From NCBI GenBank assembly GCA_007376445.1, contig VMGF01000002.1, forward strand, positions 167,928 to 231,927: 64,000 nt of DNA. Reading direction: 5' to 3'. Within the stretch, counting starts at the first letter, position 1. Every line of letters begins with the position of its first letter. Positions 1 to 64,000 of the stretch are shown here, piece by piece. The stretch is from Parcubacteria group bacterium Gr01-1014_3 (lineage in GTDB: Bacteria; Patescibacteriota; Minisyncoccia; UBA6257; WO2-44-18). The position numbers and the translations under genes are program-made. The notes beneath the pieces were generated by a model. That model was not told where the DNA came from. It saw nothing but the letters and a program-made list of their open reading frames with translations, and ran no database searches.

Positions 1-639
1 TTCGAACTTAGAAAACGTCGGACCATTCTCCAGGGTAGAGAAATCTACCGCCGTGCCGAGCTGATGCTCGGAATAACCCTGATCGGCGGAGAATTGATTG
101 GAAGTCCCGGCGCCATAAGTCACCGAATAGCCGGATTTTACCGAAGCCTGCTCATAAAACGATCGGTAGGCGGATAAGATCAGTAAATTCATTCCCTCAG
201 CCTTCGCCGCTTCGAGCAGGCTGCCTAGACGGCCCGAAACTCCCGAGTGGATCAGCTGAGTCCGATTCTTTTCATATAGATATTGCGGATCGAGGCTGGA
301 AAGCTGGGCCGGGGCATAGTTTTCGCTCAAAAAATAAACCTTGGAATATTTCCGCAACAACTCCGGATCGGTGGCGCTCCACTTTTGAAGATTCCCCACG
401 ATGCTAGAGAGTTCGCTGATCTTTACCTCAAAGGCGCCGGTCTTGCTCCGCTCGGTATTTAAGGCCTGGAGCAGATTGTTGTTCTCCTCCCCCGCTTTGA
501 CGAGCGACTGCTCAAGATCGGTGATCTTAGCGCCACGAGCGGTATTCTCTTCTGAGGTTTGCCAGTAGCTATATCCGCCATAACCAAGCAATCCCGCTCC
601 GCCGATGATCAATAAAATTTTGGTTAAATTGAGCTTCAT
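1..639 (-). CDS. D-Ala-D-Ala carboxypeptidase, VanY/M15 family (5' part; continues left of window)
   Basis: Translation of the minus strand from the ATG at 637-639 gives MKLNLTKILLIIGG (membrane anchor) and later ...GYSEHQLGTAVDF, the M15 zinc-binding motif. Not in the ORF track because it is truncated. Confidence 0.65.
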   Translation of the reverse strand, partial: MKLNLTKILLIIGGAGLLGYGGYSYWQTSEENTARGAKITDLEQSLVKAGEENNNLLQALNTERSKTGAFEVKISELSSIVGNLQKWSATDPELLRKYSKVYFLSENYAPAQLSSLDPQYLYEKNRTQLIHSGVSGRLGSLLEAAKAEGMNLLILSAYRSFYEQASVKSGYSVTYGAGTSNQFSADQGYSEHQLGTAVDFSTLENGPTFSKFE

Positions 640-743
640 CCCGTTAGAGATTTTGAAAAATAATTTTATAATATTCGCCGACATTAAAACAATTCATTTT
701 CCCTCGCTATGATTTTGCCGAAGTCGACATTATCTCTAACGGG
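640..743. repeat. CCCGTTAGA inverted-repeat element, copy 1 (CCCGTTAGAGAT ... ATCTCTAACGGG, AT-rich interior)
   Basis: Perfect 12-bp terminal inverted repeat. The right end abuts the ATG of the VanY-like gene on the minus strand (TCTAACGGG|ATG). Confidence 0.7.
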
Positions 744-827
744 ACTTCACTGATTAATTTTAACATGAATTATACCGCCCGATTTTCTTATGGGCTAATT
801 CGTGCGAATTAGCCCATAAGACTAAAT

Positions 828-1964
828 TTATTTTTGGCCCAGCATTTTACTCACTACGCGCTTGGCGCTCATAAAACAGGCAACTTGAGTGGCGGCGCCG
901 GCGATCGTGACGGTATTCCCTTTAAATTGAATGAATGGTTGATAATTCTTGGTAACCCCGAAGGTCCCAGACCAGGCATACTCGGCCCGAAGGTTCAGAT
1001 AAGGAAATAATTTCTTTAGAAAAGTTTTTATATTTTTTAAATGCGGGAAATGCGGATCTTTTTTCTTATGTTTTTTATTCACAGTCAGCGTCCCAAATCC
1101 GGCTAGGATTCTTCTATCCTTAGTTACTTTGAAGTAGGTATAACGATTTCTGGCGTCAAAAATTATTTTTTTCTTCACCAGCCCGGTTTTGGTCAATTCG
1201 CCTTCTGTCAGAGGCCGTGTAACAATAATCGTTGATTTCTGACTTTTTACCTGTTTCGCGGGATGATCCGCGTCTATAGCCATAATAAGTTTTTTATATT
1301 TTATGGTGCCATGCCCAGTTCTGGCCGTGTTTCCGGACAATTCTAAAAGAGCGGTGTTTTCGTAGATTTTAACCCCGTATTTCTCCACTGCTTTGGAAAA
1401 ATTTTGGGTGAACTTCAAAGGATTCAGGGAGAGTCCGTGATTGATAGATAATATTCCTTGGGTGAAAAGTTCGGTATTAATTTCCTCTTTTAATTCCTTG
1501 CCGCTAAGAAATTTAGTGGCCTGTTCGAGGTTTTTTTCTGCCTCGTATTCTTTTCGCAAGTAATTTATCAGGGATCTGTGTTTGAAGGCGCAATACAGGG
1601 TATCTTGCGGCTCAGCGTCGCAATCTATCTTCTCGTCCTGAATAACTTTTTTGATGCCCTGCAATCCTTCACGAATCGCTCGCCAATATATTTTACCTTT
1701 ATTTTTTCCGTAAGTTTTAATGATCTGTAAGAGATCTGATTCTCCGCGCAACACTAGAGTACCCGCCGCTTTTCCCGTGGCGCCACTCGCGATGTGGAGC
1801 TTTTCAATTAAAACAATGTTTTTGGCTCCGGATTTCGCGAGAAAATAAGCGGCCGACACTCCGGTAACTCCGCCGCCGACAATAAGATAATCGCACTCTA
1901 TGTCGCTTTGTAATTCTGGTCTGACTTTGTAGCCAGGATTTTTCCAAAAGACTTCAAATTTCAT
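828..1964 (-). CDS. FAD-dependent oxidoreductase (DadA/glycine-oxidase-like)
   Basis: DYLIVGGGVTGVSAAYFLAK Rossmann motif. Likely starts at the internal Met (MKFEVFW); the longer ORF would overlap the next gene. Confidence 0.65.
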   Translation of the reverse strand: MKFEVFWKNPGYKVRPELQSDIECDYLIVGGGVTGVSAAYFLAKSGAKNIVLIEKLHIASGATGKAAGTLVLRGESDLLQIIKTYGKNKGKIYWRAIREGLQGIKKVIQDEKIDCDAEPQDTLYCAFKHRSLINYLRKEYEAEKNLEQATKFLSGKELKEEINTELFTQGILSINHGLSLNPLKFTQNFSKAVEKYGVKIYENTALLELSGNTARTGHGTIKYKKLIMAIDADHPAKQVKSQKSTIIVTRPLTEGELTKTGLVKKKIIFDARNRYTYFKVTKDRRILAGFGTLTVNKKHKKKDPHFPHLKNIKTFLKKLFPYLNLRAEYAWSGTFGVTKNYQPFIQFKGNTVTIAGAATQVACFMSAKRVVSKMLGQK

Positions 1965-2008
1965 GAATACATTGAAGTATAGAGGAATTCTGATATGATT
2001 TAAAGAAT

Positions 2009-3163
2009 ATGAAATTCGATTTCTTGGTTCTGGGAGCAACGGGAATGCAAGGCAGAATCGTCACGGCCGATTTGATTGGAAAGGGTTACAAAGTTTTTGG
2101 TTCTAGCCGGCACGCGAAGGGGTTAGAAAAAGTTCAAGAACAGCATCCGACTTTTCAGTTTGAGGAGTTGGATCTATCCGATAGTAAAAAGATCGCGGAA
2201 TTAATCTCCAGAGTTAATCCGGGAGTCGTCATCAACTGCGCCGAAGGAGATTGGAACTTCGAAGTTTATCAGGCGGCTCTTGAAGCGGGAGCGAATGTGA
2301 TTGATCTTGGTTCCGATATTCCGACCACTCAAAAGCAGATGGCCCTTGATCAAGCGTTCAAAGAAAAAGGACTGACCGCTATTACCGGCTGTGGTTCCAC
2401 GCCGGGAGTAAACGACGTGATGCTCAGATACGCGTCAGGCTTTTTAGACACCATTGATACGATCGAGGCGGGTTTTGCCTGGAATTCCGAGCCTCAAACA
2501 TTCGTCGTGCCATTTTCGATGGAAAGCATCTTCGAGGAGTTCACTGATCCGGCGCAGGTCTTTGAAAACGGCGAGTGGGGCGTGAAAGTGCCTATGGAAA
2601 CCGTTCAAGACAAAGAATTCCGTGAAGTAGGAAATCAAAAAGTCTTTCTAGTCCGGCATCCGGAAACTTACACCTTTTATTACTACTTCCAGGATCTCGG
2701 GGTGAAAACAGTTCGCTTCTACGCCGGATTCCCCGATCATTCCTTTAATGTCATACAAGATTATATAAAACGGGGGCTAACTAAAGATCGGAAGTTTTGT
2801 TTGGATGGAGAAAATTGCGCCCCCCTCACAGCTCTTACTAAAATCCTTCAGGAAAAACACGCTCCGCCGGAAGGATATGAGGAAAAAGAAAATTTGTGGG
2901 TTTCTCTGACCGGCACTAAAAACGGCAGAAAGGAAACGATCTTGATGGAATGCATCGTCCCGACTCTCCCCGACTGGAAGAGCGCCGGTTGCAATATTGA
3001 TACCGGCTTTCCGGCTTCAATCATGGCTCAGATGATCCTAAATAAAGTAGTTGCTGACCGTGGCAGTTTTGCCCCGGCCGGGATTATTCCGCCGGAACCA
3101 TTTTTCGAGGAATTGAAAAAGAGAAGCATGAGAATCTACATGAACGGAGCGCAAATCGTTTAA
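2009..3163 (+). CDS. saccharopine dehydrogenase-like NAD(P)-binding oxidoreductase
   Basis: N-terminal LVLGATGMQGRIV Rossmann motif; Sacchrp_dh-like length and architecture. Confidence 0.55.
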   Translation: MKFDFLVLGATGMQGRIVTADLIGKGYKVFGSSRHAKGLEKVQEQHPTFQFEELDLSDSKKIAELISRVNPGVVINCAEGDWNFEVYQAALEAGANVIDLGSDIPTTQKQMALDQAFKEKGLTAITGCGSTPGVNDVMLRYASGFLDTIDTIEAGFAWNSEPQTFVVPFSMESIFEEFTDPAQVFENGEWGVKVPMETVQDKEFREVGNQKVFLVRHPETYTFYYYFQDLGVKTVRFYAGFPDHSFNVIQDYIKRGLTKDRKFCLDGENCAPLTALTKILQEKHAPPEGYEEKENLWVSLTGTKNGRKETILMECIVPTLPDWKSAGCNIDTGFPASIMAQMILNKVVADRGSFAPAGIIPPEPFFEELKKRSMRIYMNGAQIV

Positions 3164-4461
3164 GCGGCTGAATCACCAGCTACATAACCGGTCGTCCAAC
3201 AGAGTTGAAGCGAGTAGCCGCCCGAGGGCCGATCTACATTTAATACGTCGCCAACGAGATAAAGCCATGGGATTAAGCGGGACTGCATTGTTTTGAAATT
3301 CACCTCTTCGAGCGCCACACCCCCGGACGAAACAATCGCTTTATTGGCCCCGAGTAAACCGGAAACATTGAGCGGAACCGCTTTCAGGAGCGCGACTATT
3401 TTCTTTCGAGATTCGGCGCTGACGCTGTGATTGGCCGTCTCCCCGCTGATCTCGGCAATCTCCAAAAGCGCGGACACTAGCGCGGCGGGGATCAGTTTGT
3501 TTAAAACATTTTTCAGCTTTTTATTGCTCTCGCCTATTAAAAGTTCCTGGAGTTTTTTGCGAAGCGAACCAAGATCGGTCTTTGGAAAAAGATCGAGCTC
3601 GATAACTACCTCGCCATATTTTAAAAGTTCGCCAATCTCTTTGCTTATATTCAAGACCGTCGGGCCGCTGATGCCAAAGTGCGTAAAGAGAAGTTTGCCA
3701 TTCACGCTGATCTGTTTTTGCCGGTTTTGTCCTCCAGAGGCGGATCCGCCCCAGGCGGAAAAAATCGTGAGCTTGATGTCTTTTAACGTAACGCCGCCAA
3801 GTTTTTTGGCCCACGCGTCTGAAAGTGCAATCGGAACAAGAGCGAAATCGTTGTCGACGATTGTATGCCCTAGTTTTTTAAGCCATTTGAATCCTTCGCC
3901 GGTCGAGCCGGTCTCCGGACGGGATGTGCCGCCAGTAGCCAGAACGCACGACTTGGTGATAATTTCCCCGCCCACATCGCTAAGCGAAGTGTGGCGGGCA
4001 GGTTTTCCGCCTTTTACTTTGATAATAATATTTTTTGTATCCGGATCGACTGAAAGCCCGGCAACCTCAACGCCCGTCTGAACTTTCACGCCACCCTCTT
4101 TCATATACTCAACCAGCACATCCCAGACGGACTTCGCGCTATCCGATACCGGGAAAATTCTACCCTCATTTTCTTCTTTGGTGGCCATGCCTCTTTTGTT
4201 AAAAAAATCTAGCGCTTCTGTAACTCCAAACTGGGAAAAAGCGGAAAAAAGAAACTGGTCATTGCCTTTGTATTTTTCAACCATCAGACGAACCGCCGGT
4301 TTATTGTTGGTCACATTACACCGCCCACCGCCGGTAATAAGCAGTTTTTTGCCCAAACCAGGATTCTTTTCAAGTAATAAAACAGAACGGCCTTTGCTTG
4401 CCGCTCTACCAGCCGCCATCATCCCAGCCGGCCCTCCGCCGATAACTACGACGTCATACAT
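3160..4461 (-). CDS. HI0933/YhiN-family FAD flavoprotein
   Basis: VVVIGGGPAGMMAA and GGGRCNVTN motifs. Carries the in-frame palindromic element (FSAWGGSASGGQ). Confidence 0.7.
   Translation of the reverse strand: MYDVVVIGGGPAGMMAAGRAASKGRSVLLLEKNPGLGKKLLITGGGRCNVTNNKPAVRLMVEKYKGNDQFLFSAFSQFGVTEALDFFNKRGMATKEENEGRIFPVSDSAKSVWDVLVEYMKEGGVKVQTGVEVAGLSVDPDTKNIIIKVKGGKPARHTSLSDVGGEIITKSCVLATGGTSRPETGSTGEGFKWLKKLGHTIVDNDFALVPIALSDAWAKKLGGVTLKDIKLTIFSAWGGSASGGQNRQKQISVNGKLLFTHFGISGPTVLNISKEIGELLKYGEVVIELDLFPKTDLGSLRKKLQELLIGESNKKLKNVLNKLIPAALVSALLEIAEISGETANHSVSAESRKKIVALLKAVPLNVSGLLGANKAIVSSGGVALEEVNFKTMQSRLIPWLYLVGDVLNVDRPSGGYSLQLCWTTGYVAGDSAA
3730..3762 (-). repeat. in-frame double-hairpin palindromic mini-element, copy 1
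   Basis: Plus strand TCCTCCagaGGCGGATCCGCCccaGGCGGAAAA; sense strand of host gene TTT TCC GCC tgg GGC GGA TCC GCC tct GGA GGA. Confidence 0.8.
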
Positions 4462-4928
4462 TAAGACTTTAATCCGGCGTCCTTCAGGATTTTTATTAAC
4501 TGAGGATCCCAGCTACGATCGATCTTACGGAAATGCTTCCATTCATAATAATCGCAATGCTTACTATCCAACTCAGGGCCTTTCCAGGGTTTTATTGGCT
4601 TCATTAAAAACGCGAAGTCGATATTTTGCAGAGGTTTTACGCCAAATGGGCCTTCTGGGAAGCGCAGATCGTAGACTCCGATCAATCGTACGACCTTGGC
4701 GTCGATCGACATCTCCTCTTTAGTTTTCCTTACCGCCGCCGCTTCAAGAGATTCCCCTTTTTTCATGCGGCCTCCAGGAATCCACCACCCATCTTTTACT
4801 GGCTGGTTCTTGCGCTTTATGACCAAAAAACCGTCGCTGGTTTCAATCAACAGATCGACGGTTACAATTGGCATCTCTGCCAATATCTTTTTATATACGT
4901 TAAGCGGAATGAAGCTTTTCTTCGCCAT
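4461..4928 (-). CDS. NUDIX hydrolase
   Basis: Nudix box GGRMKKGESLEAAAVRKTKEEMSI. Confidence 0.75.
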   Translation of the reverse strand: MAKKSFIPLNVYKKILAEMPIVTVDLLIETSDGFLVIKRKNQPVKDGWWIPGGRMKKGESLEAAAVRKTKEEMSIDAKVVRLIGVYDLRFPEGPFGVKPLQNIDFAFLMKPIKPWKGPELDSKHCDYYEWKHFRKIDRSWDPQLIKILKDAGLKS

Positions 4929-6186
4929 TTTTAGTAATTATATGCGGATACGGCATCGGGAAAAAGAGCTTGCCGCCCTGCTCCAGATACGGCCGCTCGC
5001 GCTTGATCAATTCATCTTTAAAGAACCAGATCAACACCAACATCGCGCTGGGCTTTAATTCTCTGGCGCGTTCTTCAGAAACTAATTCAATATCGGTGCC
5101 TAAAGTTTTCAAACCGACTTTCTCCGGATTCCGCTCGCTCAAATACGGAATCATCTTTTTATCTATGCCGAAAAACTGCAACAAAACATTGCCCTTGGTG
5201 GAAGCGCCCAAACCGATTACCATTCCTCCTTTTTCTTTTTCCGCTTTAATGAAATCAAGCGTCGTCTTTTTCAGAGCGTCGATCTTGCGGGAAAATTCCC
5301 GGTAAGTTTCCGCGTCATATAATCGCATCTGCTTTTCTTTTTCATAAATCTCGGCAAGAGCTGCTGAAATTGGCCGAGGATTATTTTTATGGGTGACAAA
5401 AATTCTCAAACTGCCCCCGTTAACGGTGTTTAAAGAGGCGTCAAAAATATACAGATCATGACGATTCATTAAATTTTCCAAAACCTGCAAGGAATAATAC
5501 AAAAGATGTTCGTGGCAGATATCATAAAAATTCAATGTTTCCAGCGTAGTCGGCAAATGGCTTAGCTGAACACACCACACCCCATCAGGCGCTAAAACGG
5601 ACTTAATCTCGGAAACAAACGCATTGGGATCGTCGAGATCGTAGAACATAGCCACTGAGCTGATCGAGCGGAACTTCGCGCCGCCGCTCGCATTGAATAC
5701 TTTTGGTCCGGAAAAATAATCCTTGATGATAGTAATCGACTTATCTAATCCGCTGATGTCAATATTTTGCGCCGGATCAATGCCGCGCCTGATCGTATCG
5801 GTCGGAAAATAGCTCAACATCGTGCCGTCATTGCAGCCGATATCCAGAACGTGATCCCCCGGATTCAAAGTGATCTTTTGCGAAATCTCTTTAACGATGT
5901 CTTGTAGGGCCTCGCGCATCATTGGATTCGTGCCGGAACGATAAAAATAGCTGCGGTACATCAGATCACGATCTACAGTTTCTTTCAGCTGAACCAGGCC
6001 GCAGGCGGATTCATTTTTACTCCGATCACACAAAACCAGCGTAAGCGGGATCCGGATCTTGGAAAGTTCTTCCTTAGAATTATCCGCCACGAATGAAGAG
6101 GCCAGATATTGCTCGCCTAACCCGATAACCTCGGTGAGATCCGGATTTCCGCAAATACGGCACTTTTGTACTGTAGAATAATACAT
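4900..6186 (-). CDS. SAM-dependent (sugar) C-methyltransferase with N-terminal zinc-ribbon
   Basis: N-terminal CRICGN...CDR...C zinc ribbon; LDIGCNDG SAM motif I; C-methyltransferase-like C-terminal domain. Confidence 0.55.
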   Translation of the reverse strand: MYYSTVQKCRICGNPDLTEVIGLGEQYLASSFVADNSKEELSKIRIPLTLVLCDRSKNESACGLVQLKETVDRDLMYRSYFYRSGTNPMMREALQDIVKEISQKITLNPGDHVLDIGCNDGTMLSYFPTDTIRRGIDPAQNIDISGLDKSITIIKDYFSGPKVFNASGGAKFRSISSVAMFYDLDDPNAFVSEIKSVLAPDGVWCVQLSHLPTTLETLNFYDICHEHLLYYSLQVLENLMNRHDLYIFDASLNTVNGGSLRIFVTHKNNPRPISAALAEIYEKEKQMRLYDAETYREFSRKIDALKKTTLDFIKAEKEKGGMVIGLGASTKGNVLLQFFGIDKKMIPYLSERNPEKVGLKTLGTDIELVSEERARELKPSAMLVLIWFFKDELIKRERPYLEQGGKLFFPMPYPHIITKNGEEKLHSA

Positions 6187-6855
6187 TTATTTTTTAGTAA
6201 AACGCTCTTTCAGCATCAGCATTAAAATTTCCCAGCCGGTTTTAAATGGCGACATTTTTCGCACACCGCCGATGCGCTCCGGTTCATCTGCCGCGATCTC
6301 TGCCACGCGCAATCCCCGCTTGATGAATTTGATCGGCATTTGAATGGACCAGGACAATCCCTTGGCATCCATATTCAGATCTTTGAAAACCGATCTCCGG
6401 TATCCCCGAAAACCAACCAATACATCCGAATACGATGACCAAAAAAGAAGATTGACCATTTTTGTAAACATCCAATTACCCTTTGATGTTAAAAAGTCAT
6501 CATCATAATTCACGGCTGGTGGCTTATACCGCGAAGCAATGACAAAATCGTAACCCTCATTCAACTTATTTACCACATCAGAAATCTTTTCTGGAAGGGA
6601 ATTGCCGTCCGCCGGAAATTCGATCACGAAATCTCCCGTGGCCAGTTCATAACCCTCCTGCATGGCATTTCCATAGCCCTTGCCGGACTGACGATGAACC
6701 CGGTAGCCGTTGGCGCGGCAAAACTCAACGGTCCCATCCGTAGATCCCCCGTCAACGACTATCAGCTCGTCCACCCATTCTTTTTTAATTTTTGGCAGCA
6801 CCGCCCGGACCGCCTCAATCTCGTTCAGTGTTGGCGCGATTAATGTGACTTTCAT
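6187..6855 (-). CDS. family 2 glycosyltransferase (DPM synthase-like)
   Basis: LIVVDGGSTDGT and DxD-type motifs; about 220 aa GT2 catalytic domain. Confidence 0.75.
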   Translation of the reverse strand: MKVTLIAPTLNEIEAVRAVLPKIKKEWVDELIVVDGGSTDGTVEFCRANGYRVHRQSGKGYGNAMQEGYELATGDFVIEFPADGNSLPEKISDVVNKLNEGYDFVIASRYKPPAVNYDDDFLTSKGNWMFTKMVNLLFWSSYSDVLVGFRGYRRSVFKDLNMDAKGLSWSIQMPIKFIKRGLRVAEIAADEPERIGGVRKMSPFKTGWEILMLMLKERFTKK

Positions 6856-7838
6856 AATCCTCGTTTTGCCTTTTCCGTTTTATACCAATTAATAGTACTG
6901 GCTAAACCATCTCGTAGCAAGATTCTCGAAGAAAAACCGATCTTTTCCTTTGCCTTCCGGGTATCACAAGTTCGCCGAGGCTGACCGTCCGGCTTAGTGG
7001 AGTCAAACACGATGTCTAATTTAGCGCCGGTAAGCTCAACTAATAATTTGGCAAGATCCCCGATGGAGGTCTCTTCATCGCTTCCGATATTCAGCGGATC
7101 GGCCACCGGATATTTTTCGCACACATCTAAAAGGCCGCGCGCGAAATCTTTCGCGTAAAGAAATGATCTGGTTTGCTTCCCGCTGCCCCAGACCACCAGT
7201 GGATTCTCGCCGCTCAATATCCGCTTGATCAAACTCGGGATCACATGATTGGTCGGGGCGAAAAAATCATCCCTGGGGCCATACGCGTTGTAAGGGCGGG
7301 CTATCGCTATCTTCATGCCGAATTCTTCGGCGTATGCTTTTCCAAGATACTCCTCCATCCGCTTTGACCAGCCATAGCCGGCATTGCTTGGATCCGGCTG
7401 ATCTTTCACGCCTTCCTCTTCTGGAGTCGGGCTGGTCGTATTCGTGGGGTAAACACAGGCCGAGCTGACCACTAAAAAACGCTCAACGCCAACCTCACGC
7501 GCGGCATCAATGACATTCATAAATGAGGTTATGTTGTCCCGGAACAAGCTCGCGTGGTGAGCCATGCTATGCGCGATTCCGCCGCCCTTAGCCGCCGCCA
7601 GGTTCAAAACGATCTCCTGGCCTTTCATGGCACGTAAAACACTCGGTTTATCAAATAGATCGACCTCAACAACGGTAATCTTATCGCGTACAGATTCTAA
7701 GAAATCTAATTTAGTGGTTTTGCGGACCGGAACAGTCACTTTCGCTCCACGCTCCACCAGCATTTCTACTAAGTGACTTCCAATAAGCCCGGCGCCACCG
7801 GTGACAAATACTTTTTTATTTGCATAAAAATCAGCCAT
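6852..7838 (-). CDS. NAD-dependent epimerase/dehydratase (SDR extended family)
   Basis: VFVTGGAGLIGSHLV Rossmann motif; YxxxK region. Confidence 0.8.
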   Translation of the reverse strand: MADFYANKKVFVTGGAGLIGSHLVEMLVERGAKVTVPVRKTTKLDFLESVRDKITVVEVDLFDKPSVLRAMKGQEIVLNLAAAKGGGIAHSMAHHASLFRDNITSFMNVIDAAREVGVERFLVVSSACVYPTNTTSPTPEEEGVKDQPDPSNAGYGWSKRMEEYLGKAYAEEFGMKIAIARPYNAYGPRDDFFAPTNHVIPSLIKRILSGENPLVVWGSGKQTRSFLYAKDFARGLLDVCEKYPVADPLNIGSDEETSIGDLAKLLVELTGAKLDIVFDSTKPDGQPRRTCDTRKAKEKIGFSSRILLRDGLASTINWYKTEKAKRGL

Positions 7839-7876
7839 TAATGTATTCCGATTCTATTATAAATACGCCCTCTCCG

Positions 7877-9781
7877 TCAACGAATAATTTTATAAATACT
7901 GACCGAATTATCCCGATAAATTCTCTCTAATTCCGGGTCCAGATCTAAGTCGCGTATGCCTATTTGTGACTCTAACGGGCCGACATATACATATTCGGCA
8001 TTTAACTTAGTCCAACCTGCCTTCACCGCGCTATACCGACCGAGTAACTCTTCTACCTTTTCGGCTTTTTTCTCCGCGATAACTGCATGATCGGAGGCGG
8101 AGATATACTGATCAAATGAACCGTACCGGCTTGGAAAATAATTGCCGAATAAATTACCGAAGCTATCGTTGAGATTGCTGCCTTTGTCCGGAAAACATTC
8201 ATATCCTTCGCAACCAGCGTCCATCTTACTGCTGAGCCGAGCTCGCAAAGTCTTTTCTGTAACTCCAAAGACTTTATGCGCCATCAAATAACGATCTTCC
8301 AGTTCCCGCATACTTAAGAGAGAAGTGAAGGCGGTGGCGAGATATGGGCGGACGGCGGTGTGCGTTGTTAGGTAAAAAGAAGTCATAGTTGATGGCGACA
8401 CCATCGCCGGCTCGCCGGGAAGATTTTCATTGATCCATCGCCATGATCGCGCGACATCGCTCGGAAATTTATAGTAATCCACGAGATGTGACTGCATGCA
8501 GCAACTGATCTTGGCGATATTGATAGCTTTCTTGGCCATTAAAAATACGCTCAATACGATCAGCAATCCAATAAATATCTTTTTTAATGCCGGCCAACGA
8601 ATTTCCAAACGAGAAAAGATTTCATACGCGAAAATAAATAAAATAATAAAAATAATGGGAGAAATTGAGCGGCGGAAAAATTGCGGCACGGGAACGTATC
8701 CGATCACCACCTGTACATTCCAGACAACGGTCATGGCAGCTAAAAGACCGCCTAGCCAAATGGCTTTGAGGCGGTCACGCTTCCAATAAAGTACGTACGC
8801 GACTACGGCTAGGGCCACATATACCAAGTATTCCGCCCATAAATTCGAGTTAAATCCGAAACTTCTGCCAGGAGCAATGCCTTCGCGCCAAATAAAATCT
8901 TCGGCTCCGCTGGTGTGGCTGAAAGCAAAATAAATCGCGAAATACGGGACCACGGTAATCACTAAAGCGAGGAGGAGAATCAAATAATTTTTAAATCTGA
9001 TAGGCTCTTGCTTGCGCATAAACCAAGCGGCGATGAAAAGCAGGCCGACTACGATGGTCCAATAAACCCAGTGATGAAAATAGGTATAGAAAATAAGTCC
9101 GGCAGCCGCGCCAGCGACGATGGCAGTTTTACGGGCTGGATTACGCCAGAAAATATACATCGCGAGAATGGCCAAAAGATATATCGGGTATGTCAGCAAT
9201 GGTTCGTCAATTCTCGCCAGGTACAGCTGATCAAACTGAGTATTCACCATCGGAATGAAGTTATTCAGAAAAAATGCCTGAAATTCCGCCAATCCCTGCC
9301 ACTTATAAAAAGGTAATTTCACAATGATCGGCGTCAGCGTGGCCACCAGAGCGAAGAAGATCGCGCGGAGACGGGAAATAAAAAGCGCGCGGCCCAGCAG
9401 GTACGCGATTATAAAAATAATACCGACAAAGACAAACTGCGCCGCGATATACGCGGAATCCGTGTTCCCCTTAAACAAAAACATGAATAGGGAAAAGGCG
9501 GCTGTTGGAATTATATTTTGTATGGTTGGCGGCTGTTCCTCTGCGTATAGTTCGGACGGAGGAAAATGACCATCATAAACCTCATGAGCCCGCGGAAGAT
9601 AAGCCTGTACGGAATCTCGGTAAGTTTTATATTGCGATAAAACGAACTCTTCGCCGGAAGATTCTATATTTTTCTGGACCATCAACGGCGGACCGGCATA
9701 AAAAAATCCTACAGCCAGCGCGAGCGTAAGCACGATAAACCCATAGCGATACTGATAAAAAAATGCCTTCACGGCTTCCAT
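7877..9781 (-). CDS. polytopic membrane protein, putative GT-C-type glycosyltransferase or polymerase
   Basis: More than 12 predicted TM helices in the N-terminal two-thirds plus a soluble C-terminal domain. Sits in an operon with GT2, epimerase and methyltransferase genes. Confidence 0.45.
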   Translation of the reverse strand: MEAVKAFFYQYRYGFIVLTLALAVGFFYAGPPLMVQKNIESSGEEFVLSQYKTYRDSVQAYLPRAHEVYDGHFPPSELYAEEQPPTIQNIIPTAAFSLFMFLFKGNTDSAYIAAQFVFVGIIFIIAYLLGRALFISRLRAIFFALVATLTPIIVKLPFYKWQGLAEFQAFFLNNFIPMVNTQFDQLYLARIDEPLLTYPIYLLAILAMYIFWRNPARKTAIVAGAAAGLIFYTYFHHWVYWTIVVGLLFIAAWFMRKQEPIRFKNYLILLLALVITVVPYFAIYFAFSHTSGAEDFIWREGIAPGRSFGFNSNLWAEYLVYVALAVVAYVLYWKRDRLKAIWLGGLLAAMTVVWNVQVVIGYVPVPQFFRRSISPIIFIILFIFAYEIFSRLEIRWPALKKIFIGLLIVLSVFLMAKKAINIAKISCCMQSHLVDYYKFPSDVARSWRWINENLPGEPAMVSPSTMTSFYLTTHTAVRPYLATAFTSLLSMRELEDRYLMAHKVFGVTEKTLRARLSSKMDAGCEGYECFPDKGSNLNDSFGNLFGNYFPSRYGSFDQYISASDHAVIAEKKAEKVEELLGRYSAVKAGWTKLNAEYVYVGPLESQIGIRDLDLDPELERIYRDNSVSIYKIIR

Positions 9782-9868
9782 CGTTTGAGATTAACACGCG
9801 AGGAATTCATTGGGCAAATTCCGCTTAATACGATTAGGCCTATTTGGGTCTAAATGCCGTAGATTGAT

Positions 9869-9936
9869 CCCGTTAGAAACCGCGCCCGCGCTTAGCGCGC
9901 CCCGGAGGGGCCTATGGGCGGGCTGTTTCTAACGGG
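9869..9936. repeat. CCCGTTAGA inverted-repeat element, copy 2 (68 bp, GC-rich nested-hairpin core)
   Basis: CCCGTTAGAAAC ... GTTTCTAACGGG with internal GCCCGC/GCGGGC and GCCCCggaGGGGC stems. Confidence 0.75.
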
Positions 9937-9937
9937 A

Positions 9938-9966
9938 TTGACATATATAATAGAATATGGTATAAT
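9938..9966 (+). promoter_or_regulatory. consensus sigma70 promoter fused to the element (TTGACA-17-TATAAT)
   Basis: TTGACA at 9938-9943, exact 17-nt spacer, TATAAT at 9961-9966. ATG of the next gene at 9976. Confidence 0.6.
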
Positions 9967-9975
9967 ATAGGAGTT

Positions 9976-10485
9976 ATGATTTACTATGACAACATCCCCC
10001 ATTATTCGCAGTTCCTGGATATCCCGCGCGTTGAGTGGCGGGCCGAAGGCTGTGGAATCGCGGCTTTAGCCATGGAAATTGAGTTCTATAAGCCAAAAAG
10101 CGTGTCTATTCCTTCCCTGCTCTCCCAGGCTATTAAGTCTGGCGCGCATGAGCTTGGTGTCGGCTGGAAGCATAAGCAGTTAGCCGATCTCGCTGAATTG
10201 TATGGCTTAGACGGAATTAACTATGACCTTACCGGCATGAGCAAGCAAGAAGCTTTTGGTGAGTTTAAGGATCGCTTAGCGGAAGGACCGGTGATCGTAT
10301 CCGTCCACAATAAGTTCGATCCTAGGGCTGCTCTTGGCCACATGGTAGTGGTAACCGGTATGGATAACGGTTACGTCTTTTATCACGATCCGGCCTATGA
10401 TAATAAGATCGCGAAAATGATCTCTGAGAAAGGATTTATGAAGGGTTGGAAACAGCGCTTCATCACGGTGCGAGAAAAATCCTAG
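9976..10485 (+). CDS. C39-like/papain-like cysteine peptidase domain protein
   Basis: AEGCGIAALAM (catalytic Cys context) and GHMVVVTG (His) resemble Peptidase_C39_2. Confidence 0.45.
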   Translation: MIYYDNIPHYSQFLDIPRVEWRAEGCGIAALAMEIEFYKPKSVSIPSLLSQAIKSGAHELGVGWKHKQLADLAELYGLDGINYDLTGMSKQEAFGEFKDRLAEGPVIVSVHNKFDPRAALGHMVVVTGMDNGYVFYHDPAYDNKIAKMISEKGFMKGWKQRFITVREKS

Positions 10486-10491
10486 AACTAA

Positions 10492-10518
10492 AAAGACCCC
10501 GCTTGCGGGGTCTTTTTA
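10492..10518 (+). terminator. rho-independent terminator
   Basis: AAAGACCCCGCttgcGCGGGGTCTTTTT. Confidence 0.7.
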
Positions 10519-10711
10519 GTGAGGACTCCAGTATCTATACCAAAGCTTTCGCCCTGCTCGGTTCACCCTTACGAATAAACCTTCTGTTCCAAAATCCTCA
10601 TTCTTATTTTCAAAAATAAATGCATCAGTGTCAAGGTAGTCCTTGGGGATAACTATTCCACTATTCATGCGCCTTTCCTTATTCGCCCATTCGTACGAAT
10701 AAGGCCGTAAG

Positions 10712-10739
10712 AGAAAATAAAAAAACCGCGGTTAGGCGG
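10712..10739 (-). terminator. rho-independent terminator
   Basis: On the minus strand: AACCGCctaaccGCGGTTTTTTTT. Confidence 0.65.
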
Positions 10740-11177
10740 TTATTTTGCTTCTTTCTTCAGCTTTTTCAGTTCGGCCTTCAGTTCATTAAAATCATCGAAA
10801 ACACCGGTCGCGAAAAGATACATCACGTCCCAGCGCTCTGGGTCATCCACTAGAATATAGCCCCTTTTGCCTTTTCCAAGATGAACTCCCAGCTCCAGGT
10901 GCCCAGACTTTCCGGCCGGCATCTGAAGAACCGCGATGTCGCATTCATCCAGATGCTTCCGGTCGAACTGGAACACATGCTTGGCGGCGTAACCCTTCAG
11001 CGCTTCTTTGAAACTATGTCCTCTGCCTTTTTCATAATCGCGCCACTTGTCATCCGCTTCCGGACCGGCTGCATACCAGTCATCAAACACTTCAAATCCC
11101 AATTCTCTGATCTGATTTGCCAACTTAGGAACTTCCGGATTTCTCAAAGAGCCTATCAGATAGACCTTCATGGCCAT
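10740..11177 (-). CDS. nucleoside 2-deoxyribosyltransferase-like protein
   Basis: KVYLIGSL ... AGKSGHLELGVHLGKGK resembles the Nuc_deoxyrib_tr fold (active-site Glu context). Internal Met start preferred. Confidence 0.45.
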   Translation of the reverse strand: MAMKVYLIGSLRNPEVPKLANQIRELGFEVFDDWYAAGPEADDKWRDYEKGRGHSFKEALKGYAAKHVFQFDRKHLDECDIAVLQMPAGKSGHLELGVHLGKGKRGYILVDDPERWDVMYLFATGVFDDFNELKAELKKLKKEAK

Positions 11178-11281
11178 CTTGATTCCTTTCTTAGAACACC
11201 TCCAATTTAGCAAAGGATTTTAAGTCGCGCAAGTTTGAAATTTTTAAACTTTGAGTTATAATACAAAGCAGTTCTTAATAT

Positions 11282-11572
11282 TCCCCGGTAGCTCAGCGGT
11301 AGAGCAGCTCGCTGTGAAATAGCGCAGCCTCCTAGAGTAATCTAGGTTGAATAACGAGGTGAACTCGGTGAAACCCCTTTGGGGCAATACCGAGCCAAGC
11401 CCAGATGAAAATCTGGGAAGGTGTAGAGACTATCCCGAAAGGGAGTACTCCAGCGAAAGCTGGCGGAAGCGCCTCGATCCGACAAAGGTCGGATATGATA
11501 TAGTCCACCCCTATTAGTAATAGTAGGACAAGTGTAACGAGAAGGTCCCAGGTTCGATCCCTGGCCGGGGAG
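11282..11572 (+). tRNA. tRNA interrupted by a roughly 219-nt group I intron in the anticodon loop; mature anticodon most likely GUU (Asn), alternatively UGU (Thr)
   Basis: 5' half TCCCCGG-TA-GCTC-AGCGGTA-GAGC-A-GCTCG-CUGU; 3' half UAA-CGAGA-AGGTC-CCAGG-TTCGATC-CCTGG-CCGGGGA-G. P1 pairs exon GCUGU with intron GCAGC through a U.G wobble. Confidence 0.7.
11316..11534 (+). ncRNA. group I intron (self-splicing type) within the tRNA
   Basis: Conserved core elements GACUAUC (R, about 11428) and GAUAUAGUCC (S, about 11498); terminal G; 5' exon ends in U. Confidence 0.65.
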
Positions 11573-11617
11573 CAAATAAAAAAGCCAAGTATTTCAACTT
11601 GGCTAAAAATTTCACGA

Positions 11618-11932
11618 CTACGCATTGGCCATGAGCATCTGCCGATGGGAATGCTCCTTCTTCATCTTCCCGAGCGTAGTAGTTTCCCATGTCGCGAAAA
11701 GATCATCTGCCTTGAGCCATCCATCATGATTGCTAGAACCGGGACCGAGAACATCGCGCTGCAGCTTACCATCCCAAAACGCATAGCAGATAGTAATGAA
11801 CCGCTTTGACTTCTTATTCCACTGAATTGCTCCCGTCTCATACCCTTTTGGGCGGATAAGGCATCCTTCGTCTTTGGCTCTCTGCATTGCGGTCAAAAAG
11901 TCCATATTCATACCTCCTAGAACTTGCCACAT
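11618..11932 (-). CDS. hypothetical protein
   Basis: ORF only; no recognisable motif. Confidence 0.35.
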   Translation of the reverse strand: MWQVLGGMNMDFLTAMQRAKDEGCLIRPKGYETGAIQWNKKSKRFITICYAFWDGKLQRDVLGPGSSNHDGWLKADDLFATWETTTLGKMKKEHSHRQMLMANA

Positions 11933-12021
11933 ATTACAATATAAAATTTTCTATGTCAAATCGCTTGCGCTTGTAAAAACGCTTTGTTAAATTTTAGTCA
12001 GTACATTCAAGGAGTGGCCAG

Positions 12022-12465
12022 TTGAAACTGCCGAACCAATATTGGACCAAGAAAGATATTCAGGATGTTAAGAAGGCGAAAAGTTTTGGCGATCTTTCGG
12101 TGGTAGCAATGCGGGTGGTCGCGCGGATGCCCCAGCCGGTTGGCGAGGTTTGCGGACCGATCACCTCCGGCGGACTCGGCTCACGAGAAAAGAATCTAAA
12201 AGCCTTTAATCAGGCAATCGATAAGCTACGTAAAGCCGGCAACTGCATTTTTGATCAGATTCCGTTTGAGGAAAAGCTTTACGAGTTCACGCAGGCTAAG
12301 TGGTATAAAGGCGGACTTCAGCTCTTGAGTGAGTTTTATCTTCCGATCTTCAAGTCAGGACTGATCGATACTTTCTACTTTATGTCGCTCTGGCACACCT
12401 CAATGGGAGCCAAGTGGGAGCATGATCAGGCCAAGGCGCTTGGGATCAGGATAGTTTATTTATAA
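12022..12465 (+). CDS. hypothetical protein (TTG start, AAGGAG RBS)
   Basis: RBS AAGGAG 8 nt upstream of TTG. CGPITSGG motif; possibly a nucleoside-transferase-like fold. Confidence 0.4.
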   Translation: MKLPNQYWTKKDIQDVKKAKSFGDLSVVAMRVVARMPQPVGEVCGPITSGGLGSREKNLKAFNQAIDKLRKAGNCIFDQIPFEEKLYEFTQAKWYKGGLQLLSEFYLPIFKSGLIDTFYFMSLWHTSMGAKWEHDQAKALGIRIVYL

Positions 12466-12470
12466 AAAAG

Positions 12471-12505
12471 TCCCCTTCCGCCAGTTGGCGGAGGGGATTT
12501 TTATT
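12471..12505. terminator. bidirectional rho-independent terminator (TCCCCT-TCCGCCagttGGCGGA-GGGGA + T-run)
   Basis: Hairpin flanked by A-run and T-run between convergent genes. Confidence 0.7.
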
Positions 12506-12808
12506 TTAGTCGCGCATATTTACTTCATAAGTCTCTCGGTATGATATCACATAGCGTACCGGGATCAATACGACCATACGGCCCGCAGCGCCTTTGGGTA
12601 TGTAGGTTACCCTCAGACAATCTTCGTTCGTAGCCAAAGCTTTGATCGGCTGTTCATCGATCTCGGCGCTCGGGGCTAATTGATAGGCTGGATTCAAAGA
12701 TTCGACAACCAAATCTTCTGGAAGAATGTGCCCGTCCAGCAACCAATCGGAGCCACTCCGCTCAAGATACCAATTGAAAAGGATTACGACCCTGCGAAAA
12801 GACCACAT
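12506..12808 (-). CDS. hypothetical small protein
   Basis: ORF preceded by the family-3 leader that supplies GGGAGG 6 nt upstream of the ATG. Confidence 0.45.
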   Translation of the reverse strand: MWSFRRVVILFNWYLERSGSDWLLDGHILPEDLVVESLNPAYQLAPSAEIDEQPIKALATNEDCLRVTYIPKGAAGRMVVLIPVRYVISYRETYEVNMRD

Positions 12809-12814
12809 ATTTAG

Positions 12815-12882
12815 CCTCCCTAAATCAAATCCCTGATTTGATCGGGCGACCTAACTCACCACATAGTGAGTTAGGTTTAGCC
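12815..12882 (-). promoter_or_regulatory. conserved structured 5' leader (family 3, copy A)
   Basis: mRNA sense: GGCUAAACC-[ACCUAACUCAC..GUGAGUUAGGU hairpin]-CGCCCG-[AUCAAAU cagggAUUUGAU hairpin]-UUAGGGAGG-N6-AUG. Confidence 0.6.
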
Positions 12883-12949
12883 TCAAATCACTGGCCCAAC
12901 TATACCACTATATATAGAAGACGTCCAGGCTTGGTTCTAAGCCGCCCTA

Positions 12950-12978
12950 TTGACATTTAGCATTCTATCTATTATAAT
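12950..12978 (+). promoter_or_regulatory. consensus sigma70 promoter (TTGACA-17-TATAAT)
   Basis: Exact -35 and -10 hexamers with a 17-nt spacer, upstream of the surface-protein gene. Confidence 0.55.
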
Positions 12979-13006
12979 GTGCCTATCAAATAAAAAGGAA
13001 CGAAGT

Positions 13007-13106
13007 CCCGTTAGAACTGGCCAATACGGCTATTTCTAGGGAGGCATCGTAAAAAAAATACACATAAAATATGAAGATAATTAAAAATATCACCAGTTCT
13101 AACGGG
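13007..13106. repeat. CCCGTTAGA inverted-repeat element, copy 3 (CCCGTTAGAAC ... GTTCTAACGGG)
   Basis: 11-bp perfect terminal inverted repeat around an AT-rich interior that contains GGGAGG. The right end abuts the ATG at 13107. Confidence 0.65.
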
Positions 13107-14612
13107 ATGAAAAAACTCATCGTTTTCGGCCTTTTAATGGGCCTGATCGCAGTCAATTTAATACAAGTTAACGTCGTGGAAGCGGCCAGCGAGCCGTGGT
13201 GCTATTTCATCTTCCAGAAGTGCAATGACAACGATGATTCCAGCGCGCCTAGCTCCGCTCCGGCGACTAATAATCCTCCGGTTTGGACTAGTGGGCAGAC
13301 TTCTTATAGCGCCAAAACTGGCGAGCTTTTACAGTTCACGGTAAACGCCATGGATCCGGAAGGAGCCACGCTCATCTATCGGGCTTCTTTTATTCCAAAC
13401 AGCGCGAACTTTAACGAAAACACTCATGTCTTTTCTTGGACTCCAAGTGACAACCAGCTTGGTAATTATTCCATTGAATTCAGCGCTTATGACGGCACTA
13501 ACCGCATTTACCAGAACATTAACGTCCAGGTCATTAAGGGCGTTCAGAATCCGGGCAACAGCCGCCCAGTTTGGACCACGATTCCAAGTCAAACCGCTTA
13601 TGTCGGCCAGACTTTGCAATTCTCTGTCTATGCCAACGACAACGACGGCGACACTGTAAACTATTCCGCTTTGAATTTACCGAGCGGCTCTAACTTCCAA
13701 GAATCCAACCGGACTTTCACTTGGAATCCGAGCTCCGGCCAGGTTGGTTCTCACATCGTCAGCTTCCGCGCTTCTGATGGCACCAACTATGCCGATATGG
13801 GCGTGACTATCACTGTCATCAATGGCACTCCGGTCGTGGGAAATAATAAACCGGTTTTAACCGGCTTCAACCCGCCGATCCGCGCCAATGTCGGTAAGCT
13901 CTATATTTATGATGTTAATTCTACTGATCCAGATGGCGACCCGATCTTCTATATTTTGAATTCCGGTCCGGCCGGTCTGACGATGAATTCCGTCAACGGC
14001 GTTATCAGCTGGGTTCCGTCCGCGAATCAGTTGAACTTCAATCAGGTCAACTTCTCCGTCTCTGACGGCAAGACTCCGACTACTGTCAGCTTCTTCATCT
14101 TCGTGGAAGCCGCGACCGCTCCGGCTCCGGCTGAACCGATCATTGTTGAGCCAAGCGAAGCTCGCGTAGTTATCAGCGATTTGAGCATGCGCGCTGAGGA
14201 TGGCGTGGTCATTGTTTCTTGGAATACCAATATTCCGACCCGCGCTCGCGTGATCTTCGGTGATACTTCCGAAGCGACTAAGACCCGCAACTTTACCTAT
14301 GACGACGCGACTCCGGAAATTCTCGCTATGAGCCGGGACCATGAAGTGAAGCTTGAAGATTTGGAAATGGAAAAGGTTTATTACCTCCGCGCGGTCGCCA
14401 AGACCGACGGCCAGACCGTCACCAGCCGCGAAGTCACCTTTGTGCAACTTCCTGGCCAGGGTGGTCTCCAGTTCTTTGGAGCCGCTTCCCTCTTGTCCAC
14501 CTTGGGCAACTTGCTGACGGAACCGATCGTACTCTTACTCGCGATTGTCGGCATGTTGATCTTTATGTATCTCCAGAATAAGAAAATCGCGAAGCTGAAA
14601 TCACCGTTATAA
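13107..14612 (+). CDS. cell-surface protein with four Ig-like (He_PIG/cadherin-like) repeats and a C-terminal TM anchor
   Basis: Signal peptide MKKLIVFGLLMGLIAV. Four roughly 90-aa repeats (PVWT..G.T..F.V.A.D.DGD). C-terminal hydrophobic helix. An alternative start exists at 13071. Confidence 0.6.
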   Translation: MKKLIVFGLLMGLIAVNLIQVNVVEAASEPWCYFIFQKCNDNDDSSAPSSAPATNNPPVWTSGQTSYSAKTGELLQFTVNAMDPEGATLIYRASFIPNSANFNENTHVFSWTPSDNQLGNYSIEFSAYDGTNRIYQNINVQVIKGVQNPGNSRPVWTTIPSQTAYVGQTLQFSVYANDNDGDTVNYSALNLPSGSNFQESNRTFTWNPSSGQVGSHIVSFRASDGTNYADMGVTITVINGTPVVGNNKPVLTGFNPPIRANVGKLYIYDVNSTDPDGDPIFYILNSGPAGLTMNSVNGVISWVPSANQLNFNQVNFSVSDGKTPTTVSFFIFVEAATAPAPAEPIIVEPSEARVVISDLSMRAEDGVVIVSWNTNIPTRARVIFGDTSEATKTRNFTYDDATPEILAMSRDHEVKLEDLEMEKVYYLRAVAKTDGQTVTSREVTFVQLPGQGGLQFFGAASLLSTLGNLLTEPIVLLLAIVGMLIFMYLQNKKIAKLKSPL

Positions 14613-14621
14613 CGAAGTTTC

Positions 14622-14653
14622 AAAACCGCCCGGTCGAATGACCGGGCGGTTTT
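14622..14653 (+). terminator. rho-independent terminator (AAAACCGCCCGGTCgaatGACCGGGCGGTTTT)
   Basis: Perfect 10-bp stem plus T-run. Confidence 0.75.
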
Positions 14654-14669
14654 GTTGTATAATAAAACA

Positions 14670-15386
14670 ATGAGGCTGCACAGATTCATCGGAAATTTTA
14701 ATCTATCAAAAAACAAGCTGACTATTTCGGATAAGGAAATAGTGAATCAGATCCTTAAAGTTCTTCGGCTTAAGGTTGGCGATGAGATCTATCTCGGCGA
14801 TGGGAAAGAGAATAGCGCGCTCGCGAAAATTTCGGCAATTTCTAAAACCGGCATCGAAGTTCAGCTTTCTGAAGTTGGTAAAAATGAGAGTGAACTTCCG
14901 GTTTACGGCATTCTTTACTGTTCGATTCTCAAGCGGGAAAATTTTGAACTGGTGGCGCAAAAAGCTACCGAGATCGGCATCAAAGAGATCGTACCAATCA
15001 TTTCTAGCCGAACCATCAAACTAAGCCTACGCGAAGACCGCCTGGAGAAAATCATAAAAGAAGCGGCGGAGCAGTCCGGCCGGGGCGAACTTCCGATTCT
15101 CCATAAACCGATGAAGTTCGATGACGCGCTGACGCACTCACGAGCCAATGATTTAAATGTATTTTGTCATCCGGGCGGCGAACTACTGAAAGACATAAAA
15201 CACGCATTTCAAAAGGTGGGAATTTTCGTGGGGCCGGAGGGTGGCTGGGACGAAGCGGAAGAAAAGGCGGTGACTAACTTAAGCACAGGCGCCGGACACT
15301 ACAAGATTGCCAACCTCGGCCCACTCACACTCCGCGCGGAAACCGCCGCGATCGTGGCTACTTATGCCGTCTTAAATCTGAAGTAA
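14670..15386 (+). CDS. rsmE: 16S rRNA (uracil1498-N3)-methyltransferase
   Basis: RsmE-like N-terminal PUA-like domain and C-terminal SPOUT domain. Length about 240 aa. TATAAT 10 nt upstream. Confidence 0.7.
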   Translation: MRLHRFIGNFNLSKNKLTISDKEIVNQILKVLRLKVGDEIYLGDGKENSALAKISAISKTGIEVQLSEVGKNESELPVYGILYCSILKRENFELVAQKATEIGIKEIVPIISSRTIKLSLREDRLEKIIKEAAEQSGRGELPILHKPMKFDDALTHSRANDLNVFCHPGGELLKDIKHAFQKVGIFVGPEGGWDEAEEKAVTNLSTGAGHYKIANLGPLTLRAETAAIVATYAVLNLK

Positions 15387-15391
15387 ATAAA

Positions 15392-15721
15392 ATGGAGCTC
15401 ATCAAATTTGAAGATTTTCAGAAGATAGAGCTCAAAATTGCCAAAGTTCTGGAGGCCAGCCAGGTTGAAGGCTCGGACAAACTTTTAAAACTGAAAGTTT
15501 CGCTTGGCGAAGCCGGAGAACGACAAATAATTGCCGGGATCGGAAAAAGCTATGAGCCGGATTTTTTGATCGGCAAAGAAGTCGCCATCGTGGCCAATCT
15601 CGAACCGCGGATGCTGATGGGGCTGGAAAGCCAAGGCATGATCTTAGCCGCCAAGGGCGAAGCTGGGCCAATCGTGCTCTTTCCGGAAAAGGAAGTCTCG
15701 CCAGGAGCCACAATAAGTTAG
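15392..15721 (+). CDS. tRNA-binding domain protein (CsaA/Trbp111/MetRS C-terminal-like)
   Basis: IELKIAKVLEA ... KLKVSLGE ... IIAGI ... LEPRMLMG, an OB-fold tRNA-binding signature. Confidence 0.7.
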   Translation: MELIKFEDFQKIELKIAKVLEASQVEGSDKLLKLKVSLGEAGERQIIAGIGKSYEPDFLIGKEVAIVANLEPRMLMGLESQGMILAAKGEAGPIVLFPEKEVSPGATIS

Positions 15722-15778
15722 TAATTAAGTAATTGGTAATTTGTAATTACATAATGACTTAATAACTCAATTACTAAA

Positions 15779-16837
15779 TTGAATTCATCTTTTTTTCTTA
15801 AAATTTTGTTTCTATTGGTAGCCTTAGTGGTCGTCGGATCTTTTGCTGTTCCTGACCCGGAACCTATCGTTTTAGATATTTCCGTGAGCGACATCACGAT
15901 CGAGCCGATCAAGGAAGTAATAACGGCGCCAAAGCCAGCTCCAATTACTAAACCGAAACCCGTCCCTGTCGTGGTATCTAAACCTCCAGTCATTGAAATA
16001 CCAACAAGCACCCCAATCGTTGAAGTACCAGCTGTAGTTAAACCACTCACGCCATCTCTCCCGCCTTTAACTCAAAATGATCTTGAAAATATTATGTACG
16101 CGGTGGTGCGAATCCGCTGCGGCGGAACTTATGGATCTGGCGCTGTGATCCGAGTTGAAGATAAACGCTACGCGCTGACGGCCGCTCACGTGGTGGTGGA
16201 TCGGATCGCGGCGAAAAAAGAAACTTGTGATATTATTTTCCCAAGAAAAGATGATTTTGGAGTATTTAAAGAAGCTTATTATCGGCCGGGCAAGATCTTG
16301 GCGCCGGAACAGACCCAATCACAATATAAAAATAACGCCCATGATATCGCTGTCCTGGAAATCTTGCCGATAGAAGAAGACGCGCGGGTATTTCCGGATG
16401 GCCAGCCATTCGTGAATTACGCTTTTTGCCCAGCCAATACACTTCAGGACGACACGCTTTTGATCGGCTACCCGATCAACGCCGGAACTACGGCCACTCC
16501 GGGCGGGGTTATATCTAAATTCCCAGGCGTGGTCGCCCAATATTCTGATATCGATGGAGTTGAAGCGCGGGCCGAAGCTCAATTCTCCGGCGGTTTTGCT
16601 TATTACCCGATTTTAAAAAATACCAAAGATACTACCAGCTATCACCCGATCACCATTAGCGTCAGCACTAATAATTTCTCCGGCGCTTCCGGCGGATTAG
16701 TTTTTAATATCAGCAAACAATGCGTTCTTGGTATCAACACCGCCACCGGCTCGGTAAATAATGTAATTTACGGAATCAGTATGAACCCGGCATTCCAGCC
16801 AATCGTAGATTTCCTGGAAACCGCGATGAGTTTGTAA
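15779..16837 (+). CDS. secreted trypsin-like (S1) serine protease with Pro-rich linker
   Basis: Signal peptide, then PKPAPITKPKPVPVV linker. TAAHVV (His) and GASGG (Ser) motifs. Confidence 0.65.
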   Translation: MNSSFFLKILFLLVALVVVGSFAVPDPEPIVLDISVSDITIEPIKEVITAPKPAPITKPKPVPVVVSKPPVIEIPTSTPIVEVPAVVKPLTPSLPPLTQNDLENIMYAVVRIRCGGTYGSGAVIRVEDKRYALTAAHVVVDRIAAKKETCDIIFPRKDDFGVFKEAYYRPGKILAPEQTQSQYKNNAHDIAVLEILPIEEDARVFPDGQPFVNYAFCPANTLQDDTLLIGYPINAGTTATPGGVISKFPGVVAQYSDIDGVEARAEAQFSGGFAYYPILKNTKDTTSYHPITISVSTNNFSGASGGLVFNISKQCVLGINTATGSVNNVIYGISMNPAFQPIVDFLETAMSL

Positions 16838-18874
16838 TTATTGCACCACCACTTTTCCACCAGCCTTAAAGACATTGCTCGCCGGCCACCAGGAGCCGAA
16901 CTCAAAAGATTCATCCGCTAAAAACTCTACCGTGCCGATCTGTCCGGGAGCTAAGCCTCCAGTTTTAAATTTGGAGCTACGCACTTCCAATCCAGCCGGA
17001 TAAACATTTTCTCTGCGGATGATGAAAGTAATTCTGACCTTGGCGCCGCGCGGCACGGTCAAAACTGACGACGGATAAAAACCGGCATCATCGGCCTCGA
17101 TCTTGAATTCACGGATAGACGGCTCGGTCGTGGAAGTAGGCTTAATAGGTTCAATTTCAAGCGGCATGATGATCGGATCGATAGTCGGAGCTGGCTTCGG
17201 AGTCGGCGCCATGACAGGAGTTTTAACGCCAAGGCACTCCTGATACGCCTTATTCAATGCTTCAGATTTTATCTGATAATCCTTCTCGCTGAGCAGATTG
17301 GAGATGACCAACTCTTTCAAACGGCGCATTTCGGACAGGATCTTTTCGCAGGCATCGGAGGTTCTCGGTTCTATGGTTTTTTGCTCAACCGCCGGCCGGA
17401 GAGCGCCTTCAATCATGCGGGCCAGATCCTGTAAAAAACCTTTGACGTGGCCGATGTGAAGATTGGCCCCAGCCAAATCTTTCTTCGCGAACGCGTCCCG
17501 GGCATACTGGAGGTGTTGCTTGGCCTGATCCAATAAGGCATAGGCTTTCGGATTATTTTCCTGGGTCATCTTGCGATCGATCAGGAGCATCTCGTATTTT
17601 TTAATCCGAAGATCAAATTCGGCAAATATCTTTTCAAGCTCACCGGTATCGGTGGTATTTTTTTCTCCCAGCAATCTGATCGCGTTTCTCGCTAAAACCT
17701 CAGCAGATCTAGCCTGCCCGAAAGCTTCCCCGGCTTTCCCGTTAGTCAGGGCAGAGCCAGCTTCGCGTAAATGCGCCTCGGCTTCTTTGAGTAGCGATGC
17801 CGCCACGCCAGTCGTGTCTTTACGTTCGGCAAGCAGTTTTTTAGCCTCTTCGATAACCTTGGCGGCCCGATCCATCTGCTCTTTTGCTCGTTGAGTGAGG
17901 TCTTCCTCACCTTTGATCAAAGCCTCATAGCTGGAGGATATTTTCCTGATCGCCTCGGAAACCCGGCGGTCAGCCTGCTCCCGAATTTCCTGTAAAATTA
18001 CCGAACGCCGGACATAGTCACCCGGCAAACCCTCAATAGCTTCGCCCACTCCTTCCACTCCATCTTTATCTAAAACATCATTCAGATCTTTTTCTAACTG
18101 CTCGCCGAGACCGTGGCGAAGTTTCTCAAATGCCTCGCGAACATCTTCAGAAGATTTCCTTTGGATGCGGTCGATGATCTCCAGAGACCGGATGTGCTTC
18201 AACTCTCCTCCCTCACCCTCCAAGAGAGCCTGCTCAAATTTTGCCACTAAATTAGAGGGATCTTCTTTGTCAGCCGCGGCGGCGATACCCTCTTCGATAT
18301 TGCCCTTAGCATCTTCGGCGATATCTTTGATCTCTTGCGAATCATCAAAACGGGTGATCAGTTCATCGAAAACTTTTTCATGCTGAATGGTCCGTTCGGC
18401 TAGTTTGGAAAGCAGTTTATCCACTTCCGGGTTTTTAGAAGTTTCACGCAGAGCTTCAAGTCGGGCCTTCAATCTCGCTTGCGCTGCCTGGTAATTTTCC
18501 ACGGCGTCTAAAATCGCCTCGTGATCATCCCCGCTCACCTCCTCTACCTTCTTAAGCTCGGCTAGTTTAGTGTTGGCGATATCTAGCTCAAGTGTGACGC
18601 GACTGGTTGGGTTGAAAGTAAAAACTCTCTGAATAGTCCGTCCCAGTTCCTTAAAAAAATAAAACGGGTTGGATGGCAAGATTCCCGGATTCTCCACGCC
18701 AAGTTCGGCGGCAGAAACCGATTCATCCGCGGAAATTGTTATTTCGACGGGCTCACCCGCCGCCGTTAAAACTCCGGCGGGCAAGCCCGCTTGGGCGAGG
18801 GCAAAGTTGGTAATACCAGCGCTGGATAAGGTCATTAAGCCAGCCGCGGTTAAACTGATAATGATTTTTTTCAT
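16838..18874 (-). CDS. secreted helical/coiled-coil protein with C-terminal cupredoxin-like beta domain
   Basis: Signal peptide, long helical region, Pro-rich linker, then about 90-aa beta-rich C-terminal domain. Confidence 0.4.
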   Translation of the reverse strand: MKKIIISLTAAGLMTLSSAGITNFALAQAGLPAGVLTAAGEPVEITISADESVSAAELGVENPGILPSNPFYFFKELGRTIQRVFTFNPTSRVTLELDIANTKLAELKKVEEVSGDDHEAILDAVENYQAAQARLKARLEALRETSKNPEVDKLLSKLAERTIQHEKVFDELITRFDDSQEIKDIAEDAKGNIEEGIAAAADKEDPSNLVAKFEQALLEGEGGELKHIRSLEIIDRIQRKSSEDVREAFEKLRHGLGEQLEKDLNDVLDKDGVEGVGEAIEGLPGDYVRRSVILQEIREQADRRVSEAIRKISSSYEALIKGEEDLTQRAKEQMDRAAKVIEEAKKLLAERKDTTGVAASLLKEAEAHLREAGSALTNGKAGEAFGQARSAEVLARNAIRLLGEKNTTDTGELEKIFAEFDLRIKKYEMLLIDRKMTQENNPKAYALLDQAKQHLQYARDAFAKKDLAGANLHIGHVKGFLQDLARMIEGALRPAVEQKTIEPRTSDACEKILSEMRRLKELVISNLLSEKDYQIKSEALNKAYQECLGVKTPVMAPTPKPAPTIDPIIMPLEIEPIKPTSTTEPSIREFKIEADDAGFYPSSVLTVPRGAKVRITFIIRRENVYPAGLEVRSSKFKTGGLAPGQIGTVEFLADESFEFGSWWPASNVFKAGGKVVVQ

Positions 18875-18906
18875 ATATTACATAATAGCATAAAATAGGG
18901 CGGCAT

Positions 18907-19731
18907 TTGACAGCTTCTATTCTAAAAACTAAAATTATACCTATGATTAAAAAATTAATAACAACGGTCGCTTTGTCGTTAGTAGTCGCCATGCCAGTCG
19001 CGGCGCAGGAAGCTACAAACGTCCAGCCTACCGGTATTAGAAAAGAGGTTCGAGAAATGCGGGAAGAAACCCTCAAGGATATAAAGGGTATTCGGACCGA
19101 TGCTCAAGCTCAAGTAAAGAGCCTGCGCGATAGCCTACAGGTTGATCTGAAGGCCAAGAGAGAAGAGTTCCAGAAAACAGTTGACGCGAAACGCGAAGAA
19201 GTAAAAACTAAAATCGAGGCTCAGCGCGCGGAATTAAAGGCCCGCCTGGAAAAAATTAAAGATGAGCGCAAGAAGTCGTTAGTCGAGAAGTTGGCGAAGA
19301 GACTCGACGAAATTAACGACAACCGGACCAGGCACTATGGTGAAGTCGTGACTAAAATCGAAAAATCCCTGGAGCGTGTTGCTTCCAGGACCGATAAGGC
19401 CGCTAGCCGAGGATTAGATGTAGCCGCGGTAAAAACCGCGATTGAAGCCGCCAAGAAAGCGATTGCCGATGCCCGGACCGCTATTCAGACTCAAGCCGGT
19501 AAAACCTATCCGATCAACGTGACTACCGAAGTAGCCCTCCGCGCCGCTGTTAAAGCCGCGCATGACGCTTTGAAGGATGATCTTAAGAAAGTTCATGATG
19601 CTGTAAAAGCCGCTCATGACGCCGTCCGCAAGGCCGCTGTGGCTTTAGCGCAAATTCCAAAAGTAGATGATGATTCCGCAACCACAACTCCTTCTTCGGT
19701 CGACAACAACAATCCAACTAATAATCCGTAA
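18907..19731 (+). CDS. secreted coiled-coil protein
   Basis: Signal or TM helix at N-terminus, then heptad-rich sequence with an Asn/Pro tail. Confidence 0.4.
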   Translation: MTASILKTKIIPMIKKLITTVALSLVVAMPVAAQEATNVQPTGIRKEVREMREETLKDIKGIRTDAQAQVKSLRDSLQVDLKAKREEFQKTVDAKREEVKTKIEAQRAELKARLEKIKDERKKSLVEKLAKRLDEINDNRTRHYGEVVTKIEKSLERVASRTDKAASRGLDVAAVKTAIEAAKKAIADARTAIQTQAGKTYPINVTTEVALRAAVKAAHDALKDDLKKVHDAVKAAHDAVRKAAVALAQIPKVDDDSATTTPSSVDNNNPTNNP

Positions 19732-19742
19732 ACATTAAACCT

Positions 19743-19949
19743 ATGAGCAAAACACTTATGGCGATCGTCGTTTTGGCGGTAGTAGTTATCTTGGGCTTCT
19801 GGCTGATGGGTCCATCCGCTGAGGCTCCGAGCGATACCGCCAGCGAAGCCGATACTACGGCGATGATCTCGCAGGAATTAGACAGCGTGAATCTTGGCGA
19901 TCTGGATAAGGAAATGCAAGATGTCACAGCCGAGTTGAACAACCTCTAA
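19743..19949 (+). CDS. small membrane protein
   Basis: Single TM helix, acidic tail. Confidence 0.35.
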   Translation: MSKTLMAIVVLAVVVILGFWLMGPSAEAPSDTASEADTTAMISQELDSVNLGDLDKEMQDVTAELNNL

Positions 19950-19954
19950 AAATA

Positions 19955-19989
19955 AAAAACCACCCGGTCGAATGACTGGGTGGTTTTTT
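19955..19989 (+). terminator. rho-independent terminator (paralog of the 14622 hairpin with compensatory stem changes)
   Basis: AAAAACCACCCGGTCgaatGACTGGGTGGTTTTTT. Confidence 0.75.
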
Positions 19990-20014
19990 ATTTCAAATCG
20001 TTTAAAATAGAAAC

Positions 20015-20725
20015 ATGCATAAAAAACTCTCAGGATTTTTGAATCTGCCAACTGCAATATTTTTAGCCGGACTAATGGTCGCCGTAGCCCTCATCTACGC
20101 CACGGGAAAAGATATCATTCAGCCAGCCTCGCCAGCTCAGCTAGGCGGGCCGAGCCAAGCCAATGTTTTTGATACCCTACTCGCTGGTTCAGATTATTAC
20201 GTACGTGGCAATCCGAACGCGCCCGTGAAGATCATCGAATATTCGGATCTTGAATGTCCATTTTGTAAAAAATTTCAATTAACCATGCAGGAAGTCATGA
20301 GCGCTTATGGCGATCAGGTGGCTTGGATCTATAAGCATTTCCCGCTAGATAGTATTCACTCGAAAGCCCGCGCGGAGGCGAATGCCGCCGAATGCGCCGG
20401 CGAACAGGGCGGTAATAAATCCTTTTGGGATTATCTCGACCGGATCTTCGCCATTACGCCATCGAATAATGGCCTCGACCTGAATGAACTCCCAAAAATC
20501 GCGCAATCTTTGAACTTAAACATGCAAAAATTTCAGCAATGCCTGACTTCAAATAAGTTTGCCTCTCGTATTGAGTCGCATTATCAGGAAGGATTGGAAG
20601 TCGGCGCGCTTGGAACTCCATATTCGATCGTGATCGCGCCAAATGGACAAAAAGGCGTGATTAATGGCGCTCAAGATTATTCCGCGGTTAAGAAGATCAT
20701 CGACACCGCGTTAAAGCTTAAATAG
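20015..20725 (+). CDS. DsbA-family thiol:disulfide oxidoreductase
   Basis: N-terminal TM helix. CPFC active site within a thioredoxin fold. Confidence 0.7.
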   Translation: MHKKLSGFLNLPTAIFLAGLMVAVALIYATGKDIIQPASPAQLGGPSQANVFDTLLAGSDYYVRGNPNAPVKIIEYSDLECPFCKKFQLTMQEVMSAYGDQVAWIYKHFPLDSIHSKARAEANAAECAGEQGGNKSFWDYLDRIFAITPSNNGLDLNELPKIAQSLNLNMQKFQQCLTSNKFASRIESHYQEGLEVGALGTPYSIVIAPNGQKGVINGAQDYSAVKKIIDTALKLK

Positions 20726-21127
20726 TTACTTTTTATCTTCGCAATTAACCGGTTCTGAACTTAGGAACTGGGCCGGTAAAATACTTTCGGCAGCCTTTGT
20801 TAAAACCGAGGAAAGCAGGCTGGGCTTGTCATCATTCTTCGCGCGAAGATCGGTAATCAGTTTTTCCGCTTCTTCGGCAAAGCTTTTCGGAATCGTACTC
20901 GTGGTCTTTACTTCAACTAACTTGGTCTCTAATTTAGAGATCACTTTTTCCCGCTTCTCTGCTGGAGTTGATAAAAAATCTTCCGCTGCCTCTTTGACCT
21001 TAGCGGGGGCGGCTTTAAGCTCAGAAATCGCCGTTTTAGCCTTATTTGCCACGTCTTCGGGTAAGCCATAGAGAAAGACCCACCCGGCTAACGCCGTGGA
21101 GATAATGATGAAAAATAAGGTCTTCAT
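20726..21127 (-). CDS. hypothetical secreted/membrane-anchored protein
   Basis: N-terminal TM helix MKTLFFIIISTALAGWVFL. Confidence 0.4.
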   Translation of the reverse strand: MKTLFFIIISTALAGWVFLYGLPEDVANKAKTAISELKAAPAKVKEAAEDFLSTPAEKREKVISKLETKLVEVKTTSTIPKSFAEEAEKLITDLRAKNDDKPSLLSSVLTKAAESILPAQFLSSEPVNCEDKK

Positions 21128-21187
21128 AAATTCATTATATCATCACTAAATAAAAAGCCCTCCAACTGATTAGTTGGAGGGGAATTA

Positions 21188-23449
21188 TTATCTCAGCTCA
21201 CAAGCACCAGCCGAGCAGGCCAGCTCGCGGGCGCCTTTTGTCTCATCATCCTTTTCGTAAAGCAGGATCTGAGAGAAATCTATCTCGGGAAAATTCTTGG
21301 CCATCTCTTCGTACTGCTCTTTGGTAATTTCTTCGTAGGGAGCCAGAGAATAAACGTGCTCTTCGCGGGGAAAGAAAGAAAGTCCGCCAACCATATCCCA
21401 GTTCTTATCCAGCCAGTTAGCGACCTCAAGCCACTCACTCTTACCGACATAAACCGAAACGGAAGGGTTGTGCTCGGTGAAATTTTCTTTTACCAACTTC
21501 CAGCGTTCCAGCTGTTGCAAAGCAGTCACGTCTTTCATAGTAATAGAACCTTCCGGAGATTTTACCGGGAATTCCAGCACGTAAGTCGCCGCCGTATCCT
21601 CGTTCTGTCCGTTCTCCGGGAAATAGTTGATTTTCTGATCTTTGAGCATCTTAAACAAACTGTCAGTGGCCGAAATCCGGTATCGCCGAATGTAATACGG
21701 GAAATAACGGGTGTGTAGGCCGGAGGATGAATCAACCAGCTGAGAAACAGTGCCCGATGGCTTAACACAAGTAACCGCCACGGATGAATTGATGCCGATC
21801 CGCTTGGAATACAGCCGGTTGGTCGCGATAGCATGCGTCTTCAGCTTCTGGAAAATTTCCGGATTATTTAGCAGTGGACAGTCCCACTGACCAGTAATCG
21901 AAACACCCAGTAAGCGCTCTTGTTCGCAGTTCTTCTGCCACTCTTCTGATAGATATGGGAAATAAGTCAGCGAGGACTGATAAGTGCCGAGAATCGAAGC
22001 AATTCTAATCTTTTTCAACAGCGTTTCTTCGGTATCTTCCGCGCGCGCCACGACCTCGGTCAGATTACAGAATTCTTTGGATTTCAGCACGATCTCACCG
22101 CAAGGATTGGTGCCGCAGGTATCAGCGTCTTTCGCGAATATTTTCCAGCGCCTGGCCGGAAGTTGTTTTTCCAGTCCACCGCGATTAAAGATGCCGCGCT
22201 CACCACTGCCAGCCTTCGCCAGCGCGAGCCATTCTTCCATAAACTCGACCGTATCAGGTTTTTGATTGTAAGCAACGGAGTTATTCGCCATCTTACGCTG
22301 TTCATCGGTCTGGTGGAAATAACCGGTTTTGGCGGCTCGCATATCGAGATCATCCAGATCCGAAAGCGAAAGCATGGCACTCCGGCGGACTCCGCCCATC
22401 TCCACGATCTCACCGATCTTACAGAGAATGTCGTGGACATCGATCGGCTTCAGCCGACGACCTTGGCGCTTCAAAATTCTTTGACGAGTAAACTCCATCA
22501 AGGCCATTAGTGGCCCCGGACCGGAACTACGTCCACCCATCGTGCGCAAACGCGTGCCAGCCCTACGAATCTTGGAATAGTCGAATTTAACATCTTCACC
22601 GGCATACCAGGTCTCCATTCCGAAAATTATCGTGTCCGCCCAGCCTTCTTTGCTATCCGGAACGACATGAACCGGCCGCGTTTTTCCTGCCTGCTTCTTG
22701 ATCTGTGGAAGCTGTTCGACATTCTGGTATTCAACCGAGAAGCCGACACCCGTGCCGCACATCGAAAGATACATAACTTCACCGAAATCCCTGATTTTAG
22801 TAATCGCCACGAACGAGCAGTTATACGCCGCGGCATTAGTCGCCGCAGCCGCTTTACCGGCGCTCCATATCAGACGCATTGAAGGCATCGCACCTTGCGT
22901 TAAAATTGCTTCCCGAACCTCGGCGTATTCTTCATCGGTCAACTTATCGCCAAGATTTTCCTTCATAAAGGCCATATAGCGATCTACAGACTCGACCCAG
23001 GTCTCGCGGCGCACTTCTTCTTCGATCCAACGCGAATAGCTGCGAAAATAAATGAATTCACCTTCCAGTCCGCGGAAGTATTTCTTACTTTCCGCGACCA
23101 GCTGCTTGACCCTCTCTGGTACAACCCGGCTCTTTTCGCGGAGCTCGGCTCGATTCACCCGATAAAGGATGTAAGCTTTGGCGGTTTTCGCGTATTCCTC
23201 AAGAATCAGAATTTTTTCGGCGGTATCTTGAATTTGCTCGATATTTAAAACCTGCTTGGGACGATATTCCTTCAGCAGATCAGCGACAACCTTATCAGCT
23301 ACCTTATAAGCATCTTTCTCACTTCCTTCACCGACAGCCTGCATAGCTTTCCAGACGGCCGCGGCAATCCGCTCTTCGTTAAAAGGCACAACACTGCCAT
23401 CGCGTTTTCTCACCTGAGTAAACATTTTGGCGTTTTTGTCTTTTTGCAC
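21188..23449 (-). CDS. nrdJ: adenosylcobalamin-dependent ribonucleotide reductase, class II (GTG start)
   Basis: N-terminal ATP-cone (VRKRDGSVVPFNEERI). About 750 aa. Cys/Glu active-site region conserved among class I/II RNRs. No NrdB partner present. Confidence 0.8.
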   Translation of the reverse strand: MQKDKNAKMFTQVRKRDGSVVPFNEERIAAAVWKAMQAVGEGSEKDAYKVADKVVADLLKEYRPKQVLNIEQIQDTAEKILILEEYAKTAKAYILYRVNRAELREKSRVVPERVKQLVAESKKYFRGLEGEFIYFRSYSRWIEEEVRRETWVESVDRYMAFMKENLGDKLTDEEYAEVREAILTQGAMPSMRLIWSAGKAAAATNAAAYNCSFVAITKIRDFGEVMYLSMCGTGVGFSVEYQNVEQLPQIKKQAGKTRPVHVVPDSKEGWADTIIFGMETWYAGEDVKFDYSKIRRAGTRLRTMGGRSSGPGPLMALMEFTRQRILKRQGRRLKPIDVHDILCKIGEIVEMGGVRRSAMLSLSDLDDLDMRAAKTGYFHQTDEQRKMANNSVAYNQKPDTVEFMEEWLALAKAGSGERGIFNRGGLEKQLPARRWKIFAKDADTCGTNPCGEIVLKSKEFCNLTEVVARAEDTEETLLKKIRIASILGTYQSSLTYFPYLSEEWQKNCEQERLLGVSITGQWDCPLLNNPEIFQKLKTHAIATNRLYSKRIGINSSVAVTCVKPSGTVSQLVDSSSGLHTRYFPYYIRRYRISATDSLFKMLKDQKINYFPENGQNEDTAATYVLEFPVKSPEGSITMKDVTALQQLERWKLVKENFTEHNPSVSVYVGKSEWLEVANWLDKNWDMVGGLSFFPREEHVYSLAPYEEITKEQYEEMAKNFPEIDFSQILLYEKDDETKGARELACSAGACELR

Positions 23450-23547
23450 TAGTCTCTCCCCTTTCTCTAAAGAGAAAAATTGATTTGTAAAACTACTAAT
23501 TACAAATTATACAGGAGCGGTACAAAAAAGAACAATATTTTGGATTG

Positions 23548-23619
23548 TGCCGCGGGAGGGAATTGAACCCCCGACACGACGCTCTTCAGGCGTCTGCTCT
23601 ACCACTGAGCTACCGCGGC
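23548..23619 (-). tRNA. tRNA-Phe (GAA)
   Basis: GCCGCGG-TA-GCTC-AGTGGTA-GAGC ... GACGC-CUGAAGA-GCGUC ... TTCAATT T-loop. Cloverleaf folds. Confidence 0.85.
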
Positions 23620-23688
23620 AATAGGAACATTTTATCACATTCTTGAATTATATCAATTATAAAAAACTACCGCTTGGGTAGTTTTTAA

Positions 23689-24309
23689 TTATTTTATTAC
23701 ACGCTTTTTCTTATTTTCTTCCTGTTTACGTTCAAGGTCGGAATTCAAGAATACAAATTTATAATAATCTATTTCCAACCCGGCTTTTTCCAACTCATCG
23801 CTGATGTCCTGAAGGTTCTTCTCCAAAATTTTCTTGATCTCCGGGGTAATTTCAATCGCCTGATAAAAATTAAAATCGTATTCCGGAGCAAGGGCGGCGC
23901 CGATCTTATCAAGGCTCGCGCCGTAGAAATTATCGCACCGATTCACGCCACTGCACCGGTATCGCCCATCAGGCATTAGTGTAATGGCGGCGAGGTGCAT
24001 GATCCTATCAATGCCAGAAACATGGTGATCGGGGGTTTTCATATAGTCCACGTAATGCCCGAGCCATATTAGCCAAGCCCGCTGGCCTTTATTCATAGCC
24101 GCTACAACTTCTACAGAAGCTCCGTCTTCACAATCCCCTTTTCCCATGGAAAGAGTGTAGGGCACGCCTTGCCATTTATCTTCACCCTCCGGCTCGGCAA
24201 CATATTCGAATCTCGCGCCACTAACCGGTAGTCGGTAATCATCCCGGAAAATACTACACGCCAATAAAAATAAAAGCGGGGTAACAAAAAACGCGCGTTT
24301 TATATTCAT
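23689..24309 (-). CDS. transglutaminase-like cysteine peptidase lipoprotein
   Basis: Lipobox LLAC. KGDCEDGA (Cys), DHHVSG (His) and Asp spacing as in the BTLCP/transglutaminase-like core. Confidence 0.5.
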   Translation of the reverse strand: MNIKRAFFVTPLLFLLACSIFRDDYRLPVSGARFEYVAEPEGEDKWQGVPYTLSMGKGDCEDGASVEVVAAMNKGQRAWLIWLGHYVDYMKTPDHHVSGIDRIMHLAAITLMPDGRYRCSGVNRCDNFYGASLDKIGAALAPEYDFNFYQAIEITPEIKKILEKNLQDISDELEKAGLEIDYYKFVFLNSDLERKQEENKKKRVIK

Positions 24310-24360
24310 GCAAACCCTCTTCTTTCAAAAGACTTATTTAATTATACCAATTCACGGAAT

Positions 24361-26139
24361 CTAGCTCTCCTTTTTCTTCAAAGATTCTGCAATAGCTTTT
24401 TTAAGCGCTTCGATATCTACTGGTTTTTTTATCGAGCTCATTGGTTTTATATTTTTAGCCTCTTCATCAATCAGATCCGGCGGACGCGAAACTAGTTCTT
24501 TTAAGGACGCCTGCTTGGCCGGCGCTTGTGGGATATTTTCGAATTTTGGCTTGCCCGCCTCTGGCGCTGGCTTGAGTGGAATACGAGGACTTTCCTGGCG
24601 ATCAACCCTGGTCGCCTTTGGCGCCGCCATAGGCGGGTAAATTGGCGTTATGGGTATCTCGCGACGGATATCAACCCTACGAATTTCGGGCTTGCCCGCC
24701 ATGGCGGGCTTATTGCCATAGCTAGTTTGATTTTGATGACCAGGCGCTTCTCTACGAAAACCGTCCATATTGCCCATGCTGATCGGACGATCGGGGCGAT
24801 ATTCTGGACGTGGCCGCCGGATGTCACTACCCATTTGATCTCCTCCTGCGCCACCCTGTTGAAGAAACTCTCCGGCGATCTTTGCTGAAACCACGGCAAT
24901 TGGAGTGGCGTAGGTCTTACGGGTATACTCAATGATCTCCTGAGCATAGGAAGTTGGGGGTTTAGAAATCGGATCCATGGTTTTAGCGGAAAAAGGCCGC
25001 GAAGCCACGCCGTCGATCATCAACTTCACGTAAACGTTATATTTCGCCAGATTCAAAATATCGGTAGCCATAAAATCCGGTTCATATTCTTTTTCTAAAA
25101 ATTCCGCGTCCTCCGCGCCAACCCGGAAGGTTATTAGAGTGCCGACGTTACCGAAAACCGCGTCCCTCATCCTAGTATTCATATCGTGAACCAGCTGACG
25201 GATATATTGATGCGCCAGAATAAGCGAAAGGCGGTATTTTCTGGCCTCAGATAAAATATTCGCGAAAGAATCGGTGGCAAAATTCTGAAACTCGTCTACA
25301 TATAAGAAAAAGTCTTTGCGATCTTTTTCCGCTAAATCAACGCGAGACATAGCCGCTAATTGTAGTTTAGTGATGATCATGGCGCCAAGAAGGGCGGAGT
25401 TATCCTCGCCGATACGGCCCTTGGATAGGTTGAAAATCAGGATTTTCTGCTCATCCATAGCCCTCCGTAAATTCATGGCCGATTTTGGCTGACCAAGAAT
25501 GTTGCGGACGGTTGGATTAGCGACCAGCTGACCGATCTTATTTTGAATAGCGGCAGTCGCTTCGGTCTCGAATTTTTGCGCGTAACGCGCGTACTCATTA
25601 ACCCAAAAACCTTTAATGACCGGGTCTTTCAGCTGGTCAACGATCCTGGCGCGGTATTCCTTGTCGGAGAAGATCCTTAACACACCAAGAATAGTAGAAT
25701 CGCTGAACTCAAGAAGCGCCAAGAGGGCGTTATTCAAAATGTATTCCATGCGAGCGGACCAGACATCCGGCCAGATCTTTTTGAAGACGCCCATGATACT
25801 GGACGCGATCAGCGGGCGCATCTCGTTGGTAACCTGCTCTAATGGATTAAAGGCGATCGGAAAATCGCTGTCGGATGGATTGAAATAGATAACGTCCTTG
25901 ATGCGCTCTTTTGGAACATAATCCAACATCTTTTCCGCGAAATCTCCGTGCGGATCCACCACGCCAACGCCGTGACCGTTCATGATGTCAGAAATAACCA
26001 TGTTCTCCAGCATGGTGGTTTTACCCATTCCGGTCTTACCGATGATGTACATGTGGCGGCGGCGGTCATCTACTTTAATGCCGAATTTTTTATTCGCCCC
26101 GCGGAAATTGGTTTGTCCAAATAATGTAATTTTATCCAT
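24361..26139 (-). CDS. TraG/VirD4-like (T4CP-like) P-loop ATPase with long disordered Pro/Arg-rich C-terminal tail
   Basis: Walker A IIGKTGMGKTT; Walker B FFLYVDEFQNF; ILAHQ motif. No TM segment. About 160-aa low-complexity tail. Confidence 0.5.
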   Translation of the reverse strand: MDKITLFGQTNFRGANKKFGIKVDDRRRHMYIIGKTGMGKTTMLENMVISDIMNGHGVGVVDPHGDFAEKMLDYVPKERIKDVIYFNPSDSDFPIAFNPLEQVTNEMRPLIASSIMGVFKKIWPDVWSARMEYILNNALLALLEFSDSTILGVLRIFSDKEYRARIVDQLKDPVIKGFWVNEYARYAQKFETEATAAIQNKIGQLVANPTVRNILGQPKSAMNLRRAMDEQKILIFNLSKGRIGEDNSALLGAMIITKLQLAAMSRVDLAEKDRKDFFLYVDEFQNFATDSFANILSEARKYRLSLILAHQYIRQLVHDMNTRMRDAVFGNVGTLITFRVGAEDAEFLEKEYEPDFMATDILNLAKYNVYVKLMIDGVASRPFSAKTMDPISKPPTSYAQEIIEYTRKTYATPIAVVSAKIAGEFLQQGGAGGDQMGSDIRRPRPEYRPDRPISMGNMDGFRREAPGHQNQTSYGNKPAMAGKPEIRRVDIRREIPITPIYPPMAAPKATRVDRQESPRIPLKPAPEAGKPKFENIPQAPAKQASLKELVSRPPDLIDEEAKNIKPMSSIKKPVDIEALKKAIAESLKKKES

Positions 26140-26160
26140 ATAGTTTATTAACCGTTGCCA

Positions 26161-27417
26161 TTATTCTACCGGTAATTCGGCCGGTGGCTCGCCTTTCTTG
26201 GTGCCTAAGCGACGCAACAGCGGAGCTTCAACAACGATACTCGGGAAGTGATAAAGCGTGGCTAATTCTTCGATATTTAAGATGCCTACCTTACGTGGCC
26301 AGTACCGGCGCCGATAAGCTTCAAAAAGTTGGCGTTTCTTTAAGAAAACTACTTGTTTTTTAAACAATCCTCGTCCGATGGTGATAGTGTTTGTGTTCGG
26401 CCGGAGACCGTTGATGTGTTGCCCGGTAAACTGGTGGAAGGTAGACATAATAGCCGCGATGTTGCCGCGGGTAAAACTTTTTCGCTTATCGATATAAAGA
26501 AACCGGACATTGGATTCAAAAGCGATCTTACTAAGCTTAGTCTCGACAGCCTCCACGACATCTTTCTCGCCGGGAGTCAGAGCCAGCATCCTAGTTTCTT
26601 TTTCTGGCTTCATCGCCTCCGGCCATTCCGGAGGTTTGACAGGAGCATTGAATAAATTTTTCGCGAAGGTAATGATGCCATCAACGAATCCCGCCGGAGC
26701 CGGCGGAGCTTTCCGTCCGATCAGTTTATCACGGATCACCTCGCCTTTCTTTTTCCATTCCGGGCCGGTCGGCCGGATCAAAATTTGAATCCAAACCGCC
26801 TCGTCGCTTTTCAAGCGAGACATAGCCTCAGCAACCGTGGCGATCGGATCCAACCGCTTTTCCGGAACACTTTCCTCAAAATATTCATGAGTGCGGATCG
26901 GATAGGCGTCTTCTCTTATCAAATGATAGTCAGTGCCCCAGATATCATAAACTTTGTTCGGCAAGGTGGCCGGCATCATGTCCATGTAGTCACTGGTGGC
27001 CAAACTGATCTCCGCGTCCGGATATTGGGCGTAAATAGCTGATTCGATCAAATTCCGATGGCCTTCAATACAACGAATATAAAAATGGATGCCGCTGGAA
27101 TGGCCGACTAACTCAAAGGACATAAAATCCTCTTTTATTTTTCCGTCCCAATATTTTTCAGTAAAACGAAGACCGAAGGAATACATACCATAGCAAGCGG
27201 CAAAAACCTGCTCCATCGCCTTTGGAGTTTTCTCAATTCCCTGCGGGATCTTCGCTTCTAATAGAACCCATTTTTGGCTACGAAGATAGTTGACGTATAC
27301 ATAATAGATCCAAAACTCCCAGGCAACGAAAATTAGCGCCAAGGGCAATAAAATCCACCAAGTGGCGCTTAAAACTATAAGAATACTATTTAAAATTCCT
27401 TGAAGAACTTCTATCAT
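26161..27417 (-). CDS. membrane-anchored protein of unknown function (partner of the ATPase)
   Basis: N-terminal TM hairpin followed by about 370-aa soluble domain. Stop is 22 nt before the ATPase start. Confidence 0.45.
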   Translation of the reverse strand: MIEVLQGILNSILIVLSATWWILLPLALIFVAWEFWIYYVYVNYLRSQKWVLLEAKIPQGIEKTPKAMEQVFAACYGMYSFGLRFTEKYWDGKIKEDFMSFELVGHSSGIHFYIRCIEGHRNLIESAIYAQYPDAEISLATSDYMDMMPATLPNKVYDIWGTDYHLIREDAYPIRTHEYFEESVPEKRLDPIATVAEAMSRLKSDEAVWIQILIRPTGPEWKKKGEVIRDKLIGRKAPPAPAGFVDGIITFAKNLFNAPVKPPEWPEAMKPEKETRMLALTPGEKDVVEAVETKLSKIAFESNVRFLYIDKRKSFTRGNIAAIMSTFHQFTGQHINGLRPNTNTITIGRGLFKKQVVFLKKRQLFEAYRRRYWPRKVGILNIEELATLYHFPSIVVEAPLLRRLGTKKGEPPAELPVE

Positions 27418-27507
27418 GAGTAATCGCTGAAGTGTCAGCTAATCATATTTCCGCGGATAAGTTTATTATACCACGGCCCAACTCTGACACTATAAGCAAT
27501 TCCTCGA

Positions 27508-28536
27508 TTAAACTAGGGTCGTATAACGGCCGTCCTCTAACCTCTTAAAGTGCTTCTTATTCTGGAGGTTGATGAGAATGGTGTTTTCCTTGAACAAACG
27601 ATCCTTCAAGACATGTCCCATGACTTCTTTCGGCTTAAGCGGACCGTGCTGTTTGATGAAGTGAGCGATGATCTCGCGGGCGGTGCCCGGAACGATACCG
27701 AACTCTTTCAAGCTATAAGTGCCTTTGCCAACCAAAACGAATTTGTCGTCCTTGATCAGTTCGTTGTGGATAGTTGGAGCGTGAACCGGAGTAGCCTTCA
27801 ACTCGCTGACTTTCTTAGCTAATTCATTGAAGTGCATCGGGCGCTGTTCTTTCTTCAAAACCAAGTAGGCCCAATCGCGGGCAGTCTTCGGATTGATCTC
27901 AGCGGCGGCGGACGGACCGACTTCGCCATAACGGTTAACCGCTACATGCTTAGAGATCGCCGCGTAACCCATCGCTACCGAGTCAGTTAAATTAGCCGCC
28001 TTGGCGGTAGAAGCAAAAACGGCGTTATATTCGCCTTTCTTAGAATTCCAGCCATTCAAAACCTTAGATACGAAACCTAAAGCTTTCTTCTGATCATCGG
28101 AACCAATGTGCCAATGAGCTCGGTGGTCATCGGTTTCTTTAGCGAACTTGAATGAACCGCAAACTTCCAGCAGGAATTTTACTTTATTAGAAAGAAGGGC
28201 AACCGGTTCTTTATCCGTGGCCAGAGAAACTAAATCGCCGGAAAGGAAATCCTCTCGGCGGCAATTACCCGCATTTTTTAAATTAGCCGAAACTGCGGAG
28301 ACAAAAGACGCCAAATCAACTGAAGCGGCTTTTGCCTTAACGGTTTTCAAAGCCAATGCCTCGATCTGACGGATACGCTCACGAGTCAAATTATATTTAG
28401 TGCCTAGTTCAGCGAGGGTTTTGGAGTCCGCGCTAGTTAGACCATAACGACCTTCTAAAACCTCTTTGTGGCGGACCGGAAGACCGACGAGAATCGCCTT
28501 TACGAATTGATTGATTTTATAATTCGGGCTGGACAT
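27508..28536 (-). CDS. DNA-binding protein with N-terminal sigma-70 region-4-like HTH and C-terminal HARE-HTH
   Basis: TLAELGTKYNLTRERIRQIEALAL (region 4.2-like); C-terminal MHFNELAKKV...FVLVGKGTYSLKEFG (HARE-HTH-like). Confidence 0.45.
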   Translation of the reverse strand: MSSPNYKINQFVKAILVGLPVRHKEVLEGRYGLTSADSKTLAELGTKYNLTRERIRQIEALALKTVKAKAASVDLASFVSAVSANLKNAGNCRREDFLSGDLVSLATDKEPVALLSNKVKFLLEVCGSFKFAKETDDHRAHWHIGSDDQKKALGFVSKVLNGWNSKKGEYNAVFASTAKAANLTDSVAMGYAAISKHVAVNRYGEVGPSAAAEINPKTARDWAYLVLKKEQRPMHFNELAKKVSELKATPVHAPTIHNELIKDDKFVLVGKGTYSLKEFGIVPGTAREIIAHFIKQHGPLKPKEVMGHVLKDRLFKENTILINLQNKKHFKRLEDGRYTTLV

Positions 28537-28622
28537 GTGTTTATATTTATATTGGTTTTACTCGGAAATTCTAACACATTTCAAAATATAGGTCAATAGG
28601 CTAACTGGCTGGTCAAAAACCC

Positions 28623-29543
28623 CTAAATTCTCTTGTTTTTTTGCCATAAAGTGAGAAGAGGGCTGGCAATAAAAATTGAAGAGTAAGTGCCGAAAACCGT
28701 ACCCACCAGTATCACCAAAATGAAATACTTAAGAGCCGCCGGACCGAGGAAAAATAGGGCTAAAAGCGTCAAAACTAGGGTCAGGGAGGTGTTGATCGAT
28801 CGGGCCATAGTTTCATTGACGCTCCGGTTAACTAGATTGTTAAAATCCTCGGAGGAACTACCAGATTTACCGGCAAACGAGATCCGTAAGTTTTCCCGGA
28901 TACGATCAAAGACCACGATCGTGTCGTGCACCGAAAAACCCATCACTACCAGGACCGCCACGATGAAATTAGTATCAACTTCGACGTTCAAGAAATAACC
29001 CAGCACCGCGAACATGCCCGCCGGGATCAGCGCGTCGTGGAACAGCGTCAAAAGAGTGATGATGCCATACTTCCAAGAACTCACCGGCTTCGAAACCTTG
29101 CGGAACGCGAATGCCACATAAAGAGAGATGCCGAGCAAGACTAAGCCAAAGGCGATCAGGGCTTTTTGACGGAGATCATTACCTACCGTCGGTCCGATGT
29201 TCTGAAACTGCATCTCCTCTACCTTTCCAAATTTCTTTTGCAGACCCTGGAGCGCAATCCCTTTTTGCTGTTCGGTGATATCTTTGGCGCGGATCAAAAA
29301 ACTTTGCCCATCCCCTCCCTGCGGCAAAACTATCGCGTCCGGAACATTGAACTGATTTATCAAAGACTCAACAAGCTCTTCTTTTACCACTGTATTTTCA
29401 CTGAATTTCAGTTCCCAGGCCACGCCACCGGCAAAATCAATTCCTGGCTTTAAACCAAAGAAAAGAATCGCCGCGATGCTTAGGGCGGTCATGGCGCCGG
29501 AGAAACCAAGGTAGATATATTTTTTGCCGATTACGTTCATCAT
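28623..29543 (-). CDS. secF: protein translocase subunit SecF
   Basis: Six TM helices; SecD/SecF family motifs; immediately downstream of secD. Confidence 0.85.
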   Translation of the reverse strand: MMNVIGKKYIYLGFSGAMTALSIAAILFFGLKPGIDFAGGVAWELKFSENTVVKEELVESLINQFNVPDAIVLPQGGDGQSFLIRAKDITEQQKGIALQGLQKKFGKVEEMQFQNIGPTVGNDLRQKALIAFGLVLLGISLYVAFAFRKVSKPVSSWKYGIITLLTLFHDALIPAGMFAVLGYFLNVEVDTNFIVAVLVVMGFSVHDTIVVFDRIRENLRISFAGKSGSSSEDFNNLVNRSVNETMARSINTSLTLVLTLLALFFLGPAALKYFILVILVGTVFGTYSSIFIASPLLTLWQKNKRI

Positions 29544-29544
29544 T

Positions 29545-30771
29545 TTATTTAGTAAGACTTCTTAAGATCGCGCGAGTGACCGTGATCGCGCTAAACATGC
29601 TCATCAACACACCCACCAATAAAGCCAGGGCAAAACCGCGGACGAAGCTTGAGGTGAAGTAATACAAGATTACCGAAGTGATAATAGTAGAAATATTGGA
29701 ATCACGGATCGAAGTCCAGGCTCGCTTGAAGCCCTCCTCTAAAGCGGCAGAAAACGGCGCGCCTTTTTTCACTTCCTCTTTAGTCCGAGCGAATACCAAA
29801 ATGTTGGCGTCCACGGCCATACCTATAGATAGGATGAAGCCGGCAATGCCCGAAAGGGTCATGGTGATGCCAACAAGCTTGAAGACCGCGAGTGTCAGTA
29901 TAATGTAAATCACTAAAGCCAGCGCGGAAAAGAGGCCGAGGCGACGGTAATAAAGGATCATAAATAGGATGATAGCGAGGGTGCCGATCATTCCAGCAAA
30001 GAGCGCTTTATTTAAAGAATCCAGGCCCAAAGAAGGACCGATGGTCTGCTGGCTGATGACTTTAACCGGCGCCGGCAAGGCTCCGGCATTCAGTAAGCTG
30101 ACAAGCTGCTGAGCTTCTTTGAAGGTGAACTGGCCGGAGATTTGCGCTTCGCCGCCAGCGATCTTTTCCTGAACGACCGGAATTGAAATAATATTACCGT
30201 CGAGTAAGATACCGATTGGCTTTCCGACTGAGCGGATGGTCATTTCTTCAAATAATCTTGATCCTTCTTTATCAAAGGAGATGGCGATCTGCGGCAGGCC
30301 GGTTTGCGGATTAGTGACCACCTGCGCGGTCTTGAGGTAACGTCCAGTCAACTTGGTTGGGAGAAACTCTACTTCACCTTCTTTAGCGGTAGACTTTACT
30401 TCACGGAACTCCAGCTGGGCCGTGCGGCCGATCTGATTGATGGCGGCCTGTACGTCTTTGATACCGGCAAGCTCCACCGTGATCTGATATGAATCGCCCT
30501 GTTTGGCCGTGGTCACGCGCGGTTCGCTGACGCCGAATACATTCACGCGCTTCTCCAACACATCGCGTAGACCATTCATGACCGAACTCCGGTCAGCCGC
30601 CGCCACAGAAGACATATCCACTTCATATACTAAGTAAGTGCCACCCACTAGATCCAAGCCGAGATTCCACGGCAAAACTTTCGAGCCAAGTCCTTTCGGA
30701 TAAATGAAAAATCCGGCCAGAACGGTCAGTACCAAAACAAAAAATAAAATCAGTTGAGCCTTTGATCGCAT
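29545..30771 (-). CDS. secD: protein translocase subunit SecD
   Basis: Periplasmic domain plus six-TM C-terminal domain. Adjacent to secF. Confidence 0.85.
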   Translation of the reverse strand: MRSKAQLILFFVLVLTVLAGFFIYPKGLGSKVLPWNLGLDLVGGTYLVYEVDMSSVAAADRSSVMNGLRDVLEKRVNVFGVSEPRVTTAKQGDSYQITVELAGIKDVQAAINQIGRTAQLEFREVKSTAKEGEVEFLPTKLTGRYLKTAQVVTNPQTGLPQIAISFDKEGSRLFEEMTIRSVGKPIGILLDGNIISIPVVQEKIAGGEAQISGQFTFKEAQQLVSLLNAGALPAPVKVISQQTIGPSLGLDSLNKALFAGMIGTLAIILFMILYYRRLGLFSALALVIYIILTLAVFKLVGITMTLSGIAGFILSIGMAVDANILVFARTKEEVKKGAPFSAALEEGFKRAWTSIRDSNISTIITSVILYYFTSSFVRGFALALLVGVLMSMFSAITVTRAILRSLTK

Positions 30772-31000
30772 AAGTTAAAAAGTGATTTTAAGTATAAACA
30801 ATTAAATAAAACTTTCAACCCCACGCCCCCCCCACAGGAACAAGGCTTTCGCTCCGCTCAAGCTCGAACACTTCCGCCGCACCCCGACCCCCGCTTAAGA
30901 CACCTTCGGTTTCTTACCCTCGTCCGCCATCCGCCAACTGGCGGAGGCGGACTCGGATCTTCCTGGTACGGGGTGCGGCTGGTTCGATTCCATGTAGCAA

Positions 31001-31037
31001 ATCAAAAACTGGCCTTAGGCCAGTTTTTGATTTGGTG
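31001..31037. terminator. perfect palindrome CAAATCAAAAACTGGCC-tta-GGCCAGTTTTTGATTTG (bidirectional terminator 3' of tRNA-Lys)
   Basis: 17-bp perfect stem with T/A runs. Confidence 0.65.
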
Positions 31038-31106
31038 CCCCCACATGGAATCGAACCATGGTCAACTGCTTAAAAGGCAGCTGCTCTACCATTGAGCTAT
31101 GGAGGC
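31033..31106 (-). tRNA. tRNA-Lys (UUU)
   Basis: GCCUCCA-UA-GCUC-AAUGGUA-GAGC ... CUGCC-UUUUAAG-GCAG ... GGTTCGATTCC. CCA encoded. Confidence 0.8.
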
Positions 31107-31179
31107 TTGATACGAAAAATATTAATACAAAAATTGAGTTTGGTAAAGAGAGCGTATATAATGTACCTAGCTATTTGAG

Positions 31180-31458
31180 GTGAAAATGACCAAACGAAAT
31201 AAGGTCAATCTAGAACCCCTTTTCCGAGTGAACTACCGAATGCGCGTGTATGATCCAACTCGTGAAGAGATGTCGGAAAGCGAACGGGAAGAAATTATCA
31301 ATGCCGCGACGCCGGAGCAGGCTCTCGAAAAAGCGAAAGAAAAACTGGAGATAATCGCCCAAAGAACCGAGCAGGATTTCGGAGCCTCGCTATATGAATT
31401 CACCAACTTTCTAGTAACAGCCATCTGCCCGCACTGTCGCGGAACTGGACTTGCTTAA
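31180..31458 (+). CDS. hypothetical small protein ending in a DnaJ-type CPHCRGTG zinc-finger motif
   Basis: ORF; C-terminal CxxCxGxG. Confidence 0.35.
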   Translation: MKMTKRNKVNLEPLFRVNYRMRVYDPTREEMSESEREEIINAATPEQALEKAKEKLEIIAQRTEQDFGASLYEFTNFLVTAICPHCRGTGLA

Positions 31459-31486
31459 ACGCCCCGATATATCGGGGCGTTTTCTT

Positions 31487-32590
31487 CTAAATCTCTTCCG
31501 CTAGCTCCTCCAACAGTTTCTTCGCCTTCGCGCTTAATTTTTTCGGAGTTTTCACGTGCCACTCTATATAAAGATCACCGCGGCCAAAACCGCCAAAGCG
31601 CTTCATGCCGCGTCCGGACACCCGAAGTTGTTCTTTCAAATTAAAATCCGCCGGAATTTCCACGTGAATCTTCTCGCCGGAAATATCCTGAACCTCGATC
31701 TTTTTTCCAAGCACCGCGTCCACGAAGCCAACTTCTTTTTTCAGCAACAAATCATCGCCATGGCGTTCAAAGTTCTTATCGGCTTTCACTTTAATACGAA
31801 TATATAAGTCGCCCTGCTCGGCGCCGCGCTCTCCCACTTCACCAGCCTTGGTAATCTTCATCATCTGGCCATCACCGACACCCGGAGTTATATCGATCTC
31901 AAGAGTCCTCTCGCCTATCGCGCGGCCAACGCCTTTGCAGGTTGAGCAGGTCTTGTTTGGGATCTGGCCGGTGCCGCTGCACTTGGCGCAGGCCCGGACT
32001 TGGGAAAAACTGCCGAAGAATGTATTCCGCGCTTCACGGATCTCTCCGCGGCCGTTGCAGGTGTCACAGGTAGTCGTGCCTTCCTTTGGGAAATGACCGA
32101 CGCCAGCGCATTCTTTACAAGCTATAAAAGTTTTAATGTGAACCGCCCGCTTCACTCCGGTAAACGCCTCTTCAAGAGTAATTTGTTGAACCACTTCAAG
32201 ATCCGCGCCCCGCTGATAAGTCTTTCGTTTCTTAACTCCCAAGCCCTCGAAGATCGCGTCAAAAACTTCGCTCATATTACCCATATCTTCAAAATTGGAC
32301 GGATCAAAGCCCGCGCCGAAATCAAAACCACCGAAAGGATTGCCAAATGGGCCGTCTCCTCCCGAGGAGGATCCGCCTCCGGCGGAAAAAACCCGGCCAA
32401 ACTGGTCGTACTGCGACCGTTTGTCTTTGTTGGAGAGCACCTGATAAGCCTCATTGATCTCTTTAAATTTCTGCTCATCGCCGTGAGATTTATCCGGATG
32501 ATACTGATGCGCCAGCTTGCGATAAGCTTTTTTAATATCTTCCTCAGTCGCTTCTTTCTCCACGCCTAAAATTTTGTAGTAGTCTTTCAT
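31487..32590 (-). CDS. dnaJ: molecular chaperone DnaJ
   Basis: J domain with HPD. G/F region. Four CxxCxGxG repeats. Carries the in-frame palindromic element in the G/F region. Confidence 0.9.
   Translation of the reverse strand: MKDYYKILGVEKEATEEDIKKAYRKLAHQYHPDKSHGDEQKFKEINEAYQVLSNKDKRSQYDQFGRVFSAGGGSSSGGDGPFGNPFGGFDFGAGFDPSNFEDMGNMSEVFDAIFEGLGVKKRKTYQRGADLEVVQQITLEEAFTGVKRAVHIKTFIACKECAGVGHFPKEGTTTCDTCNGRGEIREARNTFFGSFSQVRACAKCSGTGQIPNKTCSTCKGVGRAIGERTLEIDITPGVGDGQMMKITKAGEVGERGAEQGDLYIRIKVKADKNFERHGDDLLLKKEVGFVDAVLGKKIEVQDISGEKIHVEIPADFNLKEQLRVSGRGMKRFGGFGRGDLYIEWHVKTPKKLSAKAKKLLEELAEEI
32357..32391 (-). repeat. in-frame double-hairpin palindromic mini-element, copy 2
   Basis: TCCTCCcgaGGAGGATCCGCCtccGGCGGAAAAAA; sense strand encodes FSAGGGSSSGGD. 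Confidence 0.8.
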
Positions 32591-32694
32591 GTGTTTACAC
32601 TGTATAACACCAATCTACGAATTTTACACGAATGACACGAATATTTGTGGCATTAGTGTCCATTTGTGGATTTGTGTTTTGTTTATTACGGACT

Positions 32695-33621
32695 TTATAA
32701 ACTTATTACGTATTTCTCGACGCTTTGGGTTTGTATTTTGAAAAATCCTAGATTAAAAAGCGCCTGATAAAGCAGCCAGCCCAGGCCAAGCGCCAGCCAG
32801 TTCACGAAGATCAGTAGGAATTTTATCAACAAAAAGATTAGGAATCCGCCGAAGACCAGAAAAACCGTCCGTAGAATTGGCGGAAGATTAGATAGACGGC
32901 CGAGAGTTAAGTCGTAGAGAATGTCCGTGATCGTGTCGGCCGGACGGATCTTGAGTCCGGTAAAATTACCGATCACTTCCGCGACACGCTGGGCCGCTTC
33001 CTGCACAATCAACTGACGCGCGCCGGGAGCGATACTGTCGGCTTCTTTGGGTAAAAGCTTTAAAGAAATATCGGTCAGAGAATTTTCAATAGAAAACTTC
33101 GGAATATAAGCCGAGGCGATAGGCTCGAGCGGACGGATTGCGATACCGATATGCTGCTTAGCCGCGGCGGGGTCTTCAAAATCCAAGATCGAAATAAAGG
33201 CCACGATCACGAAAATCGCGATGGCGGATGAAGCTCCCCTCAGAATCACCTGGCCGGTTTTGAAAAAACGGATCTCGAGATTATTTTTAACCTCCAGCCG
33301 TCCGTTATAGTAAGCGCTGATCAATAAAGCGATCGCGATAAGAATAGCCGCGAACATCACCAAGGAAAGCGAACCGCCGAGAAAAATGGTCATCGCCGCG
33401 ACCTGCGCCACGATCATGCCAGCGCTGATCAAAAAATTGTCCACTAAAAGGACCTGAATAACGAAAGCTGAAAGAAATAAAACGGAGGCGATGAACGTCC
33501 AAAATGCCGAGGAGAAACTGCCGATGCTTAATAAATTACCCGCGGCATAGCTGAAAATAAGGGCGAAGAAAGCCACTACCCCACCCAGAGAAATGATTTT
33601 TGTGATTACAGGTCGATTCAT
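32695..33621 (-). CDS. polytopic membrane protein of unknown function embedded in the dnaK operon
   Basis: About 7 TM helices; no conserved motif recognised. Confidence 0.45.
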   Translation of the reverse strand: MNRPVITKIISLGGVVAFFALIFSYAAGNLLSIGSFSSAFWTFIASVLFLSAFVIQVLLVDNFLISAGMIVAQVAAMTIFLGGSLSLVMFAAILIAIALLISAYYNGRLEVKNNLEIRFFKTGQVILRGASSAIAIFVIVAFISILDFEDPAAAKQHIGIAIRPLEPIASAYIPKFSIENSLTDISLKLLPKEADSIAPGARQLIVQEAAQRVAEVIGNFTGLKIRPADTITDILYDLTLGRLSNLPPILRTVFLVFGGFLIFLLIKFLLIFVNWLALGLGWLLYQALFNLGFFKIQTQSVEKYVISL

Positions 33622-33666
33622 CCTCTATCAAATGGCTATATAAATTAATTGTACCACAAGGCGGCC

Positions 33667-35541
33667 TTAAGCGGCCTTCGGGGGTTCTTGCTTACTATTC
33701 ATCGCCGACCCGATTTTTTGGATCTCAGCTGACAACTCCGAAACAGCCGCTTTAATTGCCTCGCTGTCCTGGCCATCTTTGACCGATTTTACTTTTTCGA
33801 TCTTGGCGGTGATAGCGTCTTGAATTTCTTTGGGAACTTTATCGCCCGCGTCTTTCAAGGATTTTTCGGAAACATAAACCAGCTGCTCGGCGTTGTTTTT
33901 TGACTCCACTAAATCTTTTTTCTTGCGGTCTTCATCGGCGTGCTTAGCCGCTTCGTTTTTTAATCGCTCGATCTCTTCCTTGGATAAATTCGTGGAAGCC
34001 TCGATGCGAACAGATTGCGTGCGGCCGGATGCTTTGTCTTTGGCAGAGACGCTCAAAATGCCGTTGGCATCAATATCAAAAGTAACTTCAACTTGCGGCG
34101 CGCCGCGCGGAGACGGAGGAATACCATCCAGAATAAATCTGGCTAAAGTTTTATTGTCGGAAGCCATCGAACGCTCACCCTGAAGAATATGGATCTCTAC
34201 TGAAGTTTGATTATCAGCCGCGGTTGAGAATACCTGACTCTTGGCAGTCGGAATGGTGGTATTTTTTTCGATCAGTTTGGTCATTACGCTTCCTAGGGTT
34301 TCAATACCAACCGAAAGCGGGGTAACATCGAGCAAAAGCACGTCTTTAACTTCACCTTCTGGTTTACGGCCTTCTTCTTTAGCCGACAGAATTTCTGCCT
34401 GAACCGCGGCGCCAATCGCCACTACTTCGTCCGGATTCACGCCGAGATGCGGCTCTTTGCCGAACATTTTTTTCACCGCTTCCTGTATCGCCGGCATACG
34501 AGTCTGCCCGCCAACCATAACGATCTCATTGATGTCAGAAATTTTAAATCCGGCGTCTTTCACCGTCTTTTGGGTAAGCTCGATCGAACGATCCAGCATA
34601 TCCTGAACCAAAGATTCCAATTTGGCGCGAGTCAGCTTCATCGCGAAGTGTTTCGGACCGGAAGCATCGGAGCTGATGTAAGGAATGCTGATCTCCGTCT
34701 CCAAGGACGCGGAAAGTTCATGTTTGGCGCGCTCAGCCGCCTCTTTCAGGCGCTGAACCGCGAGCATATCCTTACTGACATCAATACCCTCCTGTTTTTT
34801 GTACTCTGCGACTAAAAATTCATTTATCCGTTTATCAAAATCATCACCACCCAGGTGCGTATCGCCGCCAGTCGCGCGGACTTCGATAGTATTGTCGGCG
34901 ATCTCCAGTACGGATACATCAAAGGTACCGCCACCAAAATCATAAACGACGATCTTTTCATTCTTCGCTTTGTTTAAACCATAGGCCAACGCCGCCGCGG
35001 TCGGCTCGTTGATAATGCGATGTACTTTAAATCCAGCGATCTCACCGGCGTTTTTGGTGGCCTGACGCTGGCTGTCGTCAAAATATGCCGGCACAGTGAT
35101 CACGGCGCCATCGATCTTTTCACCAAGACGCGCCTCGGCGTCAGCTTTGAGTTTGGCAAGAACCATGGCGGAAATTTCTTCCGGCTTGTACCAGGTAGCC
35201 TGCCCTGAGACCCCCGAAGGGTCACCCATTTTCACATCCACGCCGCCGGTCGCGGATTCTTTGATGTCGTATGGCAGCCATTTCTTATCGCTCTGCACCT
35301 CCGCGTCGGAAAATTTGCGGCCGATCAGCCGCTTTACGGAATAAATAGTGTTCTTCGGATTTACGCCGCCCTGGCGTTTAGCCAAAAGCCCGGCAACACG
35401 TTCGTTGTTTTTAGTGATCGCCACGATCGAAGGCGTGGTGCGGTTGCCTTCGGAATTTTCTAAAATTCTCGGCGAACCAGCGTCCACTACCGCCACCGCG
35501 GAATTAGTTGTACCAAGATCAATACCAATTATTTTACTCAT
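33667..35541 (-). CDS. dnaK: molecular chaperone DnaK (Hsp70)
   Basis: [18 protein letters not shown] and VGGQTRMP Hsp70 signatures. Confidence 0.95.
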
Positions 35542-35659
35542 GTGAAATTTATAATTTACAATTTTTAATTTTCATTCAATTTTCAATTTGTTAATTTTCA
35601 AGTTGTTTGTTTATTGGTACTTGTAAATTGATTGGAAATTGTTAATTGATAATTGAAAA

Positions 35660-36109
35660 TTATTTATTCTGACCTTTGCTTAATTTAATTCTTACTGGCT
35701 TTATAACCTTACCGTTCAGTATATACCCTTGTTCCAATACCTCGGCGATCGATCCTGGCGGATGATCGGATTCCATCTCGCCTACCGCTTCGTGAAAGGA
35801 TGGATCAAATGTTCCGCCAGCTTCCACTATCATCGCTTCCACTCCCTGACGCTTAAGCGTATCGGCGATCTGAGACCTTATCATATATATACCCTTATCC
35901 ACCGGTCCTTGTTTCTCCAGCGCCGCGATAGCCAGGTCAAAGTTATCCAATGAACCAACCAGGTCCTTAATAATAGAGATGTTGGCGAATTTAGCGAACT
36001 CTTCAAAACGTTTTTGCTCATCTTTCTGATAATTGATCAGATCAGCCTTGGCGCGCTTCCAGCCGTTGAGATATTCCTCTGTTAAATTTTCCGTCTTTTT
36101 ATCATCCAT
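35660..36109 (-). CDS. grpE: nucleotide exchange factor GrpE
   Basis: GrpE-like coiled-coil plus C-terminal beta domain (GTFDPSFHEAV). Confidence 0.85.
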   Translation of the reverse strand: MDDKKTENLTEEYLNGWKRAKADLINYQKDEQKRFEEFAKFANISIIKDLVGSLDNFDLAIAALEKQGPVDKGIYMIRSQIADTLKRQGVEAMIVEAGGTFDPSFHEAVGEMESDHPPGSIAEVLEQGYILNGKVIKPVRIKLSKGQNK

Positions 36110-36163
36110 CTTGGTGATATTATAGCTAAGTTTGTAAGGTCCGTAAAGTCGAAAGTCAGCTAG

Positions 36164-36198
36164 AAAGCTTTATAGACTTTATGAACTTTATAGACTTT
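36164..36198. repeat. shared upstream motif AAAGCTTTATAGACTTTA(T/A)GAACTTT (copy 1, grpE/corA-like divergent region)
   Basis: Near-identical copy at 40191-40223 upstream of recR. Confidence 0.55.
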
Positions 36199-36215
36199 CT
36201 ACTATAATTAAGTAT

Positions 36216-37121
36216 ATGTGGATAACGAAGGGTAAGGCTAACTGGATCGACATTTTGAAGCCGACCAAGGCCGATATTGATTTCCTTAAAAAACAACACA
36301 AGTTCCATCCGATCATTCTCGACGAACTTTTGCATCTCTCCGCCCGCTCCCGGGTTGAGTTTTATCAGAGCTATCTTTTTTTAACTTATCACCTGCCGAT
36401 ATACGACCAGGAACTCAAAACTTCCCGCCGGGCGGAAATTGACTTTCTAATCACTAAAGACGAGATCATCACCGTCCACTATGAGGACCTGGAGCCGATC
36501 AGCACGTTCATGCGGACGATCAGCAATCAGCCCGCCATCAAAACTCGCGCCTTCGAAAGTTCGGAACGCCTCGCGTATTACCTGATCCAGGAGATCATTC
36601 ACTTTTCGATGCGACAGCTCCGGCATGTTGAAGAAAACATCCGGTATATTTCACAGGAAATATTCAAACATAAGGAAGCCGAAATGCTGCAAAAAATTTC
36701 CTACGCGAAACGCGACATCTTGGATTATGGCGTCATCAGCTCTCCCCAGGAAATTCTTTTGAATTCCCTATTGGAAGTCGGCACGAAATTCTGGGGACCC
36801 GAGCATCGGATCTATCTTTCCGATCTAGTTGGCGATCACTACAAGGTTACCCAGCACCTGGAAAACTACCGCCAGGTCATCGAATCGCTCGAAACCACGA
36901 ATGGCCAGCTCTTGAACGCTAAAACCAACCACGTCATGCAGCGTTTCACCATCTTCGCGTTTTTGGCTTTTCCGATCTCTTTGTTCTTCTCGCTCCTCTC
37001 GGTAAGTTTTATTGGTAACTTCATCCTTGCCTCACCAACGCGCTTTTGGGCTATCTTTATCGGTGTCGGCGCCCTGATCATTTCGCTGGTATTATTCTTT
37101 AGGAAAAAAGGATGGCTATAA
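36216..37121 (+). CDS. CorA-like divalent cation transporter family protein (GMN motif replaced by GNF)
   Basis: Cytoplasmic N-terminal domain plus two C-terminal TM helices. Loop reads FIGNF rather than YGMNF. Confidence 0.5.
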   Translation: MWITKGKANWIDILKPTKADIDFLKKQHKFHPIILDELLHLSARSRVEFYQSYLFLTYHLPIYDQELKTSRRAEIDFLITKDEIITVHYEDLEPISTFMRTISNQPAIKTRAFESSERLAYYLIQEIIHFSMRQLRHVEENIRYISQEIFKHKEAEMLQKISYAKRDILDYGVISSPQEILLNSLLEVGTKFWGPEHRIYLSDLVGDHYKVTQHLENYRQVIESLETTNGQLLNAKTNHVMQRFTIFAFLAFPISLFFSLLSVSFIGNFILASPTRFWAIFIGVGALIISLVLFFRKKGWL

Positions 37122-37248
37122 CCGCTTCGCGGCAAATTCCAAATGACAAATTTCAATTATCAAATAAATTCCGGGTCGTCCAGAATTTCGATCATTGATA
37201 TTTGGAGCTTATTTGTAATTTGGCGCTTGGAATTTGGAATTTTTAATT

Positions 37249-38712
37249 ATGCAAATCTTTAATTCTCTCTCTCAAACAAAAGAAAAACTCGAAGACGTGA
37301 TAACCGGCAAAAAAGTCCGGCTCTTCGTCTGCGGTCCCACGGTCTATCACGACGCGCACATCGGCAACGCCCGCACCTATATTTCTTTTGATATTATCGC
37401 CCGCTATCTCCGCTCGGCCGGTTTCAGAGTTTATTATCTCCAGAATATCACCGATATCGACGATAAGATCATCCGCCGCTCGGCCGCGGAAAACACTACC
37501 CCGCAAGCGCTCGCCAAAAAATATGAAAAGATCTATCACGAAGATGAGAAAAAGCTCGGAATCATCTCGGTCAATAAATACGCCCGGGCGACTTCCTATA
37601 TAAAGCAGATCGTGAAGCAGGTGCAGACCCTGATCGACAAAGGCCACGCCTACAAGATTGACGACGGATATTACTTCGACCTCTCCACTTTTCCGGATTA
37701 CGGCAAACTCGCCCGCCGGACGGTACTTCAGGCGGAAGATTCCACTTCGCGTATTGATGAGAATCCGAATAAAAAAAATCGGGGTGATTTCGTGCTGTGG
37801 AAATTTTCTTCCGCCCAAGGCGGATCCTCCTCCGGAGGAAAAGAAGGCGCCGCCCCTACCGGGGGCGAGCCTCGCCCTGAGGCAGGGCGGGAGCCATCTT
37901 GGAACACCAAGTTAGGCAGTGGACGGCCAGGCTGGCACATCGAAGACACGGCGATCACCGAGTATCAGTTCGGCCCACAGTATGATATTCACGGTGGCGC
38001 GATCGATCTGAAGTTCCCCCATCACGAAGCCGAGATCGCCCAACAGGAGGCCGCCTCCGGCAAAAAACCGATGGTGAAGATCTGGATGCACGCGGGCTTT
38101 TTAAATATCGGCGGAGAGAAGATGTCGAAGAGCTTTGGTGAATTCGTCACGATCCGGGAATTTTTAGAAAAACATTCCGCGCTAGTCTTGCGATTCATGG
38201 TGGCAAGTCACCACTACCGAGCGCCGATGGATTACTCTGAGGCGTTGCTCCGGCAATCCAAAAATACCTTACTCAATCTAATGGGTTTTCTGGGGAAGTT
38301 GGAGATGGCCCGAGGCTCCGCCAAAGCCTTGGCGGCGGAAGAGTTAGTAAAGAAAATGGCGGAGGAATTCCAAGCCGCCATGCAAGACGATTTCAATACG
38401 CCAGAAGCTCTCGCGGCAATATTTTCGCTGATCAATCAGTTCCAAAAATCTGTTTGGGAGCTGGATAAAAAATCAGCCAAGTTGATCACAAAATCCATCG
38501 TCAGCTCGCTTGAAGTCCTAGGGCTAGAGCTTCCGAAGGTCAAAATCCCCTCTCAAATCCAGAAAAAAGTGAAGGAGCGAGAGTTATACAGAGGAAATGC
38601 ACAATTTATCCCAGCAGACACTTTGCGGCAAGAAATAGAAGCGTTAGGATATACAGTAGACGACACACCCCGCGGACCATTAGTATTGCCGCGGGAAATA
38701 ACTAATTCCTAA
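37249..38712 (+). CDS. cysS: cysteine--tRNA ligase
   Basis: HIGN (HIGH), KMSKS and GRPGWHIE motifs. About 27-aa insertion after DFVLWK made of palindromic elements. Confidence 0.85.
   Translation: MQIFNSLSQTKEKLEDVITGKKVRLFVCGPTVYHDAHIGNARTYISFDIIARYLRSAGFRVYYLQNITDIDDKIIRRSAAENTTPQALAKKYEKIYHEDEKKLGIISVNKYARATSYIKQIVKQVQTLIDKGHAYKIDDGYYFDLSTFPDYGKLARRTVLQAEDSTSRIDENPNKKNRGDFVLWKFSSAQGGSSSGGKEGAAPTGGEPRPEAGREPSWNTKLGSGRPGWHIEDTAITEYQFGPQYDIHGGAIDLKFPHHEAEIAQQEAASGKKPMVKIWMHAGFLNIGGEKMSKSFGEFVTIREFLEKHSALVLRFMVASHHYRAPMDYSEALLRQSKNTLLNLMGFLGKLEMARGSAKALAAEELVKKMAEEFQAAMQDDFNTPEALAAIFSLINQFQKSVWELDKKSAKLITKSIVSSLEVLGLELPKVKIPSQIQKKVKERELYRGNAQFIPADTLRQEIEALGYTVDDTPRGPLVLPREITNS
37806..37842 (+). 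repeat. in-frame double-hairpin palindromic mini-element, copy 3 (followed by three more GC hairpins to about 37896)
   Basis: TTT TCT TCC GCC caa GGC GGA TCC TCC tcc GGA GGA AAA encodes FSSAQGGSSSGGK. Confidence 0.8.
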
Positions 38713-38811
38713 ATTGTTGAATTTTAAATTTTTAATTATAAATTTGAAATTAATTTAAAATTTCAAAATTTAAAATTGAAAATTACGCAAAGTTAGGTTA
38801 ATTAGAAATTT

Positions 38812-40164
38812 ATGGCCAAAAAGTTATTAAAGCTTCCACCGAGCAACGTCGAAGCGGAACAGTCCGTGATCGGCGCTTTAATGCTGGATAAAAACGCGAT
38901 CATCAACGTGGCGGACATTCTCCAGCCGGACGATTTTTATACGCCCGCCAACGCCAAGATCTATGAAACTATTCTGGAGCTTTACGCGAAAAGCCAGCCG
39001 ATCGATATTCTGAGCGTCAGTAATCGCCTCAAAGAAAAAGAGTATCTCCAAGACATTGGTGGCTCTACTTATGTTTCCAAACTCATTGACGGAGTTCCGA
39101 CAGCGTCGCATGTCGCCTACTACGCCAACCTGGTCAAAGAAAAGAAAATTATGCGTGATCTGATTCACGCCTCCGCCAAGATCACCGAAAAAGCTTTTGA
39201 TGTGTCGGGTAACCTGGATGAAACTTTAGACGAAATCGAACGATCGATCTTCGGCATCTCCCAGCGCGCCGTGCCGCAAAAATTCGTCCTGATCAAAGAT
39301 GAACTCCCTAAAGCCTACGAACGCGTGGAAAAACTGCATCGTGGTGAAAAAGCTCTCGGTGGTTTGGGCACCGGTTTCATCCAACTCGACAACATCACCT
39401 CCGGTCTCCGGCCATCCGATATGATCGTCATCGGCGCCCGGCCTTCGCTTGGTAAAACTTCCCTGGCGCTGGATATCGCCAGGCACGTGGCGCTCAATGA
39501 GAAAGTCCCGGTTGGTATATTCTCACTTGAAATGTCGCGTGATCAGCTGGTGGACCGCTTGCTCTCGGCCGTTTCCGGCGTGCCTCTCTGGAAACTCCGC
39601 ACCGGCCGCTTGAGCGATGAAGCCGATTTTGAGCTTCTTCAAGCTGGTTTGGACAAACTCTCCGGCGCCCCAATATTCATAGAAGACAACGCTTCGCCAA
39701 ATATCCTGGAGATGCGCTCCATGGCCCGTCGTCTGCAAGCCGAACACGGCCTCGGACTCCTGGTCATCGATTATCTTCAGCTCATCCAGCCCCGCACCAA
39801 GTCGGATAACGTAGTTCAGCAGGTCACCGAAGTCTCCCGCGGCATCAAGGGCCTGGCCCGTGAACTAAATATCCCGGTCATCGCTCTCTCTCAGCTATCC
39901 CGTAACGTCGAACAGCGCGAAACTGGTGTACCTCGGCTCGCCGACCTTCGTGAGTCCGGCTCTATCGAACAAGACAGCGATTTAGTTATGTTCATCTCCA
40001 GAAAAGACAAAACTAAAACCAATCTTCCGCCGGAAGAAGAAAACTGCGTTGAAATTCACATCGCTAAGCACCGCAACGGTCCGCTCGGTATGGTTAAGTT
40101 AAAATTCGATTCAGACAGAGTCAGCTTCCAGAATATCGACACGGCGCATACGAACGCTAGTTAA
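38812..40164 (+). CDS. dnaB: replicative DNA helicase DnaB
   Basis: DnaB N-terminal domain (AEQSVIGALMLD); Walker A GARPSLGKTS; RecA-like C-terminal domain. Confidence 0.9.
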   Translation: MAKKLLKLPPSNVEAEQSVIGALMLDKNAIINVADILQPDDFYTPANAKIYETILELYAKSQPIDILSVSNRLKEKEYLQDIGGSTYVSKLIDGVPTASHVAYYANLVKEKKIMRDLIHASAKITEKAFDVSGNLDETLDEIERSIFGISQRAVPQKFVLIKDELPKAYERVEKLHRGEKALGGLGTGFIQLDNITSGLRPSDMIVIGARPSLGKTSLALDIARHVALNEKVPVGIFSLEMSRDQLVDRLLSAVSGVPLWKLRTGRLSDEADFELLQAGLDKLSGAPIFIEDNASPNILEMRSMARRLQAEHGLGLLVIDYLQLIQPRTKSDNVVQQVTEVSRGIKGLARELNIPVIALSQLSRNVEQRETGVPRLADLRESGSIEQDSDLVMFISRKDKTKTNLPPEEENCVEIHIAKHRNGPLGMVKLKFDSDRVSFQNIDTAHTNAS

Positions 40165-40190
40165 AAGTCCATCAAGTCCGTAAGGTCCAT

Positions 40191-40223
40191 AAAGCTTTAT
40201 AGACTTTAAGAACTTTCGACTTT
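40191..40223. repeat. shared upstream motif, copy 2 (upstream of recR)
   Basis: AAAGCTTTATAGACTTTAAGAACTTTCGACTTT. Confidence 0.55.
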
Positions 40224-40234
40224 AGACTAATCCT

Positions 40235-40813
40235 ATGCTTCCTGAACCCATAAAAAATCTAGTAGACCAGTTGGCGCAACTGCCGTCGATTGGGCCGCGC
40301 CAAGCTATCCGCCTAGCCTTTCATATTAAAAATCGTGGTGATAGCGCCGTGGAGCAGTTAGCTTCCTCGATAGCCGGACTGGCCAAGCTGAAGACTTGTC
40401 CGAGTTGCTTCTTGGTGCATGAAAGCGGAAATTCGGCGGGCCTCTGCCATATCTGCGATAATCCTCAGCGCGATCCGAAACTGGTAGCCGTGGTAGAAAA
40501 AGAGACCGATCTCATCTCGCTTGAACGAACCCAGAGGTATGGCGGGCGGTACTTGATCCTTGGCGAATTAAAAAAGGATGGCTCATTAAGCATTGAACAG
40601 AAAGCCAGGCTAGCCTCGATTAAAGATGCCGAAGAGATAATTTTAGGCATCAGCCCGACGACCTTCGGCGACCTGAATGTGGCCTTCATCAATCAGGAGT
40701 TAAAAAACTCCGCTAAAAAAATCACCCGCCTCGGCCGCGGCTTGCCGACCGGCGGCGAGATCGAATTCGCGGACGACGAAACTCTGGGAAGCGCTCTTGA
40801 AAATCGAAATTAG
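40235..40813 (+). CDS. recR: recombination protein RecR
   Basis: HhH motif; C4 zinc finger CPSC...CHIC; Toprim domain. Confidence 0.9.
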   Translation: MLPEPIKNLVDQLAQLPSIGPRQAIRLAFHIKNRGDSAVEQLASSIAGLAKLKTCPSCFLVHESGNSAGLCHICDNPQRDPKLVAVVEKETDLISLERTQRYGGRYLILGELKKDGSLSIEQKARLASIKDAEEIILGISPTTFGDLNVAFINQELKNSAKKITRLGRGLPTGGEIEFADDETLGSALENRN

Positions 40814-40839
40814 TTCTGGTATTATATCTTCAGTATTTT

Positions 40840-40907
40840 GGCTAAACCAAATTCGTTATGTGGCGAATTTGGTCGCCCGATCAAATCAGGGATTTGATTT
40901 AGGGAGG
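40840..40907 (+). promoter_or_regulatory. conserved structured 5' leader (family 3, copy C)
   Basis: GGCUAAACC-[AAAUUCG..CGAAUUU hairpin]-GGUCGCCCG-[AUCAAAUcagggAUUUGAU]-UUAGGGAGG-N5-AUG. Confidence 0.6.
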
Positions 40908-40912
40908 TGGCG

Positions 40913-41182
40913 ATGAACGCGAAGCGTCTGATCATGGGAGCGATTGCTGTTATCGGCCTCGCATTATCTTCAATAGGAATTTATGGCTACATTACGCACG
41001 ACAAGGTATTGGCCGATAATGTTGGTGTCTTAACTGGACTCGTGATTATGATGCTGGTGGCCATGTACTGGCCCAAGGTGGAAAAGCAGGCCTGTGGTGA
41101 CTGCGGATTCGAACACTGTAAATGTAATCCGCCGGCCAAAGAGGGAAAACCGGCCGAAGAGAAGAAGGACGAAAAGTGCTGA
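40913..41182 (+). CDS. small two-TM membrane protein with C-terminal Cys-rich motif (CGDCGFEHCKC)
   Basis: ATG 5 nt after GGGAGG. Two hydrophobic helices. Confidence 0.45.
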   Translation: MNAKRLIMGAIAVIGLALSSIGIYGYITHDKVLADNVGVLTGLVIMMLVAMYWPKVEKQACGDCGFEHCKCNPPAKEGKPAEEKKDEKC

Positions 41183-41245
41183 GGCGGACATAAGCCAGGC
41201 GCGTGACGCCCAGATTCAAAAAGTCCCCATTACGGGGACTTTTTT

Positions 41246-41557
41246 CTATTTAATACTGGTAATCTCTACTTCCGTGAAATACTGGCGGTGTCCTTTCTTT
41301 TTGCGCTGGCGGGTCTTGGAGTGATACTTGAAGACAATAAGCTTCTTGTGGCGGTTCTGGGTGATGACCTTCGCGTCTACTTTAGCACCGCTGACATAAG
41401 GAGCGCCGACTTTGACATCGTCGCCATCAGTAGTCATCAAAACTTTATCAAACACAATATTGCCGTTCACTTCGGCCTCCAATTTCTCAATTTTTAGTTT
41501 TTGACCGAGGGTTACAACGTATTGTTTACCACCCGTTTCTATAACTGCTAAATTCAT
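41246..41557 (-). CDS. rplU: 50S ribosomal protein L21
   Basis: MNLAVIETGGKQYVV...KVLM...GAP L21 signature. Confidence 0.85.
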   Translation of the reverse strand: MNLAVIETGGKQYVVTLGQKLKIEKLEAEVNGNIVFDKVLMTTDGDDVKVGAPYVSGAKVDAKVITQNRHKKLIVFKYHSKTRQRKKKGHRQYFTEVEITSIK

Positions 41558-41574
41558 TTTATTATTTGATCAAT

Positions 41575-41680
41575 GGTGTGATTACGAATATCGAATTTAT
41601 ACGAACAAGCGAATAAACGAATTACGAATTAACCATTCGATTATTCGTATATTCGTTCAGATTGGTTATTCGCTAATTAA
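41575..41680. repeat. TTCGTATA/CGAATA-word repeat block (family 7, copy 1)
   Basis: 3' 46 nt are 41/46 identical to 50656-50701. Ends at the stop of the minus-strand gene. Confidence 0.6.
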
Positions 41681-41987
41681 TGGATAGTATAACAGCCAGT
41701 ACGATCAAAAGCAAGAGCGCGATCAAGGTTGAAGAGAAATAAAATAATCTGGATAAAAATATATCCCGCGCGGAAAAAGCCTTTCCTAAACCAAGATTCA
41801 TTAGGACCATTCCAGAAACCAGGATCAGAATACCCAATACATCGCCCCGGTCGCCAAGCAGATCGATCCCCCGCTCGTTGCTAAAGTGGATCACCATAAT
41901 ATCCGCGCTGGAGCTCAAGAAATTAAAATAAAGTCCCCAAGAAATTGCCAGCAATATTAAACTCAAAGTCGCTATTATCTTTGCCAT
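41673..41987 (-). CDS. small three-TM membrane protein
   Basis: Hydrophobic ORF. Confidence 0.4.
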   Translation of the reverse strand: MAKIIATLSLILLAISWGLYFNFLSSSADIMVIHFSNERGIDLLGDRGDVLGILILVSGMVLMNLGLGKAFSARDIFLSRLFYFSSTLIALLLLIVLAVILSIN

Positions 41988-42120
41988 CTACAGTTATTGG
42001 AATTCTTTTTCTTCATATAAATTTTATACTCCACCAATATACGAATCAAGCGCGAATATACTAATTCGTGAATCTGTATATTGGTATATTAGTGCTAGAT
42101 TGGTCATATTAGTGAAGTTT

Positions 42121-43398
42121 TTATAGTGTAAATGAAGCCGTTAAAGCTTCAAGCAACGACCGGTCCTGCTCGTTGATGTCTTCAGTCGGTGGCACCTCGA
42201 CTTTGAACGGATTCACATAACTCCCGAATTTATGCATTTCGTAATGAAGGTGCGGCCCCGTGGAAAGTCCGGTCGAGCCAACATAGCCAACCACCTGGCC
42301 CTGCTTCACATGCGCCCCTTTTCTGATGCCTTTTGGTAGGGCTGAAAAATGGCCGTAGCGGGTGGTATAGGTGTCGTTGTGGCGGACAGTCACCGAGAGC
42401 CCATAGTAGCCATTCCAACCGGCCTGCGTGACCGTGCCATCGCCCACCGAGACGGCCGGAGTGCCGGTGTTAGCCACGTAATCTATGCCACGATGCGGAG
42501 ATACCTTTTTGGTGATCGGATTGAGTCTGGCGCCGGTATAGCCGGAGCTGATGTATTTATATTGAAGCGGAGATTTTAAGAAAATTTTCTGAAGCGATTT
42601 CCCTTTTTCGTCATAATATCCAATCTTAGTATTCGGGCCTTCAAATAAATAACCGTTGAAAGTTTCGCCATCATTAATAAACTGGGCTGCTAAGATCCGG
42701 CCGGGCATTGCATACTCGCCATCCAGATACCGATCTTCATGAATTACCTTGAAAGAATCACCGCTCCGGATATCGGCTGCAAAATCCACCTGCCAGGCAA
42801 AGACTTCGGCGACCGCGAGCGCCAGGCGCTGATCAAAGCCTGAGCCGACCATGGTCTCATAAAGTGAAGTCTCGATCGTGCCGCTGGCTTCGCTGATCTT
42901 TACCTCATACGGAATATCGGCGACTTCCACCAACCAGCCCACCGCGGCAGGCAAGCCTGCCTGCCGGTAGGCATGGCTCGGTGGCGAGACCAGACCTTCT
43001 TCGGCTTCTAAAACCTGCGCTGTTAAATTGGCGCCATCCGGTGAAGAAGTCGCTACCCAGATGGTCAACTGTCTTTCGGTATCAATTTTATAAATCAACT
43101 TCTCAAAGATCGCGCCGGTGTGATCATATTGGAAAATTGCCTCGCGACCGGCGATGATGGTCGCGAAATCATAAACCGGTTTAGCCGCCGCCAGAATTTC
43201 AGAAGCCGTGCCAGTGGAAAAACCCTGACCGGTCATAAAGCTGATAAAGGTGGCACCGGCCGGGACTTTAGAGCGGATAATTACCTTGGACGGTTCAGGT
43301 TTGATAAAAAGTTTTTCTATCCCGCCGGTCAGGCCAGAAACGACCGCGAGAATCCCGAAAATGGCCAATCCCGCCGGAATTATTAGCTTTCTTGACAT
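42121..43398 (-). CDS. M23-family (LytM-like) metallopeptidase
   Basis: HRGIDY...GSTGLSTGPHLHYE M23 motifs; N-terminal TM. Confidence 0.75.
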   Translation of the reverse strand: MSRKLIIPAGLAIFGILAVVSGLTGGIEKLFIKPEPSKVIIRSKVPAGATFISFMTGQGFSTGTASEILAAAKPVYDFATIIAGREAIFQYDHTGAIFEKLIYKIDTERQLTIWVATSSPDGANLTAQVLEAEEGLVSPPSHAYRQAGLPAAVGWLVEVADIPYEVKISEASGTIETSLYETMVGSGFDQRLALAVAEVFAWQVDFAADIRSGDSFKVIHEDRYLDGEYAMPGRILAAQFINDGETFNGYLFEGPNTKIGYYDEKGKSLQKIFLKSPLQYKYISSGYTGARLNPITKKVSPHRGIDYVANTGTPAVSVGDGTVTQAGWNGYYGLSVTVRHNDTYTTRYGHFSALPKGIRKGAHVKQGQVVGYVGSTGLSTGPHLHYEMHKFGSYVNPFKVEVPPTEDINEQDRSLLEALTASFTL

Positions 43399-43519
43399 TG
43401 AGAAAATAATATGCTATAATTTAACCAGTATCTTTTATATGTGTGGAGGCGCAAGCCGACGCCAAAGGCGGGCAAGCCTTCACACCAAAGCTCGGCAGAT
43501 ATGCTGAATTTTGGTGTGA

Positions 43520-43591
43520 AGGCCTGTAGCTCAGAGGCTAGAGCATCCGACTCATAATCGGTTGACCAGGGTTCGATTCCCTGCAGGCCCA
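43520..43591 (+). tRNA. tRNA-Met (CAU); position 1-72 mismatch (A.C)
   Basis: AGGCCUG-UA-GCUC-AGAGGCUA-GAGC ... CUCAUAA anticodon loop ... CAGGG-TTCGATT-CCCTG. Confidence 0.75.
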
Positions 43592-43597
43592 TACCTT

Positions 43598-43625
43598 ATA
43601 CCCCCAACCTTGGGGGTATTAATTT
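43598..43625 (+). terminator. rho-independent terminator (ATACCCCCAAccTTGGGGGTAT + T/A run)
   Basis: 10-bp perfect stem directly after the tRNA. Confidence 0.65.
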
Positions 43626-43639
43626 ACAATTTTCAATTA

Positions 43640-44497
43640 TCACTTTTCAAACTTGATCGCGCTAATAGCAAGGAACATTGGGATCTCTTTTCGGATACGA
43701 TTCTCCGCCTTGGCTCGCGGTCCTGGTTCGCTCTCTTTGTGCGATATCCACTCTTCCAGGTTCTCAACTAGAAAACCCGCTTTAGCGAGCGAACCAAAAT
43801 ACGCCGAAAGCGGCCGGTGGAAAGACCAGGTAATTTCCTTTGGTTTATCGCCCGGATGCATCTGGATCGGCACTTTCATCTCCGACATATAACTGTCGAT
43901 GCGGCGATACTGAGATTTCCGCTCTTCGTCCCAGCCCCAGCCGCTTTGGCGTGGAATGCGGAAAACCGGATGATTCATCACGATCACTAACTTACCGCCG
44001 AATTTCAAGATTCGATGAGCTTCACGGAAAACACCATCCATTTCGGCGATATTTTGAACCGTAAGAATCTTTACCACAGCATCAAAGTAATTAGTCTTGA
44101 AGAGGCTTAACTTATCGGCTGGAGCCACTTCATAGCGGATCTTTTTATCCGAACGCTTCCGAGCAATATTGATCAGCTCCGTCGAGACATCAACTCCGAT
44201 AACTTCGGCGCCTTTTTTGAAAAATTCGCGCGCGAAATATCCCTGTCCGCAAGCAAGGTCAAGAATATACTGCCCTTTCCGGAGATCGAGCAATCGCAAA
44301 ACACCAGGTAAAATCACCTGGCTCTGATAGGTACCTTCCCTGCCCTCCATCATCGTGTCGTACCATTTGGCAACTTTGCCCCAGGAGGTTGGTTTATCCC
44401 ACCTAGCTTTCGCTTGGCGAGGCTCGCCCAAAGGTTGGGCGGCTTCTCTTCGCGGACCGCCCCGGCTCGGGCCTGGTCTACCTTCCATTTTTCGCAT
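43640..44497 (-). CDS. class I SAM-dependent methyltransferase with Arg-rich N-terminal extension
   Basis: ILDLACGQGYF motif I, post-I acidic residue, motif II; about 60-aa basic N-terminal tail. Confidence 0.7.
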   Translation of the reverse strand: MRKMEGRPGPSRGGPRREAAQPLGEPRQAKARWDKPTSWGKVAKWYDTMMEGREGTYQSQVILPGVLRLLDLRKGQYILDLACGQGYFAREFFKKGAEVIGVDVSTELINIARKRSDKKIRYEVAPADKLSLFKTNYFDAVVKILTVQNIAEMDGVFREAHRILKFGGKLVIVMNHPVFRIPRQSGWGWDEERKSQYRRIDSYMSEMKVPIQMHPGDKPKEITWSFHRPLSAYFGSLAKAGFLVENLEEWISHKESEPGPRAKAENRIRKEIPMFLAISAIKFEK

Positions 44498-44602
44498 AGG
44501 ACTATTTTAGCAGAAAAACACATCTTTTGGAAGCTCGAAAAATTGACATTAGGAATAAAAATTTTTAGAATAGTACCAGTCTTTTAACAGCGAGGAGGAA
44601 TT

Positions 44603-44953
44603 ATGGACCTAGTGATTCTGTTCGGGTCTTTTGCTAGGCCATTGGCAGTAGTTTTATTCATTGCCTGCGGCTATGTTTTTGCAATTGGAAATGTTTGGCT
44701 ATCTTTAATCCTGGGACTAGCCGGTCTTTGTCTCAGCTTCTTTTCGATAACGACAGCCTCCACGCAACCCTGTACTCCGGAAATAGAGGTCCGGCAACCG
44801 ATAAATTATAATGATCCCGAAACCTGCGTCCTCTGCAAGGCTGAAACGCCATATAAGAAAAACACCCACATCGATCATCGTCAGCACTACATCGAAGGCT
44901 CCGGCCAACTCTGCGAAAAGTGCTTTAAAGAAACTTACGGGGAGGAGTCGTGA
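44603..44953 (+). CDS. small membrane protein with C-terminal CxxC...CxxC zinc ribbon
   Basis: Two TM helices; CVLCKA...CEKC. Confidence 0.4.
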   Translation: MDLVILFGSFARPLAVVLFIACGYVFAIGNVWLSLILGLAGLCLSFFSITTASTQPCTPEIEVRQPINYNDPETCVLCKAETPYKKNTHIDHRQHYIEGSGQLCEKCFKETYGEES

Positions 44954-45156
44954 GCGCCACGTCCTCGCTGATATTCGCCTTCGTCTTTCTCGTATTGTTC
45001 GGTTCTACCTGCCGTTCCATTAGCCGGTGCCTAAAGAAGATGAATACTTCTCAGTCGCAAGGCTTGGTCTGGACCCTACACGGCCTGACAATTCTCGCGC
45101 TGGTTGCTTTTGTGCTATCCCTTTACTTCGCCGTGGTGACTTTCACAAAATCATAA
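44950..45156 (+). CDS. small membrane protein (ATGA-overlapped with the previous gene)
   Basis: Two hydrophobic helices. Terminator AAACCGCCCaataaGGGCGGTTTTTT follows at about 45155-45182. Confidence 0.35.
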   Translation: MSATSSLIFAFVFLVLFGSTCRSISRCLKKMNTSQSQGLVWTLHGLTILALVAFVLSLYFAVVTFTKS

Positions 45157-45196
45157 AACCGCCCAATAAGGGCGGTTTTTTATACTAAATAAAAAC

Positions 45197-45979
45197 CTAG
45201 GAGGGCCATTCGGGGCCTTTAGACTCAATTTGTCCGATCCGATCCAGGAATTTAATCAGAAGCCATCCTTCGTCCAACTCGAACCACCGCTCGCCCGTAC
45301 GTAATCTGGGGCTACTTTGATATTTGTGGTGATTGTTGTGCAATCCTTCGCCACAGGTTAGAAAAGCGATGAATCGGTTGTTGTAGGCGTCGGCGTCTTT
45401 ATAGGTTTTATAACCCCTCTTGTGACAGTGCGAGTTAACTAATCCGGTAGCAAGAAGATAATCGAGGCCGAGAAGAAGATGCGCGCCCGCGCCGAACAAT
45501 ACACCGATGAAAAAACCTAAACTTAACAACCATCCAAACACACCAAAAACAACACAGACTAGTATGAAACCAGATAATAGGCCTAAATTACTATGCTTAT
45601 CTAACCAGTCATACGTAGGAACTCCCTTTCCCCAATAATTAAGATCAATTTTTTTGGCTTCGCTCTGGTAAAGAAAAATATTCCCGAGCAGAACACTCCA
45701 ATAACCATTCACGAATGGGCTGTGAGGATCGCCTTCAATGTCGGTATATTTATGATGCTTTCGATGAACAGCCGCGAATTCTCTTGGTATAGATCCTAGA
45801 AGCAGCCAGCAGCTAACGCGGAAGATCATTTCCGCGGGCCTTTTTAGTTTAAAGGAGAAATGCGTGAGAGAGCGATGAAGGTAAACGGTGGTAGTAAGTT
45901 TCGCGACCTTGCTTATAATCCGCTCATAAAGAATGCTCGCGATCAAAATTATGATCACCGACGTCCAGGTGGTTGTCAT
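45197..45979 (-). CDS. acyl-CoA/acyl-lipid fatty-acid desaturase (Delta9-like)
   Basis: His boxes HRKHH and HNNHH plus GEGWHNNHH-like context; TM helices. Confidence 0.65.
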   Translation of the reverse strand: MTTTWTSVIIILIASILYERIISKVAKLTTTVYLHRSLTHFSFKLKRPAEMIFRVSCWLLLGSIPREFAAVHRKHHKYTDIEGDPHSPFVNGYWSVLLGNIFLYQSEAKKIDLNYWGKGVPTYDWLDKHSNLGLLSGFILVCVVFGVFGWLLSLGFFIGVLFGAGAHLLLGLDYLLATGLVNSHCHKRGYKTYKDADAYNNRFIAFLTCGEGLHNNHHKYQSSPRLRTGERWFELDEGWLLIKFLDRIGQIESKGPEWPS

Positions 45980-46028
45980 TCTGAAACTCCTTGGATTTCA
46001 AGAAACTGCTATTAGCCTAAACGAAAAT

Positions 46029-46247
46029 CTAAAGAATTTCAACAATCTTCTTTTTTGAGGTGTGGCCGGCGACAATTCGCACAGCGCCAGCTGGAACCTT
46101 AAAATATTTCGCGATGGCCGAAATAACCGCGCCGTTCGCCTTCCCCTGCACCGGCGGTTCTTTTACCGATACACGATAATTTATCTCGTCGAGCTTTTCT
46201 ACTGATTGCTCATGAGCATTGGCCTTCACCTGAATAAAAATCTTCAT
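46029..46247 (-). CDS. YggU/DUF167 family protein
   Basis: KIFIQVKANA...GKANGAVISAIAKYF...VAGHTSKKKIVEI matches DUF167. Confidence 0.7.
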   Translation of the reverse strand: MKIFIQVKANAHEQSVEKLDEINYRVSVKEPPVQGKANGAVISAIAKYFKVPAGAVRIVAGHTSKKKIVEIL

Positions 46248-46284
46248 CTTTATATTATATCAATAAAAAAACCGCCATTGGCGG

Positions 46285-46539
46285 TTAGTGTGAGATTGAT
46301 GTATTCGTGAACCACGAGGACCACTTCCAATAAGTTATGTGCCAGCCACATTTTTTACAAGTCTTACTAACCCTTGGCTCTCTTGTTGCGGACATCATCA
46401 AGATCGGCTTTTCAACCATGATCTCTTCCATTTCCCAATCATGCTTACAAAAGACTTGCCGAAGATAATTGACGAACCAGCGCATACAACCTCCAATAGA
46501 AACTAGTGTGATGATAAATAATAAACATGTATCTGTCAA
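46285..46539 (-). CDS. hypothetical small membrane/CxxC protein
   Basis: ORF only. Confidence 0.3.
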   Translation of the reverse strand: MTDTCLLFIITLVSIGGCMRWFVNYLRQVFCKHDWEMEEIMVEKPILMMSATREPRVSKTCKKCGWHITYWKWSSWFTNTSISH

Positions 46540-46558
46540 GAAATAAAAAGGCCCAGCT

Positions 46559-47398
46559 TTATACTGAGCCTAGCTTCTGGAAAGTCTTCACGGCGTTCAT
46601 GAAGTACGCTTCGGCTTTCTTTCGATTGTATTTATCGTTTCCGTATCCTTCACCGAGCTTGTCGCGAAGGCCGCCTTCCGCGTCGATCGAGAATCTGACA
46701 CCGTCAAGCTTATTGCCCATGCGACGCTTGATCTCCGTCAATGATTTCGCGACTGTCTTACCATTCAAGCCACCGGCAAATCCCAACTTAGATGCCGAGC
46801 AAAAATCCAGCATATTCTTGGCCACGAACGTGGCAAGCTGTGGATTCAGCGGAGTTCCTGTGCCACCAGAAGCATCAATCAGGAAATGATCGGCGTACGG
46901 CTCCATCTTGGCAACGCTATGCATCATCACATTGATCGGAAAATCCGTCAGAAATTCTTTGTGCATTTGAATTATAATTTTCAGCTGCGGATACTTTTCG
47001 CGAATGCGCGCCATCTGATCTGGCGTAATTTTAGTCAGCACTTTATTAAGCTGTAATCCTTTTACGATTTGAGGATCATGCCCGCCCATCTTTTCAAAGA
47101 TCTCATCGACCGAACTCTTAAGCTCCGCGAAATTCTTCGCGCTGAAATGAATTACGGTAAAAATCTCTTTGTGATACGAAATGGCATGGTCAAAAATTCC
47201 CCAAATTTCTTCAATGGCCGGTAATCTCCTGTTCTGATTCTTCTCGCCGCGTAAACTGCGTTCGGTAACTTGAACTCCGATCTGCGGGGCGTGTAATGGG
47301 TAGCCGGTTTTGCACAAAACCCGCTGAACCATTTTGGCGGTCCAGATCGCGTCAAACATGCTGGTGATGCCAACGATACCGATATACGGTCGTTCCAT
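46559..47398 (-). CDS. TIM-barrel-like protein, distantly TrpF(PRAI)-like; function unknown
   Basis: FLIDASGGTGTPL resembles the PRAI phosphate-binding loop. Weak. Confidence 0.3.
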   Translation of the reverse strand: MERPYIGIVGITSMFDAIWTAKMVQRVLCKTGYPLHAPQIGVQVTERSLRGEKNQNRRLPAIEEIWGIFDHAISYHKEIFTVIHFSAKNFAELKSSVDEIFEKMGGHDPQIVKGLQLNKVLTKITPDQMARIREKYPQLKIIIQMHKEFLTDFPINVMMHSVAKMEPYADHFLIDASGGTGTPLNPQLATFVAKNMLDFCSASKLGFAGGLNGKTVAKSLTEIKRRMGNKLDGVRFSIDAEGGLRDKLGEGYGNDKYNRKKAEAYFMNAVKTFQKLGSV

Positions 47399-47436
47399 TT
47401 CGTCCCCTTTTTCAATGTGCGTAGGGAAATTTTAAC

Positions 47437-47994
47437 TTAATCTAAAAGTTTTCTCAACAACTCATCCCAAGTTTTGACGCGAGAAAAGGCCGGGGTATCC
47501 GAAAAAACCCCGTGTTGATCAAAAAGGTATTTATTTTTCACGCTGGCTAAAACATCCAGGATCCGAATCTCATCGTCCACATAATGCGTGACTCCCAAGC
47601 GGCGCGCCTCAGTCTCTTTATCGATCGGATCTTTTACGAAAAACGCGTTCGCTTCATTAAAATACAGCGGCCAGAGGTCATGTTTTTTTAAAAGTTCTTT
47701 GGCAACAGCGGCATTCTGTCGTCGAGAAATAAGATAAAATGGCATTTTTGATTCCTTAACCGCCGATAATCCCGCCAAAGCGCCATCTAGCATGGGCGAT
47801 TGAAGCGCGTAATTTGGATCGTCATAAAGCTCGTGTTGAATTTCATGCAAAATCGGCCCAGGAATATAGTTCCGGATCAAGGATGAGACGGTCTGCTCCG
47901 GTTTTAAGACAAAGCCTCGCTTTGCGGCGAGAAGGATCTTTGGCATAGTGTGGTCGATGATGACTCCGTCCATATCGAATCCGAATATTTTCAT
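47437..47994 (-). CDS. HAD-superfamily 5'(3')-deoxyribonucleotidase-like phosphatase
   Basis: HAD motif I FDMDGVI; conserved downstream Asp motifs. Confidence 0.55.
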   Translation of the reverse strand: MKIFGFDMDGVIIDHTMPKILLAAKRGFVLKPEQTVSSLIRNYIPGPILHEIQHELYDDPNYALQSPMLDGALAGLSAVKESKMPFYLISRRQNAAVAKELLKKHDLWPLYFNEANAFFVKDPIDKETEARRLGVTHYVDDEIRILDVLASVKNKYLFDQHGVFSDTPAFSRVKTWDELLRKLLD

Positions 47995-48168
47995 AATAGT
48001 TTTAATATAGCAGAAACTTATTCATCCCGCACCTTGCTTCTACGCGTAGAAGCAAGGTGCGGGATTGACAACTCGGCAAATAAATCTTTTTTTGGCTTTT
48101 TTCTTGTAAAAGATTGTATTACTCTACTATATAGTGCTTTGACAAAATTCCATTGAAAGGAAAAGGCC

Positions 48169-48861
48169 ATGCCAAAGTGGAACATCGCGCGTGATGAATA
48201 TTTTAAAAGATTGAATCTGCAGCCGATCGATTTTCTGGAGCGCATCCGCGTACCTAAATTGGATCGCTTAACTGCAGTTATTCCATTGAGGGATATTGCC
48301 GTGGTTGAAGCGGTTTCTGTCATTCATAAAGATCTTCTTGGCGAACTGATCAAAAAGATCACCACTCTCGACAAGCAAAATCTTTGCGCGCAGCCGCGCT
48401 TTACGATTACCAAGCTCGACCCGCGCTCGCTTAAGATCGGGCAGAAATTCGTGTACAGGGAAACTTATCAGAGCATCGTGGAGCACATGGCCGATAAATT
48501 CTCAGACTACGCGATGTCGGCTCGCGGCTTCAGCGATCTCGGCGCGTATTTTGTCTTCGGACAAGACACTGCCGGCGCCTACTCCATGGCCTGTTATCTG
48601 CCTCCCATTATTGAGCGGCATGGCGACGACCTGGTGGTGATGGACGGCATTCACCGCAACTTTCTGGCTAAGCAGATGGGTATCACGCTGAACGCTATCG
48701 TGCTGGAAAACGTTTCGGCGCCATTCCCCTGCGCGGTCAAGAGCTGGTCGGAAATCCAAGTAATTCCCGTGGCTGATAAACCAAAGGCTCTCGAGGACCG
48801 ATATTTCAGTCTACGAAAAGAGCTGTTCCGTGATCTAAAATATTTAGGGATTGATGGATGA
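48169..48861 (+). CDS. ParB/Srx-like nuclease-domain protein
   Basis: VMDGIHRNFLAKQMG (ParB N-terminal DGxHR motif). Confidence 0.5.
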   Translation: MPKWNIARDEYFKRLNLQPIDFLERIRVPKLDRLTAVIPLRDIAVVEAVSVIHKDLLGELIKKITTLDKQNLCAQPRFTITKLDPRSLKIGQKFVYRETYQSIVEHMADKFSDYAMSARGFSDLGAYFVFGQDTAGAYSMACYLPPIIERHGDDLVVMDGIHRNFLAKQMGITLNAIVLENVSAPFPCAVKSWSEIQVIPVADKPKALEDRYFSLRKELFRDLKYLGIDG

Positions 48862-49385
48862 TAAAACAACCGCCGGAAGAAATTCACTGCCATGCTAAGG
48901 CCATGGAGATCTTCGTCAAGAAAGCGCACGAAGCAAAGTTATACCGGCCGGTGGCCGTGGCGATCATCCAGAACCGCCATAACAAGATTCTCATCGTGGA
49001 ATCGGCAAAGAATAAAAATGAATCCAATCCGCCTCAAGGCGGCATTGAAGAAGACGAGGAGATCATTGACGCTCTCTTCCGGGAAATAAAGGAAGAGGTT
49101 GGCATCAGCAAAAAACACTTGAAACTAACCGCCTACTTAGGCGTCCAGGATCTGGACTCACAGAAATCCAAGCGGGGCGCTCGCGGATTCGCTCTCGGAA
49201 AAAGATATTTCTTTTTTTGTCTGCGATATCGCGGACCCGCGAAGATCAAGATCCAGAAGTCGGAAGTGAAAAATTACCGCTGGGTTCGGCTCGGCGCCAT
49301 GAAACGGGCCCTAGCCAAGACCCGGCGAAGCAAGCGTTTAATGTTGCTGGAATTTTTCCAGCGGGCCGGGCCTTATCTAACCTAA
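48858..49385 (+). CDS. NUDIX hydrolase (start overlaps previous stop, ATGA)
   Basis: Nudix box GGIEEDEEIIDALFREIKEEVGI. Confidence 0.7.
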   Translation: MIKQPPEEIHCHAKAMEIFVKKAHEAKLYRPVAVAIIQNRHNKILIVESAKNKNESNPPQGGIEEDEEIIDALFREIKEEVGISKKHLKLTAYLGVQDLDSQKSKRGARGFALGKRYFFFCLRYRGPAKIKIQKSEVKNYRWVRLGAMKRALAKTRRSKRLMLLEFFQRAGPYLT

Positions 49386-49395
49386 GGAGGGAAAG

Positions 49396-50118
49396 ATGGC
49401 CACGAATGAAAAAATATTTGAAGAAAAGGCCCAGACAATCCTGAAATACCTGAAAAGCTCGAAGCGATACGACGAAAGCTTTATGCCAAGACCATTCTTC
49501 ATTGAATTCACCGGGTCACCTTCAGCTGGCAAAACTACGACTATCACCGAGTTGGACAAGTTCCTTCGTCGGCAAGGCTTCAGAGTTTTACGCCCACAAG
49601 AAGGCGCCGAAGTGGTCCGCCATATTTCCCGCTCTACACCGCTTTATAACATCCGAACGGCGCTCTATGCGCTTGTGATGCTGATCGATCTAAGCCATGG
49701 CCACCTTTATGATATCGTTATCTTCGATCGCTGCGCTTTCGATGCTTATAGCTGGATGATGTACTGGGAAGAAAAGGAACAGCTTGGCGAAGACGAAAAG
49801 ATGCTTCTGCAGTCCTTCTTCCTCTCCCGTTTCTGGATAGACAAGATCGATGCCGCTTACTTCATGGTCTGCAATCCCGAGATAGCGATGCAACGCGAAC
49901 AACGGATCGCTCTTAGCCAAAAATTGGGCGAAACGACAAACCCGAAAACTATCCATTCCTTGATCGGCCGCTACCGAACCGCCCACATAGAATTGTCTCC
50001 GAGGTTCAAACAACTTCAGCTCATTGATACCACGCAGATGGGCGAACAAGAAATGGTAGAAATGATCGCCAAGAAGACCCTGGATATTCTAGAACAGAAA
50101 GCCAAGACCTCTCGATAG
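49396..50118 (+). CDS. P-loop deoxynucleoside/nucleotide kinase-like protein
   Basis: Walker A FTGSPSAGKTT; dNK-like length; DRC motif. Confidence 0.5.
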   Translation: MATNEKIFEEKAQTILKYLKSSKRYDESFMPRPFFIEFTGSPSAGKTTTITELDKFLRRQGFRVLRPQEGAEVVRHISRSTPLYNIRTALYALVMLIDLSHGHLYDIVIFDRCAFDAYSWMMYWEEKEQLGEDEKMLLQSFFLSRFWIDKIDAAYFMVCNPEIAMQREQRIALSQKLGETTNPKTIHSLIGRYRTAHIELSPRFKQLQLIDTTQMGEQEMVEMIAKKTLDILEQKAKTSR

Positions 50119-50138
50119 AGAGGTCTTTTTTAATTTCA

Positions 50139-50600
50139 CTATCGGAATCTTATCGAAACCCTCACATCCGCATCATGTTCTGGAAGACCAGATGGATTAT
50201 CCTTTTGGAAAACCAGCGTGCCGGTATCGGTCGCCGGGGCTTTAAATTCCAAGGTCGCCTCAAATGGCACAAGCTCAATAGTCATCCAGTTGTCCTGCGC
50301 CTGCGCGACAGCTATCGCGATCTGATTGCCATTGCCGTCTAAAAGCTTGATCGGGAAAGATGCCTCAAAATACCAGATCCCCCTCGCCTCTCCGGTGATC
50401 TTGAACGGACTTTTGATTATGGAATTGGCCAAACTCTTATCCAACTTCACCACATCACCAAGATTAATAACGGAGTTACCACTAGGCTGATTGCTATCAA
50501 TGATCAGCTCCGGAACATCCGGTGTCCGGCTGGTATAAAAAATCACGCCCGCGATAACCGCGACTAAAGCCATGATCGATAATGCAACAAGGTTTTTCAT
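50139..50600 (-). CDS. hypothetical secreted protein
   Basis: N-terminal TM/signal MKNLVALSIMALVAVIAGVIF. Confidence 0.4.
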   Translation of the reverse strand: MKNLVALSIMALVAVIAGVIFYTSRTPDVPELIIDSNQPSGNSVINLGDVVKLDKSLANSIIKSPFKITGEARGIWYFEASFPIKLLDGNGNQIAIAVAQAQDNWMTIELVPFEATLEFKAPATDTGTLVFQKDNPSGLPEHDADVRVSIRFR

Positions 50601-50701
50601 AAATTAACTAATAACGAATTTGTTACGAATAAGCAAATATACGAATATGTGCCGATTCGTTTATTCGTATATTAGTTCAGATTAGTTATTCGTTAATTTG
50701 G
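50601..50701. repeat. TTCGTATA/CGAATA-word repeat block (family 7, copy 2)
   Basis: GATTCGTTTATTCGTATATTAGTTCAGATTAGTTATTCGTTAATT. Ends at the truB stop. Confidence 0.6.
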
Positions 50702-51377
50702 TGAAATCCGCCAGAGTTAAAGCTTTCTCTTTTTTTCCTCCGGAGGAGGATCCGCCTCTGGCGGAAAATTGACCTACCCGCGTCCTCTCCAGGCCGGCCA
50801 AATACCCGCCAACTTTTAATTTTTTGCCCAAATCCCGCGCCAATGAACGGATATAAACTCCTGGGCCGGTCACCACCCGCAATTCTAAAAATGGCCACTT
50901 ATATTTCAATAAGGAGATCTTTTTAATGAATGCCGGGCGGGATTTCATCTTAACTTTCTGACCTTTCCTGGCGAGCTTATAAGCTTCTTTGCCGGCGATC
51001 TTGATCGCGCTGAAAATCGGCGGTGTCTGGCGGATATTTCCAACGAATTTTTTCATTGCCACGCGAATCTCTTTCAGCTCCGGTTTCTTGGAAAATTCAA
51101 CCGCGGATTTTTCACCTTCATCATCGTCGGTCGTGCTGTAAAATCCTAGCTTAATCTTGGCTAGATATTCTTTTTCTTTTTTGACGACTTCGCCGAGTTG
51201 TTTTGTGCCAGGACGGCCGATGCCGATCACCAGAACACCGCTGGCCAGCGGATCTAAAGTTCCAGCATGCCCGATCTTGCGGATGCCGGTGATTTTCCGG
51301 AGGCGGTTCAAAAAGCCGTTAGAAGTCGGTCCTTTCGGTTTATACGCGCCATAAATACCTTCAATGGTCTTCTTCAT
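50682..51377 (-). CDS. truB: tRNA pseudouridine(55) synthase
   Basis: GHAGTLDPLASGVL catalytic motif. C-terminal PUA-like region interrupted by the in-frame element. Confidence 0.85.
   Translation of the reverse strand: MKKTIEGIYGAYKPKGPTSNGFLNRLRKITGIRKIGHAGTLDPLASGVLVIGIGRPGTKQLGEVVKKEKEYLAKIKLGFYSTTDDDEGEKSAVEFSKKPELKEIRVAMKKFVGNIRQTPPIFSAIKIAGKEAYKLARKGQKVKMKSRPAFIKKISLLKYKWPFLELRVVTGPGVYIRSLARDLGKKLKVGGYLAGLERTRVGQFSARGGSSSGGKKEKALTLADFTKLTNN
50736..50768 (-). repeat. in-frame double-hairpin palindromic mini-element, copy 4
   Basis: TCCTCCggaGGAGGATCCGCCtctGGCGGAAAA; sense strand encodes FSARGGSSSGGKK. Confidence 0.8.
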
Positions 51378-51985
51378 TAGACGAATTTTTGGATCTGGGG
51401 CAAAAGTTGCTCGATCGCTATGTGACGGTGCCCTATCTTCGACTCTTCGGCAATCGTCATTTCTCCCAAGGCCTTGCCGATCTTCGGAACGTAAAATAAA
51501 GAACGGAACGGAAATCCGGGAGTAATTTTAGAAACCGTTTTTTCCAAGATAAACCCGCGGGTAATTCCCTCCGCCAGGATCGGCTTGGAATCTTTTGTAT
51601 GTTTGATCGCGACTACCACTCTAAATTGCGCGCCTCTCCTGCCAAATGGCACGCCCTTAAGCTTTTCCAGGGCAGTGTCTATCAACTCTTCGTCGGTACA
51701 CTTCCGACCAAGCCATCGGCGGGATAAAACTCCCGGCTCGCCGTTCAGATAATCAATTTCCAGGCCGGAATCCTCGGCCAAAACCGGCTTATCAAAAAGC
51801 GGGGCGTAATATTCCACTTTTTTAATAGCATTCTCTTCGAAAGTTTTACCGTCTTCCTCCGGCTCATCCTGAACTTTTAAATCTTTGAGTGTATATAATT
51901 TAAAATCCGCGCCTAAGAGCGCCTGATATTCAATGATCTTTCCCGGATTATGCGTCGCGATGATTAACTCTTTCATTTGCGCCAA
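51377..51985 (-). CDS. rdgB: non-canonical purine NTP pyrophosphatase (RdgB/HAM1)
   Basis: IATHNPGK ... EDSGLEIDYLNGEPGV HAM1 motifs. Confidence 0.8.
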   Translation of the reverse strand: MAQMKELIIATHNPGKIIEYQALLGADFKLYTLKDLKVQDEPEEDGKTFEENAIKKVEYYAPLFDKPVLAEDSGLEIDYLNGEPGVLSRRWLGRKCTDEELIDTALEKLKGVPFGRRGAQFRVVVAIKHTKDSKPILAEGITRGFILEKTVSKITPGFPFRSLFYVPKIGKALGEMTIAEESKIGHRHIAIEQLLPQIQKFV

Positions 51986-51986
51986 A

Positions 51987-52835
51987 TTATATCACAAAAC
52001 AAGATTTTAGTATATCCAGATTATCCTTATCCGGTCCGAGATCATCAAATCCCGGCACCTCCAACATCCAGGCCTTATTATGCAAAGATTTTTCACTGGC
52101 TAAATTACGAAAACCCTCCAAGCCGATCTTTCCAACGCCAAGATTCTCGTGGCGGTCGTGATGTGAATCGCATTCGCTCTTAGAATCGTTGATATGCATC
52201 GCCACTAGATTTTCCAAACCGATGTGCCGATCAATTTCTTTCAAGAGCTTCTTAATATTATCTGACTCGTAAGATTTAATAATTCCGGACTCAAAAATAT
52301 GCGCCGTATCCAGACAAAATTTCGCCCGCGGTGAATCCGCTAATTTTAAGATTCGGCCGATCTCTTCGGGATCCGATCCGATCTTGGTTCCTCCGCCGGC
52401 GCCGTTCTCCAGGATCAACTGAGCCTTGCCGGGCACGGATTCCAGCGCTAGCCGCATGCCTTCAGCCACTTTTTTCACCGCGCGGCCGTTATCTCCATCT
52501 TTGGCGGAGCCGACATGAAAAATTAAACCATTCGCGCCGAGCATTTCGACGATCTTGAGATGCGCGGTTAAATTATCCACCGATTTAAACCAAAGGTCAG
52601 CGTTATCGCTCGCCAGATTCACCAAATAGCTGGCATGCAAATAAACCTCCGCGATTTCACTTTCTTTCCAATGCTTCTGAAATGCCTCAATCTCCGTCTT
52701 GGACGGAAATTTAACCGACCATTGTCGCGGTGACGAACCGAAAAACTGCACTGCCCTGGCCCCTAAACGAGTTCCATTCTCAATTGCCTGGTACAATCCG
52801 CCGGCCGTCGAAACATGCGCTCCGAGTTTTAACAT
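51987..52835 (-). CDS. nfo: deoxyribonuclease IV (endonuclease IV)
   Basis: TIM-barrel AP endonuclease family 2 motifs (GAHVS, HASYLVNLAS, HINDSK). Confidence 0.85.
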   Translation of the reverse strand: MLKLGAHVSTAGGLYQAIENGTRLGARAVQFFGSSPRQWSVKFPSKTEIEAFQKHWKESEIAEVYLHASYLVNLASDNADLWFKSVDNLTAHLKIVEMLGANGLIFHVGSAKDGDNGRAVKKVAEGMRLALESVPGKAQLILENGAGGGTKIGSDPEEIGRILKLADSPRAKFCLDTAHIFESGIIKSYESDNIKKLLKEIDRHIGLENLVAMHINDSKSECDSHHDRHENLGVGKIGLEGFRNLASEKSLHNKAWMLEVPGFDDLGPDKDNLDILKSCFVI

Positions 52836-52838
52836 TAA

Positions 52839-53840
52839 TTAAACTTTATCCGAACGGGGCGGAACTGCCAAATACGACATCAGCCATCCTACAATACCGG
52901 CGATCACGATCGAGCCCGTCCAAAGATGAATCGACATCCAGGTACCCTCGGTCAACATAACTATCAAGAAAAATCCTTTGTAAAATATCGCCGGCGCCAA
53001 AAACGCGGTCAGGCGGAACCGCCGGACCGACCAAGGCCAGTGTGTGGAAATCGAGTAAATAATATCCATCACTAATCCGGAAACAATCGCGCCAATCACG
53101 AAATAATAAAAGTCATGCATAAAACTCAAACCGAACGCGGGAAGCGAAAAAAGTATCGTGAAACTGCCGAACGGCAACCTAATCTTTTTCAGTAAAATCA
53201 ACAAACCTCCCATCAAAATCCCGGTTTGAATGAGAAGGCTTCCCACGCTCAACGCTTCACTATAAAAAATCCGCGCGGTTTTCTGGCTCAGAAGCGGCCA
53301 GGGCCGGGAAGACAAGCTCACATATTGAGTCATAAAAGCTATCACCGACATTAAAACGGCAAGGGCAATGACCGCCAAAATTTTATGACTCACGTTAGCT
53401 TTTTCCCGGCTGTACCAGAGCGCGCGGATCGGCGCGGTCACTATGAACCCAAGCCCGATCGCAAGAAGAAGATGTGTCGGACTCAAAAGCGCGTCCACAT
53501 TCGATTCAATACCGAAAATAAGGTGCCAGGCCATATCCAGCGCGCCACCGAGGCCAAAAATTATCACTCCGACTATCGATAATACATATTCCTTAGGCAC
53601 GGACCTTAGCCAGGAATACCCTCGCCTCCTTCCAATGATCGCGTAGATGAGCAAGGCAATGCCGAGCAAACCAAACCCTCCATAGAAGATCGCGTGCCAG
53701 GGCGTAAAGAAAGTTTCCAGCGCGGAATCCAAATGATTATGCGCCCAGCCATCTACATAAAGACCGCCGACAAAGATTGCCGAAAAAATAACGAATACAA
53801 TATCAAAAAATAAATTTGGTTTGGGGTATTTAACCGGCAT
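52839..53840 (-). CDS. polytopic membrane protein of unknown function
   Basis: About 9 TM helices. Confidence 0.4.
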   Translation of the reverse strand: MPVKYPKPNLFFDIVFVIFSAIFVGGLYVDGWAHNHLDSALETFFTPWHAIFYGGFGLLGIALLIYAIIGRRRGYSWLRSVPKEYVLSIVGVIIFGLGGALDMAWHLIFGIESNVDALLSPTHLLLAIGLGFIVTAPIRALWYSREKANVSHKILAVIALAVLMSVIAFMTQYVSLSSRPWPLLSQKTARIFYSEALSVGSLLIQTGILMGGLLILLKKIRLPFGSFTILFSLPAFGLSFMHDFYYFVIGAIVSGLVMDIIYSISTHWPWSVRRFRLTAFLAPAIFYKGFFLIVMLTEGTWMSIHLWTGSIVIAGIVGWLMSYLAVPPRSDKV

Positions 53841-53846
53841 ATCTGA

Positions 53847-54284
53847 TTATTTTAGCTTTTTCACGCCATACCCGCCAATCACCAGTCCGGCGGATATCAA
53901 TACTAAATTTTTAATCACAAACTCCCCTTCCACGGTAAGCAGAAGCGGATTGTACCCGGAAAAAAACATTGCCGGCTTAAGAATAAAAGTAAAAAGCGTG
54001 CCAGCCATCTGCAGCCAAAGAAGGGCCAGTGTCGCGCGAAGAGCGATATTAAAGATTAAACCAAGCCCAACCGCGGCCTCCCAGATCCCAAGTATTAAAA
54101 TGAATTCCTTTGTCGGAAAGAAATAATAAGTTTCTTGGATTAACCCAACCACCGGACTGACCCCGAAAACCTTTAAAAGTCCGAACCAGAGAAAAACGAT
54201 TCCCAAACAAACTCGCAGAATCGGCACCGCCCAAGCATGCATCCGGTCTATAAAAACTTCATCTAAAACTTTTAACCAGGTCAT
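53847..54284 (-). CDS. DoxX-family membrane protein
   Basis: Four TM helices with DoxX-like RVCLGIVFLWFGLLK. Confidence 0.6.
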   Translation of the reverse strand: MTWLKVLDEVFIDRMHAWAVPILRVCLGIVFLWFGLLKVFGVSPVVGLIQETYYFFPTKEFILILGIWEAAVGLGLIFNIALRATLALLWLQMAGTLFTFILKPAMFFSGYNPLLLTVEGEFVIKNLVLISAGLVIGGYGVKKLK

Positions 54285-54344
54285 TTTTTAATTATACAAT
54301 AGAAAAATAAAAACCGCTCCGATTTCTCGGAGCGGTATAATATG

Positions 54345-55679
54345 CTACTTTTTCTCTTCTTTCTTCTGGCCCTTCACTTCGAGGTCCAGCGCCAAATCCT
54401 TGGCCGTCTTCACCGTCAGCATATCGATCAAAGCCTGCGCGCCATTCGTGGTACCAGACTGATTACTCGGCCCCATCACCACGCTCGGCACCCAATGGCC
54501 TTGATACTTGGCGATCGCGTCAGCGTACAGCCGGTTCACCTCAATGTAGGCATCCAGCTTCTGCTTGAGCGCGCCGTCAGCTTCCATGATCATGCGCTTC
54601 TTTTCCGACTCACCCTGGCCGTCCAAGATATTCCTCTGCTTGTTCGCTTCCGCCGCGTCTCTCTGCAGTTTGGCGACCTCAACCTCACGCTGAGCGTTGG
54701 TCTCGCCGACCTGCTTCTGAAGCTTGGCGACCGAAAGTTCCCTGGCCGCCGCGGTCTCGGCAACTTCCTTTTCCTTGGAAGCCTCAACCACCGCGCGAAC
54801 CTTCTTCTGCTCTTCCTCATACTTCGCCTTCATAACCTCGGCCTTACCCTTCGCTTCCTCGGTCAGCGCGTCCTGCTCGGCCTTCTGCGCGTTGGCGCGA
54901 GCCGTCGCGACTGCCATCAGGGCCTGTTGCTGAGCCGCGATCTGCTCCTTAACCTTGTCCGCGTACACGAAGTTCTTGATCTCAAAATTAGACAATGAAA
55001 TACCGGTTCCGTGGAAAGGATTCGCCTGACGGACAACATTACCCTTGGTGTCCCTGCGGATCACCTTTACGATCCGGGTAACTGTGTCGCCGGAGACTGG
55101 ATCCTTTTCCTTGTGAATCTCTTCATCGATCTCGTAAAGACCGTTCTGAACCTGATCCCAAGCCCAGTTTACATACTCCGGTCGCTTCTCCGAGTAAGAT
55201 TCGCGAGCCGACATCAAGTTGGCTGTGCGGTTTAGGGCATTTCGGATCACCGGCAGAAGCAGTTTGTTCTCCACGTCATGGTGGCTGCGAAAGCCGTGCT
55301 TCATAGCGAGCGCAATTGCCTCCTGTTCGATGTTAGGCATCGACACACGGCAAGTTCCCGAGATCTTACAAGCCGAGCCGTCGTTAAAAGTTACCTCAAT
55401 GCTTTGATCTGCCAACTTGCCTTCGTTGTGATCGGCGGTAAAAAAGAAAGTTTCGGCTTTCGGCCAGGTCGTGATCGTGCCGAACCACTGCCACCACATT
55501 CCAGGGTCCATCTTAACAGACATCTCACCGTAAATCGCTGACTGCTTGATCTGATAAGTATCGGGAGCATTTGTTTCAACAATACTTCCACCAAGAAATA
55601 CCGCGAACAATAAAACCACAACCGCGGCCACACCGAGAACCACCTTTTTGACGGGAAATTCATTTTGTTCCATCGCCAC
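54345..55679 (-). CDS. SPFH/band-7 domain protein with C-terminal coiled coil
   Basis: N-terminal TM, SPFH-like core, long Ala/Glu/Lys-rich coiled coil. Confidence 0.6.
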   Translation of the reverse strand: MAMEQNEFPVKKVVLGVAAVVVLLFAVFLGGSIVETNAPDTYQIKQSAIYGEMSVKMDPGMWWQWFGTITTWPKAETFFFTADHNEGKLADQSIEVTFNDGSACKISGTCRVSMPNIEQEAIALAMKHGFRSHHDVENKLLLPVIRNALNRTANLMSARESYSEKRPEYVNWAWDQVQNGLYEIDEEIHKEKDPVSGDTVTRIVKVIRRDTKGNVVRQANPFHGTGISLSNFEIKNFVYADKVKEQIAAQQQALMAVATARANAQKAEQDALTEEAKGKAEVMKAKYEEEQKKVRAVVEASKEKEVAETAAARELSVAKLQKQVGETNAQREVEVAKLQRDAAEANKQRNILDGQGESEKKRMIMEADGALKQKLDAYIEVNRLYADAIAKYQGHWVPSVVMGPSNQSGTTNGAQALIDMLTVKTAKDLALDLEVKGQKKEEKK

Positions 55680-55770
55680 TTCTCCTTCTGCCTTTTGGGC
55701 AGCTTTGAGGTTAAATGCCCCGCCTTACGACATGTAAAGCGGGGCATGCCTGGAACCAAATAAGTTAAAG

Positions 55771-56082
55771 TTATTTATCCTTAACTTCCCAACGACCTGA
55801 GTCAAATTCGGCAAGCTCGTTTCGCAAGCGCAGAATCTCGGCGTCTAACTCCGCTAACTGTTCCGCGACATCCTGATGCGCGAGCTCTTCAAGTTCTTTC
55901 TGTTTCTTCTTCAGTTCATCGAGCTTCTTTCGAAGCTTAGCGCCATATTTCGGATCCCTCTCATCAAACTGACCGGTATCCTTGTTTCCTATTAATCTAA
56001 GAATTGGTCGAACAACGGCGAGCCACAGAATCGAGAAAATCGCGACAATCATGATCGCTTCCAGCAATACCTGAATAAGCAT
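55771..56082 (-). CDS. small membrane protein with coiled-coil tail
   Basis: ATG 7 nt after GGGAGG supplied by the family-3 leader. Confidence 0.45.
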   Translation of the reverse strand: MLIQVLLEAIMIVAIFSILWLAVVRPILRLIGNKDTGQFDERDPKYGAKLRKKLDELKKKQKELEELAHQDVAEQLAELDAEILRLRNELAEFDSGRWEVKDK

Positions 56083-56089
56083 CTAGCCA

Positions 56090-56155
56090 CCTCCCTAAAT
56101 CAAATCCCTGATTTGATCGGGCGACCAACTTGCCACAAGGCAAGTTGGTTTAGCC
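56090..56155 (-). promoter_or_regulatory. conserved structured 5' leader (family 3, copy B)
   Basis: GGCUAAACC-[AACUUGCC uugu GGCAAGUU]-GGUCGCCCG-[AUCAAAUcagggAUUUGAU]-UUAGGGAGG-N7-AUG. Confidence 0.6.
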
Positions 56156-56233
56156 TTCTCTAGTTATAAAAGTGCCGAACTACCTTAACAGAAACCTTTG
56201 CGATAGTCAATTAGACCCACGCCGTTGGCGGGG

Positions 56234-56288
56234 TTAATTTCCGGCTAGCCGGAAATTAAAATGCCCCTGCTGTTTTCACAGCAGGGGC
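56234..56288 (-). terminator. tandem perfect hairpins (TTAATTTCCGGCTAGCCGGAAATTAA and GCCCCTGCTGttttcaCAGCAGGGGC) downstream of the GC-rich gene
   Basis: On the minus strand the second hairpin is followed by AUUUUAAUUU. Confidence 0.6.
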
Positions 56289-56293
56289 GGGTA

Positions 56294-56716
56294 CTACATC
56301 GAGATCCTGGAATTCGGCGGGAAGGCCTTGGCCTGAGCCGCTTCGGCTCGGCGTTCGGCGGCCGCCCTCAGGATACCGTGCCTCACGGAACCTTCGGAGA
56401 CGATGACCGGAAACGGGCCGGACCAGTCGATCTGGTGGTTGGCGTGCAGTTCATTGAGCTGCTGCGCCACCTCCACCGCCACCACCCGGCCGTGCCAACC
56501 ACCGACAGTGTCGATCGGTCCGATGAGCGGTACGGCGAGCACCGAGATCTGCCCGTTGCGGAACGTACCGATAACACGATACTCCCGCTCGCTCGGAATC
56601 CGTCCGCGCTTCCGGCCAGACCACTCCACAAAAAACGGAGGATCCAGCACATCCCGCCTGGCGGGAAGCTGAGACATCGGAACGATCGGAATGCCGTTCA
56701 TCAACTCGAAAGCCAT
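56294..56716 (-). CDS. hypothetical protein, GC-rich (about 62% GC against about 48% background)
   Basis: ORF with strongly atypical composition; no motif recognised. Confidence 0.45.
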   Translation of the reverse strand: MAFELMNGIPIVPMSQLPARRDVLDPPFFVEWSGRKRGRIPSEREYRVIGTFRNGQISVLAVPLIGPIDTVGGWHGRVVAVEVAQQLNELHANHQIDWSGPFPVIVSEGSVRHGILRAAAERRAEAAQAKAFPPNSRISM

Positions 56717-56819
56717 CAGATACCTCCCTAAGTTGTTAATCTACACTTCGTATATTATAGCATACCTTATAATTAAAGTCAAATAATAAAGCCCAGTCAT
56801 TCGACTGGGCTAGTTTTCG

Positions 56820-57725
56820 CTAGTATTCGGCTCGCTGAGGCTTGTCCTGAGCTTGCTTGTGGTGAGCTTGTCGAATCCGTCGAACGGACTTCCTCTTCTG
56901 ACCATAGTCATCGAGGGAGAACTTGAAGAGCGGTTCCTCGATCCACTCGCTGTCCGGATCACGCCAGGTCGGATCGATTACGCAATGTTCCATGAGAAAG
57001 AAGTTGTTAATTGGCAAATTATATCTATATTCTCCCGATAGATAATGCCTATATGGGCTAACAAAAACTCTCATCTTCCGGTCATCATCCAGTTCGATAA
57101 TCAACGGCCAGCGCTCGCCTGCCGGCTCTATTTTCAAGAGCTTGGCGGATCTGACGTAAATCGAAGTCAGCGGTTCGGTATTGGTCTGGAGTTCTGGCGC
57201 GGCTGGCTGACTGACATTCGTAGCCACCGCCATCGGTTCTGCCGGCATCTTAGCCGCCGCGGTCAGCCGATCAATTTCGGCCTTCTTCTCGCTAAGCGCC
57301 TTAGTTTGCATCATACAAATGCAGAACAAGACTACTGTAGCCAGCGTCACAGCCCCAATAACTATACCCATAGTCGCAGTTCGATTATCAAGCTCGTTAT
57401 TTGATCTCCACTCCCTATTCCTCAAACCATAGCTTTCCCTTTGCGCTTCATCCAACTGTTTCCCTATTTTATTATTCTCATTAACCAGAAGCAGATTTTG
57501 CTCTTTCTGAACACGAAGATCTTCCACGCTAGGACCATGCGAAATGACGCGCAGATTCTCCGCCTCCACACGTTTGTTTTCAGCCTCTAGCTTAGCGATG
57601 TAATCCTCAGCCTCTTCCATCGTCATACCCAGATCGCCGCGCGGCTCATTTGGATTAAAAACAATGTCATCCTCCTCGATCGGCTTCGCGTCACTCGGCA
57701 AATCCTTCTTCGGCTCATCAGCCAT
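56820..57725 (-). CDS. hypothetical membrane protein (single central TM)
   Basis: ORF. GGAGG RBS. TCCGCCagttGGCGGA hairpin in the 5' UTR (57740-57755). Confidence 0.45.
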   Translation of the reverse strand: MADEPKKDLPSDAKPIEEDDIVFNPNEPRGDLGMTMEEAEDYIAKLEAENKRVEAENLRVISHGPSVEDLRVQKEQNLLLVNENNKIGKQLDEAQRESYGLRNREWRSNNELDNRTATMGIVIGAVTLATVVLFCICMMQTKALSEKKAEIDRLTAAAKMPAEPMAVATNVSQPAAPELQTNTEPLTSIYVRSAKLLKIEPAGERWPLIIELDDDRKMRVFVSPYRHYLSGEYRYNLPINNFFLMEHCVIDPTWRDPDSEWIEEPLFKFSLDDYGQKRKSVRRIRQAHHKQAQDKPQRAEY

Positions 57726-57845
57726 ACAACCTCCTTGCCTCCGCCAGTTGGCGGATGGCGGGCGAATACTGTAAAGAAACTTTGAATATATTAATAAAAT
57801 ACACCGATAAAGTCAACCGCTCGATTAATTTCTCATGATATTGAT

Positions 57846-57913
57846 CCCGTTAGAAGTCGCGCCCGCGCTTTGCGCGCCCCAAAGGGGCCTATGGGCGGGC
57901 TACTTCTAACGGG
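57846..57913. repeat. CCCGTTAGA inverted-repeat element, copy 4 (68 bp, about 90% identical to copy 2 with compensatory stem changes)
   Basis: CCCGTTAGAAGT ... ACTTCTAACGGG; inner GCCCCaaaGGGGC hairpin. Confidence 0.75.
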
Positions 57914-57914
57914 A

Positions 57915-57943
57915 TTGACAATAGGCTTAATGTATGCTATAAT
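57915..57943 (+). promoter_or_regulatory. consensus sigma70 promoter fused to the element (TTGACA-17-TATAAT)
   Basis: Same offset from the element as at 9938. AAGGAGA RBS and ATG at 57993. Confidence 0.6.
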
Positions 57944-57992
57944 CCAAAAAGTAATTTAGAGTGCTTTTTAACAACTTCAATAAGGAGAACCC

Positions 57993-58424
57993 ATGGTCGA
58001 CACATCAGCTTACGGATCCCAGATTCTGGACCTGGTCGCGGCTCGAGAAACCGCCGTCAAAAAGTACACGGCGCGGGACGCGGCCTGGAAGGAGCGGCAG
58101 ATGACCAAGGAGCAGCGTCAGGCCGAAGAGGAGAACGAGATCCAGCGGGCCAAGGTGGAGATCCTAAGGATCGAGGCGCGAATCATGGAGGTCAAGGAGC
58201 TCGGGGGAACGAGGCTGGAGAATATCCGCTTTGTGCCCCTGTCCATCTGCGCGATGCCCGTCAGCGTCCAAAGCTGGTACGAGATCCGCACGTCCTGGAT
58301 CAGAAATCCGGAGCGCATGATCTTGGCGGCTTTCGATCGTGGTAACCGCCGGATTGACTTCGCTGAGAAGATCGACCCGACGACTCAGACCAGAGGCTTC
58401 TCTGTTTCGATCTCCTGGGACTAA
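57993..58424 (+). CDS. hypothetical protein (GC-rich orphan)
   Basis: ORF with RBS AAGGAGA 5 nt upstream; about 58% GC. Confidence 0.45.
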   Translation: MVDTSAYGSQILDLVAARETAVKKYTARDAAWKERQMTKEQRQAEEENEIQRAKVEILRIEARIMEVKELGGTRLENIRFVPLSICAMPVSVQSWYEIRTSWIRNPERMILAAFDRGNRRIDFAEKIDPTTQTRGFSVSISWD

Positions 58425-58427
58425 AGT

Positions 58428-58458
58428 AAAAAGCCGAGCGCAATGCTCGGCTTTTTTT
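58428..58458. terminator. bidirectional rho-independent terminator (AAAAGCCGAGCgcaatGCTCGGCTTTTTTT)
   Basis: Between convergent genes. Confidence 0.75.
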
Positions 58459-58461
58459 ATT

Positions 58462-58929
58462 TTAACCGCTATCAAAATCCCGGATGTAGGTACCGCATTT
58501 CGCGCAATGAATTTCGCCATCTCCCCACATAATGCTGTGATTCCGGACATCGTATTGATCGGAACCGCAATCGGGACAATTCAGCTTGCTACCGGCCTTA
58601 CGTCTAGCCTCAAGGTAATCCTTGACCGCTTGGTAAATCATTGCCCTCATAAAGATCTCGTTTTTGGTCAGGCCAGAAAAATCTTTGAGCGTCTTAGGAT
58701 CCAGCTTAACCATCAGAGTCTCTACATTCTCTTCGGCTTGCAGGTCGGCGCGCATCCGATCAACGCAATGCGAACAAGGAGGTTCTTCTTTATATTTCAA
58801 TAAAAAAATCTCGACTGCCTTATCAACCAGAGCCTCTGGCTTTTTTCTGTCTTTCTCCGCGTAACGATTCAGATCCTTCAGATACTTCTGATTCAGAGCG
58901 ATCGAGAAAATGAGATCTTCCTTCATCAT
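58462..58929 (-). CDS. hypothetical protein with C-terminal zinc ribbon (CPDC...CAKC)
   Basis: Internal Met start preferred (MMKEDLIF). Confidence 0.35.
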   Translation of the reverse strand: MMKEDLIFSIALNQKYLKDLNRYAEKDRKKPEALVDKAVEIFLLKYKEEPPCSHCVDRMRADLQAEENVETLMVKLDPKTLKDFSGLTKNEIFMRAMIYQAVKDYLEARRKAGSKLNCPDCGSDQYDVRNHSIMWGDGEIHCAKCGTYIRDFDSG

Positions 58930-59031
58930 GCGAAACCTTAAATGAACCGACATTATCGTAGCATGGACATTCTGGATTTGACAAATCAAAAAGAATCTTA
59001 TATTATTTATCCAGATTTTTGAGGAGGAATT

Positions 59032-59256
59032 ATGGACGCGAATTGCCGGTACTGCGGAAGTCCGGAAGGCTCCGAATGCCACAAGCACTGTCCGGCATTA
59101 GCTGGGCCTGGAGAAAAAGAGATCTGGGAGCGTGGTTACAAAAACGGCCGGATCGGAAAGCCTTATGATGGCTATGGGCCGCATTACAATTTGGGCTATC
59201 TCCGCGGCAAAGCCGAGCTAGACGTCGCGGTTGCCGAACAACCACCCGGCTGGTAA
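59032..59256 (+). CDS. small Cys-rich protein (CRYC...CHKHC), GC-rich
   Basis: ORF with GGAGG RBS. Terminator GCCCCGC...GCGGGGC + T-run follows at about 59270-59310. Confidence 0.35.
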   Translation: MDANCRYCGSPEGSECHKHCPALAGPGEKEIWERGYKNGRIGKPYDGYGPHYNLGYLRGKAELDVAVAEQPPGW

Positions 59257-59336
59257 TCAGCTGAAGCCCCGCCAACATCTTATAAAGTTGTAGCGGGGCA
59301 TTATTTTTTAGTAATATATTAAGTTAAAATAAGAAA

Positions 59337-60311
59337 ATGCTAATCGACGAAGTAAAAATCAGGGTTAATTCTGGAAAAGGCGGCAAGGGCGCTATAGCTT
59401 TTGATAAAAACAAAATGGCCATCGGTCCGGCCGGAGGTAGCGGCGGTAATGGCGGCAGTGTTTATCTGGAGGGCATTATTGATCTGGGCGCTTTGCGTCA
59501 ATTTAGGCATCAGAAAGAACACGCGGCCGAGAACGGCCGGGATGGCCGCGGGCAATATCTCGATGGACACGTTGGTGAAGACTTAACCCTGAAAGTTCCG
59601 GTCGGCACCGTCGTTCACAATCTGGACACGGATTTTAAAGAAGAAATCACGAAAGTCGGTCAACGGATCATGGTAGCTAAAGGTGGCCGGGGTGGTAAAG
59701 GTAATTTCCTCTTCCGCGCGCCGCACCGCACCAGCCCAATGATCGCCCAGCCCGGTTTGCCTGGCGAGAGCTACAATCTCCTTCTCGAATTAAAGATGAT
59801 CGCCGATGTTGGCCTGATTGGCTTACCGAATGCCGGTAAATCCAGCCTAATCAATGAACTCACCGCCGCGAAAAGCAAGGTGGCGAACTATCCCTTTACC
59901 ACGCTTGAGCCAAACCTCGGCGTTTATTATGAATTAATTCTAGCCGATATCCCGGGACTGATCGAAGGCGCTTCCACCGGGAAAGGTCTTGGCACGAAAT
60001 TTTTGCGTCACATCGAAAGAACCACTGTGCTTTTTCATCTGATCTCGGCTGAATCTGCTAAACCGGTCACTGATTATAAAGTCATCCGCGCCGAACTAAA
60101 AAAACATAATCCGAAGCTAATCGAAAAAGATGAGTATGTATTTTTAAGCAAAACCGATCTAACCACGCCGGCGAACGTTAAAAAGACAATGGCTATTTTG
60201 AAAAAACAAAATCCGAAAATAGCGGCCATTTCGATTCATGATTGGGATAGCTTAGAAAAAGTGAAAAAGATTTTGAATAAGATCAAAGCAGAGAAAATGG
60301 GTGGAGTATAA
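59337..60311 (+). CDS. obg: GTPase Obg/CgtA
   Basis: Obg fold Gly-rich N-terminal domain; G1-G4 motifs (GLPNAGKS, DIPG, SKTD). Confidence 0.9.
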   Translation: MLIDEVKIRVNSGKGGKGAIAFDKNKMAIGPAGGSGGNGGSVYLEGIIDLGALRQFRHQKEHAAENGRDGRGQYLDGHVGEDLTLKVPVGTVVHNLDTDFKEEITKVGQRIMVAKGGRGGKGNFLFRAPHRTSPMIAQPGLPGESYNLLLELKMIADVGLIGLPNAGKSSLINELTAAKSKVANYPFTTLEPNLGVYYELILADIPGLIEGASTGKGLGTKFLRHIERTTVLFHLISAESAKPVTDYKVIRAELKKHNPKLIEKDEYVFLSKTDLTTPANVKKTMAILKKQNPKIAAISIHDWDSLEKVKKILNKIKAEKMGGV

Positions 60312-60351
60312 ATAAAAGGCCCCTCATGACCTAAGTCATAAGGGGCCAACG

Positions 60352-60810
60352 TCAGCGGGGCGGGGGTTTCGAGCGGCGTCTTCGCTCCAGCTCTTCCTTG
60401 CCGGGACCGGCGAAGTAGAACTTGATCGTCGCCCGGGCATTCATAGCGTTCGCTTCCGCGATTGCCGATGGAATGCCCCAGACCCAGAACATCGACAGGG
60501 AAATGAACTGACCGGCCTGCGGTCCTTCCTGGGACGCCCAGTTGAGAGTTCCCGCGAGGTCCCAGGCGCCGATCACCGCCGGCACCGCCTGCCACGGCTC
60601 GCCATTGATGGCGAGATACGCGCTTCCGGCGCCCGGAATGACGTTCAGCGCGCCGGCCAGCAACGGGCTGACCACCGGCTTTTCTGGTAAGCCCAACTCG
60701 CGGATCTCGCGGATCTGCCAACGCTCCTCATCAGAGAGCGGATGCAGGGCGCACCCCATCGCTGTAATCGCCGTGAACCCGATCAGAACCAACAGAACCA
60801 GCTTCTTCAT
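60352..60810 (-). CDS. hypothetical lipoprotein, GC-rich (about 63% GC)
   Basis: Signal plus lipobox (TAMGC). Many spurious overlapping ORFs in other frames, typical of a high-GC insert. Confidence 0.45.
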   Translation of the reverse strand: MKKLVLLVLIGFTAITAMGCALHPLSDEERWQIREIRELGLPEKPVVSPLLAGALNVIPGAGSAYLAINGEPWQAVPAVIGAWDLAGTLNWASQEGPQAGQFISLSMFWVWGIPSAIAEANAMNARATIKFYFAGPGKEELERRRRSKPPPR

Positions 60811-60879
60811 TAACCACCTCCATTTTATACTCGAAAGTAACTGTGGGCAGTATAGCAGAAAATAAGAGATTTGTCAATC

Positions 60880-62931
<2,052 letters not shown>

Positions 62932-62971
62932 TCACAAAAAACCGGCTTTTTGCCGGTTTTAATCAATCATT

Positions 62972-63589
62972 TTACGAAGTTTTCTCAATCAACTTCCGAT
63001 ATACCAAAACCGTGGCCATCATGGAAACCGGCACCGTCACGAGCAGGCCCACGAATAAGATCAGGCTGCCGGCCAGGTTGATCAGCGCAAGCACGAAAAG
63101 CAAGACAAAAAGTTCCCAGACATGACCCTTGGTCATTGCCCAGCTGGCCTTCAGGGCCTCGATCGGATTCATGCCTTTATCGATGATTAAGTAATCAAAA
63201 AACTTTAGGCGGACTGCCAAGATAATTCCGGGAATAATCAAAAGAATTAAGCCGGCCGCCACAGCGACGCCATATAAAACTGAGCCGATGAAATACTTGA
63301 AAAACCACGGAGCGCCGGACCAGAGGTCTTTAAAAATGGCCGGATGACCAGCGTTCAGCTTAAGCGAAATCCGCAATAAACCGATGGTCACAAAAGTCTG
63401 GAGTACCCAGCTGACGATATTTAGCATGCCCAGCTTAACCGGCTCCTGGCCGATTTCGGCGGCAAACAGTGATGGCAAAAAGGAAACCAAGCCCATCACG
63501 ATGCCAACTATCAAAAATAATTTGAAGTTTTTCGTAAACTGCCCCCAGCCGTACTCAAGAGTGCTTTTTAAATTAAATAGTTTCGGCAT
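62972..63589 (-). CDS. DUF975-like polytopic membrane protein
   Basis: Five or six TM helices with a Gly/Trp-rich N-terminus. Confidence 0.45.
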   Translation of the reverse strand: MPKLFNLKSTLEYGWGQFTKNFKLFLIVGIVMGLVSFLPSLFAAEIGQEPVKLGMLNIVSWVLQTFVTIGLLRISLKLNAGHPAIFKDLWSGAPWFFKYFIGSVLYGVAVAAGLILLIIPGIILAVRLKFFDYLIIDKGMNPIEALKASWAMTKGHVWELFVLLFVLALINLAGSLILFVGLLVTVPVSMMATVLVYRKLIEKTS

Positions 63590-63590
63590 C

Positions 63591-63983
63591 TTAGAAATAT
63601 TTATCTATTATAACATGCCCGCAAAATAAATAGAGCATTGAAGCAGTGGCGAGAAATGGCCCGAACGGCAAAGCGTCTTTCCAGCCCCTCTTCCCGCTTA
63701 GTAAAATACCCGTCGCTGCTAATCCGCCAAATATAAACGCGCCCATCAGGATCACTAATATCCCCTGCCAGCCGAATAAGAATCCCAGCGCGCCAGCCAG
63801 CTTTAAATCGCCTAACCCCATGCCGCGGCCTTTGGTTAATAAGACTATTAGGCTAAAAATTACCAAACCAATCGCCGCGCCCAGCAAATGGTCTTTCCAA
63901 ACTGCCCAATCGGATATACCTGAAACTCCTATTAAAGCCGCGCCGCCCAGAACCAACGCAAGATTCAGTTGGTCCGGTATCAC
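63591..63983 (-). CDS. A24-family prepilin peptidase-like protein (short TadV/CpaA type)
   Basis: GMGLGDLKLAGALGFLFGW matches the A24 catalytic Asp region. May extend beyond the window end. Confidence 0.5.
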   Translation of the reverse strand: MIPDQLNLALVLGGAALIGVSGISDWAVWKDHLLGAAIGLVIFSLIVLLTKGRGMGLGDLKLAGALGFLFGWQGILVILMGAFIFGGLAATGILLSGKRGWKDALPFGPFLATASMLYLFCGHVIIDKYF

Positions 63984-64000
63984 GTAATGTCGAAGATCGA

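What the first reader, a model, noticed from the sequence alone, without database searches (positions are those of the whole stretch)
3730..3762. Family of about 33-bp double-hairpin palindromic mini-elements inserted in frame, same orientation and phase, into four unrelated essential genes
The same nucleotide module occurs at 3730-3762 (HI0933-like flavoprotein), 32357-32391 (dnaJ), 37806-37842 (cysS) and 50736-50768 (truB). It is two tandem hairpins, TCCGCC-N3-GGCGGA and TCC(T/G)CC-N3-GGAGGA, joined around a GGATCC core. On the sense strand of each host gene it reads TTT TCC GCC nnn GGC GGA TCC (T/G)CC nnn GGA GGA, encoding F-S-A-x-G-G-S-S/A-x-G-G. The 3-nt loops differ between copies while both stems are conserved, which looks like selection on a nucleic-acid hairpin. 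Orientation and frame are the same in all four hosts, which implies filtering at the protein level. The closest known analogue is the in-frame Rickettsia palindromic element, but this unit is several times shorter. The antisense ORFs that contain PPEADPP are artefacts of the element.
Basis: seen in the sequence. Interest (0 to 1): 0.85.

Follow-up and report, generated by a model that had tools for sequence, protein, structure and literature searches.

The report
30-bp double-hairpin repeat inside genes
A 30-base palindromic DNA module that folds into two small hairpins has been copied into hundreds of places, including the reading frames of housekeeping genes, in ultra-small groundwater bacteria and several other uncultivated phyla, and it survives in genes only in the frame that encodes a harmless Ser/Ala/Gly loop.

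Summary
The window (Parcubacteria MAG Gr01-1014_3) holds four copies of TCCGCC-N3-GGCGGA-TCC[G/T]CC-N3-GGAGGA, where shuffles give none. All four are read as S-A-x-G-G-S-S/A-x-G-G inside a flavoprotein gene, dnaJ, cysS and truB. A cysS orthologue shows an empty site at DNA level: net +30 bp, no target duplication.

Both scans hit the 120-stretch limit, in about 109 MAG species labelled as more than 10 phyla and in metagenomes. It is almost absent from viral contigs, and no full-length match turned up in plasmid or phage records.

Of 266 unique copies, 129 lie in open frames in that one frame, 16 in the other two, and 121 are non-coding. Orientation is not constrained (33:27). Double changes in the stems are always within one hairpin.

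Best reading: a selfish REP-dimer/MITE-like mini-element filtered by protein-level selection. It is a much shorter, cross-phylum analogue of Rickettsia palindromic elements and intragenic REPs. The mobilising enzyme is unknown.

New lead: an E-type double hairpin sits in the leader of small GIY-YIG nuclease genes nested at tRNA-Glu genes, in 6 of 6 loci sampled by protein alone.

The parts
3730..3759 (-). Element copy 1. Sense strand: TCCGCC TGG GGCGGA TCCGCC TCT GGAGGA. Encodes SAWGGSASGG. The second hairpin has one mismatch.
   Evidence: It aligns as a gap of about 9 residues against PDB 2i0z.
3160..4461 (-). Host gene 1: HI0933-like NAD(FAD)-utilising flavoprotein, 433 aa
   Evidence: E = 1e-76 to 2i0z
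32357..32386 (-). Element copy 2. Sense strand: TCCGCC GGA GGCGGA TCCTCC TCG GGAGGA. Encodes SAGGGSSSGG, in the G/F-rich linker of DnaJ.
31487..32590 (-). Host gene 2: dnaJ, 367 aa
   Evidence: DnaJ genes in other loci carry the element at other positions.
37810..37839 (+). Element copy 3: TCCGCC CAA GGCGGA TCCTCC TCC GGAGGA. Encodes SAQGGSSSGG. An exact +30 bp relative to orthologues.
37234..38712 (+). Host gene 3: cysS (cysteinyl-tRNA synthetase), 492-aa ORF from an upstream TTG. The deposited protein is 487 aa.
   Evidence: P0001, 100% identity, Parcubacteria group bacterium Gr01-1014_3
50736..50765 (-). Element copy 4. Sense strand: TCCGCC AGA GGCGGA TCCTCC TCC GGAGGA. Encodes SARGGSSSGG, near the C-terminus of TruB.
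   Evidence: Homology to solved TruB structures ends at the element.
50682..51377 (-). Host gene 4: truB (tRNA pseudouridine-55 synthase, short form), 231 aa

Best explanation
The element (E) is a non-autonomous, selfish 30-bp DNA module. It consists of two head-to-head 15-nt hairpin units (TCCGCC-NRA-GGCGGA | TCCGCC-TYN-GGCGGA) around a GGATCC centre.

Shown:
- E is added to pre-existing sequence as an exact 30-bp block.
- It lands preferentially between a T-run and an A-run.
- It lands in both intergenic and coding DNA.
- Coding copies persist almost only in the one frame that reads S-A/S-x-G-G-S-A/S-x-G-G, in variable loops, linkers or termini.
- The stems are kept complementary within each hairpin.

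Inferred:
- Each hairpin, in single-stranded DNA or RNA, is what the propagation machinery recognises. This would explain why 24 fixed bases stay identical across phyla.
- Frame bias is post-insertion purifying selection, not targeting. The other two frames (PPxADPPxAE and RxxRIRxxR) contain no stop codons either.

Most likely mechanism (about 0.3): breaks at T-run/A-run sites are repaired by copying E from another copy, primed on the 2-3 nt T/A microhomologies, so no target duplication results. The breaks would be made by the small GIY-YIG nucleases nested at tRNA-Glu genes, whose leaders always carry an E-type double hairpin. In those leaders the GGAGG arm is the Shine-Dalgarno sequence, sequestered by UCCUCC. 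A hairpin-recognising HUH/RAYT-like transposase is the main alternative.
For: - Four window copies where shuffles give none.
- DNA-level empty site versus filled site in cysS: +30 bp and no duplication.
- Insertion relative to a solved flavoprotein structure.
- Independent insertions at different positions of the same gene families: DnaJ, CysRS, DnaG, TsaD, MurC, ValRS.
- Frame 0 in 129 of 145 coding copies.
- Loop-codon bias towards Ser in coding copies, p = 3e-4.
- Flank preference: T at -2 in 82% of copies and A at +2 in 78%.
- No left-right flank covariation, so E does not sit in pre-existing hairpins.
- Within-hairpin compensatory changes only: 10 + 2 elements versus 0 across hairpins.
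- Both hairpins fold in isolation: the two-hairpin structure is the MFE for copies 3 and 4.
- GIY-YIG link: E lies 10-48 nt upstream of 10 of 15 GIY-YIG genes in E-selected loci. All 10 abut a tRNA gene: Glu x8, Ser, Gly. In a sample chosen by protein homology alone, 6 of 6 distinct loci have a double or multiple GC-rich hairpin with E-type stems. It sits between a duplicated tRNA-Glu 5' fragment, broken after anticodon nucleotide 35, and the ATG. Only one of the six matches the strict pattern.
- Cassette loci hold about 6 times more extra E copies per kb (Poisson p = 7e-4).
Against: - No transposase or nuclease gene is present in the 64-kb window (no GIY-YIG hit). Co-occurrence at genome level could not be tested.
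- GIY-YIG homing endonucleases are known to drive homology-dependent homing, not dispersal to unrelated sites (established knowledge).
- The link could simply reflect one old E insertion exapted as an SD-sequestering leader and inherited with the cassette.
- About 10% of copies are abutted by 7-bp direct repeats, often as XX[E]XX arrays. This is 5-10 times the rate at random TTT^ sites. It hints at staggered-cut transposition and does not fit the cysS case, which has no duplication.
- Only one empty site was examined at DNA level.
- Compensatory changes may be inherited within a subfamily rather than arising independently.
- Phylum labels of some TPA MAGs are unreliable, and short contigs may be mis-binned. 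However, contigs of 1.6 Mb (Ignavibacteriota), 287 kb (Omnitrophota) and 124 kb (Desulfotomaculaceae) also carry E.
Confidence: 0.65

Rival explanations
1. E is a REP doublet (REPIN-like) or a minimal IS200/IS605-type palindrome-associated element. A tyrosine HUH transposase (RAYT or TnpA-Y1) would move it as single-stranded DNA by recognising the two hairpins. That mechanism gives no target duplication.
For: - Two identical-stem hairpins lie on one strand, with within-hairpin covariation.
- The cysS insertion has no target duplication.
- There is a fixed short sequence preference 5' of the element.
- REP dimers inside genes are documented (PMC3733652).
Against: - No GTAG or CGTC tag is present at either end.
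- Both flanks are constrained symmetrically (T-run on the left and A-run on the right), unlike one-sided IS200/IS605 targets.
- No recurrent transposase-like ORF appears within 2.5 kb of 266 copies. GIY-YIG was the only recurrent family next to E that was not an evident housekeeping gene (family identities inferred from sequence, only GIY-YIG checked against Pfam).
- REP families are usually lineage-specific, whereas E is identical across phyla.
- Y1 transposases were not searched with a profile.
Confidence: 0.2
2. E is a host-useful structured module that is recruited repeatedly for function rather than spreading selfishly. It could act at RNA level (translation attenuator or SD-sequestering hairpin, RNase target, mRNA stabiliser) or at DNA level (binding site for a dimeric protein).
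For: - In GIY-YIG leaders the GGAGGA arm lies 9-12 nt upstream of the ATG and is paired with TCCTCC.
- Stems are conserved while loops vary.
- T is depleted directly downstream of the hairpins, so the element avoids making terminators.
Against: - Copies sit in unrelated genes at non-homologous positions and are absent from close orthologues.
- Only about 4-6% of copies lie just upstream of a gene start, with no excess for the GGAGGA variant.
- There is no orientation bias relative to transcription.
- No Rfam family matches.
Confidence: 0.1
3. E is a genomic signal that accumulates through biased processes, such as a DNA uptake sequence or a parS- or Chi-like site, rather than a discrete insertion.
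For: Palindromic, conserved at nucleotide level across taxa, and tolerated in particular reading frames, as uptake sequences are (established knowledge for Haemophilus and Neisseria).
Against: - It appears as an exact 30-bp block absent from orthologues, not as a motif built up by point mutations.
- Its density is low (4 per 64 kb).
- It occurs in phyla with no shared uptake machinery.
- Partial or graded matches are few.
Confidence: 0.04
4. E is a technical artefact (adaptor, linker or assembly chimera), or a convergent Gly/Ser linker selected only at protein level.
For: Central BamHI site. The exact 12-mer appears in the literature only in cloning primers.
Against: - It is found in MAGs from many laboratories, assemblers and platforms, including contigs of 0.87-1.65 Mb.
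- Loops vary.
- The strong frame bias and the codon-level filter cannot come from artefacts.
- Third-codon positions are invariant across genomes of 33-70% G+C, which rules out protein-only selection.
Confidence: 0.01

Closest known systems
Rickettsia palindromic elements (RPE; Ogata et al. 2000, recalled from memory; cited in PMC3733652)
   Same: Palindromic selfish repeats found in frame inside functional protein genes as well as in intergenic DNA. They are tolerated in surface or linker segments.
   Different: RPE-1 elements are roughly 100-150 bp and confined to Rickettsia. E is 30 bp (10 aa), has a two-hairpin architecture, and occurs with identical fixed bases in MAGs labelled as more than 10 phyla. 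Sequence relatedness to RPEs was not tested.
REP / BIME / REPIN elements, including intragenic REP dimers (Di Nocera et al. 2013, PMC3733652)
   Same: Short GC-rich hairpin units paired head-to-head. They are high in copy number, and some dimers lie inside genes and encode 20-30 aa.
   Different: E has no GTAG or CGTC tag and its units are only 15 nt with no spacer. About half of the copies are intragenic. No RAYT was seen nearby. Its sequence is shared across phyla rather than being lineage-specific.
Bacterial MITEs (Correia/NEMIS, RUP and others)
   Same: The two halves are inverted repeats, there is no coding capacity, and the copies are dispersed.
   Different: MITEs are 70-300 bp with a defined target duplication and a cognate IS. 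E is 30 bp. The one DNA-level empty site shows no duplication, only about 10% of copies have 7-bp flanking repeats, and no IS with matching ends was found.
Double-hairpin elements of fungal mitochondria and hairpin repeats or coding palindromes in organelle genes (Allomyces DHEs recalled from memory; Nematomorpha coding palindromes, PMC6649704, abstract seen)
   Same: Tiny two-hairpin or palindromic modules inserted into coding sequence while the reading frame stays open.
   Different: Those occur in organelle genomes and have unrelated sequences. E is in free-living or episymbiotic bacteria.
Free-standing GIY-YIG homing endonucleases next to tRNA genes (phage T4 SegB, PMC2330249, abstract seen)
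   Same: This applies to the cassette, not to E itself: a small GIY-YIG ORF embedded at tRNA genes, with a duplicated tRNA fragment that restores an intact tRNA.
   Different: The proteins here are about 85 aa, consisting of the catalytic domain only, and are found on CPR MAG and metagenome contigs. Their activity is untested, and no Seg-type enzyme is known to spread a mini-element.

Membership tests
Rickettsia palindromic elements (RPE) | Palindromic repeat found in frame within functional ORFs | tested here: met
   129 of 145 coding copies are in one open frame, and there are 4 of 4 in the window.
Rickettsia palindromic elements (RPE) | Length about 100-150 bp and sequence homology to RPE families of Rickettsia | tested here: not met
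   The unit is exactly 30 bp and the hosts are CPR and other phyla. Homology to RPE sequences was not compared.
REP / REPIN (RAYT-mobilised) | Unpaired GTAG or CGTC tetranucleotide tag at one end of the palindrome (PMC3733652) | tested here: not met
   The element ends are TCCGCC and GGCGGA, and the flanks are a T-run and an A-run.
REP / REPIN (RAYT-mobilised) | Hairpin units arranged as inverted doublets | tested here: met
   The two 15-nt units have loops NRA and TYN, that is, they lie in opposite orientation with no spacer.
REP / REPIN (RAYT-mobilised) | Cognate RAYT (Y1 HUH transposase) gene flanked by the repeats | tested here: inconclusive
   No recurrent transposase-like cluster lies within 2.5 kb of the copies. 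There was no profile search and whole genomes were not available.
MITE | Fixed-length target-site duplication | tested here: inconclusive
   The cysS empty/filled comparison shows none. 7-8 bp direct repeats abut 29 of 266 copies, against 0.4% at random positions (7-8 bp class) and 1-2% at TTT^ sites.
MITE | Size 70-300 bp and termini shared with an autonomous IS | tested here: not met
   E is 30 bp. Single hairpin units flanking a gene were not found.
IS200/IS605-type palindrome-associated elements | Subterminal hairpins, no duplication, and insertion 3' of a specific tetra- or pentanucleotide on one strand only | tested here: inconclusive
   Hairpins are present and the cysS case has no duplication. 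But both flanks are constrained symmetrically and there is no room for guide sequences.
Intrinsic terminator | GC-rich hairpin followed by a T-run | tested here: not met
   T makes up 3% and 5% of bases at +1 and +2, and an A-run follows. The copies lie inside continuous ORFs.
Any Rfam family | Match at the gathering score | tested here: not met
   The only hits are three tRNAs and one group I intron elsewhere in the window. At the element there are only sub-threshold chance hits.
Free-standing GIY-YIG homing cassette (Seg-like), for the associated cassette | GIY-YIG catalytic domain ORF inserted in or next to its target gene, with the target restored | tested here: met
   PF01541 at E = 1e-12 to 3e-16. 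Most loci examined show a duplicated tRNA-Glu 5' fragment, then the ORF, then an intact tRNA-Glu. Endonuclease activity was not testable.

The most novel reading that the evidence does not exclude
E is the dispersed, non-autonomous derivative of a tRNA-Glu-targeting GIY-YIG cassette. The roughly 85-aa nuclease would recognise the E hairpins, which resemble a contracted tRNA-Glu anticodon arm, and would cut at T-run/A-run sites. E is then copied into the break. That would make E the first mini-element mobilised by a GIY-YIG enzyme, and would explain both its sequence identity across more than 10 phyla and its routine presence inside housekeeping proteins of CPR bacteria.
Probability: 0.2. Interest if true: 0.85.

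Novelty: new variant of a known kind. Interest (0 to 1): 0.62.

Why it matters
If the reading is right, it matters in four ways.

1. It would be among the smallest in-frame selfish repeats I know of (10 codons). That shows how little sequence is needed for a repeat to invade essential genes when every frame is stop-free and one frame encodes a flexible linker.

2. The same 24 fixed bases recur in CPR, Omnitrophota, PVC, Ignavibacteriota, Chloroflexota and other MAGs. This points to a shared, still unidentified mobilising activity or to intense DNA exchange among uncultivated groundwater lineages.

3. The tie to GIY-YIG genes nested at tRNA-Glu genes gives a concrete candidate enzyme that can be tested.

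4. In practice, E and its relatives inflate and distort protein predictions in MAGs. They create spurious antisense ORFs containing PPEADPP or RRRIR, add extra loops to marker proteins, and can mislead alignment-based phylogenies and structure prediction.

Tried and rejected
- **Literature.** The exact 12-mer GGCGGATCCGCC occurs only in cloning primers. Searches combining palindromic, in-frame, CPR, MITE, GIY-YIG and tRNA terms found no description of this element. One possibly relevant 2026 preprint could not be opened.
- **Rfam.** Nothing at gathering score, and only chance hits below it.
- **Long single hairpin or cruciform instead of two hairpins.** It is the MFE for copies 1 and 2. I rejected it as the conserved structure because no compensatory change follows that pairing.
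- **Composite transposon between the two L005 copies, 1.8 kb apart.** No transposase lies between them. They are part of a larger local repeat.
- **Single hairpin units flanking a gene, as a possible autonomous element.** Not found. The two single CCGCC-N3-GGCGG sites in the window (24624 and 46272) are unrelated; 46272 looks like a terminator-type hairpin.
- **Insertion into pre-existing hairpins.** There is no flank covariation.
- **E as a general portable Shine-Dalgarno sequence.** Only 4-6% of copies lie upstream of gene starts, and the GGAGGA variant shows no excess.
- **Phage vector.** Only 2 of 2.9 million viral contigs match. There is no full-length match in plasmid or phage records.
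- **Exact look-up of the window's TruB.** Not on record.
- **DnaJ alignment.** It cannot show the insertion cleanly because the G/F region is itself Gly/Ser/Phe-rich.
- **Second GC-rich palindromic insert in cysS.** It is not a dispersed family in the sequences held.
Full report
**Observation**

The four sites exist as described. The pattern TCCGCC-N3-GGCGGATCC[G/T]CC-N3-GGAGGA matches without mismatch at 3730-3759(-), 32357-32386(-), 37810-37839(+) and 50736-50765(-). In 100 dinucleotide-preserving shuffles the mean number of matches was 0, and no further copy appears with up to 3 mismatches.

Each copy lies in a long ORF and is read as S-A-x-G-G-S-S/A-x-G-G. The hosts are an HI0933-like flavoprotein, DnaJ, CysRS and TruB. 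The window comes from the MAG 'Parcubacteria group bacterium Gr01-1014_3' (P0001, 100% identical CysRS). The unit is 30 bp. The TTT codon before it and the A-run after it belong to the host.

**It is an insertion**

In an alignment of CysRS orthologues, P0017 reads ...WKFSKEGAAPNGGEPR... where the window reads ...WKFS[SAQGGSSSGG]KEGAAPTGGEPR....

At DNA level the orthologue contig L121 has TGG AAA TTT TCC AAA GAA GGC GCC. The window has TGG AAA TTT TCT [30 bp] AAA GAA GGC GCC. That is a net gain of 30 bp with no target duplication.

The flavoprotein has about 9 extra residues exactly at the element when aligned to PDB 2i0z. In TruB, homology to solved structures stops at the element. DnaJ cannot be judged by alignment because its G/F region is itself Gly/Ser/Phe-rich.

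**Size and spread of the family**

All are MAGs, from about 109 assemblies (my count).
- Most are Patescibacteria/CPR lineages. Others are labelled Omnitrophota, Kiritimatiellae/Lentisphaerae/Verrucomicrobiota, Planctomycetes, Elusimicrobia, Ignavibacteriota, Bacteroidota, Firestonebacteria, Margulisbacteria, Chloroflexota, Desulfotomaculaceae and Deltaproteobacteria.
- Some labels and short contigs may be unreliable. But contigs of 1.6 Mb (Ignavibacteriota), 287 kb (Omnitrophota) and 124 kb (Desulfotomaculaceae) also carry the element.
- A metagenome scan for the window's GCC/TCC subfamily also hit the 120-stretch limit. Many of these contigs carry groundwater sample names such as Hain-H41/H51.
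- Only 2 of 2.9 million viral contigs match. Plasmid and phage records give no full-length match.
- The dominant form is TCCGCC-NRA-GGCGGA-TCCGCC-TYN-GGCGGA. The window's TCCTCC/GGAGGA second hairpin marks a subfamily.

**Frame, orientation and protein-level filter**

Of 266 unique copies, 129 lie in long open frames in frame 0, 16 lie in frames 1 or 2, and 121 are non-coding or unclear. With a 1/3 expectation the binomial p is about 4e-44. Neither alternative frame contains a fixed stop codon, so this is not a detection bias.

In coding copies the TYN loop codon is Ser in 90 cases and Phe/Leu/Tyr-type in 35. In non-coding copies the counts are 56 and 59 (Fisher p = 3e-4).

Orientation is not constrained. 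In the asymmetric subfamily, 33 frame-0 copies share the window's orientation relative to the gene and 27 are reversed. The same gene families were hit independently at different positions: DnaJ, CysRS, DnaG, TsaD, MurC, ValRS and T9SS tails.

**Structure**

Each copy can fold either as two 6-bp hairpins with 3-nt loops or as one long imperfect hairpin. Variation decides between them:

| Pattern at the four variable stem positions | Elements |
|---|---|
| GCGC (consensus) | 111 |
| Single change in an outer arm | 10 |
| G>T and C>A, both inside one hairpin | 10 |
| Changes in both hairpins | 2 |
| Changes compensated across the long-hairpin pairing | 0 |

The two-hairpin form is therefore the conserved one. 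The changed copies may share ancestry as a subfamily.

**Insertion sites**

The flanks show T at -2 in 82% of copies and A at +2 in 78%. T is nearly excluded at +1 and +2, so no terminator is created. The left and right flanks do not covary beyond composition.

About 10% of copies in every class are abutted by 7-bp (rarely 8-bp) direct repeats, often as XX[E]XX arrays. The rate is 0.4% at random positions (7-8 bp class) and 1-2% at random TTT^ sites. This is unexplained. It could be a preference for heptamer arrays or a duplication-producing mode of insertion.

**Search for a partner gene**

I clustered all ORFs within 2.5 kb of the copies. Judging from their sequences, the recurrent families were housekeeping genes plus one other: roughly 85-aa GIY-YIG proteins (PF01541).

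- In 10 of the 15 GIY-YIG genes present in these loci, E ends 10-48 nt upstream of the start.
- All ten genes run into a tRNA gene: Glu in eight, plus one Ser and one Gly.
- Upstream of E lies a duplicated 5' fragment of the same tRNA. For the Glu and Ser cases it is interrupted after anticodon nucleotide 35, and the tRNA sequence resumes for about 10-12 nt after E before the ATG.
- The GGAGGA arm therefore sits 9-12 nt before the start codon and is paired with TCCTCC.
- In a sample chosen only by protein homology, 6 of 6 distinct loci have a double or multiple GC-rich hairpin with E-type stems upstream of the ATG, and the ORF ends in an intact tRNA-Glu. In most of them the duplicated tRNA-Glu fragment is evident. 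Only one matches the strict pattern. The others vary: a GGACCC centre, CCCTCC/GGAGGG stems, extra hairpins, or a single 15-nt unit in the D-arm.
- Loci with a cassette carry about 6 times more additional E copies per kb.
- The window itself contains no GIY-YIG gene.

**Interpretation**

E behaves as selfish DNA. It is added as an exact block, it is dispersed, it is absent from orthologues, it has no orientation bias, and its distribution in genes is explained by purifying selection on the encoded peptide.

What moves it is not shown. I favour break repair that copies E from another copy, primed on the T/A microhomologies. The GIY-YIG/tRNA cassettes are the candidate source of both the breaks and the master copy (about 0.3). 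A hairpin-recognising HUH/RAYT-type transposase is next (about 0.2).

The GIY-YIG association could also be a single old exaptation of E as an SD-sequestering leader.

**Comparison with known families and novelty**

E works like Rickettsia palindromic elements and like intragenic REP dimers (PMC3733652), but it is a member of neither. It is 30 bp, lacks the GTAG or CGTC tag, has no RAYT nearby, and is shared across phyla. It fails the size and IS-partner criteria for MITEs. It matches no Rfam family. No description was found in the searchable literature.

I rate it a new variant of a known kind. It is of moderate to high interest because of its minimal size, its cross-phylum identity and the testable GIY-YIG lead.

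Noticed in passing
window 37849-37893: A second GC-rich, hairpin-rich in-frame insert lies in cysS directly after the element (GCCGCCCCTACCGGGGGCGAGCCTCGCCCTGAGGCAGGGCGGGAG, encoding AAPTGGEPRPEAGRE). It is present in orthologues P0015 and P0017 but absent from the closest 65%-identical orthologues such as P0002. It is not repeated elsewhere in the window or in the loci held. Other CPR CysRS proteins carry different inserts (RTDADS..RTNAD type) in the same loop.
   Followed up: partly
L177 4960-5350; L228 250-635; L153 1904-2330 (-); L128 30-415; L188 890-1287; L245-L260: A mobile-looking cassette: a tRNA-Glu 5' fragment (nucleotides 1-35), an E-type double hairpin, about 12 nt more of tRNA, then an 85-aa GIY-YIG ORF whose last codons and stop lie inside an intact tRNA-Glu. 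Variants occur at tRNA-Ser (L032) and tRNA-Gly (L117).
   Followed up: yes
window 11227-11527 (tRNA about 11284-11575, + strand): The Rfam group I intron model (57.8 bits) matches inside a tRNA gene, interrupting it in the anticodon region. This is a feature already reported for Patescibacteria.
   Followed up: no
window 48024-48065: A perfect 42-bp palindrome (ATCCCGCACCTTGCTTCTACG / CGTAGAAGCAAGGTGCGGGAT) with no spacer, unrelated in sequence to the element.
   Followed up: no
L146 3050-3420; L203 1280-1580; L043 4720-4800: Tandem heptamer arrays (GACTTTT, AGCTTTT, AAAATTC, AAATCTT) flank many element copies as XX[E]XX, both in intergenic DNA and at the 5' end of a gene that looks like uvrC in L043.
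   Followed up: partly
L146 3090-3180; L005 6246-6662: Other widespread GC-rich repeats (GTCATTGCGAG...GAAGCAATC type) lie next to element copies. They give spurious peptides such as CHPERSEE/RYARNDN. These genomes therefore host several short repeat families.
   Followed up: no
L251 about 712-726; L010 4339; L093 6366: Single 15-nt units (TCCGCC-N3-GGCGGA) occur alone. One is inserted in the D-arm of a tRNA-Glu pseudo-fragment. The half-element can therefore exist on its own, but it is much rarer than the doublet.
   Followed up: partly
window 3431-4081 (+) and 32000-32569 (+): Antisense ORFs of 216 and 189 aa run through the elements (CPPEADPPQAEK; SSRGGSASGG). They overlap the real genes and are artefacts that a gene caller could report.
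   Followed up: yes

What the first reader, a model, noticed from the sequence alone, without database searches (positions are those of the whole stretch)
9869..9966. 68-bp GC-rich structured palindrome (CCCGTTAGA ends) fused 1 nt upstream of a perfect TTGACA-17-TATAAT promoter; stem extension covaries between copies
Copy 2 is CCCGTTAGAAAC-[GCCCGC..GCGGGC and GCCCCggaGGGGC nested stems]-GTTTCTAACGGG-a-TTGACA-N17-TATAAT, then ATG 10 nt later. Copy 4 at 57846-57943 is about 90% identical with the same offsets. Every difference in a stem is compensated: AAAC/GTTT against AAGT/ACTT, and loop gga against aaa. The two copies drive unrelated small orphan genes (a C39-like peptidase domain protein and a 143-aa GC-rich protein). 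Each sits between divergently transcribed genes. This is consistent with a mobile promoter cassette, an insulator-terminator plus promoter, or a regulator-binding cruciform.
Basis: seen in the sequence. Interest (0 to 1): 0.75.

Follow-up and report, generated by a model that had tools for sequence, protein, structure and literature searches.

The report
Mobile hairpin inserted into promoter −35
The GC-rich palindrome is a copy of a small mobile DNA hairpin, widespread in ultra-small (CPR) bacteria and some other phyla, that landed inside the −35 box of an existing promoter and rebuilt the box by duplicating four bases; other family members land on start codons and rebuild those.

Summary
Two about 91% identical 70-bp palindromes lie at 9868-9937 and 57845-57914, each abutting a 12/12 TTGACA-17-TATAAT promoter, and their stem differences are compensated.

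The promoter is not part of the repeat. Orthologous loci in related genomes have the same promoters, a single ATTGACA and no palindrome. So both copies are insertions flanked by a 4-bp target-site duplication, TTGA, that rebuilds the −35 hexamer. The "a" spacer is the element's last base.

The window holds two more members with unrelated AT-rich interiors (639-744, 13006-13107), each ending exactly at a gene's ATG.

An exact-end scan found at least 119 loci, mostly Patescibacteria, plus Omnitrophota, Planctomycetota and others, and 7 viral contigs. Of 130 elements, 83 have a flush 4-5-bp duplication. Of 131, 91 end in A|TG heading a long ORF. Among TTGA-type sites, 16 of 22 are −35 boxes.

This fits a MITE-like non-autonomous element: an invariant 10-bp end, three variable but complementary positions, and a Y-shaped GC-rich subfamily. 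It rebuilds the signal it lands in.

No transposase, Rfam family or published description was found. The mobilising mechanism and any effect on expression remain inferred.

The parts
9868..9937 (.). Copy 2: 70-bp GC-rich member (Y-shaped hairpin). Terminal inverted repeats TCCCGTTAGAAAC (9868-9880) and GTTTCTAACGGGA (9925-9937).
   Evidence: absent from orthologous loci L123 and L122
9864..9867 (.). Left copy of the 4-bp target-site duplication TTGA of copy 2
9938..9941 (.). Right copy of the duplication TTGA of copy 2; these are the first four bases of the rebuilt −35 hexamer
9938..9966 (+). Host promoter TTGACA-17-TATAAT (TG-extended −10) of the C39-like peptidase gene (ATG 9976). It pre-exists the insertion.
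   Evidence: same promoter without the element in L123, L122 and L124
57845..57914 (.). Copy 4: 70-bp GC-rich member. Terminal repeats TCCCGTTAGAAGT and ACTTCTAACGGGA.
   Evidence: absent from the 88%-identity orthologous locus L128
57841..57844 (.). Left copy of the duplication TTGA of copy 4
57915..57943 (+). Host promoter TTGACA-17-TATAAT of the 143-aa gene (ATG 57993). Its first four bases are the right copy of the duplication.
639..744 (-). Copy 1: 106-bp AT-rich member. It has a 5-bp duplication CTTCA (634-638 and 745-749). Its end base plus the duplication gives the ATG (639-637, minus strand) of a VanY-like gene; the upstream copy reads GTGAAG.
13006..13107 (+). Copy 3: 102-bp AT-rich member in the 5' leader of a secreted He_PIG/Big_9 protein gene. 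Its last base A is the A of the true start codon (13107-13109). The flanking duplication has decayed (CGAAG against TGAAA).
   Evidence: homologues start MKK...; the homologue locus L138 has no element and L137 has one in its −35 box

Best explanation
Copies 2 and 4 are two independent insertions of a GC-rich subfamily of a non-autonomous, MITE-like transposable element.

Anatomy (shown). The element is bounded by inverted repeats. These have an invariant 10-bp core, TCCCGTTAGA/TCTAACGGGA (the outermost pair is T-A, occasionally C-G). Three more positions vary between copies but stay complementary within a copy. Insertion duplicates 4 bp of target, rarely 3 or 5.

The two focal copies (shown). 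Both landed in ATTGA|CA, the −35 hexamer of a pre-existing sigma-70-type promoter. The duplicated TTGA rebuilds TTGACA at the right junction, so the promoter survives and looks 'fused' to the palindrome.

The rest of the family (shown). Most other members sit at A|TGRR. There the element's terminal A plus the duplicated TG rebuilds the start codon. The window's copies 1 and 3 are of this kind.

Mechanism (inferred). An unidentified transposase acts in trans, makes a 4-bp staggered cut, and prefers TGRR/TTGA targets. Purifying selection then keeps only insertions that rebuild the signal they hit. The strict complementarity of the ends, and the two covarying internal hairpins of the GC-rich subfamily, are taken to be a DNA-level requirement (a hairpin or cruciform form, or symmetric binding) and not an RNA function.

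Effect on the two promoters (inferred). The effect is at most modulatory: the upstream UP-element zone is replaced by a GC-rich palindrome that could extrude as a cruciform.
For: Family and chance:
- The window holds 4 copies against 0.00 expected.
There are also 7 viral contigs and 73 metagenome loci of the GC-rich subfamily.

Duplication:
- 83 of 130 elements have a flush 4-5-bp direct repeat, against 12 of 130 when flanks are shuffled.
- Closely related elements carry different duplications, so the repeat is made at insertion.

Empty sites:
- L123 (75% identity orthologue) and L122 (82%) read ...GCCGTAGATTGACATATATAATAGAAT... with no element.
- L128 (88%) has ATTGACT-N17-TATAAT with no element.

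−35 targeting:
- 16 of 22 TTGA-duplication sites have TAnnnT 16-18 nt after the rebuilt hexamer, against 6% of all TTGA sites.
- The GC-rich subfamily sits in these sites in both orientations, 6 against 8.

Start-codon class:
- 91 of 131 elements end in A|TG heading an ORF of at least 60 codons, and the upstream copy is ATG in 63 of those 91.
- Homologues confirm the rebuilt ATG as the true N-terminus of the copy-3 gene.

Other MITE traits:
- Elements are nested inside one another.
- One copy is translated in frame inside RsmH.

Ends:
- Positions 11-13 are Watson-Crick paired in 88, 87 and 80 of 91 copies although their sequence varies.
- In the GC-rich subfamily, pair 12/67 is AU in 30 and GC in 13 sequences, and pair 13/66 is UA in 28 and CG in 14, with 1 broken.
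- G·U is no commoner on the sense strand than on the antisense strand, 21 against 18.
Against: - No autonomous copy or transposase was found in the window, in about 1 Mb of fetched loci, or bounded by matching ends.
- An ordinary DDE transposase does not need three variable-but-complementary end positions or internal hairpins. Those features fit a folded single-strand intermediate better.
- The start-codon bias is stronger than a loose target preference plus selection obviously predicts. TGA stop codons are not used, since the base before the duplication is A in 61 of 63 sites.
This is unexplained.
- All family statistics are conditioned on exact 10-mer ends.
Confidence: 0.85

Rival explanations
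1. Mobile promoter cassette: palindrome and TTGACA-17-TATAAT move together as one unit and bring a strong promoter to orphan genes.
For: - Both window copies abut perfect promoters at the same offset.
- Some AT-rich members do carry a Shine-Dalgarno sequence, and perhaps promoter-like sequence, inside the element just before the rebuilt ATG.
Against: - The same promoters are present without the palindrome at orthologous loci.
- Similarity between the copies stops at TTGACA (D4).
- The left flank repeats TTGA.
- The subfamily sits at −35 boxes in both orientations and at many non-promoter sites.
Confidence: 0.03
2. Structured RNA element (cis-regulator, insulator or terminator, or small RNA) whose hairpins are maintained for RNA function.
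For: - Predicted folds are strong, with z about −6.
- P3 and the end positions show compensatory changes.
- Start-codon members lie in 5' leaders with a strong orientation bias, 36 against 2 for the interior motif and 12 against 3 in the GC-rich subfamily. Upstream ORFs end at the TAA in the right end or at an ATGA overlap. RNA-level effects on translation are therefore plausible for that class.
Against: - No Rfam family matches at gathering or permissive thresholds.
- There is no T-tract or terminator call.
- Copy 4 lies upstream of both divergent promoters, and copy 2 lies upstream of its gene's −35.
- There is no sense-strand G·U excess.
- AT-rich members have unrelated interiors.
Confidence: 0.07
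3. Exapted protein-binding site or cruciform: after insertion, the palindrome is used by a host regulator or nucleoid protein to control the adjacent divergent promoters.
For: - It is a perfect 13-bp inverted repeat with a 10-bp core invariant across phyla.
- It lies between divergent promoters, where negative supercoiling would favour extrusion (inference).
Against: - The flanking genes are unrelated.
- The same ends occur at start codons, inside coding sequence and nested in other copies.
- Orthologous promoters function without it.
- Conservation of the ends is explained by the mobilising enzyme.
Confidence: 0.1
4. Same mobile element, but moved as a folded single strand by a hairpin-recognising recombinase (HUH/Y1 type or tyrosine type, as for IS200/IS605 ends, REPINs or integron attC) and not by a DDE cut-and-paste enzyme.
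For: - End positions 11-13 covary.
- The Y- or T-shaped architecture recurs with unrelated hairpin sequences.
- Minimal 27-bp pure-hairpin members exist.
- No DDE transposase was found.
Against: - The flush duplications are of variable sequence. This is the hallmark of staggered-cut transposition and is not produced by IS200/IS605, RAYT or integron systems.
- The order of GTTAGA and TCTAAC relative to the loop is the reverse of attC R boxes (read from the sequence).
- AT-rich members lack internal hairpins.
Confidence: 0.2
5. Chance palindromes or a recent local duplication that included the flanking genes.
For: None beyond there being only two near-identical copies in the window.
Against: - 0 matches in 100 shuffles.
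- The flanks are unrelated beyond TTGA and TTGACA.
- There are hundreds of copies in other genomes.
Confidence: 0.01

Closest known systems
Bacterial MITEs such as Neisseria Correia elements (CREE/NEMIS), pneumococcal RUP and enterobacterial ERIC
   Same: They are short (about 50-160 bp) and non-coding, with terminal inverted repeats, target-site duplications and long predicted hairpins. They are often found 5' of genes and show presence/absence polymorphism. These features are reviewed in PMC3184786.
   Different: - The duplication here is 4 bp (TGRR or TTGA), not TA.
- The conserved end is only 10 bp plus 3 covarying positions.
- Interiors are largely unrelated between subfamilies.
- Insertion is precisely on start codons or −35 hexamers, and the signal is rebuilt.
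- The spread covers several phyla and phages.
- No cognate IS is known.
Neisseria REP2 and Borrelia IR repeats
   Same: These repeats lie immediately upstream of genes and supply a promoter, a ribosome-binding site and the ATG, with internal stem-loops near the 5' end (PMC3184786). The AT-rich members here likewise end at the ATG. Many carry GGAGG 9-13 nt before it.
   Different: No terminal inverted repeats or target duplications are described for REP2 or the Borrelia IRs in the passages read. Here the ATG is rebuilt from the element's last A plus the duplicated TG.
Rickettsia palindromic elements (RPE)
   Same: These are palindromic mobile repeats that can sit in frame inside protein genes. 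They are listed in PMC3184786; the in-frame property is from general knowledge. Here L004 2402-2472 is translated as a 25-residue insert in RsmH.
   Different: In-frame coding insertions are the exception here. Most copies are at gene starts or promoters.
Integron attC sites
   Same: The ends are conserved while the interior varies in length and sequence but stays self-complementary. GTTAGA/TCTAAC resembles the R-box consensus GTTRRRY/RYYYAAC (general knowledge).
   Different: - The order of the boxes relative to the loop is inverted.
- Copies are dispersed and do not follow cassettes in arrays.
- They have flanking duplications.
- No integrase is in the context.
REP/REPIN elements with RAYT transposases, and IS200/IS605 ends
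   Same: These are GC-rich extragenic hairpins whose structure is maintained at the DNA level.
   Different: Those systems make no target duplication and have a conserved GTAG or a fixed tetranucleotide target (general knowledge). Neither is seen here.

Membership tests
MITE (non-autonomous TIR transposable element) | Terminal inverted repeats | tested here: met
   The 10-bp core is present at both ends by construction of the scan. A further 3 or more bp are complementary in 112 of 131 copies, against a mode of 0 when arms come from different copies.
MITE (non-autonomous TIR transposable element) | Flanking target-site duplication made at insertion | tested here: met
   83 of 130 have a flush 4-5-bp repeat, against 12 of 130 in the control. 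Related copies have different duplications. Copies 2 and 4 have TTGA.
MITE (non-autonomous TIR transposable element) | Small, no transposase gene, multiple dispersed copies | tested here: met
   Copies are 27-135 bp. There are 4 in this 64-kb window and several per 8-kb locus in some genomes.
MITE (non-autonomous TIR transposable element) | Empty orthologous sites (insertion polymorphism) | tested here: met
   Alignments A2 and A3. L138 against the window and L137 for the copy-3 gene.
MITE (non-autonomous TIR transposable element) | Cognate autonomous IS or transposase with matching ends | tested here: inconclusive
   None in the 64-kb window or in about 1 Mb of loci. The GIY-YIG lead was rejected. 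Whole genomes could not be scanned for long end-to-end pairs.
Intrinsic terminator or insulator-terminator | GC-rich hairpin followed by a T-run | tested here: not met
   0 terminator-like sites at either copy. The hairpin is followed by TTGACA.
Integron attC | R''(RYYYAAC)...R'(GTTRRRY) order, at the 3' ends of cassettes in arrays next to intI/attI | tested here: not met
   The order is GTTAGA...TCTAAC. Copies are 3-45 kb apart at gene 5' ends.
Known structured RNA family (Rfam 15) | Covariance-model match at or near the gathering score | tested here: not met
   No hit at gathering. The best permissive hit on the element scores 15.4 bits, E = 4.3. None in six other loci.
REP/REPIN | No target duplication; conserved 5' GTAG; RAYT gene flanked by copies | tested here: not met
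   Duplications are present. There is no GTAG at the foot of the hairpin (read). The RAYT association was not tested genome-wide.

The most novel reading that the evidence does not exclude
The family is more than a passively filtered MITE. It actively homes to the two core expression signals of bacterial genes, the ATG start codon and the TTGACA −35 box, and rebuilds each through its 4-bp duplication and terminal A. It is moved through a folded hairpin intermediate by an enzyme class not yet linked to such elements. Its AT-rich members act as portable ribosome-binding-site and translational-coupling (perhaps promoter) adapters shared across CPR bacteria, Omnitrophota, Planctomycetota and their phages.
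Probability: 0.25. Interest if true: 0.8.

Novelty: new variant of a known kind. Interest (0 to 1): 0.6.

Why it matters
- For this locus, it replaces a tempting reading (a mobile promoter) with a tested one: a host promoter that survived an insertion because the duplication rebuilt its −35 box.
- More broadly, an apparently undescribed family of mobile hairpins sits at a large share of sampled gene starts and promoters in genome-reduced, uncultivated bacteria across several phyla and in phages.
- The family misleads gene callers. NCBI starts the copy-3 gene inside the element.
- It breaks assemblies. The Logan contig L121 ends at copy 4.
- It could modulate transcription and translation initiation.
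- The elements give natural markers for horizontal exchange between CPR bacteria, Omnitrophota and Planctomycetota.
- They offer a test case for how a selfish element can minimise harm in very compact genomes.

Tried and rejected
- Rfam at gathering and permissive thresholds found no family for the element.
- Literature searches by the end sequences and by MITE, CPR and start-codon terms found nothing relevant. Only a general MITE review was useful.
- Autonomous copy. I looked for pairs of ends 0.13-6 kb apart with matching extension and duplication. These gave only nested elements and neighbouring small copies. 'Solo' ends are degenerate partners.
- GIY-YIG nuclease as cargo or mobiliser. Only one locus (L090) has a gene fragment inside an element, and 8 GIY-YIG ORFs in 1 Mb show no association.
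- Transposase in the window. Pfam on 28 ORFs shows housekeeping genes only.
- Inherited crossover core in place of a true duplication. Rejected because related copies differ in their duplications.
- 5- or 6-bp duplication with asymmetric ends. Rejected because C...G-ended copies keep a flush 4-bp repeat.
- RNA-level constraint. There is no sense-strand G·U excess.
- A −10 signal aligned to the internal CGGGAT motif was not seen.
- attC-like reading. The box order is wrong.
- RNAalifold on MAFFT alignments recovered only the outer stems, because the inner hairpins are misaligned. I did not build a covariance model.

Full report
**1. The observation**

- CCCGTTAGA...TCTAACGGG spans 9869-9936 and 57846-57913.
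- The two copies are 91% identical over 81 nt (family D4).
- Both are followed by TTGACA-17-TATAAT with 12 of 12 consensus matches and a TG-extended −10.
- Both lie between divergent genes.
- As single strands they fold far better than shuffles, at −49 and −48 kcal/mol with z about −6.
- The only differences are AAAC/GTTT against AAGT/ACTT (compensated) and three loop bases.

Three details change the picture.
- The inverted repeat extends one pair further (T...A). The element is therefore 70 bp, and the 'a' before TTGACA is its last base.
- The four bases TTGA that begin the −35 hexamer also occur directly to the left of each copy (9864-9867, 57841-57844).
- The exact ends bound two more elements with unrelated AT-rich interiors, at 639-744 and 13006-13107. 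The pattern occurs 4 times against 0.00 expected.

**2. Origin of the window**

The window is a housekeeping chromosomal region encoding DnaK/DnaJ, SecDF, CysRS, DnaB, LigA, Obg and RNR. It comes from the MAG 'Parcubacteria group bacterium Gr01-1014_3'.

**3. A large family with target-site duplications**

- Most are Patescibacteria of many classes.
- Others are Omnitrophota, Planctomycetota (Sedimentisphaerales, Phycisphaerae), Elusimicrobia, WOR-3 and Stahlbacteria, plus MAGs labelled Gammaproteobacteria, Bdellovibrionales, Desulfobacterales and Nitrospirae.
- Seven IMG/VR viral contigs also carry the element.

Interiors are 31-92 nt and largely unrelated.

Directly outside the T...A ends, 83 of 130 elements have a flush 4-bp (81) or 5-bp (2) direct repeat. 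Only 12 of 130 do when right flanks are shuffled. Eight more have 3 bp.

Copies whose outermost pair is C...G keep a flush 4-bp repeat. The ends are therefore symmetric and the duplication is 4 bp.

Closely related elements carry different duplications. The repeat is therefore made at each insertion and is not an inherited core.

Elements are found nested inside one another. Degenerate copies with a mutated arm are common. Minimal 27-bp pure hairpins exist.

**4. Empty sites for the two focal copies**

Copy 2. The closest non-identical orthologues of the C39-like peptidase gene are P0003 (75% identity) and P0002 (82%).
- Their upstream regions read ...AAATGCCGTAGATTGACATATATAATAGAATGTGGTACAAT...ATG (L123) and ...ATTGACATATATAATAGAATATGGTATAAT...ATG (L122).
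- This is the window's sequence with the 70 bp and one TTGA removed.
- A 64% orthologue also has a TTGACA promoter without the element.

Copy 4. The 88% orthologue (L128) has ...ATTGACTTTTAGCTTATATATGCTATAAT... without the element.

The promoters therefore belong to the host and predate the insertions. This refutes the reading that the promoter travels with the palindrome.

**5. Where the family lands**

Start codons. Of 131 elements, 91 are followed by TG such that the element's last A plus TG heads an ORF of at least 60 codons. The upstream copy of the duplication is preceded by A in 77 of those 91 and reads ATG in 63.

Reconstructed target. Among oriented ATG-type sites the empty target is A|TGRR. 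The base before the duplication is A in 61 of 63. The third duplicated base is A in 46 and G in 12, and the fourth is A in 48 and G in 14.

The window's copies 1 and 3 are of this class.
- Copy 1 has the 5-bp duplication TGAAG on the gene strand, with GTGAAG upstream and ATGAAG at the VanY-like gene's start.
- Copy 3 ends at the ATG of a secreted He_PIG/Big_9 protein.
- Homologues of that protein begin MKK followed by hydrophobic residues. The rebuilt ATG at 13107 is therefore the true start, and the public 513-aa model that starts at 13071 inside the element is probably wrong.
- In other lineages the same gene family has no element (L138), or has a family member in its −35 box: TTGA|C...G|TTGACT-17-TACAGT in L137.

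−35 boxes. The second site class has the duplication TTGA.
- Of 22 such sites, 16 have a TAnnnT 16-18 nt after the rebuilt hexamer.
- Only 6% of all TTGA occurrences in the same sequences do.

The GC-rich subfamily of copies 2 and 4 was sampled by one metagenome scan (73 loci).
- Its duplications are TCAA (8), TGAA (7), TTGA (6), TGAG (4) and TTCA (3).
- It sits at −35 boxes in both orientations, 6 against 8.
- At start codons one orientation dominates, 12 against 3.
- The same holds for the whole family: an interior CGGGD motif occurs 36 times in the gene sense and 2 times in the opposite sense.

I read this as orientation-neutral insertion followed by selection where the element is transcribed and translated over.

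Reading frames. Ribosomes starting at the upstream decoy ATG meet one of three outcomes.
- They stop at the TAA inside the right end, 4 nt before the real ATG (22 cases).
- They stop at an overlapping ATGA (10 cases).
- They read through in frame.

Several subfamilies place GGAGG 9-13 nt before the rebuilt ATG, paired with CCTCC in the left arm.

One GC-rich copy is translated as a 25-residue in-frame insert in RsmH.

**6. The structure**

Beyond the invariant 10 bp, the arms are complementary for 3 or more further bp in 112 of 131 copies. The mode is 0 when arms come from different copies. Positions 11, 12 and 13 are Watson-Crick paired in 88, 87 and 80 of 91 copies, although their sequence varies (AAT, AGT, AGC, AAA, GAT, CCT and others). 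Pairing then falls to background.

In 43 GC-rich sequences, pair 12/67 is AU in 30 and GC in 13. Pair 13/66 is UA in 28 and CG in 14, with one broken.

Inside, the GC-rich subfamily has two hairpins.
- The second covaries: GCCCC/GGGGC, GGTCC/GGACC, GCCC/GGGC and GGTCT/AGACC.
- Sequence-unrelated short members such as L013, L014, L022, L025 and L087 adopt the same Y shape.

However:
- the first non-Watson-Crick position is G·U on the sense strand in 21 cases and on the antisense strand in 18;
- copies 2 and 4 lie upstream of their genes' −35 boxes;
- copy 4 also lies upstream of the best divergent promoter candidate, at 57816-57788.

The constraint is therefore more likely on DNA than on RNA. 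AT-rich members lack the inner hairpins yet have duplications, so the inner hairpins are not needed for insertion.

**7. What it is and how it probably works**

Shown:
- it is a non-autonomous mobile element with inverted-repeat ends and a 4-bp duplication;
- two copies landed in −35 hexamers and two on start codons in this window;
- the hit signal is rebuilt by the duplication.

Inferred:
- an unidentified enzyme acts in trans and prefers TGRR/TTGA;
- selection retains harmless insertions;
- complementarity is required at the DNA level;
- effects on the two promoters are modest.

I could not find the mobilising gene.

Two facts sit uneasily with a plain DDE model.
- The ends have variable but complementary positions.
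- The bias to ATG is very strong, while TGA stop codons are avoided.

A hairpin-recognising recombinase remains a live alternative, but such systems are not known to make variable-sequence duplications.

**8. Comparison with known systems**

The element meets every testable defining feature of a MITE except a known autonomous partner.

It resembles Correia, RUP and ERIC elements in form. It resembles Neisseria REP2 and Borrelia IR repeats in supplying a ribosome-binding site and ATG (PMC3184786). It resembles Rickettsia RPEs in occasional in-frame coding insertions.

It differs in:
- its 4-bp TGRR/TTGA duplication;
- rebuilding start codons and −35 boxes;
- its short invariant core with covarying extension;
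- its spread across phyla.

It is not an intrinsic terminator, an attC site, a REP/REPIN or a known Rfam family.

I found no description of it in the searchable literature. That is absence from that library, not proof of novelty.

**9. Limits**

- Family statistics are conditioned on exact 10-mer ends with a T...A outer pair, and on the first 119 genome loci returned.
- MAG taxonomic labels may include mis-binned contigs.
- Promoter calls are consensus matches.
- No expression data were available.
- Eleven copies with an AC(C/T)TG left flank and only TG shared with the right flank remain unexplained (about 13 by eye).

Noticed in passing
window 12809-12895 (-), 56083-56160 (-), 40830-40906 (+): A conserved leader of about 75 nt occurs three times, each between a sigma-70-like promoter and the ATG of an unrelated gene of about 100 aa. 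Its sequence is GGCTAAACC-hairpin-GGTCGCCCGATCAAATCAGGGATTTGATTTAGGGAGG. The first hairpin covaries (ACTCAC/GTGAGT, CTTGCC/GGCAAG, TTCG/CGAA) and the rest is invariant. It has no Rfam match and is a candidate cis-regulatory RNA.
   Followed up: partly
window 11227-11527: Group I intron (RF00028, 57.8 bits) inside a tRNA-like gene. tRNA-like halves show up in the repeat search around 11272-11318. ARAGORN did not call the interrupted tRNA.
   Followed up: no
window 13071-13106: The public gene model (P0020, 513 aa) starts at an ATG inside copy 3. Homologues show that the true start is the rebuilt ATG at 13107, giving 501 aa.
   Followed up: yes
L016, L024, L038, L047, L048, L054, L060, L065, L110, L111, L116: Eleven family members share the left flank AC(C/T)TG, often 5-12 nt after a −10-like box. 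They share only TG with the right flank and lack a 4-bp duplication. This is unexplained.
   Followed up: partly
L004 2402-2472: A GC-rich family member is translated in frame as a 25-residue insert (DPVRSRPLEHESATITLGRPASNGI) in the rRNA methyltransferase RsmH of a Nomurabacteria MAG.
   Followed up: yes
L090 5361-5518: An element of about 158 bp, with a degenerate right end, encloses the N-terminal 45 codons of a small GIY-YIG nuclease gene. No general GIY-YIG association was found.
   Followed up: yes
L121 (Logan contig of the same organism): An independent assembly of the same genome breaks 110 nt upstream of the 143-aa gene, at copy 4. This is consistent with the repeat fragmenting assemblies.
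   Followed up: no
window 3730-3764, 32357-32391, 37810-37844, 50736-50770: Four copies of a double-hairpin motif, TCCTCCnGAGGnGGATCCGCCnnnGGCGGAAAAAA, that look like bidirectional intrinsic terminators (D1).
   Followed up: no
window 35540-35670, 37134-37250, 38717-38784, 43620-43650, 61298-61325, 62403-62437: Phased AATTT-rich short repeats recur in several intergenic regions near dnaK, cysS, dnaB and ligA (D2-D5, I8-I16). Their function is unknown.
   Followed up: no
L134 3735-3828 (viral contig): A viral copy contains a nested mini-hairpin with a variant core, CCCTGTTAGAGG-TTTA-CCTCTAACAGGG, so diverged core variants of the family exist.
   Followed up: no

What the first reader, a model, noticed from the sequence alone, without database searches (positions are those of the whole stretch)
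11282..11572. tRNA gene split by a group I intron in the anticodon loop
A canonical tRNA 5' half (acceptor, D arm, anticodon stem GCUCG, loop CUGU) and 3' half (UAA, CGAGA, variable loop, T arm, acceptor CCGGGGA) are separated by about 219 nt. The intron carries the group I R (GACUAUC) and S (GAUAUAGUCC) core elements. A P1 helix can pair exon GCUGU with intron GCAGC through a U.G wobble at the splice site, and the intron ends in G. The spliced anticodon would be GUU (Asn); the alternative splice register gives UGU (Thr). The 43/27 anticodon-stem pair is a G.A mismatch, which is unusual.
Basis: partly seen in the sequence, partly recalled or inferred. Interest (0 to 1): 0.6.

Follow-up and report, generated by a model that had tools for sequence, protein, structure and literature searches.

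The report
Self-splicing intron inside tRNA-Asn gene
This is a real asparagine tRNA gene interrupted in its anticodon by a 219-base group I (self-splicing type) intron, a kind already catalogued in a 2020 preprint and common in ultrasmall groundwater bacteria, so it is correct but ordinary.

Summary
Window 11282-11572 (+) is a tRNA gene with these parts:
- 5' exon, 11282-11315
- 219-nt group I intron, 11316-11534
- 3' exon, 11535-11572

Rfam Intron_gpI scores 57.8 bits (gathering score 50, E 4.6e-12). All helices P1-P9, plus P7.1 and P7.2, can be drawn with standard pairs. Across 42 homologous copies from different species, 91.6% of cells are paired (35-43% in slid controls), and 49 of 67 pairs show compensatory changes.

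The splice register is settled as Asn(GUU), not Thr(UGU):
- The only U.G wobble in P1 is at U35.
- The tRNA body matches annotated tRNA-Asn genes whichever register is used.
- Two metagenome contigs carry an uninterrupted gene 72/72 identical to the Asn-register product. One of them is a close relative with 88-99% identical neighbouring DNA.

The G27.A43 mismatch is real, but it also occurs in uninterrupted tRNA-Asn genes.

The class "Asn.4Ug" is already listed in Williams 2020 (bioRxiv). I recovered 64 further copies, mostly in Patescibacteria, with some in cyanobacteria and Anaerolineae. About a third carry an HNH endonuclease ORF in the P1 loop; the window copy has none.

Self-splicing itself is inferred, not shown. 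Verdict: new member of a known kind, of modest interest.

The parts
11235..11262 (+). Sigma-70-like promoter TTGAAA-16 nt-TATAAT, ending 20 nt upstream of tRNA position 1
   Evidence: 11 of 12 consensus matches and the only promoter-like site in 11100-11750. The same promoter sequence precedes the intron-less gene in L147. Function is inferred.
11282..11315 (+). 5' exon: tRNA-Asn positions 1-35 (acceptor 5' strand, D arm, anticodon stem 5' strand GCUCG, loop C32 U33 G34 U35)
   Evidence: It is identical to the 5' part of the uninterrupted genes in L147 and L138.
11316..11534 (+). Group I intron, 219 nt, no ORF; begins with G1 and ends with omega-G at 11534
   Evidence: Rfam RF00028 57.8 bits, E 4.6e-12. 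Window-derived covariance model R1 scores 230 bits on the window. Covariation is shown.
11311..11328 (+). P1: exon GCUGU plus G1 (11311-11316) pairs with CGCAGC (11323-11328); U35.G wobble between 11315 and 11324; loop AAAUAG
   Evidence: In 42 homologues the wobble is U.G in 40, and the adjacent pair (intron +1 with the base 5' of GCAGC) covaries: GC 24, AU 6, CG 3, UA 2.
11331..11346 (+). P2 hairpin CCUAGA-GUAA-UCUAGG
   Evidence: All 6 pairs show compensatory changes; 98.8% of cells paired (helix 2).
11355..11361 (+). P3 5' strand CGAGGUG (pairs with 11470-11476)
   Evidence: 99% of cells paired and 4 of 7 pairs show compensatory changes (helix 3).
11364..11394 (+). P4 (11364-11369 with 11389-11394) and P5 (11374-11377 with 11381-11384), joined by J4/5 GAAA and J5/4 CAAU
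   Evidence: helices 4-6.
11395..11421 (+). P6/P6a hairpin with a GAAA loop
   Evidence: helices 7-8 (all pairs covary).
11426..11432 (+).
   Evidence: Invariant and 100% paired in 42 homologues (helix 9). The position of the guanosine-binding site is from established knowledge of group I introns.
11433..11463 (+). P7.1 (UCCC-GAAA-GGGA, 11433-11444) and P7.2 (CCAGC-GAAA-GCUGG, 11450-11463), two extra hairpins between P7 and P3'
   Evidence: Rfam treats this stretch as a 35-nt insertion. Both hairpins show compensatory changes (helices 10-11). They are the structural hallmark of IA-type introns (review PMC3984707; own knowledge).
11470..11476 (+). P3 3' strand CGCCUCG
11477..11494 (+). P8 hairpin AUCCGAC-AAAG-GUCGGAU
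   Evidence: helix 13 (6 of 7 pairs covary).
11495..11506 (+).
   Evidence: Partly fixed by my search pattern, so its invariance among the homologues is not independent evidence.
11510..11527 (+). P9 hairpin CCUAUUA-GUAA-UAGUAGG, followed by ACAAGUG ending in omega-G at 11534
   Evidence: helix 14.
11535..11572 (+). 3' exon: tRNA-Asn positions 36-73 (U36 A37 A38, stem CGAGA, variable loop, T arm, acceptor 3' strand, discriminator G73). No CCA is encoded (the next bases are CAA)
   Evidence: Identical to the uninterrupted genes in L147 and L138.
11583..11604 (-). Terminator-like hairpin with a T-run on the minus strand; it ends the convergent gene 11932..11618 and may also stop the tRNA transcript
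   Evidence: Conserved in L147. A role for the tRNA transcript is inferred only.

Best explanation
Window 11282-11572 is a tRNA-Asn(GUU) gene of a probable Patescibacteria (candidate phyla radiation) genome. A 219-nt, ORF-less group I intron interrupts it between anticodon nucleotides U35 and U36.

The likely pathway is as follows:
1. The gene is transcribed from the promoter-like site at 11235-11262.
2. The intron folds into the P1-P9 ribozyme, an IA-like core with P7.1 and P7.2.
3. A free guanosine attacks after U35, which is held in the P1 U.G wobble.
4. The terminal G (11534) then takes the guanosine site, and the 5' exon attacks after it.
5. The exons are joined into the loop CUGUUAA.
6. 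RNase P, 3' trimming and CCA addition finish the tRNA.

The intron belongs to a widespread mobile family whose fuller members encode an HNH homing endonuclease in the P1 loop. The window copy is a minimal derivative without that gene.

Shown here: the gene structure, the fold and its covariation, the register, and the existence of an intron-less allele. Inferred: catalysis, the order of processing, homing, and that the promoter-like site is used.
For: Group I identity:
- Rfam RF00028 scores 57.8 bits, above the gathering score of 50, with E 4.6e-12.
- All 11 helices can be drawn with standard pairs.
- In alignment A4 (42 copies from different species), 91.6% of cells are paired against 35-43% when the partners are slid.
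- In the same alignment, 49 of 67 pairs show compensatory changes, no shuffle out of 500 reaches the observed values, and P7 is invariant.

Register and isotype:
- U35 forms the P1 wobble in 40 of 42 copies, and the neighbouring P1 pair covaries.
- All 65 split genes end their 5' exon in CUGU and have U1-A72 and G73, by inspection.
- Blastn of the spliced product in either register finds tRNA-Asn as the best annotated matches: 88.9% and 86.1% over 72 nt. No tRNA-Thr is among the listed rows.
- L147 and L138 carry an uninterrupted gene 72/72 identical to the Asn-register product. L147 is 88-99% identical to window 11573-13333.

Family and mobility:
- The class Asn.4Ug is listed in Williams 2020.
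- Its seed is 93-97% identical to the cyanobacterial copies L030, L009, L005 and L068. Those copies score 125-134 bits with the window-derived model.
- Of the 21 copies with an intron of 450 nt or more, 18 have an ORF of about 100-136 aa in the P1 loop that shows the HNH sequence signature.
- Only two of these ORFs were scanned against Pfam PF01844. One scored 23.9 bits, above the cut-off of 21.4, and the other 20.0 bits, just below it.
Against: - No RNA data: neither splicing nor the ligated junction has been observed for this or any tRNA-Asn intron that I could find in the literature.
- No convincing P10 pairing can be drawn between the 3' exon and the P1 loop.
- The anticodon stem that holds the exons together has only four Watson-Crick pairs plus the G.A mismatch.
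- I could not see the whole genome, so a second, intact tRNA-Asn gene cannot be excluded.
- Alignment A4 was fitted to the model structure, which inflates the pairing percentages somewhat.
- The 3' tail and J8/7 were fixed by my search pattern, so their conservation is not independent evidence.
Confidence: 0.88

Rival explanations
1. Same intron, but spliced two bases upstream at both ends (CU|GUG...AAG|UGUAA), giving tRNA-Thr(UGU).
For: Both registers have a U before the 5' site and a G before the 3' site. ARAGORN in intron mode calls the window gene Thr(tgt), and it of the 44 homologous loci it resolved Thr(tgt) as well.
Against: - In P1, U33 pairs with A, so it is not a wobble. The only U.G is at U35, in 40 of 42 copies.
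- The tRNA body has U1-A72 and G73, typical of bacterial tRNA-Asn (own knowledge of identity elements).
- Even with the Thr loop inserted, the spliced product best matches annotated tRNA-Asn genes, and no tRNA-Thr is listed.
- Intron-less genes in L147 and L138 read CUGUUAA and are 72/72 identical to the Asn product.
Confidence: 0.02
2. The gene is a decaying relic: the intron no longer splices, and a second, intact tRNA-Asn gene elsewhere in the genome does the work.
For: - The copy has lost the endonuclease ORF.
- No P10 can be drawn.
- There is a G.A mismatch in the anticodon stem.
- Only 64 kb of the genome is visible, and no other tRNA-Asn gene lies in it.
Against: - Every core helix and every family-invariant position is intact.
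- The exons are identical to the intact gene of a relative, although the flanks have diverged by 1-12%.
- A near-consensus promoter is retained.
- ORF-less copies are the majority in the family: 43 distinct copies, window included, have an intron of 320 nt or less, against 21 of 450 nt or more.
- Patescibacteria usually have single-copy tRNA genes (own knowledge).
Confidence: 0.06
3. The intron is spliced in vivo only with the help of a host protein or RNA chaperone, and not autonomously.
For: Some IA-type group I introns are helped by proteins in vivo (own knowledge). P10 is weak here.
Against: The core is complete. Several GNRA loops (L2, L6a, L7.1, L7.2, L9) are available for tertiary contacts. 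No maturase-like ORF lies in or next to the intron. This is a variant of the main explanation more than a true alternative.
Confidence: 0.04

Closest known systems
'Asn.4Ug' class of group I intron-split tRNA genes (Williams 2020, bioRxiv 10.1101/2020.01.27.920355; seed Pam37.Asn.4Ug)
   Same: - Same host tRNA (Asn, GUU).
- Same insertion point, after the fourth anticodon-loop nucleotide.
- U at -1 and G at omega.
- P7.1/P7.2 hairpins, the same J8/7-P9 region, and a tail ending ...AAGUG.
- The seed is 93-97% identical to copies L030, L009, L005 and L068 in my set. Those copies match the window-derived model at 125-134 bits.
   Different: The window copy is shorter than the seed (219 against 273 nt): it has no P2.1 and a small P6. 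It is only about 62% identical to the seed in a global alignment. It sits in a probable Patescibacteria genome, whereas the seed's closest relatives are cyanobacterial.
Classical bacterial tRNA group I introns, subgroup IC3 (Azoarcus tRNA-Ile, Anabaena/cyanobacterial tRNA-Leu(UAA), tRNA-fMet, Agrobacterium tRNA-Arg)
   Same: Small ORF-less ribozymes in the anticodon loop, with U.G at the 5' splice site, a terminal G, and a very similar P4-P6 and P7 core sequence. The exons are held together by the anticodon stem.
   Different: The host tRNA and loop position differ. The window intron has P7.1 and P7.2 between P7 and P3', which IC3 introns lack. The preprint states that the four classical types are all IC3.
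Subgroup IA group I introns with P7.1/P7.2 (for example phage T4 td and Twort orf142 introns; own knowledge)
   Same: Two extra hairpins between P7 and P3', a compact P5 with no P5abc, and endonuclease ORFs carried in peripheral loops in related copies.
   Different: Those introns sit in phage protein-coding genes; this one sits in a cellular tRNA gene. I did not determine the exact subclass (IA1, IA2 or IA3).
[quoted passage not shown]
   Same: The family to which the window intron belongs includes copies with an intron-encoded endonuclease, so homing into the tRNA anticodon region is plausible.
   Different: Here the ORF carries an HNH signature in the P1 loop of other copies. The window copy has none, and no activity has been tested.

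Membership tests
Group I intron (Rfam RF00028) | Covariance-model score at or above the curated gathering score | tested here: met
   57.8 bits against 50, E 4.6e-12.
Group I intron (Rfam RF00028) | Conserved core P3-P8, with the P3/P7 pseudoknot and P7 carrying a bulged A (guanosine site) | tested here: met
   All helices can be drawn with standard pairs. 91.6% of cells are paired, 49 of 67 pairs covary, and P7 is invariant in 42 copies.
Group I intron (Rfam RF00028) | 5' splice site after a U that forms a U.G wobble in P1 | tested here: met
   U35 (11315) pairs with G9 (11324); the pair is U.G in 40 of 42 homologues.
Group I intron (Rfam RF00028) | Intron ends in G (omega-G) | tested here: met
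   G at 11534. Among the homologues this base was fixed by the search pattern.
Group I intron (Rfam RF00028) | Guanosine-dependent self-splicing | not testable with these tools
   This needs in vitro transcription and splicing, or RNA data.
Asn.4Ug class (Williams 2020) | Host tRNA is tRNA-Asn | tested here: met
   The best annotated matches are tRNA-Asn in both registers. The gene has U1-A72 and G73. The spliced product is identical to uninterrupted GUU genes.
Asn.4Ug class (Williams 2020) | Insertion after anticodon-loop position 4 (between nt 35 and 36), with U at -1 and G at omega | tested here: met
   The position of the P1 wobble, and the intron-less allele reading CUGUUAA.
Asn.4Ug class (Williams 2020) | Homology to the class seed | tested here: met
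   The seed is 93-97% identical to L030, L009, L005 and L068. Those copies match the window-derived model at E of about 1e-40. The window itself is about 62% identical to the seed.
Subgroup IA group I introns | Extra helices P7.1 and P7.2 between P7 and P3' | tested here: met
   Hairpins at 11433-11444 and 11450-11463, with compensatory changes (helices 10-11). The classification criterion comes from PMC3984707 and own knowledge.
Subgroup IA group I introns | Assignment to IA1, IA2 or IA3 by the finer criteria | not tested
   No subgroup-specific models were available.
Subgroup IC3 (classical tRNA introns) | No helices between P7 and P3' | tested here: not met
   A 35-nt insertion forming P7.1 and P7.2 is present.
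Mobile (homing) group I intron | Intron-encoded homing endonuclease | tested here: not met
   The 219-nt window intron has no plausible ORF (one search lists only short chance ORFs). Related long copies have an HNH-type ORF.
Mobile (homing) group I intron | Intron-plus and intron-minus alleles of the same gene in close relatives | tested here: met
   L147 has identical exons, no intron, and flanks 88-99% identical to the window.

The most novel reading that the evidence does not exclude
Two different ribozyme cores occupy this same tRNA-Asn site. The majority type, which includes the window, is IA-like with P7.1 and P7.2. A minority type (L006, L012, L063, L095, L099) lacks both hairpins and has a different P3 and P6. 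Yet the two types share an almost identical P1 guide, P2 hairpin and J2/3. They also share the P9 tail, but my search pattern selected for that. The window's closest protein-level relative among the fetched loci, L099 (Harrisonbacteria), carries the minority type. This would fit modular exchange of catalytic cores between introns that keep the same site-recognition module.

A corollary concerns the preprint. Its seed 'Pgr210.Thr.2Ug' has this minority core and a P1 wobble at loop position 4, not 2. The published Thr.2Ug class may therefore be mis-registered Asn.4Ug.
Probability: 0.3. Interest if true: 0.45.

Novelty: new member of a known kind. Interest (0 to 1): 0.3.

Why it matters
The practical point concerns annotation.
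- Standard tRNA finders miss this gene.
- Intron-aware ARAGORN labels the window gene, and 30 of the 44 homologous loci it resolved, as tRNA-Thr(UGU).
- Genomes of Patescibacteria and some cyanobacteria can therefore seem to lack tRNA-Asn, or to have an extra tRNA-Thr. That distorts completeness estimates and codon-usage inferences.

Biologically, if this is the only tRNA-Asn gene in the genome, all asparagine decoding depends on a ribozyme.

The family found here has 64 species-level copies in a truncated scan. It includes ORF-bearing and ORF-less forms, two core types, and matched intron-plus and intron-minus alleles. That makes it a convenient natural series for studying intron gain, loss and endonuclease decay.

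None of this changes what is known about group I introns.

Tried and rejected
- An exact 31-mer across the 5' splice junction found nothing in genome contigs. The source species is therefore not a representative genome there, or it differs in that stretch.
- A MAFFT alignment of 43 copies (A1, 538 columns) was too gappy for pair counting. I replaced it with a model-guided alignment (A4).
- A model search that included the long, ORF-bearing copies (A3) aligned a chance CTGT inside the HNH ORF as if it were the exon. Those rows were left out of the covariation count.
- Looking up the downstream protein (11618-11932) to see where the neighbouring Logan contig starts found nothing on record.
- The viral-contig scan gave one true copy, L165. 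It is a host tRNA-Asn gene lying next to an integrase, a rolling-circle replication initiator and a Zot-like gene, so it is not a phage-borne split tRNA.
- I considered chance resemblance and rejected it on the Rfam E-value and the covariation.
- I considered the Thr register and rejected it (see the rival explanations).
- I could not assign the source organism directly. The attribution to Patescibacteria/Parcubacteria rests on three indications: the best protein-level similarity is to a Harrisonbacteria contig, the hosts of the intron's relatives are mostly Patescibacteria, and relatives occur in 0.1-0.2 um groundwater filtrates.

Full report
**Observation**

- A tRNA 5' half lies at 11282-11315: acceptor TCCCCGG, D arm GCTC/GAGC, anticodon-stem strand GCTCG, then CTGT.
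- A 3' half lies at 11535-11572: TAA, CGAGA, AGGTC, T arm CCAGG-TTCGATC-CCTGG, acceptor CCGGGGA, discriminator G.
- The two halves are separated by exactly 219 nt.
- Default ARAGORN and the Rfam tRNA model do not report this gene.
- Rfam Intron_gpI does report it, at 57.8 bits against a gathering score of 50, with E 4.6e-12 for the whole window. P3, P4, P5, P6, P8, P9 and both P7 strands align to the model.
- ARAGORN in intron mode finds a split tRNA with a 219-nt intron at this place.
- The minimum-free-energy fold of the whole stretch has a z-score of -6.2 against shuffles. It recovers the acceptor, D and T arms and most of the intron hairpins.

**Anatomy**

I drew the full secondary structure by hand and checked it base by base.
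- P1: 11311-11316 with 11323-11328, with U35.G as the wobble
- P2: 11331-11346
- P3: 11355-11361 with 11470-11476
- P4 and P5: 11364-11394
- P6/P6a: 11395-11421
- P7: 11426-11432 with 11501-11506, with one bulged A
- P7.1: 11433-11444
- P7.2: 11450-11463
- P8: 11477-11494
- P9: 11510-11527
- Tail ACAAGUG, ending in the terminal G at 11534

Every pair is a standard pair. The two hairpins between P7 and P3' (P7.1, P7.2) are treated by the Rfam model as a 35-nt insertion. They are the feature that marks IA-type introns (PMC3984707; own knowledge). The four classical bacterial tRNA introns are all IC3 (Williams 2020). The intron has no plausible ORF.

A near-consensus promoter, TTGAAA-16-TATAAT, ends 20 nt before the tRNA. 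No CCA is encoded.

**Relatives**

Of these, 64 are split tRNA genes with the same layout.
- Every one has a 5' exon ending in CUGU, together with U1-A72 and G73. None of these features was part of the pattern.
- By record title, about 38 hosts are Patescibacteria lineages: Falkow-, Sacchari-, Moran-, Peregrini-, Kaiser-, Giovannoni-, Doudna-, Harrison-, Komeili- and Magasanikbacteria, plus 'Parcubacteria'.
- Nine hosts are filamentous cyanobacteria and three are Anaerolineae.
- A few are MAGs labelled Gammaproteobacteria, Bdellovibrionales or Woesearchaeota. Their tRNA is of the Patescibacteria type, so mis-binning is likely.

**Covariation**

From 21 short copies and my structure I built a covariance model. 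I used it to align 42 copies from different species. On that alignment:
- 91.6% of cells are standard pairs, against 35-43% when the 3' partners are slid by 1-3 columns.
- 49 of 67 pairs show changes on both sides.
- No shuffle out of 500 reaches any of the observed measures.
- P2, P3, P4, P6a, P7.1, P7.2, P8 and P9 all contain compensatory pairs. P7 never varies.

The alignment was fitted to the structure, so the percentages lean upward, but the gap to the controls is very large.

**Splice register**

Both CU|GUG...AAG|UGUAA (Thr, UGU) and CUGU|G...GUG|UAA (Asn, GUU) have U before the 5' site and G before the 3' site. ARAGORN picks Thr for the window, and for 30 of the 44 homologous loci it resolved. 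Three independent lines decide for Asn.

First, the wobble position in P1.
- C32-G, U33-A, G34-C, then U35.G: the only wobble is at U35, and it is U.G in 40 of 42 copies.
- The next pair (intron +1 with the base 5' of GCAGC) covaries as GC 24, AU 6, CG 3, UA 2, which fixes the register of the helix.

Second, the identity of the tRNA body.
- The spliced sequence finds annotated tRNA-Asn genes as its best matches in the phage collection, at up to 88.9% over all 72 nt.
- It still does so when the Thr loop is put in (86.1%), and no tRNA-Thr appears among the listed rows.

Third, the intron-less allele.
- A scan of metagenome contigs for the Asn-register junction found 29 uninterrupted genes.
- Two of them, L147 and L138 (the latter a Hainich groundwater 0.1-um filtrate), are 72/72 identical to the predicted product.
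- L147 is a close relative: its DNA is 88-99% identical to window 11573-13333. The window's 11234-11318 and 11535-11574 are adjacent in it, so the intron is precisely absent.

**The G27.A43 mismatch**

It is real. The junction pattern I searched required that same arm (GCUCG...CGAGA), and 29 uninterrupted genes carry it. The split genes in L006 and L099 have it too. Many other copies have G27.U43. It is a lineage variant and not a sign of decay.

**Mobility**

- 21 copies have an intron of 450 nt or more (484-898 nt). In 18 of them the extra sequence is an ORF of about 100-136 aa in the P1 loop with a CxxC...HH...CANCH signature.
- Two of these ORFs were scanned against Pfam HNH (PF01844). One scored 23.9 bits, above the cut-off of 21.4, and one 20.0 bits, just below it.
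- The 3' end of the ORF runs into the internal guide and P2.
- One cyanobacterial copy (L086) has a LAGLIDADG ORF instead.
- An ORF-less copy (L074) still carries the last codons of the HNH gene in its P1 loop.

The family therefore looks like a homing intron that repeatedly loses its endonuclease. The window copy, with a 6-nt P1 loop, is a fully reduced form. Homing has not been shown for any member.

**What is known**

Williams (bioRxiv 2020, 10.1101/2020.01.27.920355) ran an intron-aware tRNA pipeline over 80,413 bacterial genomes and extended the four classical cases to 21 settings. One of these is 'Asn.4Ug', and its seed alignment includes Pam37.Asn.4Ug.
- That seed is 93-97% identical to the cyanobacterial copies in my set.
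- Those copies match the window-derived model at 125-134 bits.
- The window intron is about 62% identical to the seed.

The finding is thus a further member of a catalogued class. I found no paper that tests splicing of a tRNA-Asn intron. A 2017 survey of cyanobacterial tRNAs does not list one, and tRNAscan-SE 2.0 states that it is not designed to detect such introns.

**Source organism**

It was not identified directly.
- The best protein-level similarity among the fetched loci is to a Candidatus Harrisonbacteria contig: 67% over 379 aa and 69% over 184 aa.
- The same locus occurs in a Logan assembly of run SRR8863434.
- A Patescibacteria (Parcubacteria group) origin is the likely reading.

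**Verdict**

The feature is a new member of a known kind. Catalysis is inferred from an intact, strongly covarying core and has not been observed.

The value is mainly for annotation, because the gene is missed or mislabelled by common tools. The family is also a tidy natural series for studying intron evolution. Interest is modest (0.3).

The most novel reading left open is that two different catalytic cores share one site-recognition module at this position, and that the preprint's Thr.2Ug class is the same site mis-registered.

Noticed in passing
window 12816-12883 (-), 40840-40906 (+), 56091-56160 (-); also L147 750-817: A repeat of about 68 nt (GGCTAAACC..GTCGCCCGATCAAATCAGGGATTTGATTTAGGGAGG) occurs three times in the window. 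It has two hairpins: the first shows compensatory changes between copies, the second is invariant. It ends in a Shine-Dalgarno-like GGGAGG just upstream of small hypothetical ORFs of 100, 91 and 103 aa. It matches no Rfam family. It is a candidate cis-regulatory 5'-UTR RNA motif.
   Followed up: partly
L147 197-319 compared with window 11234-11574: In the close relative that lacks the intron, the whole tRNA cassette (promoter plus gene) is inverted relative to the shared neighbour gene and its terminator hairpin. Beyond the tRNA the sequence no longer matches the window.
   Followed up: partly
L001 (Logan SRR8863434_56852) end, equal to window 11314: An independent assembly of the same locus breaks at ...GCTCGCTG, one base before the 5' splice site. 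This could reflect mixed intron-plus and intron-minus strains, or intron copies shared between species in the sample. It remains unexplained.
   Followed up: partly
L051 853-1200 and 17 other long copies (for example L011, L056, L064, L065, L071): An ORF of about 100-136 aa with an HNH sequence signature sits in the P1 loop of the same intron, and its 3' end overlaps the internal guide and P2. L086 has a LAGLIDADG ORF instead. ORF-less L074 keeps a remnant of the HNH C-terminus.
   Followed up: partly
L006, L012, L063, L095, L099 (and L053): A second intron core type occurs at the same tRNA-Asn site. It has no P7.1 or P7.2 and a different P3 and P6, but nearly the same P1 guide and P2. It resembles the preprint's seed Pgr210.Thr.2Ug, whose P1 wobble is at loop position 4, so that published class may be mis-registered.
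   Followed up: partly
L165 1217-1530 and 1468-6038 (IMG/VR contig): A split tRNA-Asn gene of the Falkowbacteria type lies directly next to a large integrase, a rolling-circle replication initiator and a Zot-like protein. This looks like an inovirus-like prophage integrated at the intron-containing tRNA gene.
   Followed up: partly
L025, L026, L034, L055, L057, L066, L104: MAGs labelled Woesearchaeota, Gammaproteobacteria or Bdellovibrionales carry a tRNA-Asn and intron nearly identical to those of Falkowbacteria and other Patescibacteria. Mis-binned or mislabelled contigs are likely. The preprint makes the same point for a 'Pacearchaeota' bin.
   Followed up: no
L157 233-460 (IMG/VR contig): Another group I intron with P7.1/P7.2-like features (72.8 bits with the window-derived model) lies in a viral contig, not in a tRNA gene, and an ORF starts inside it.
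   Followed up: no
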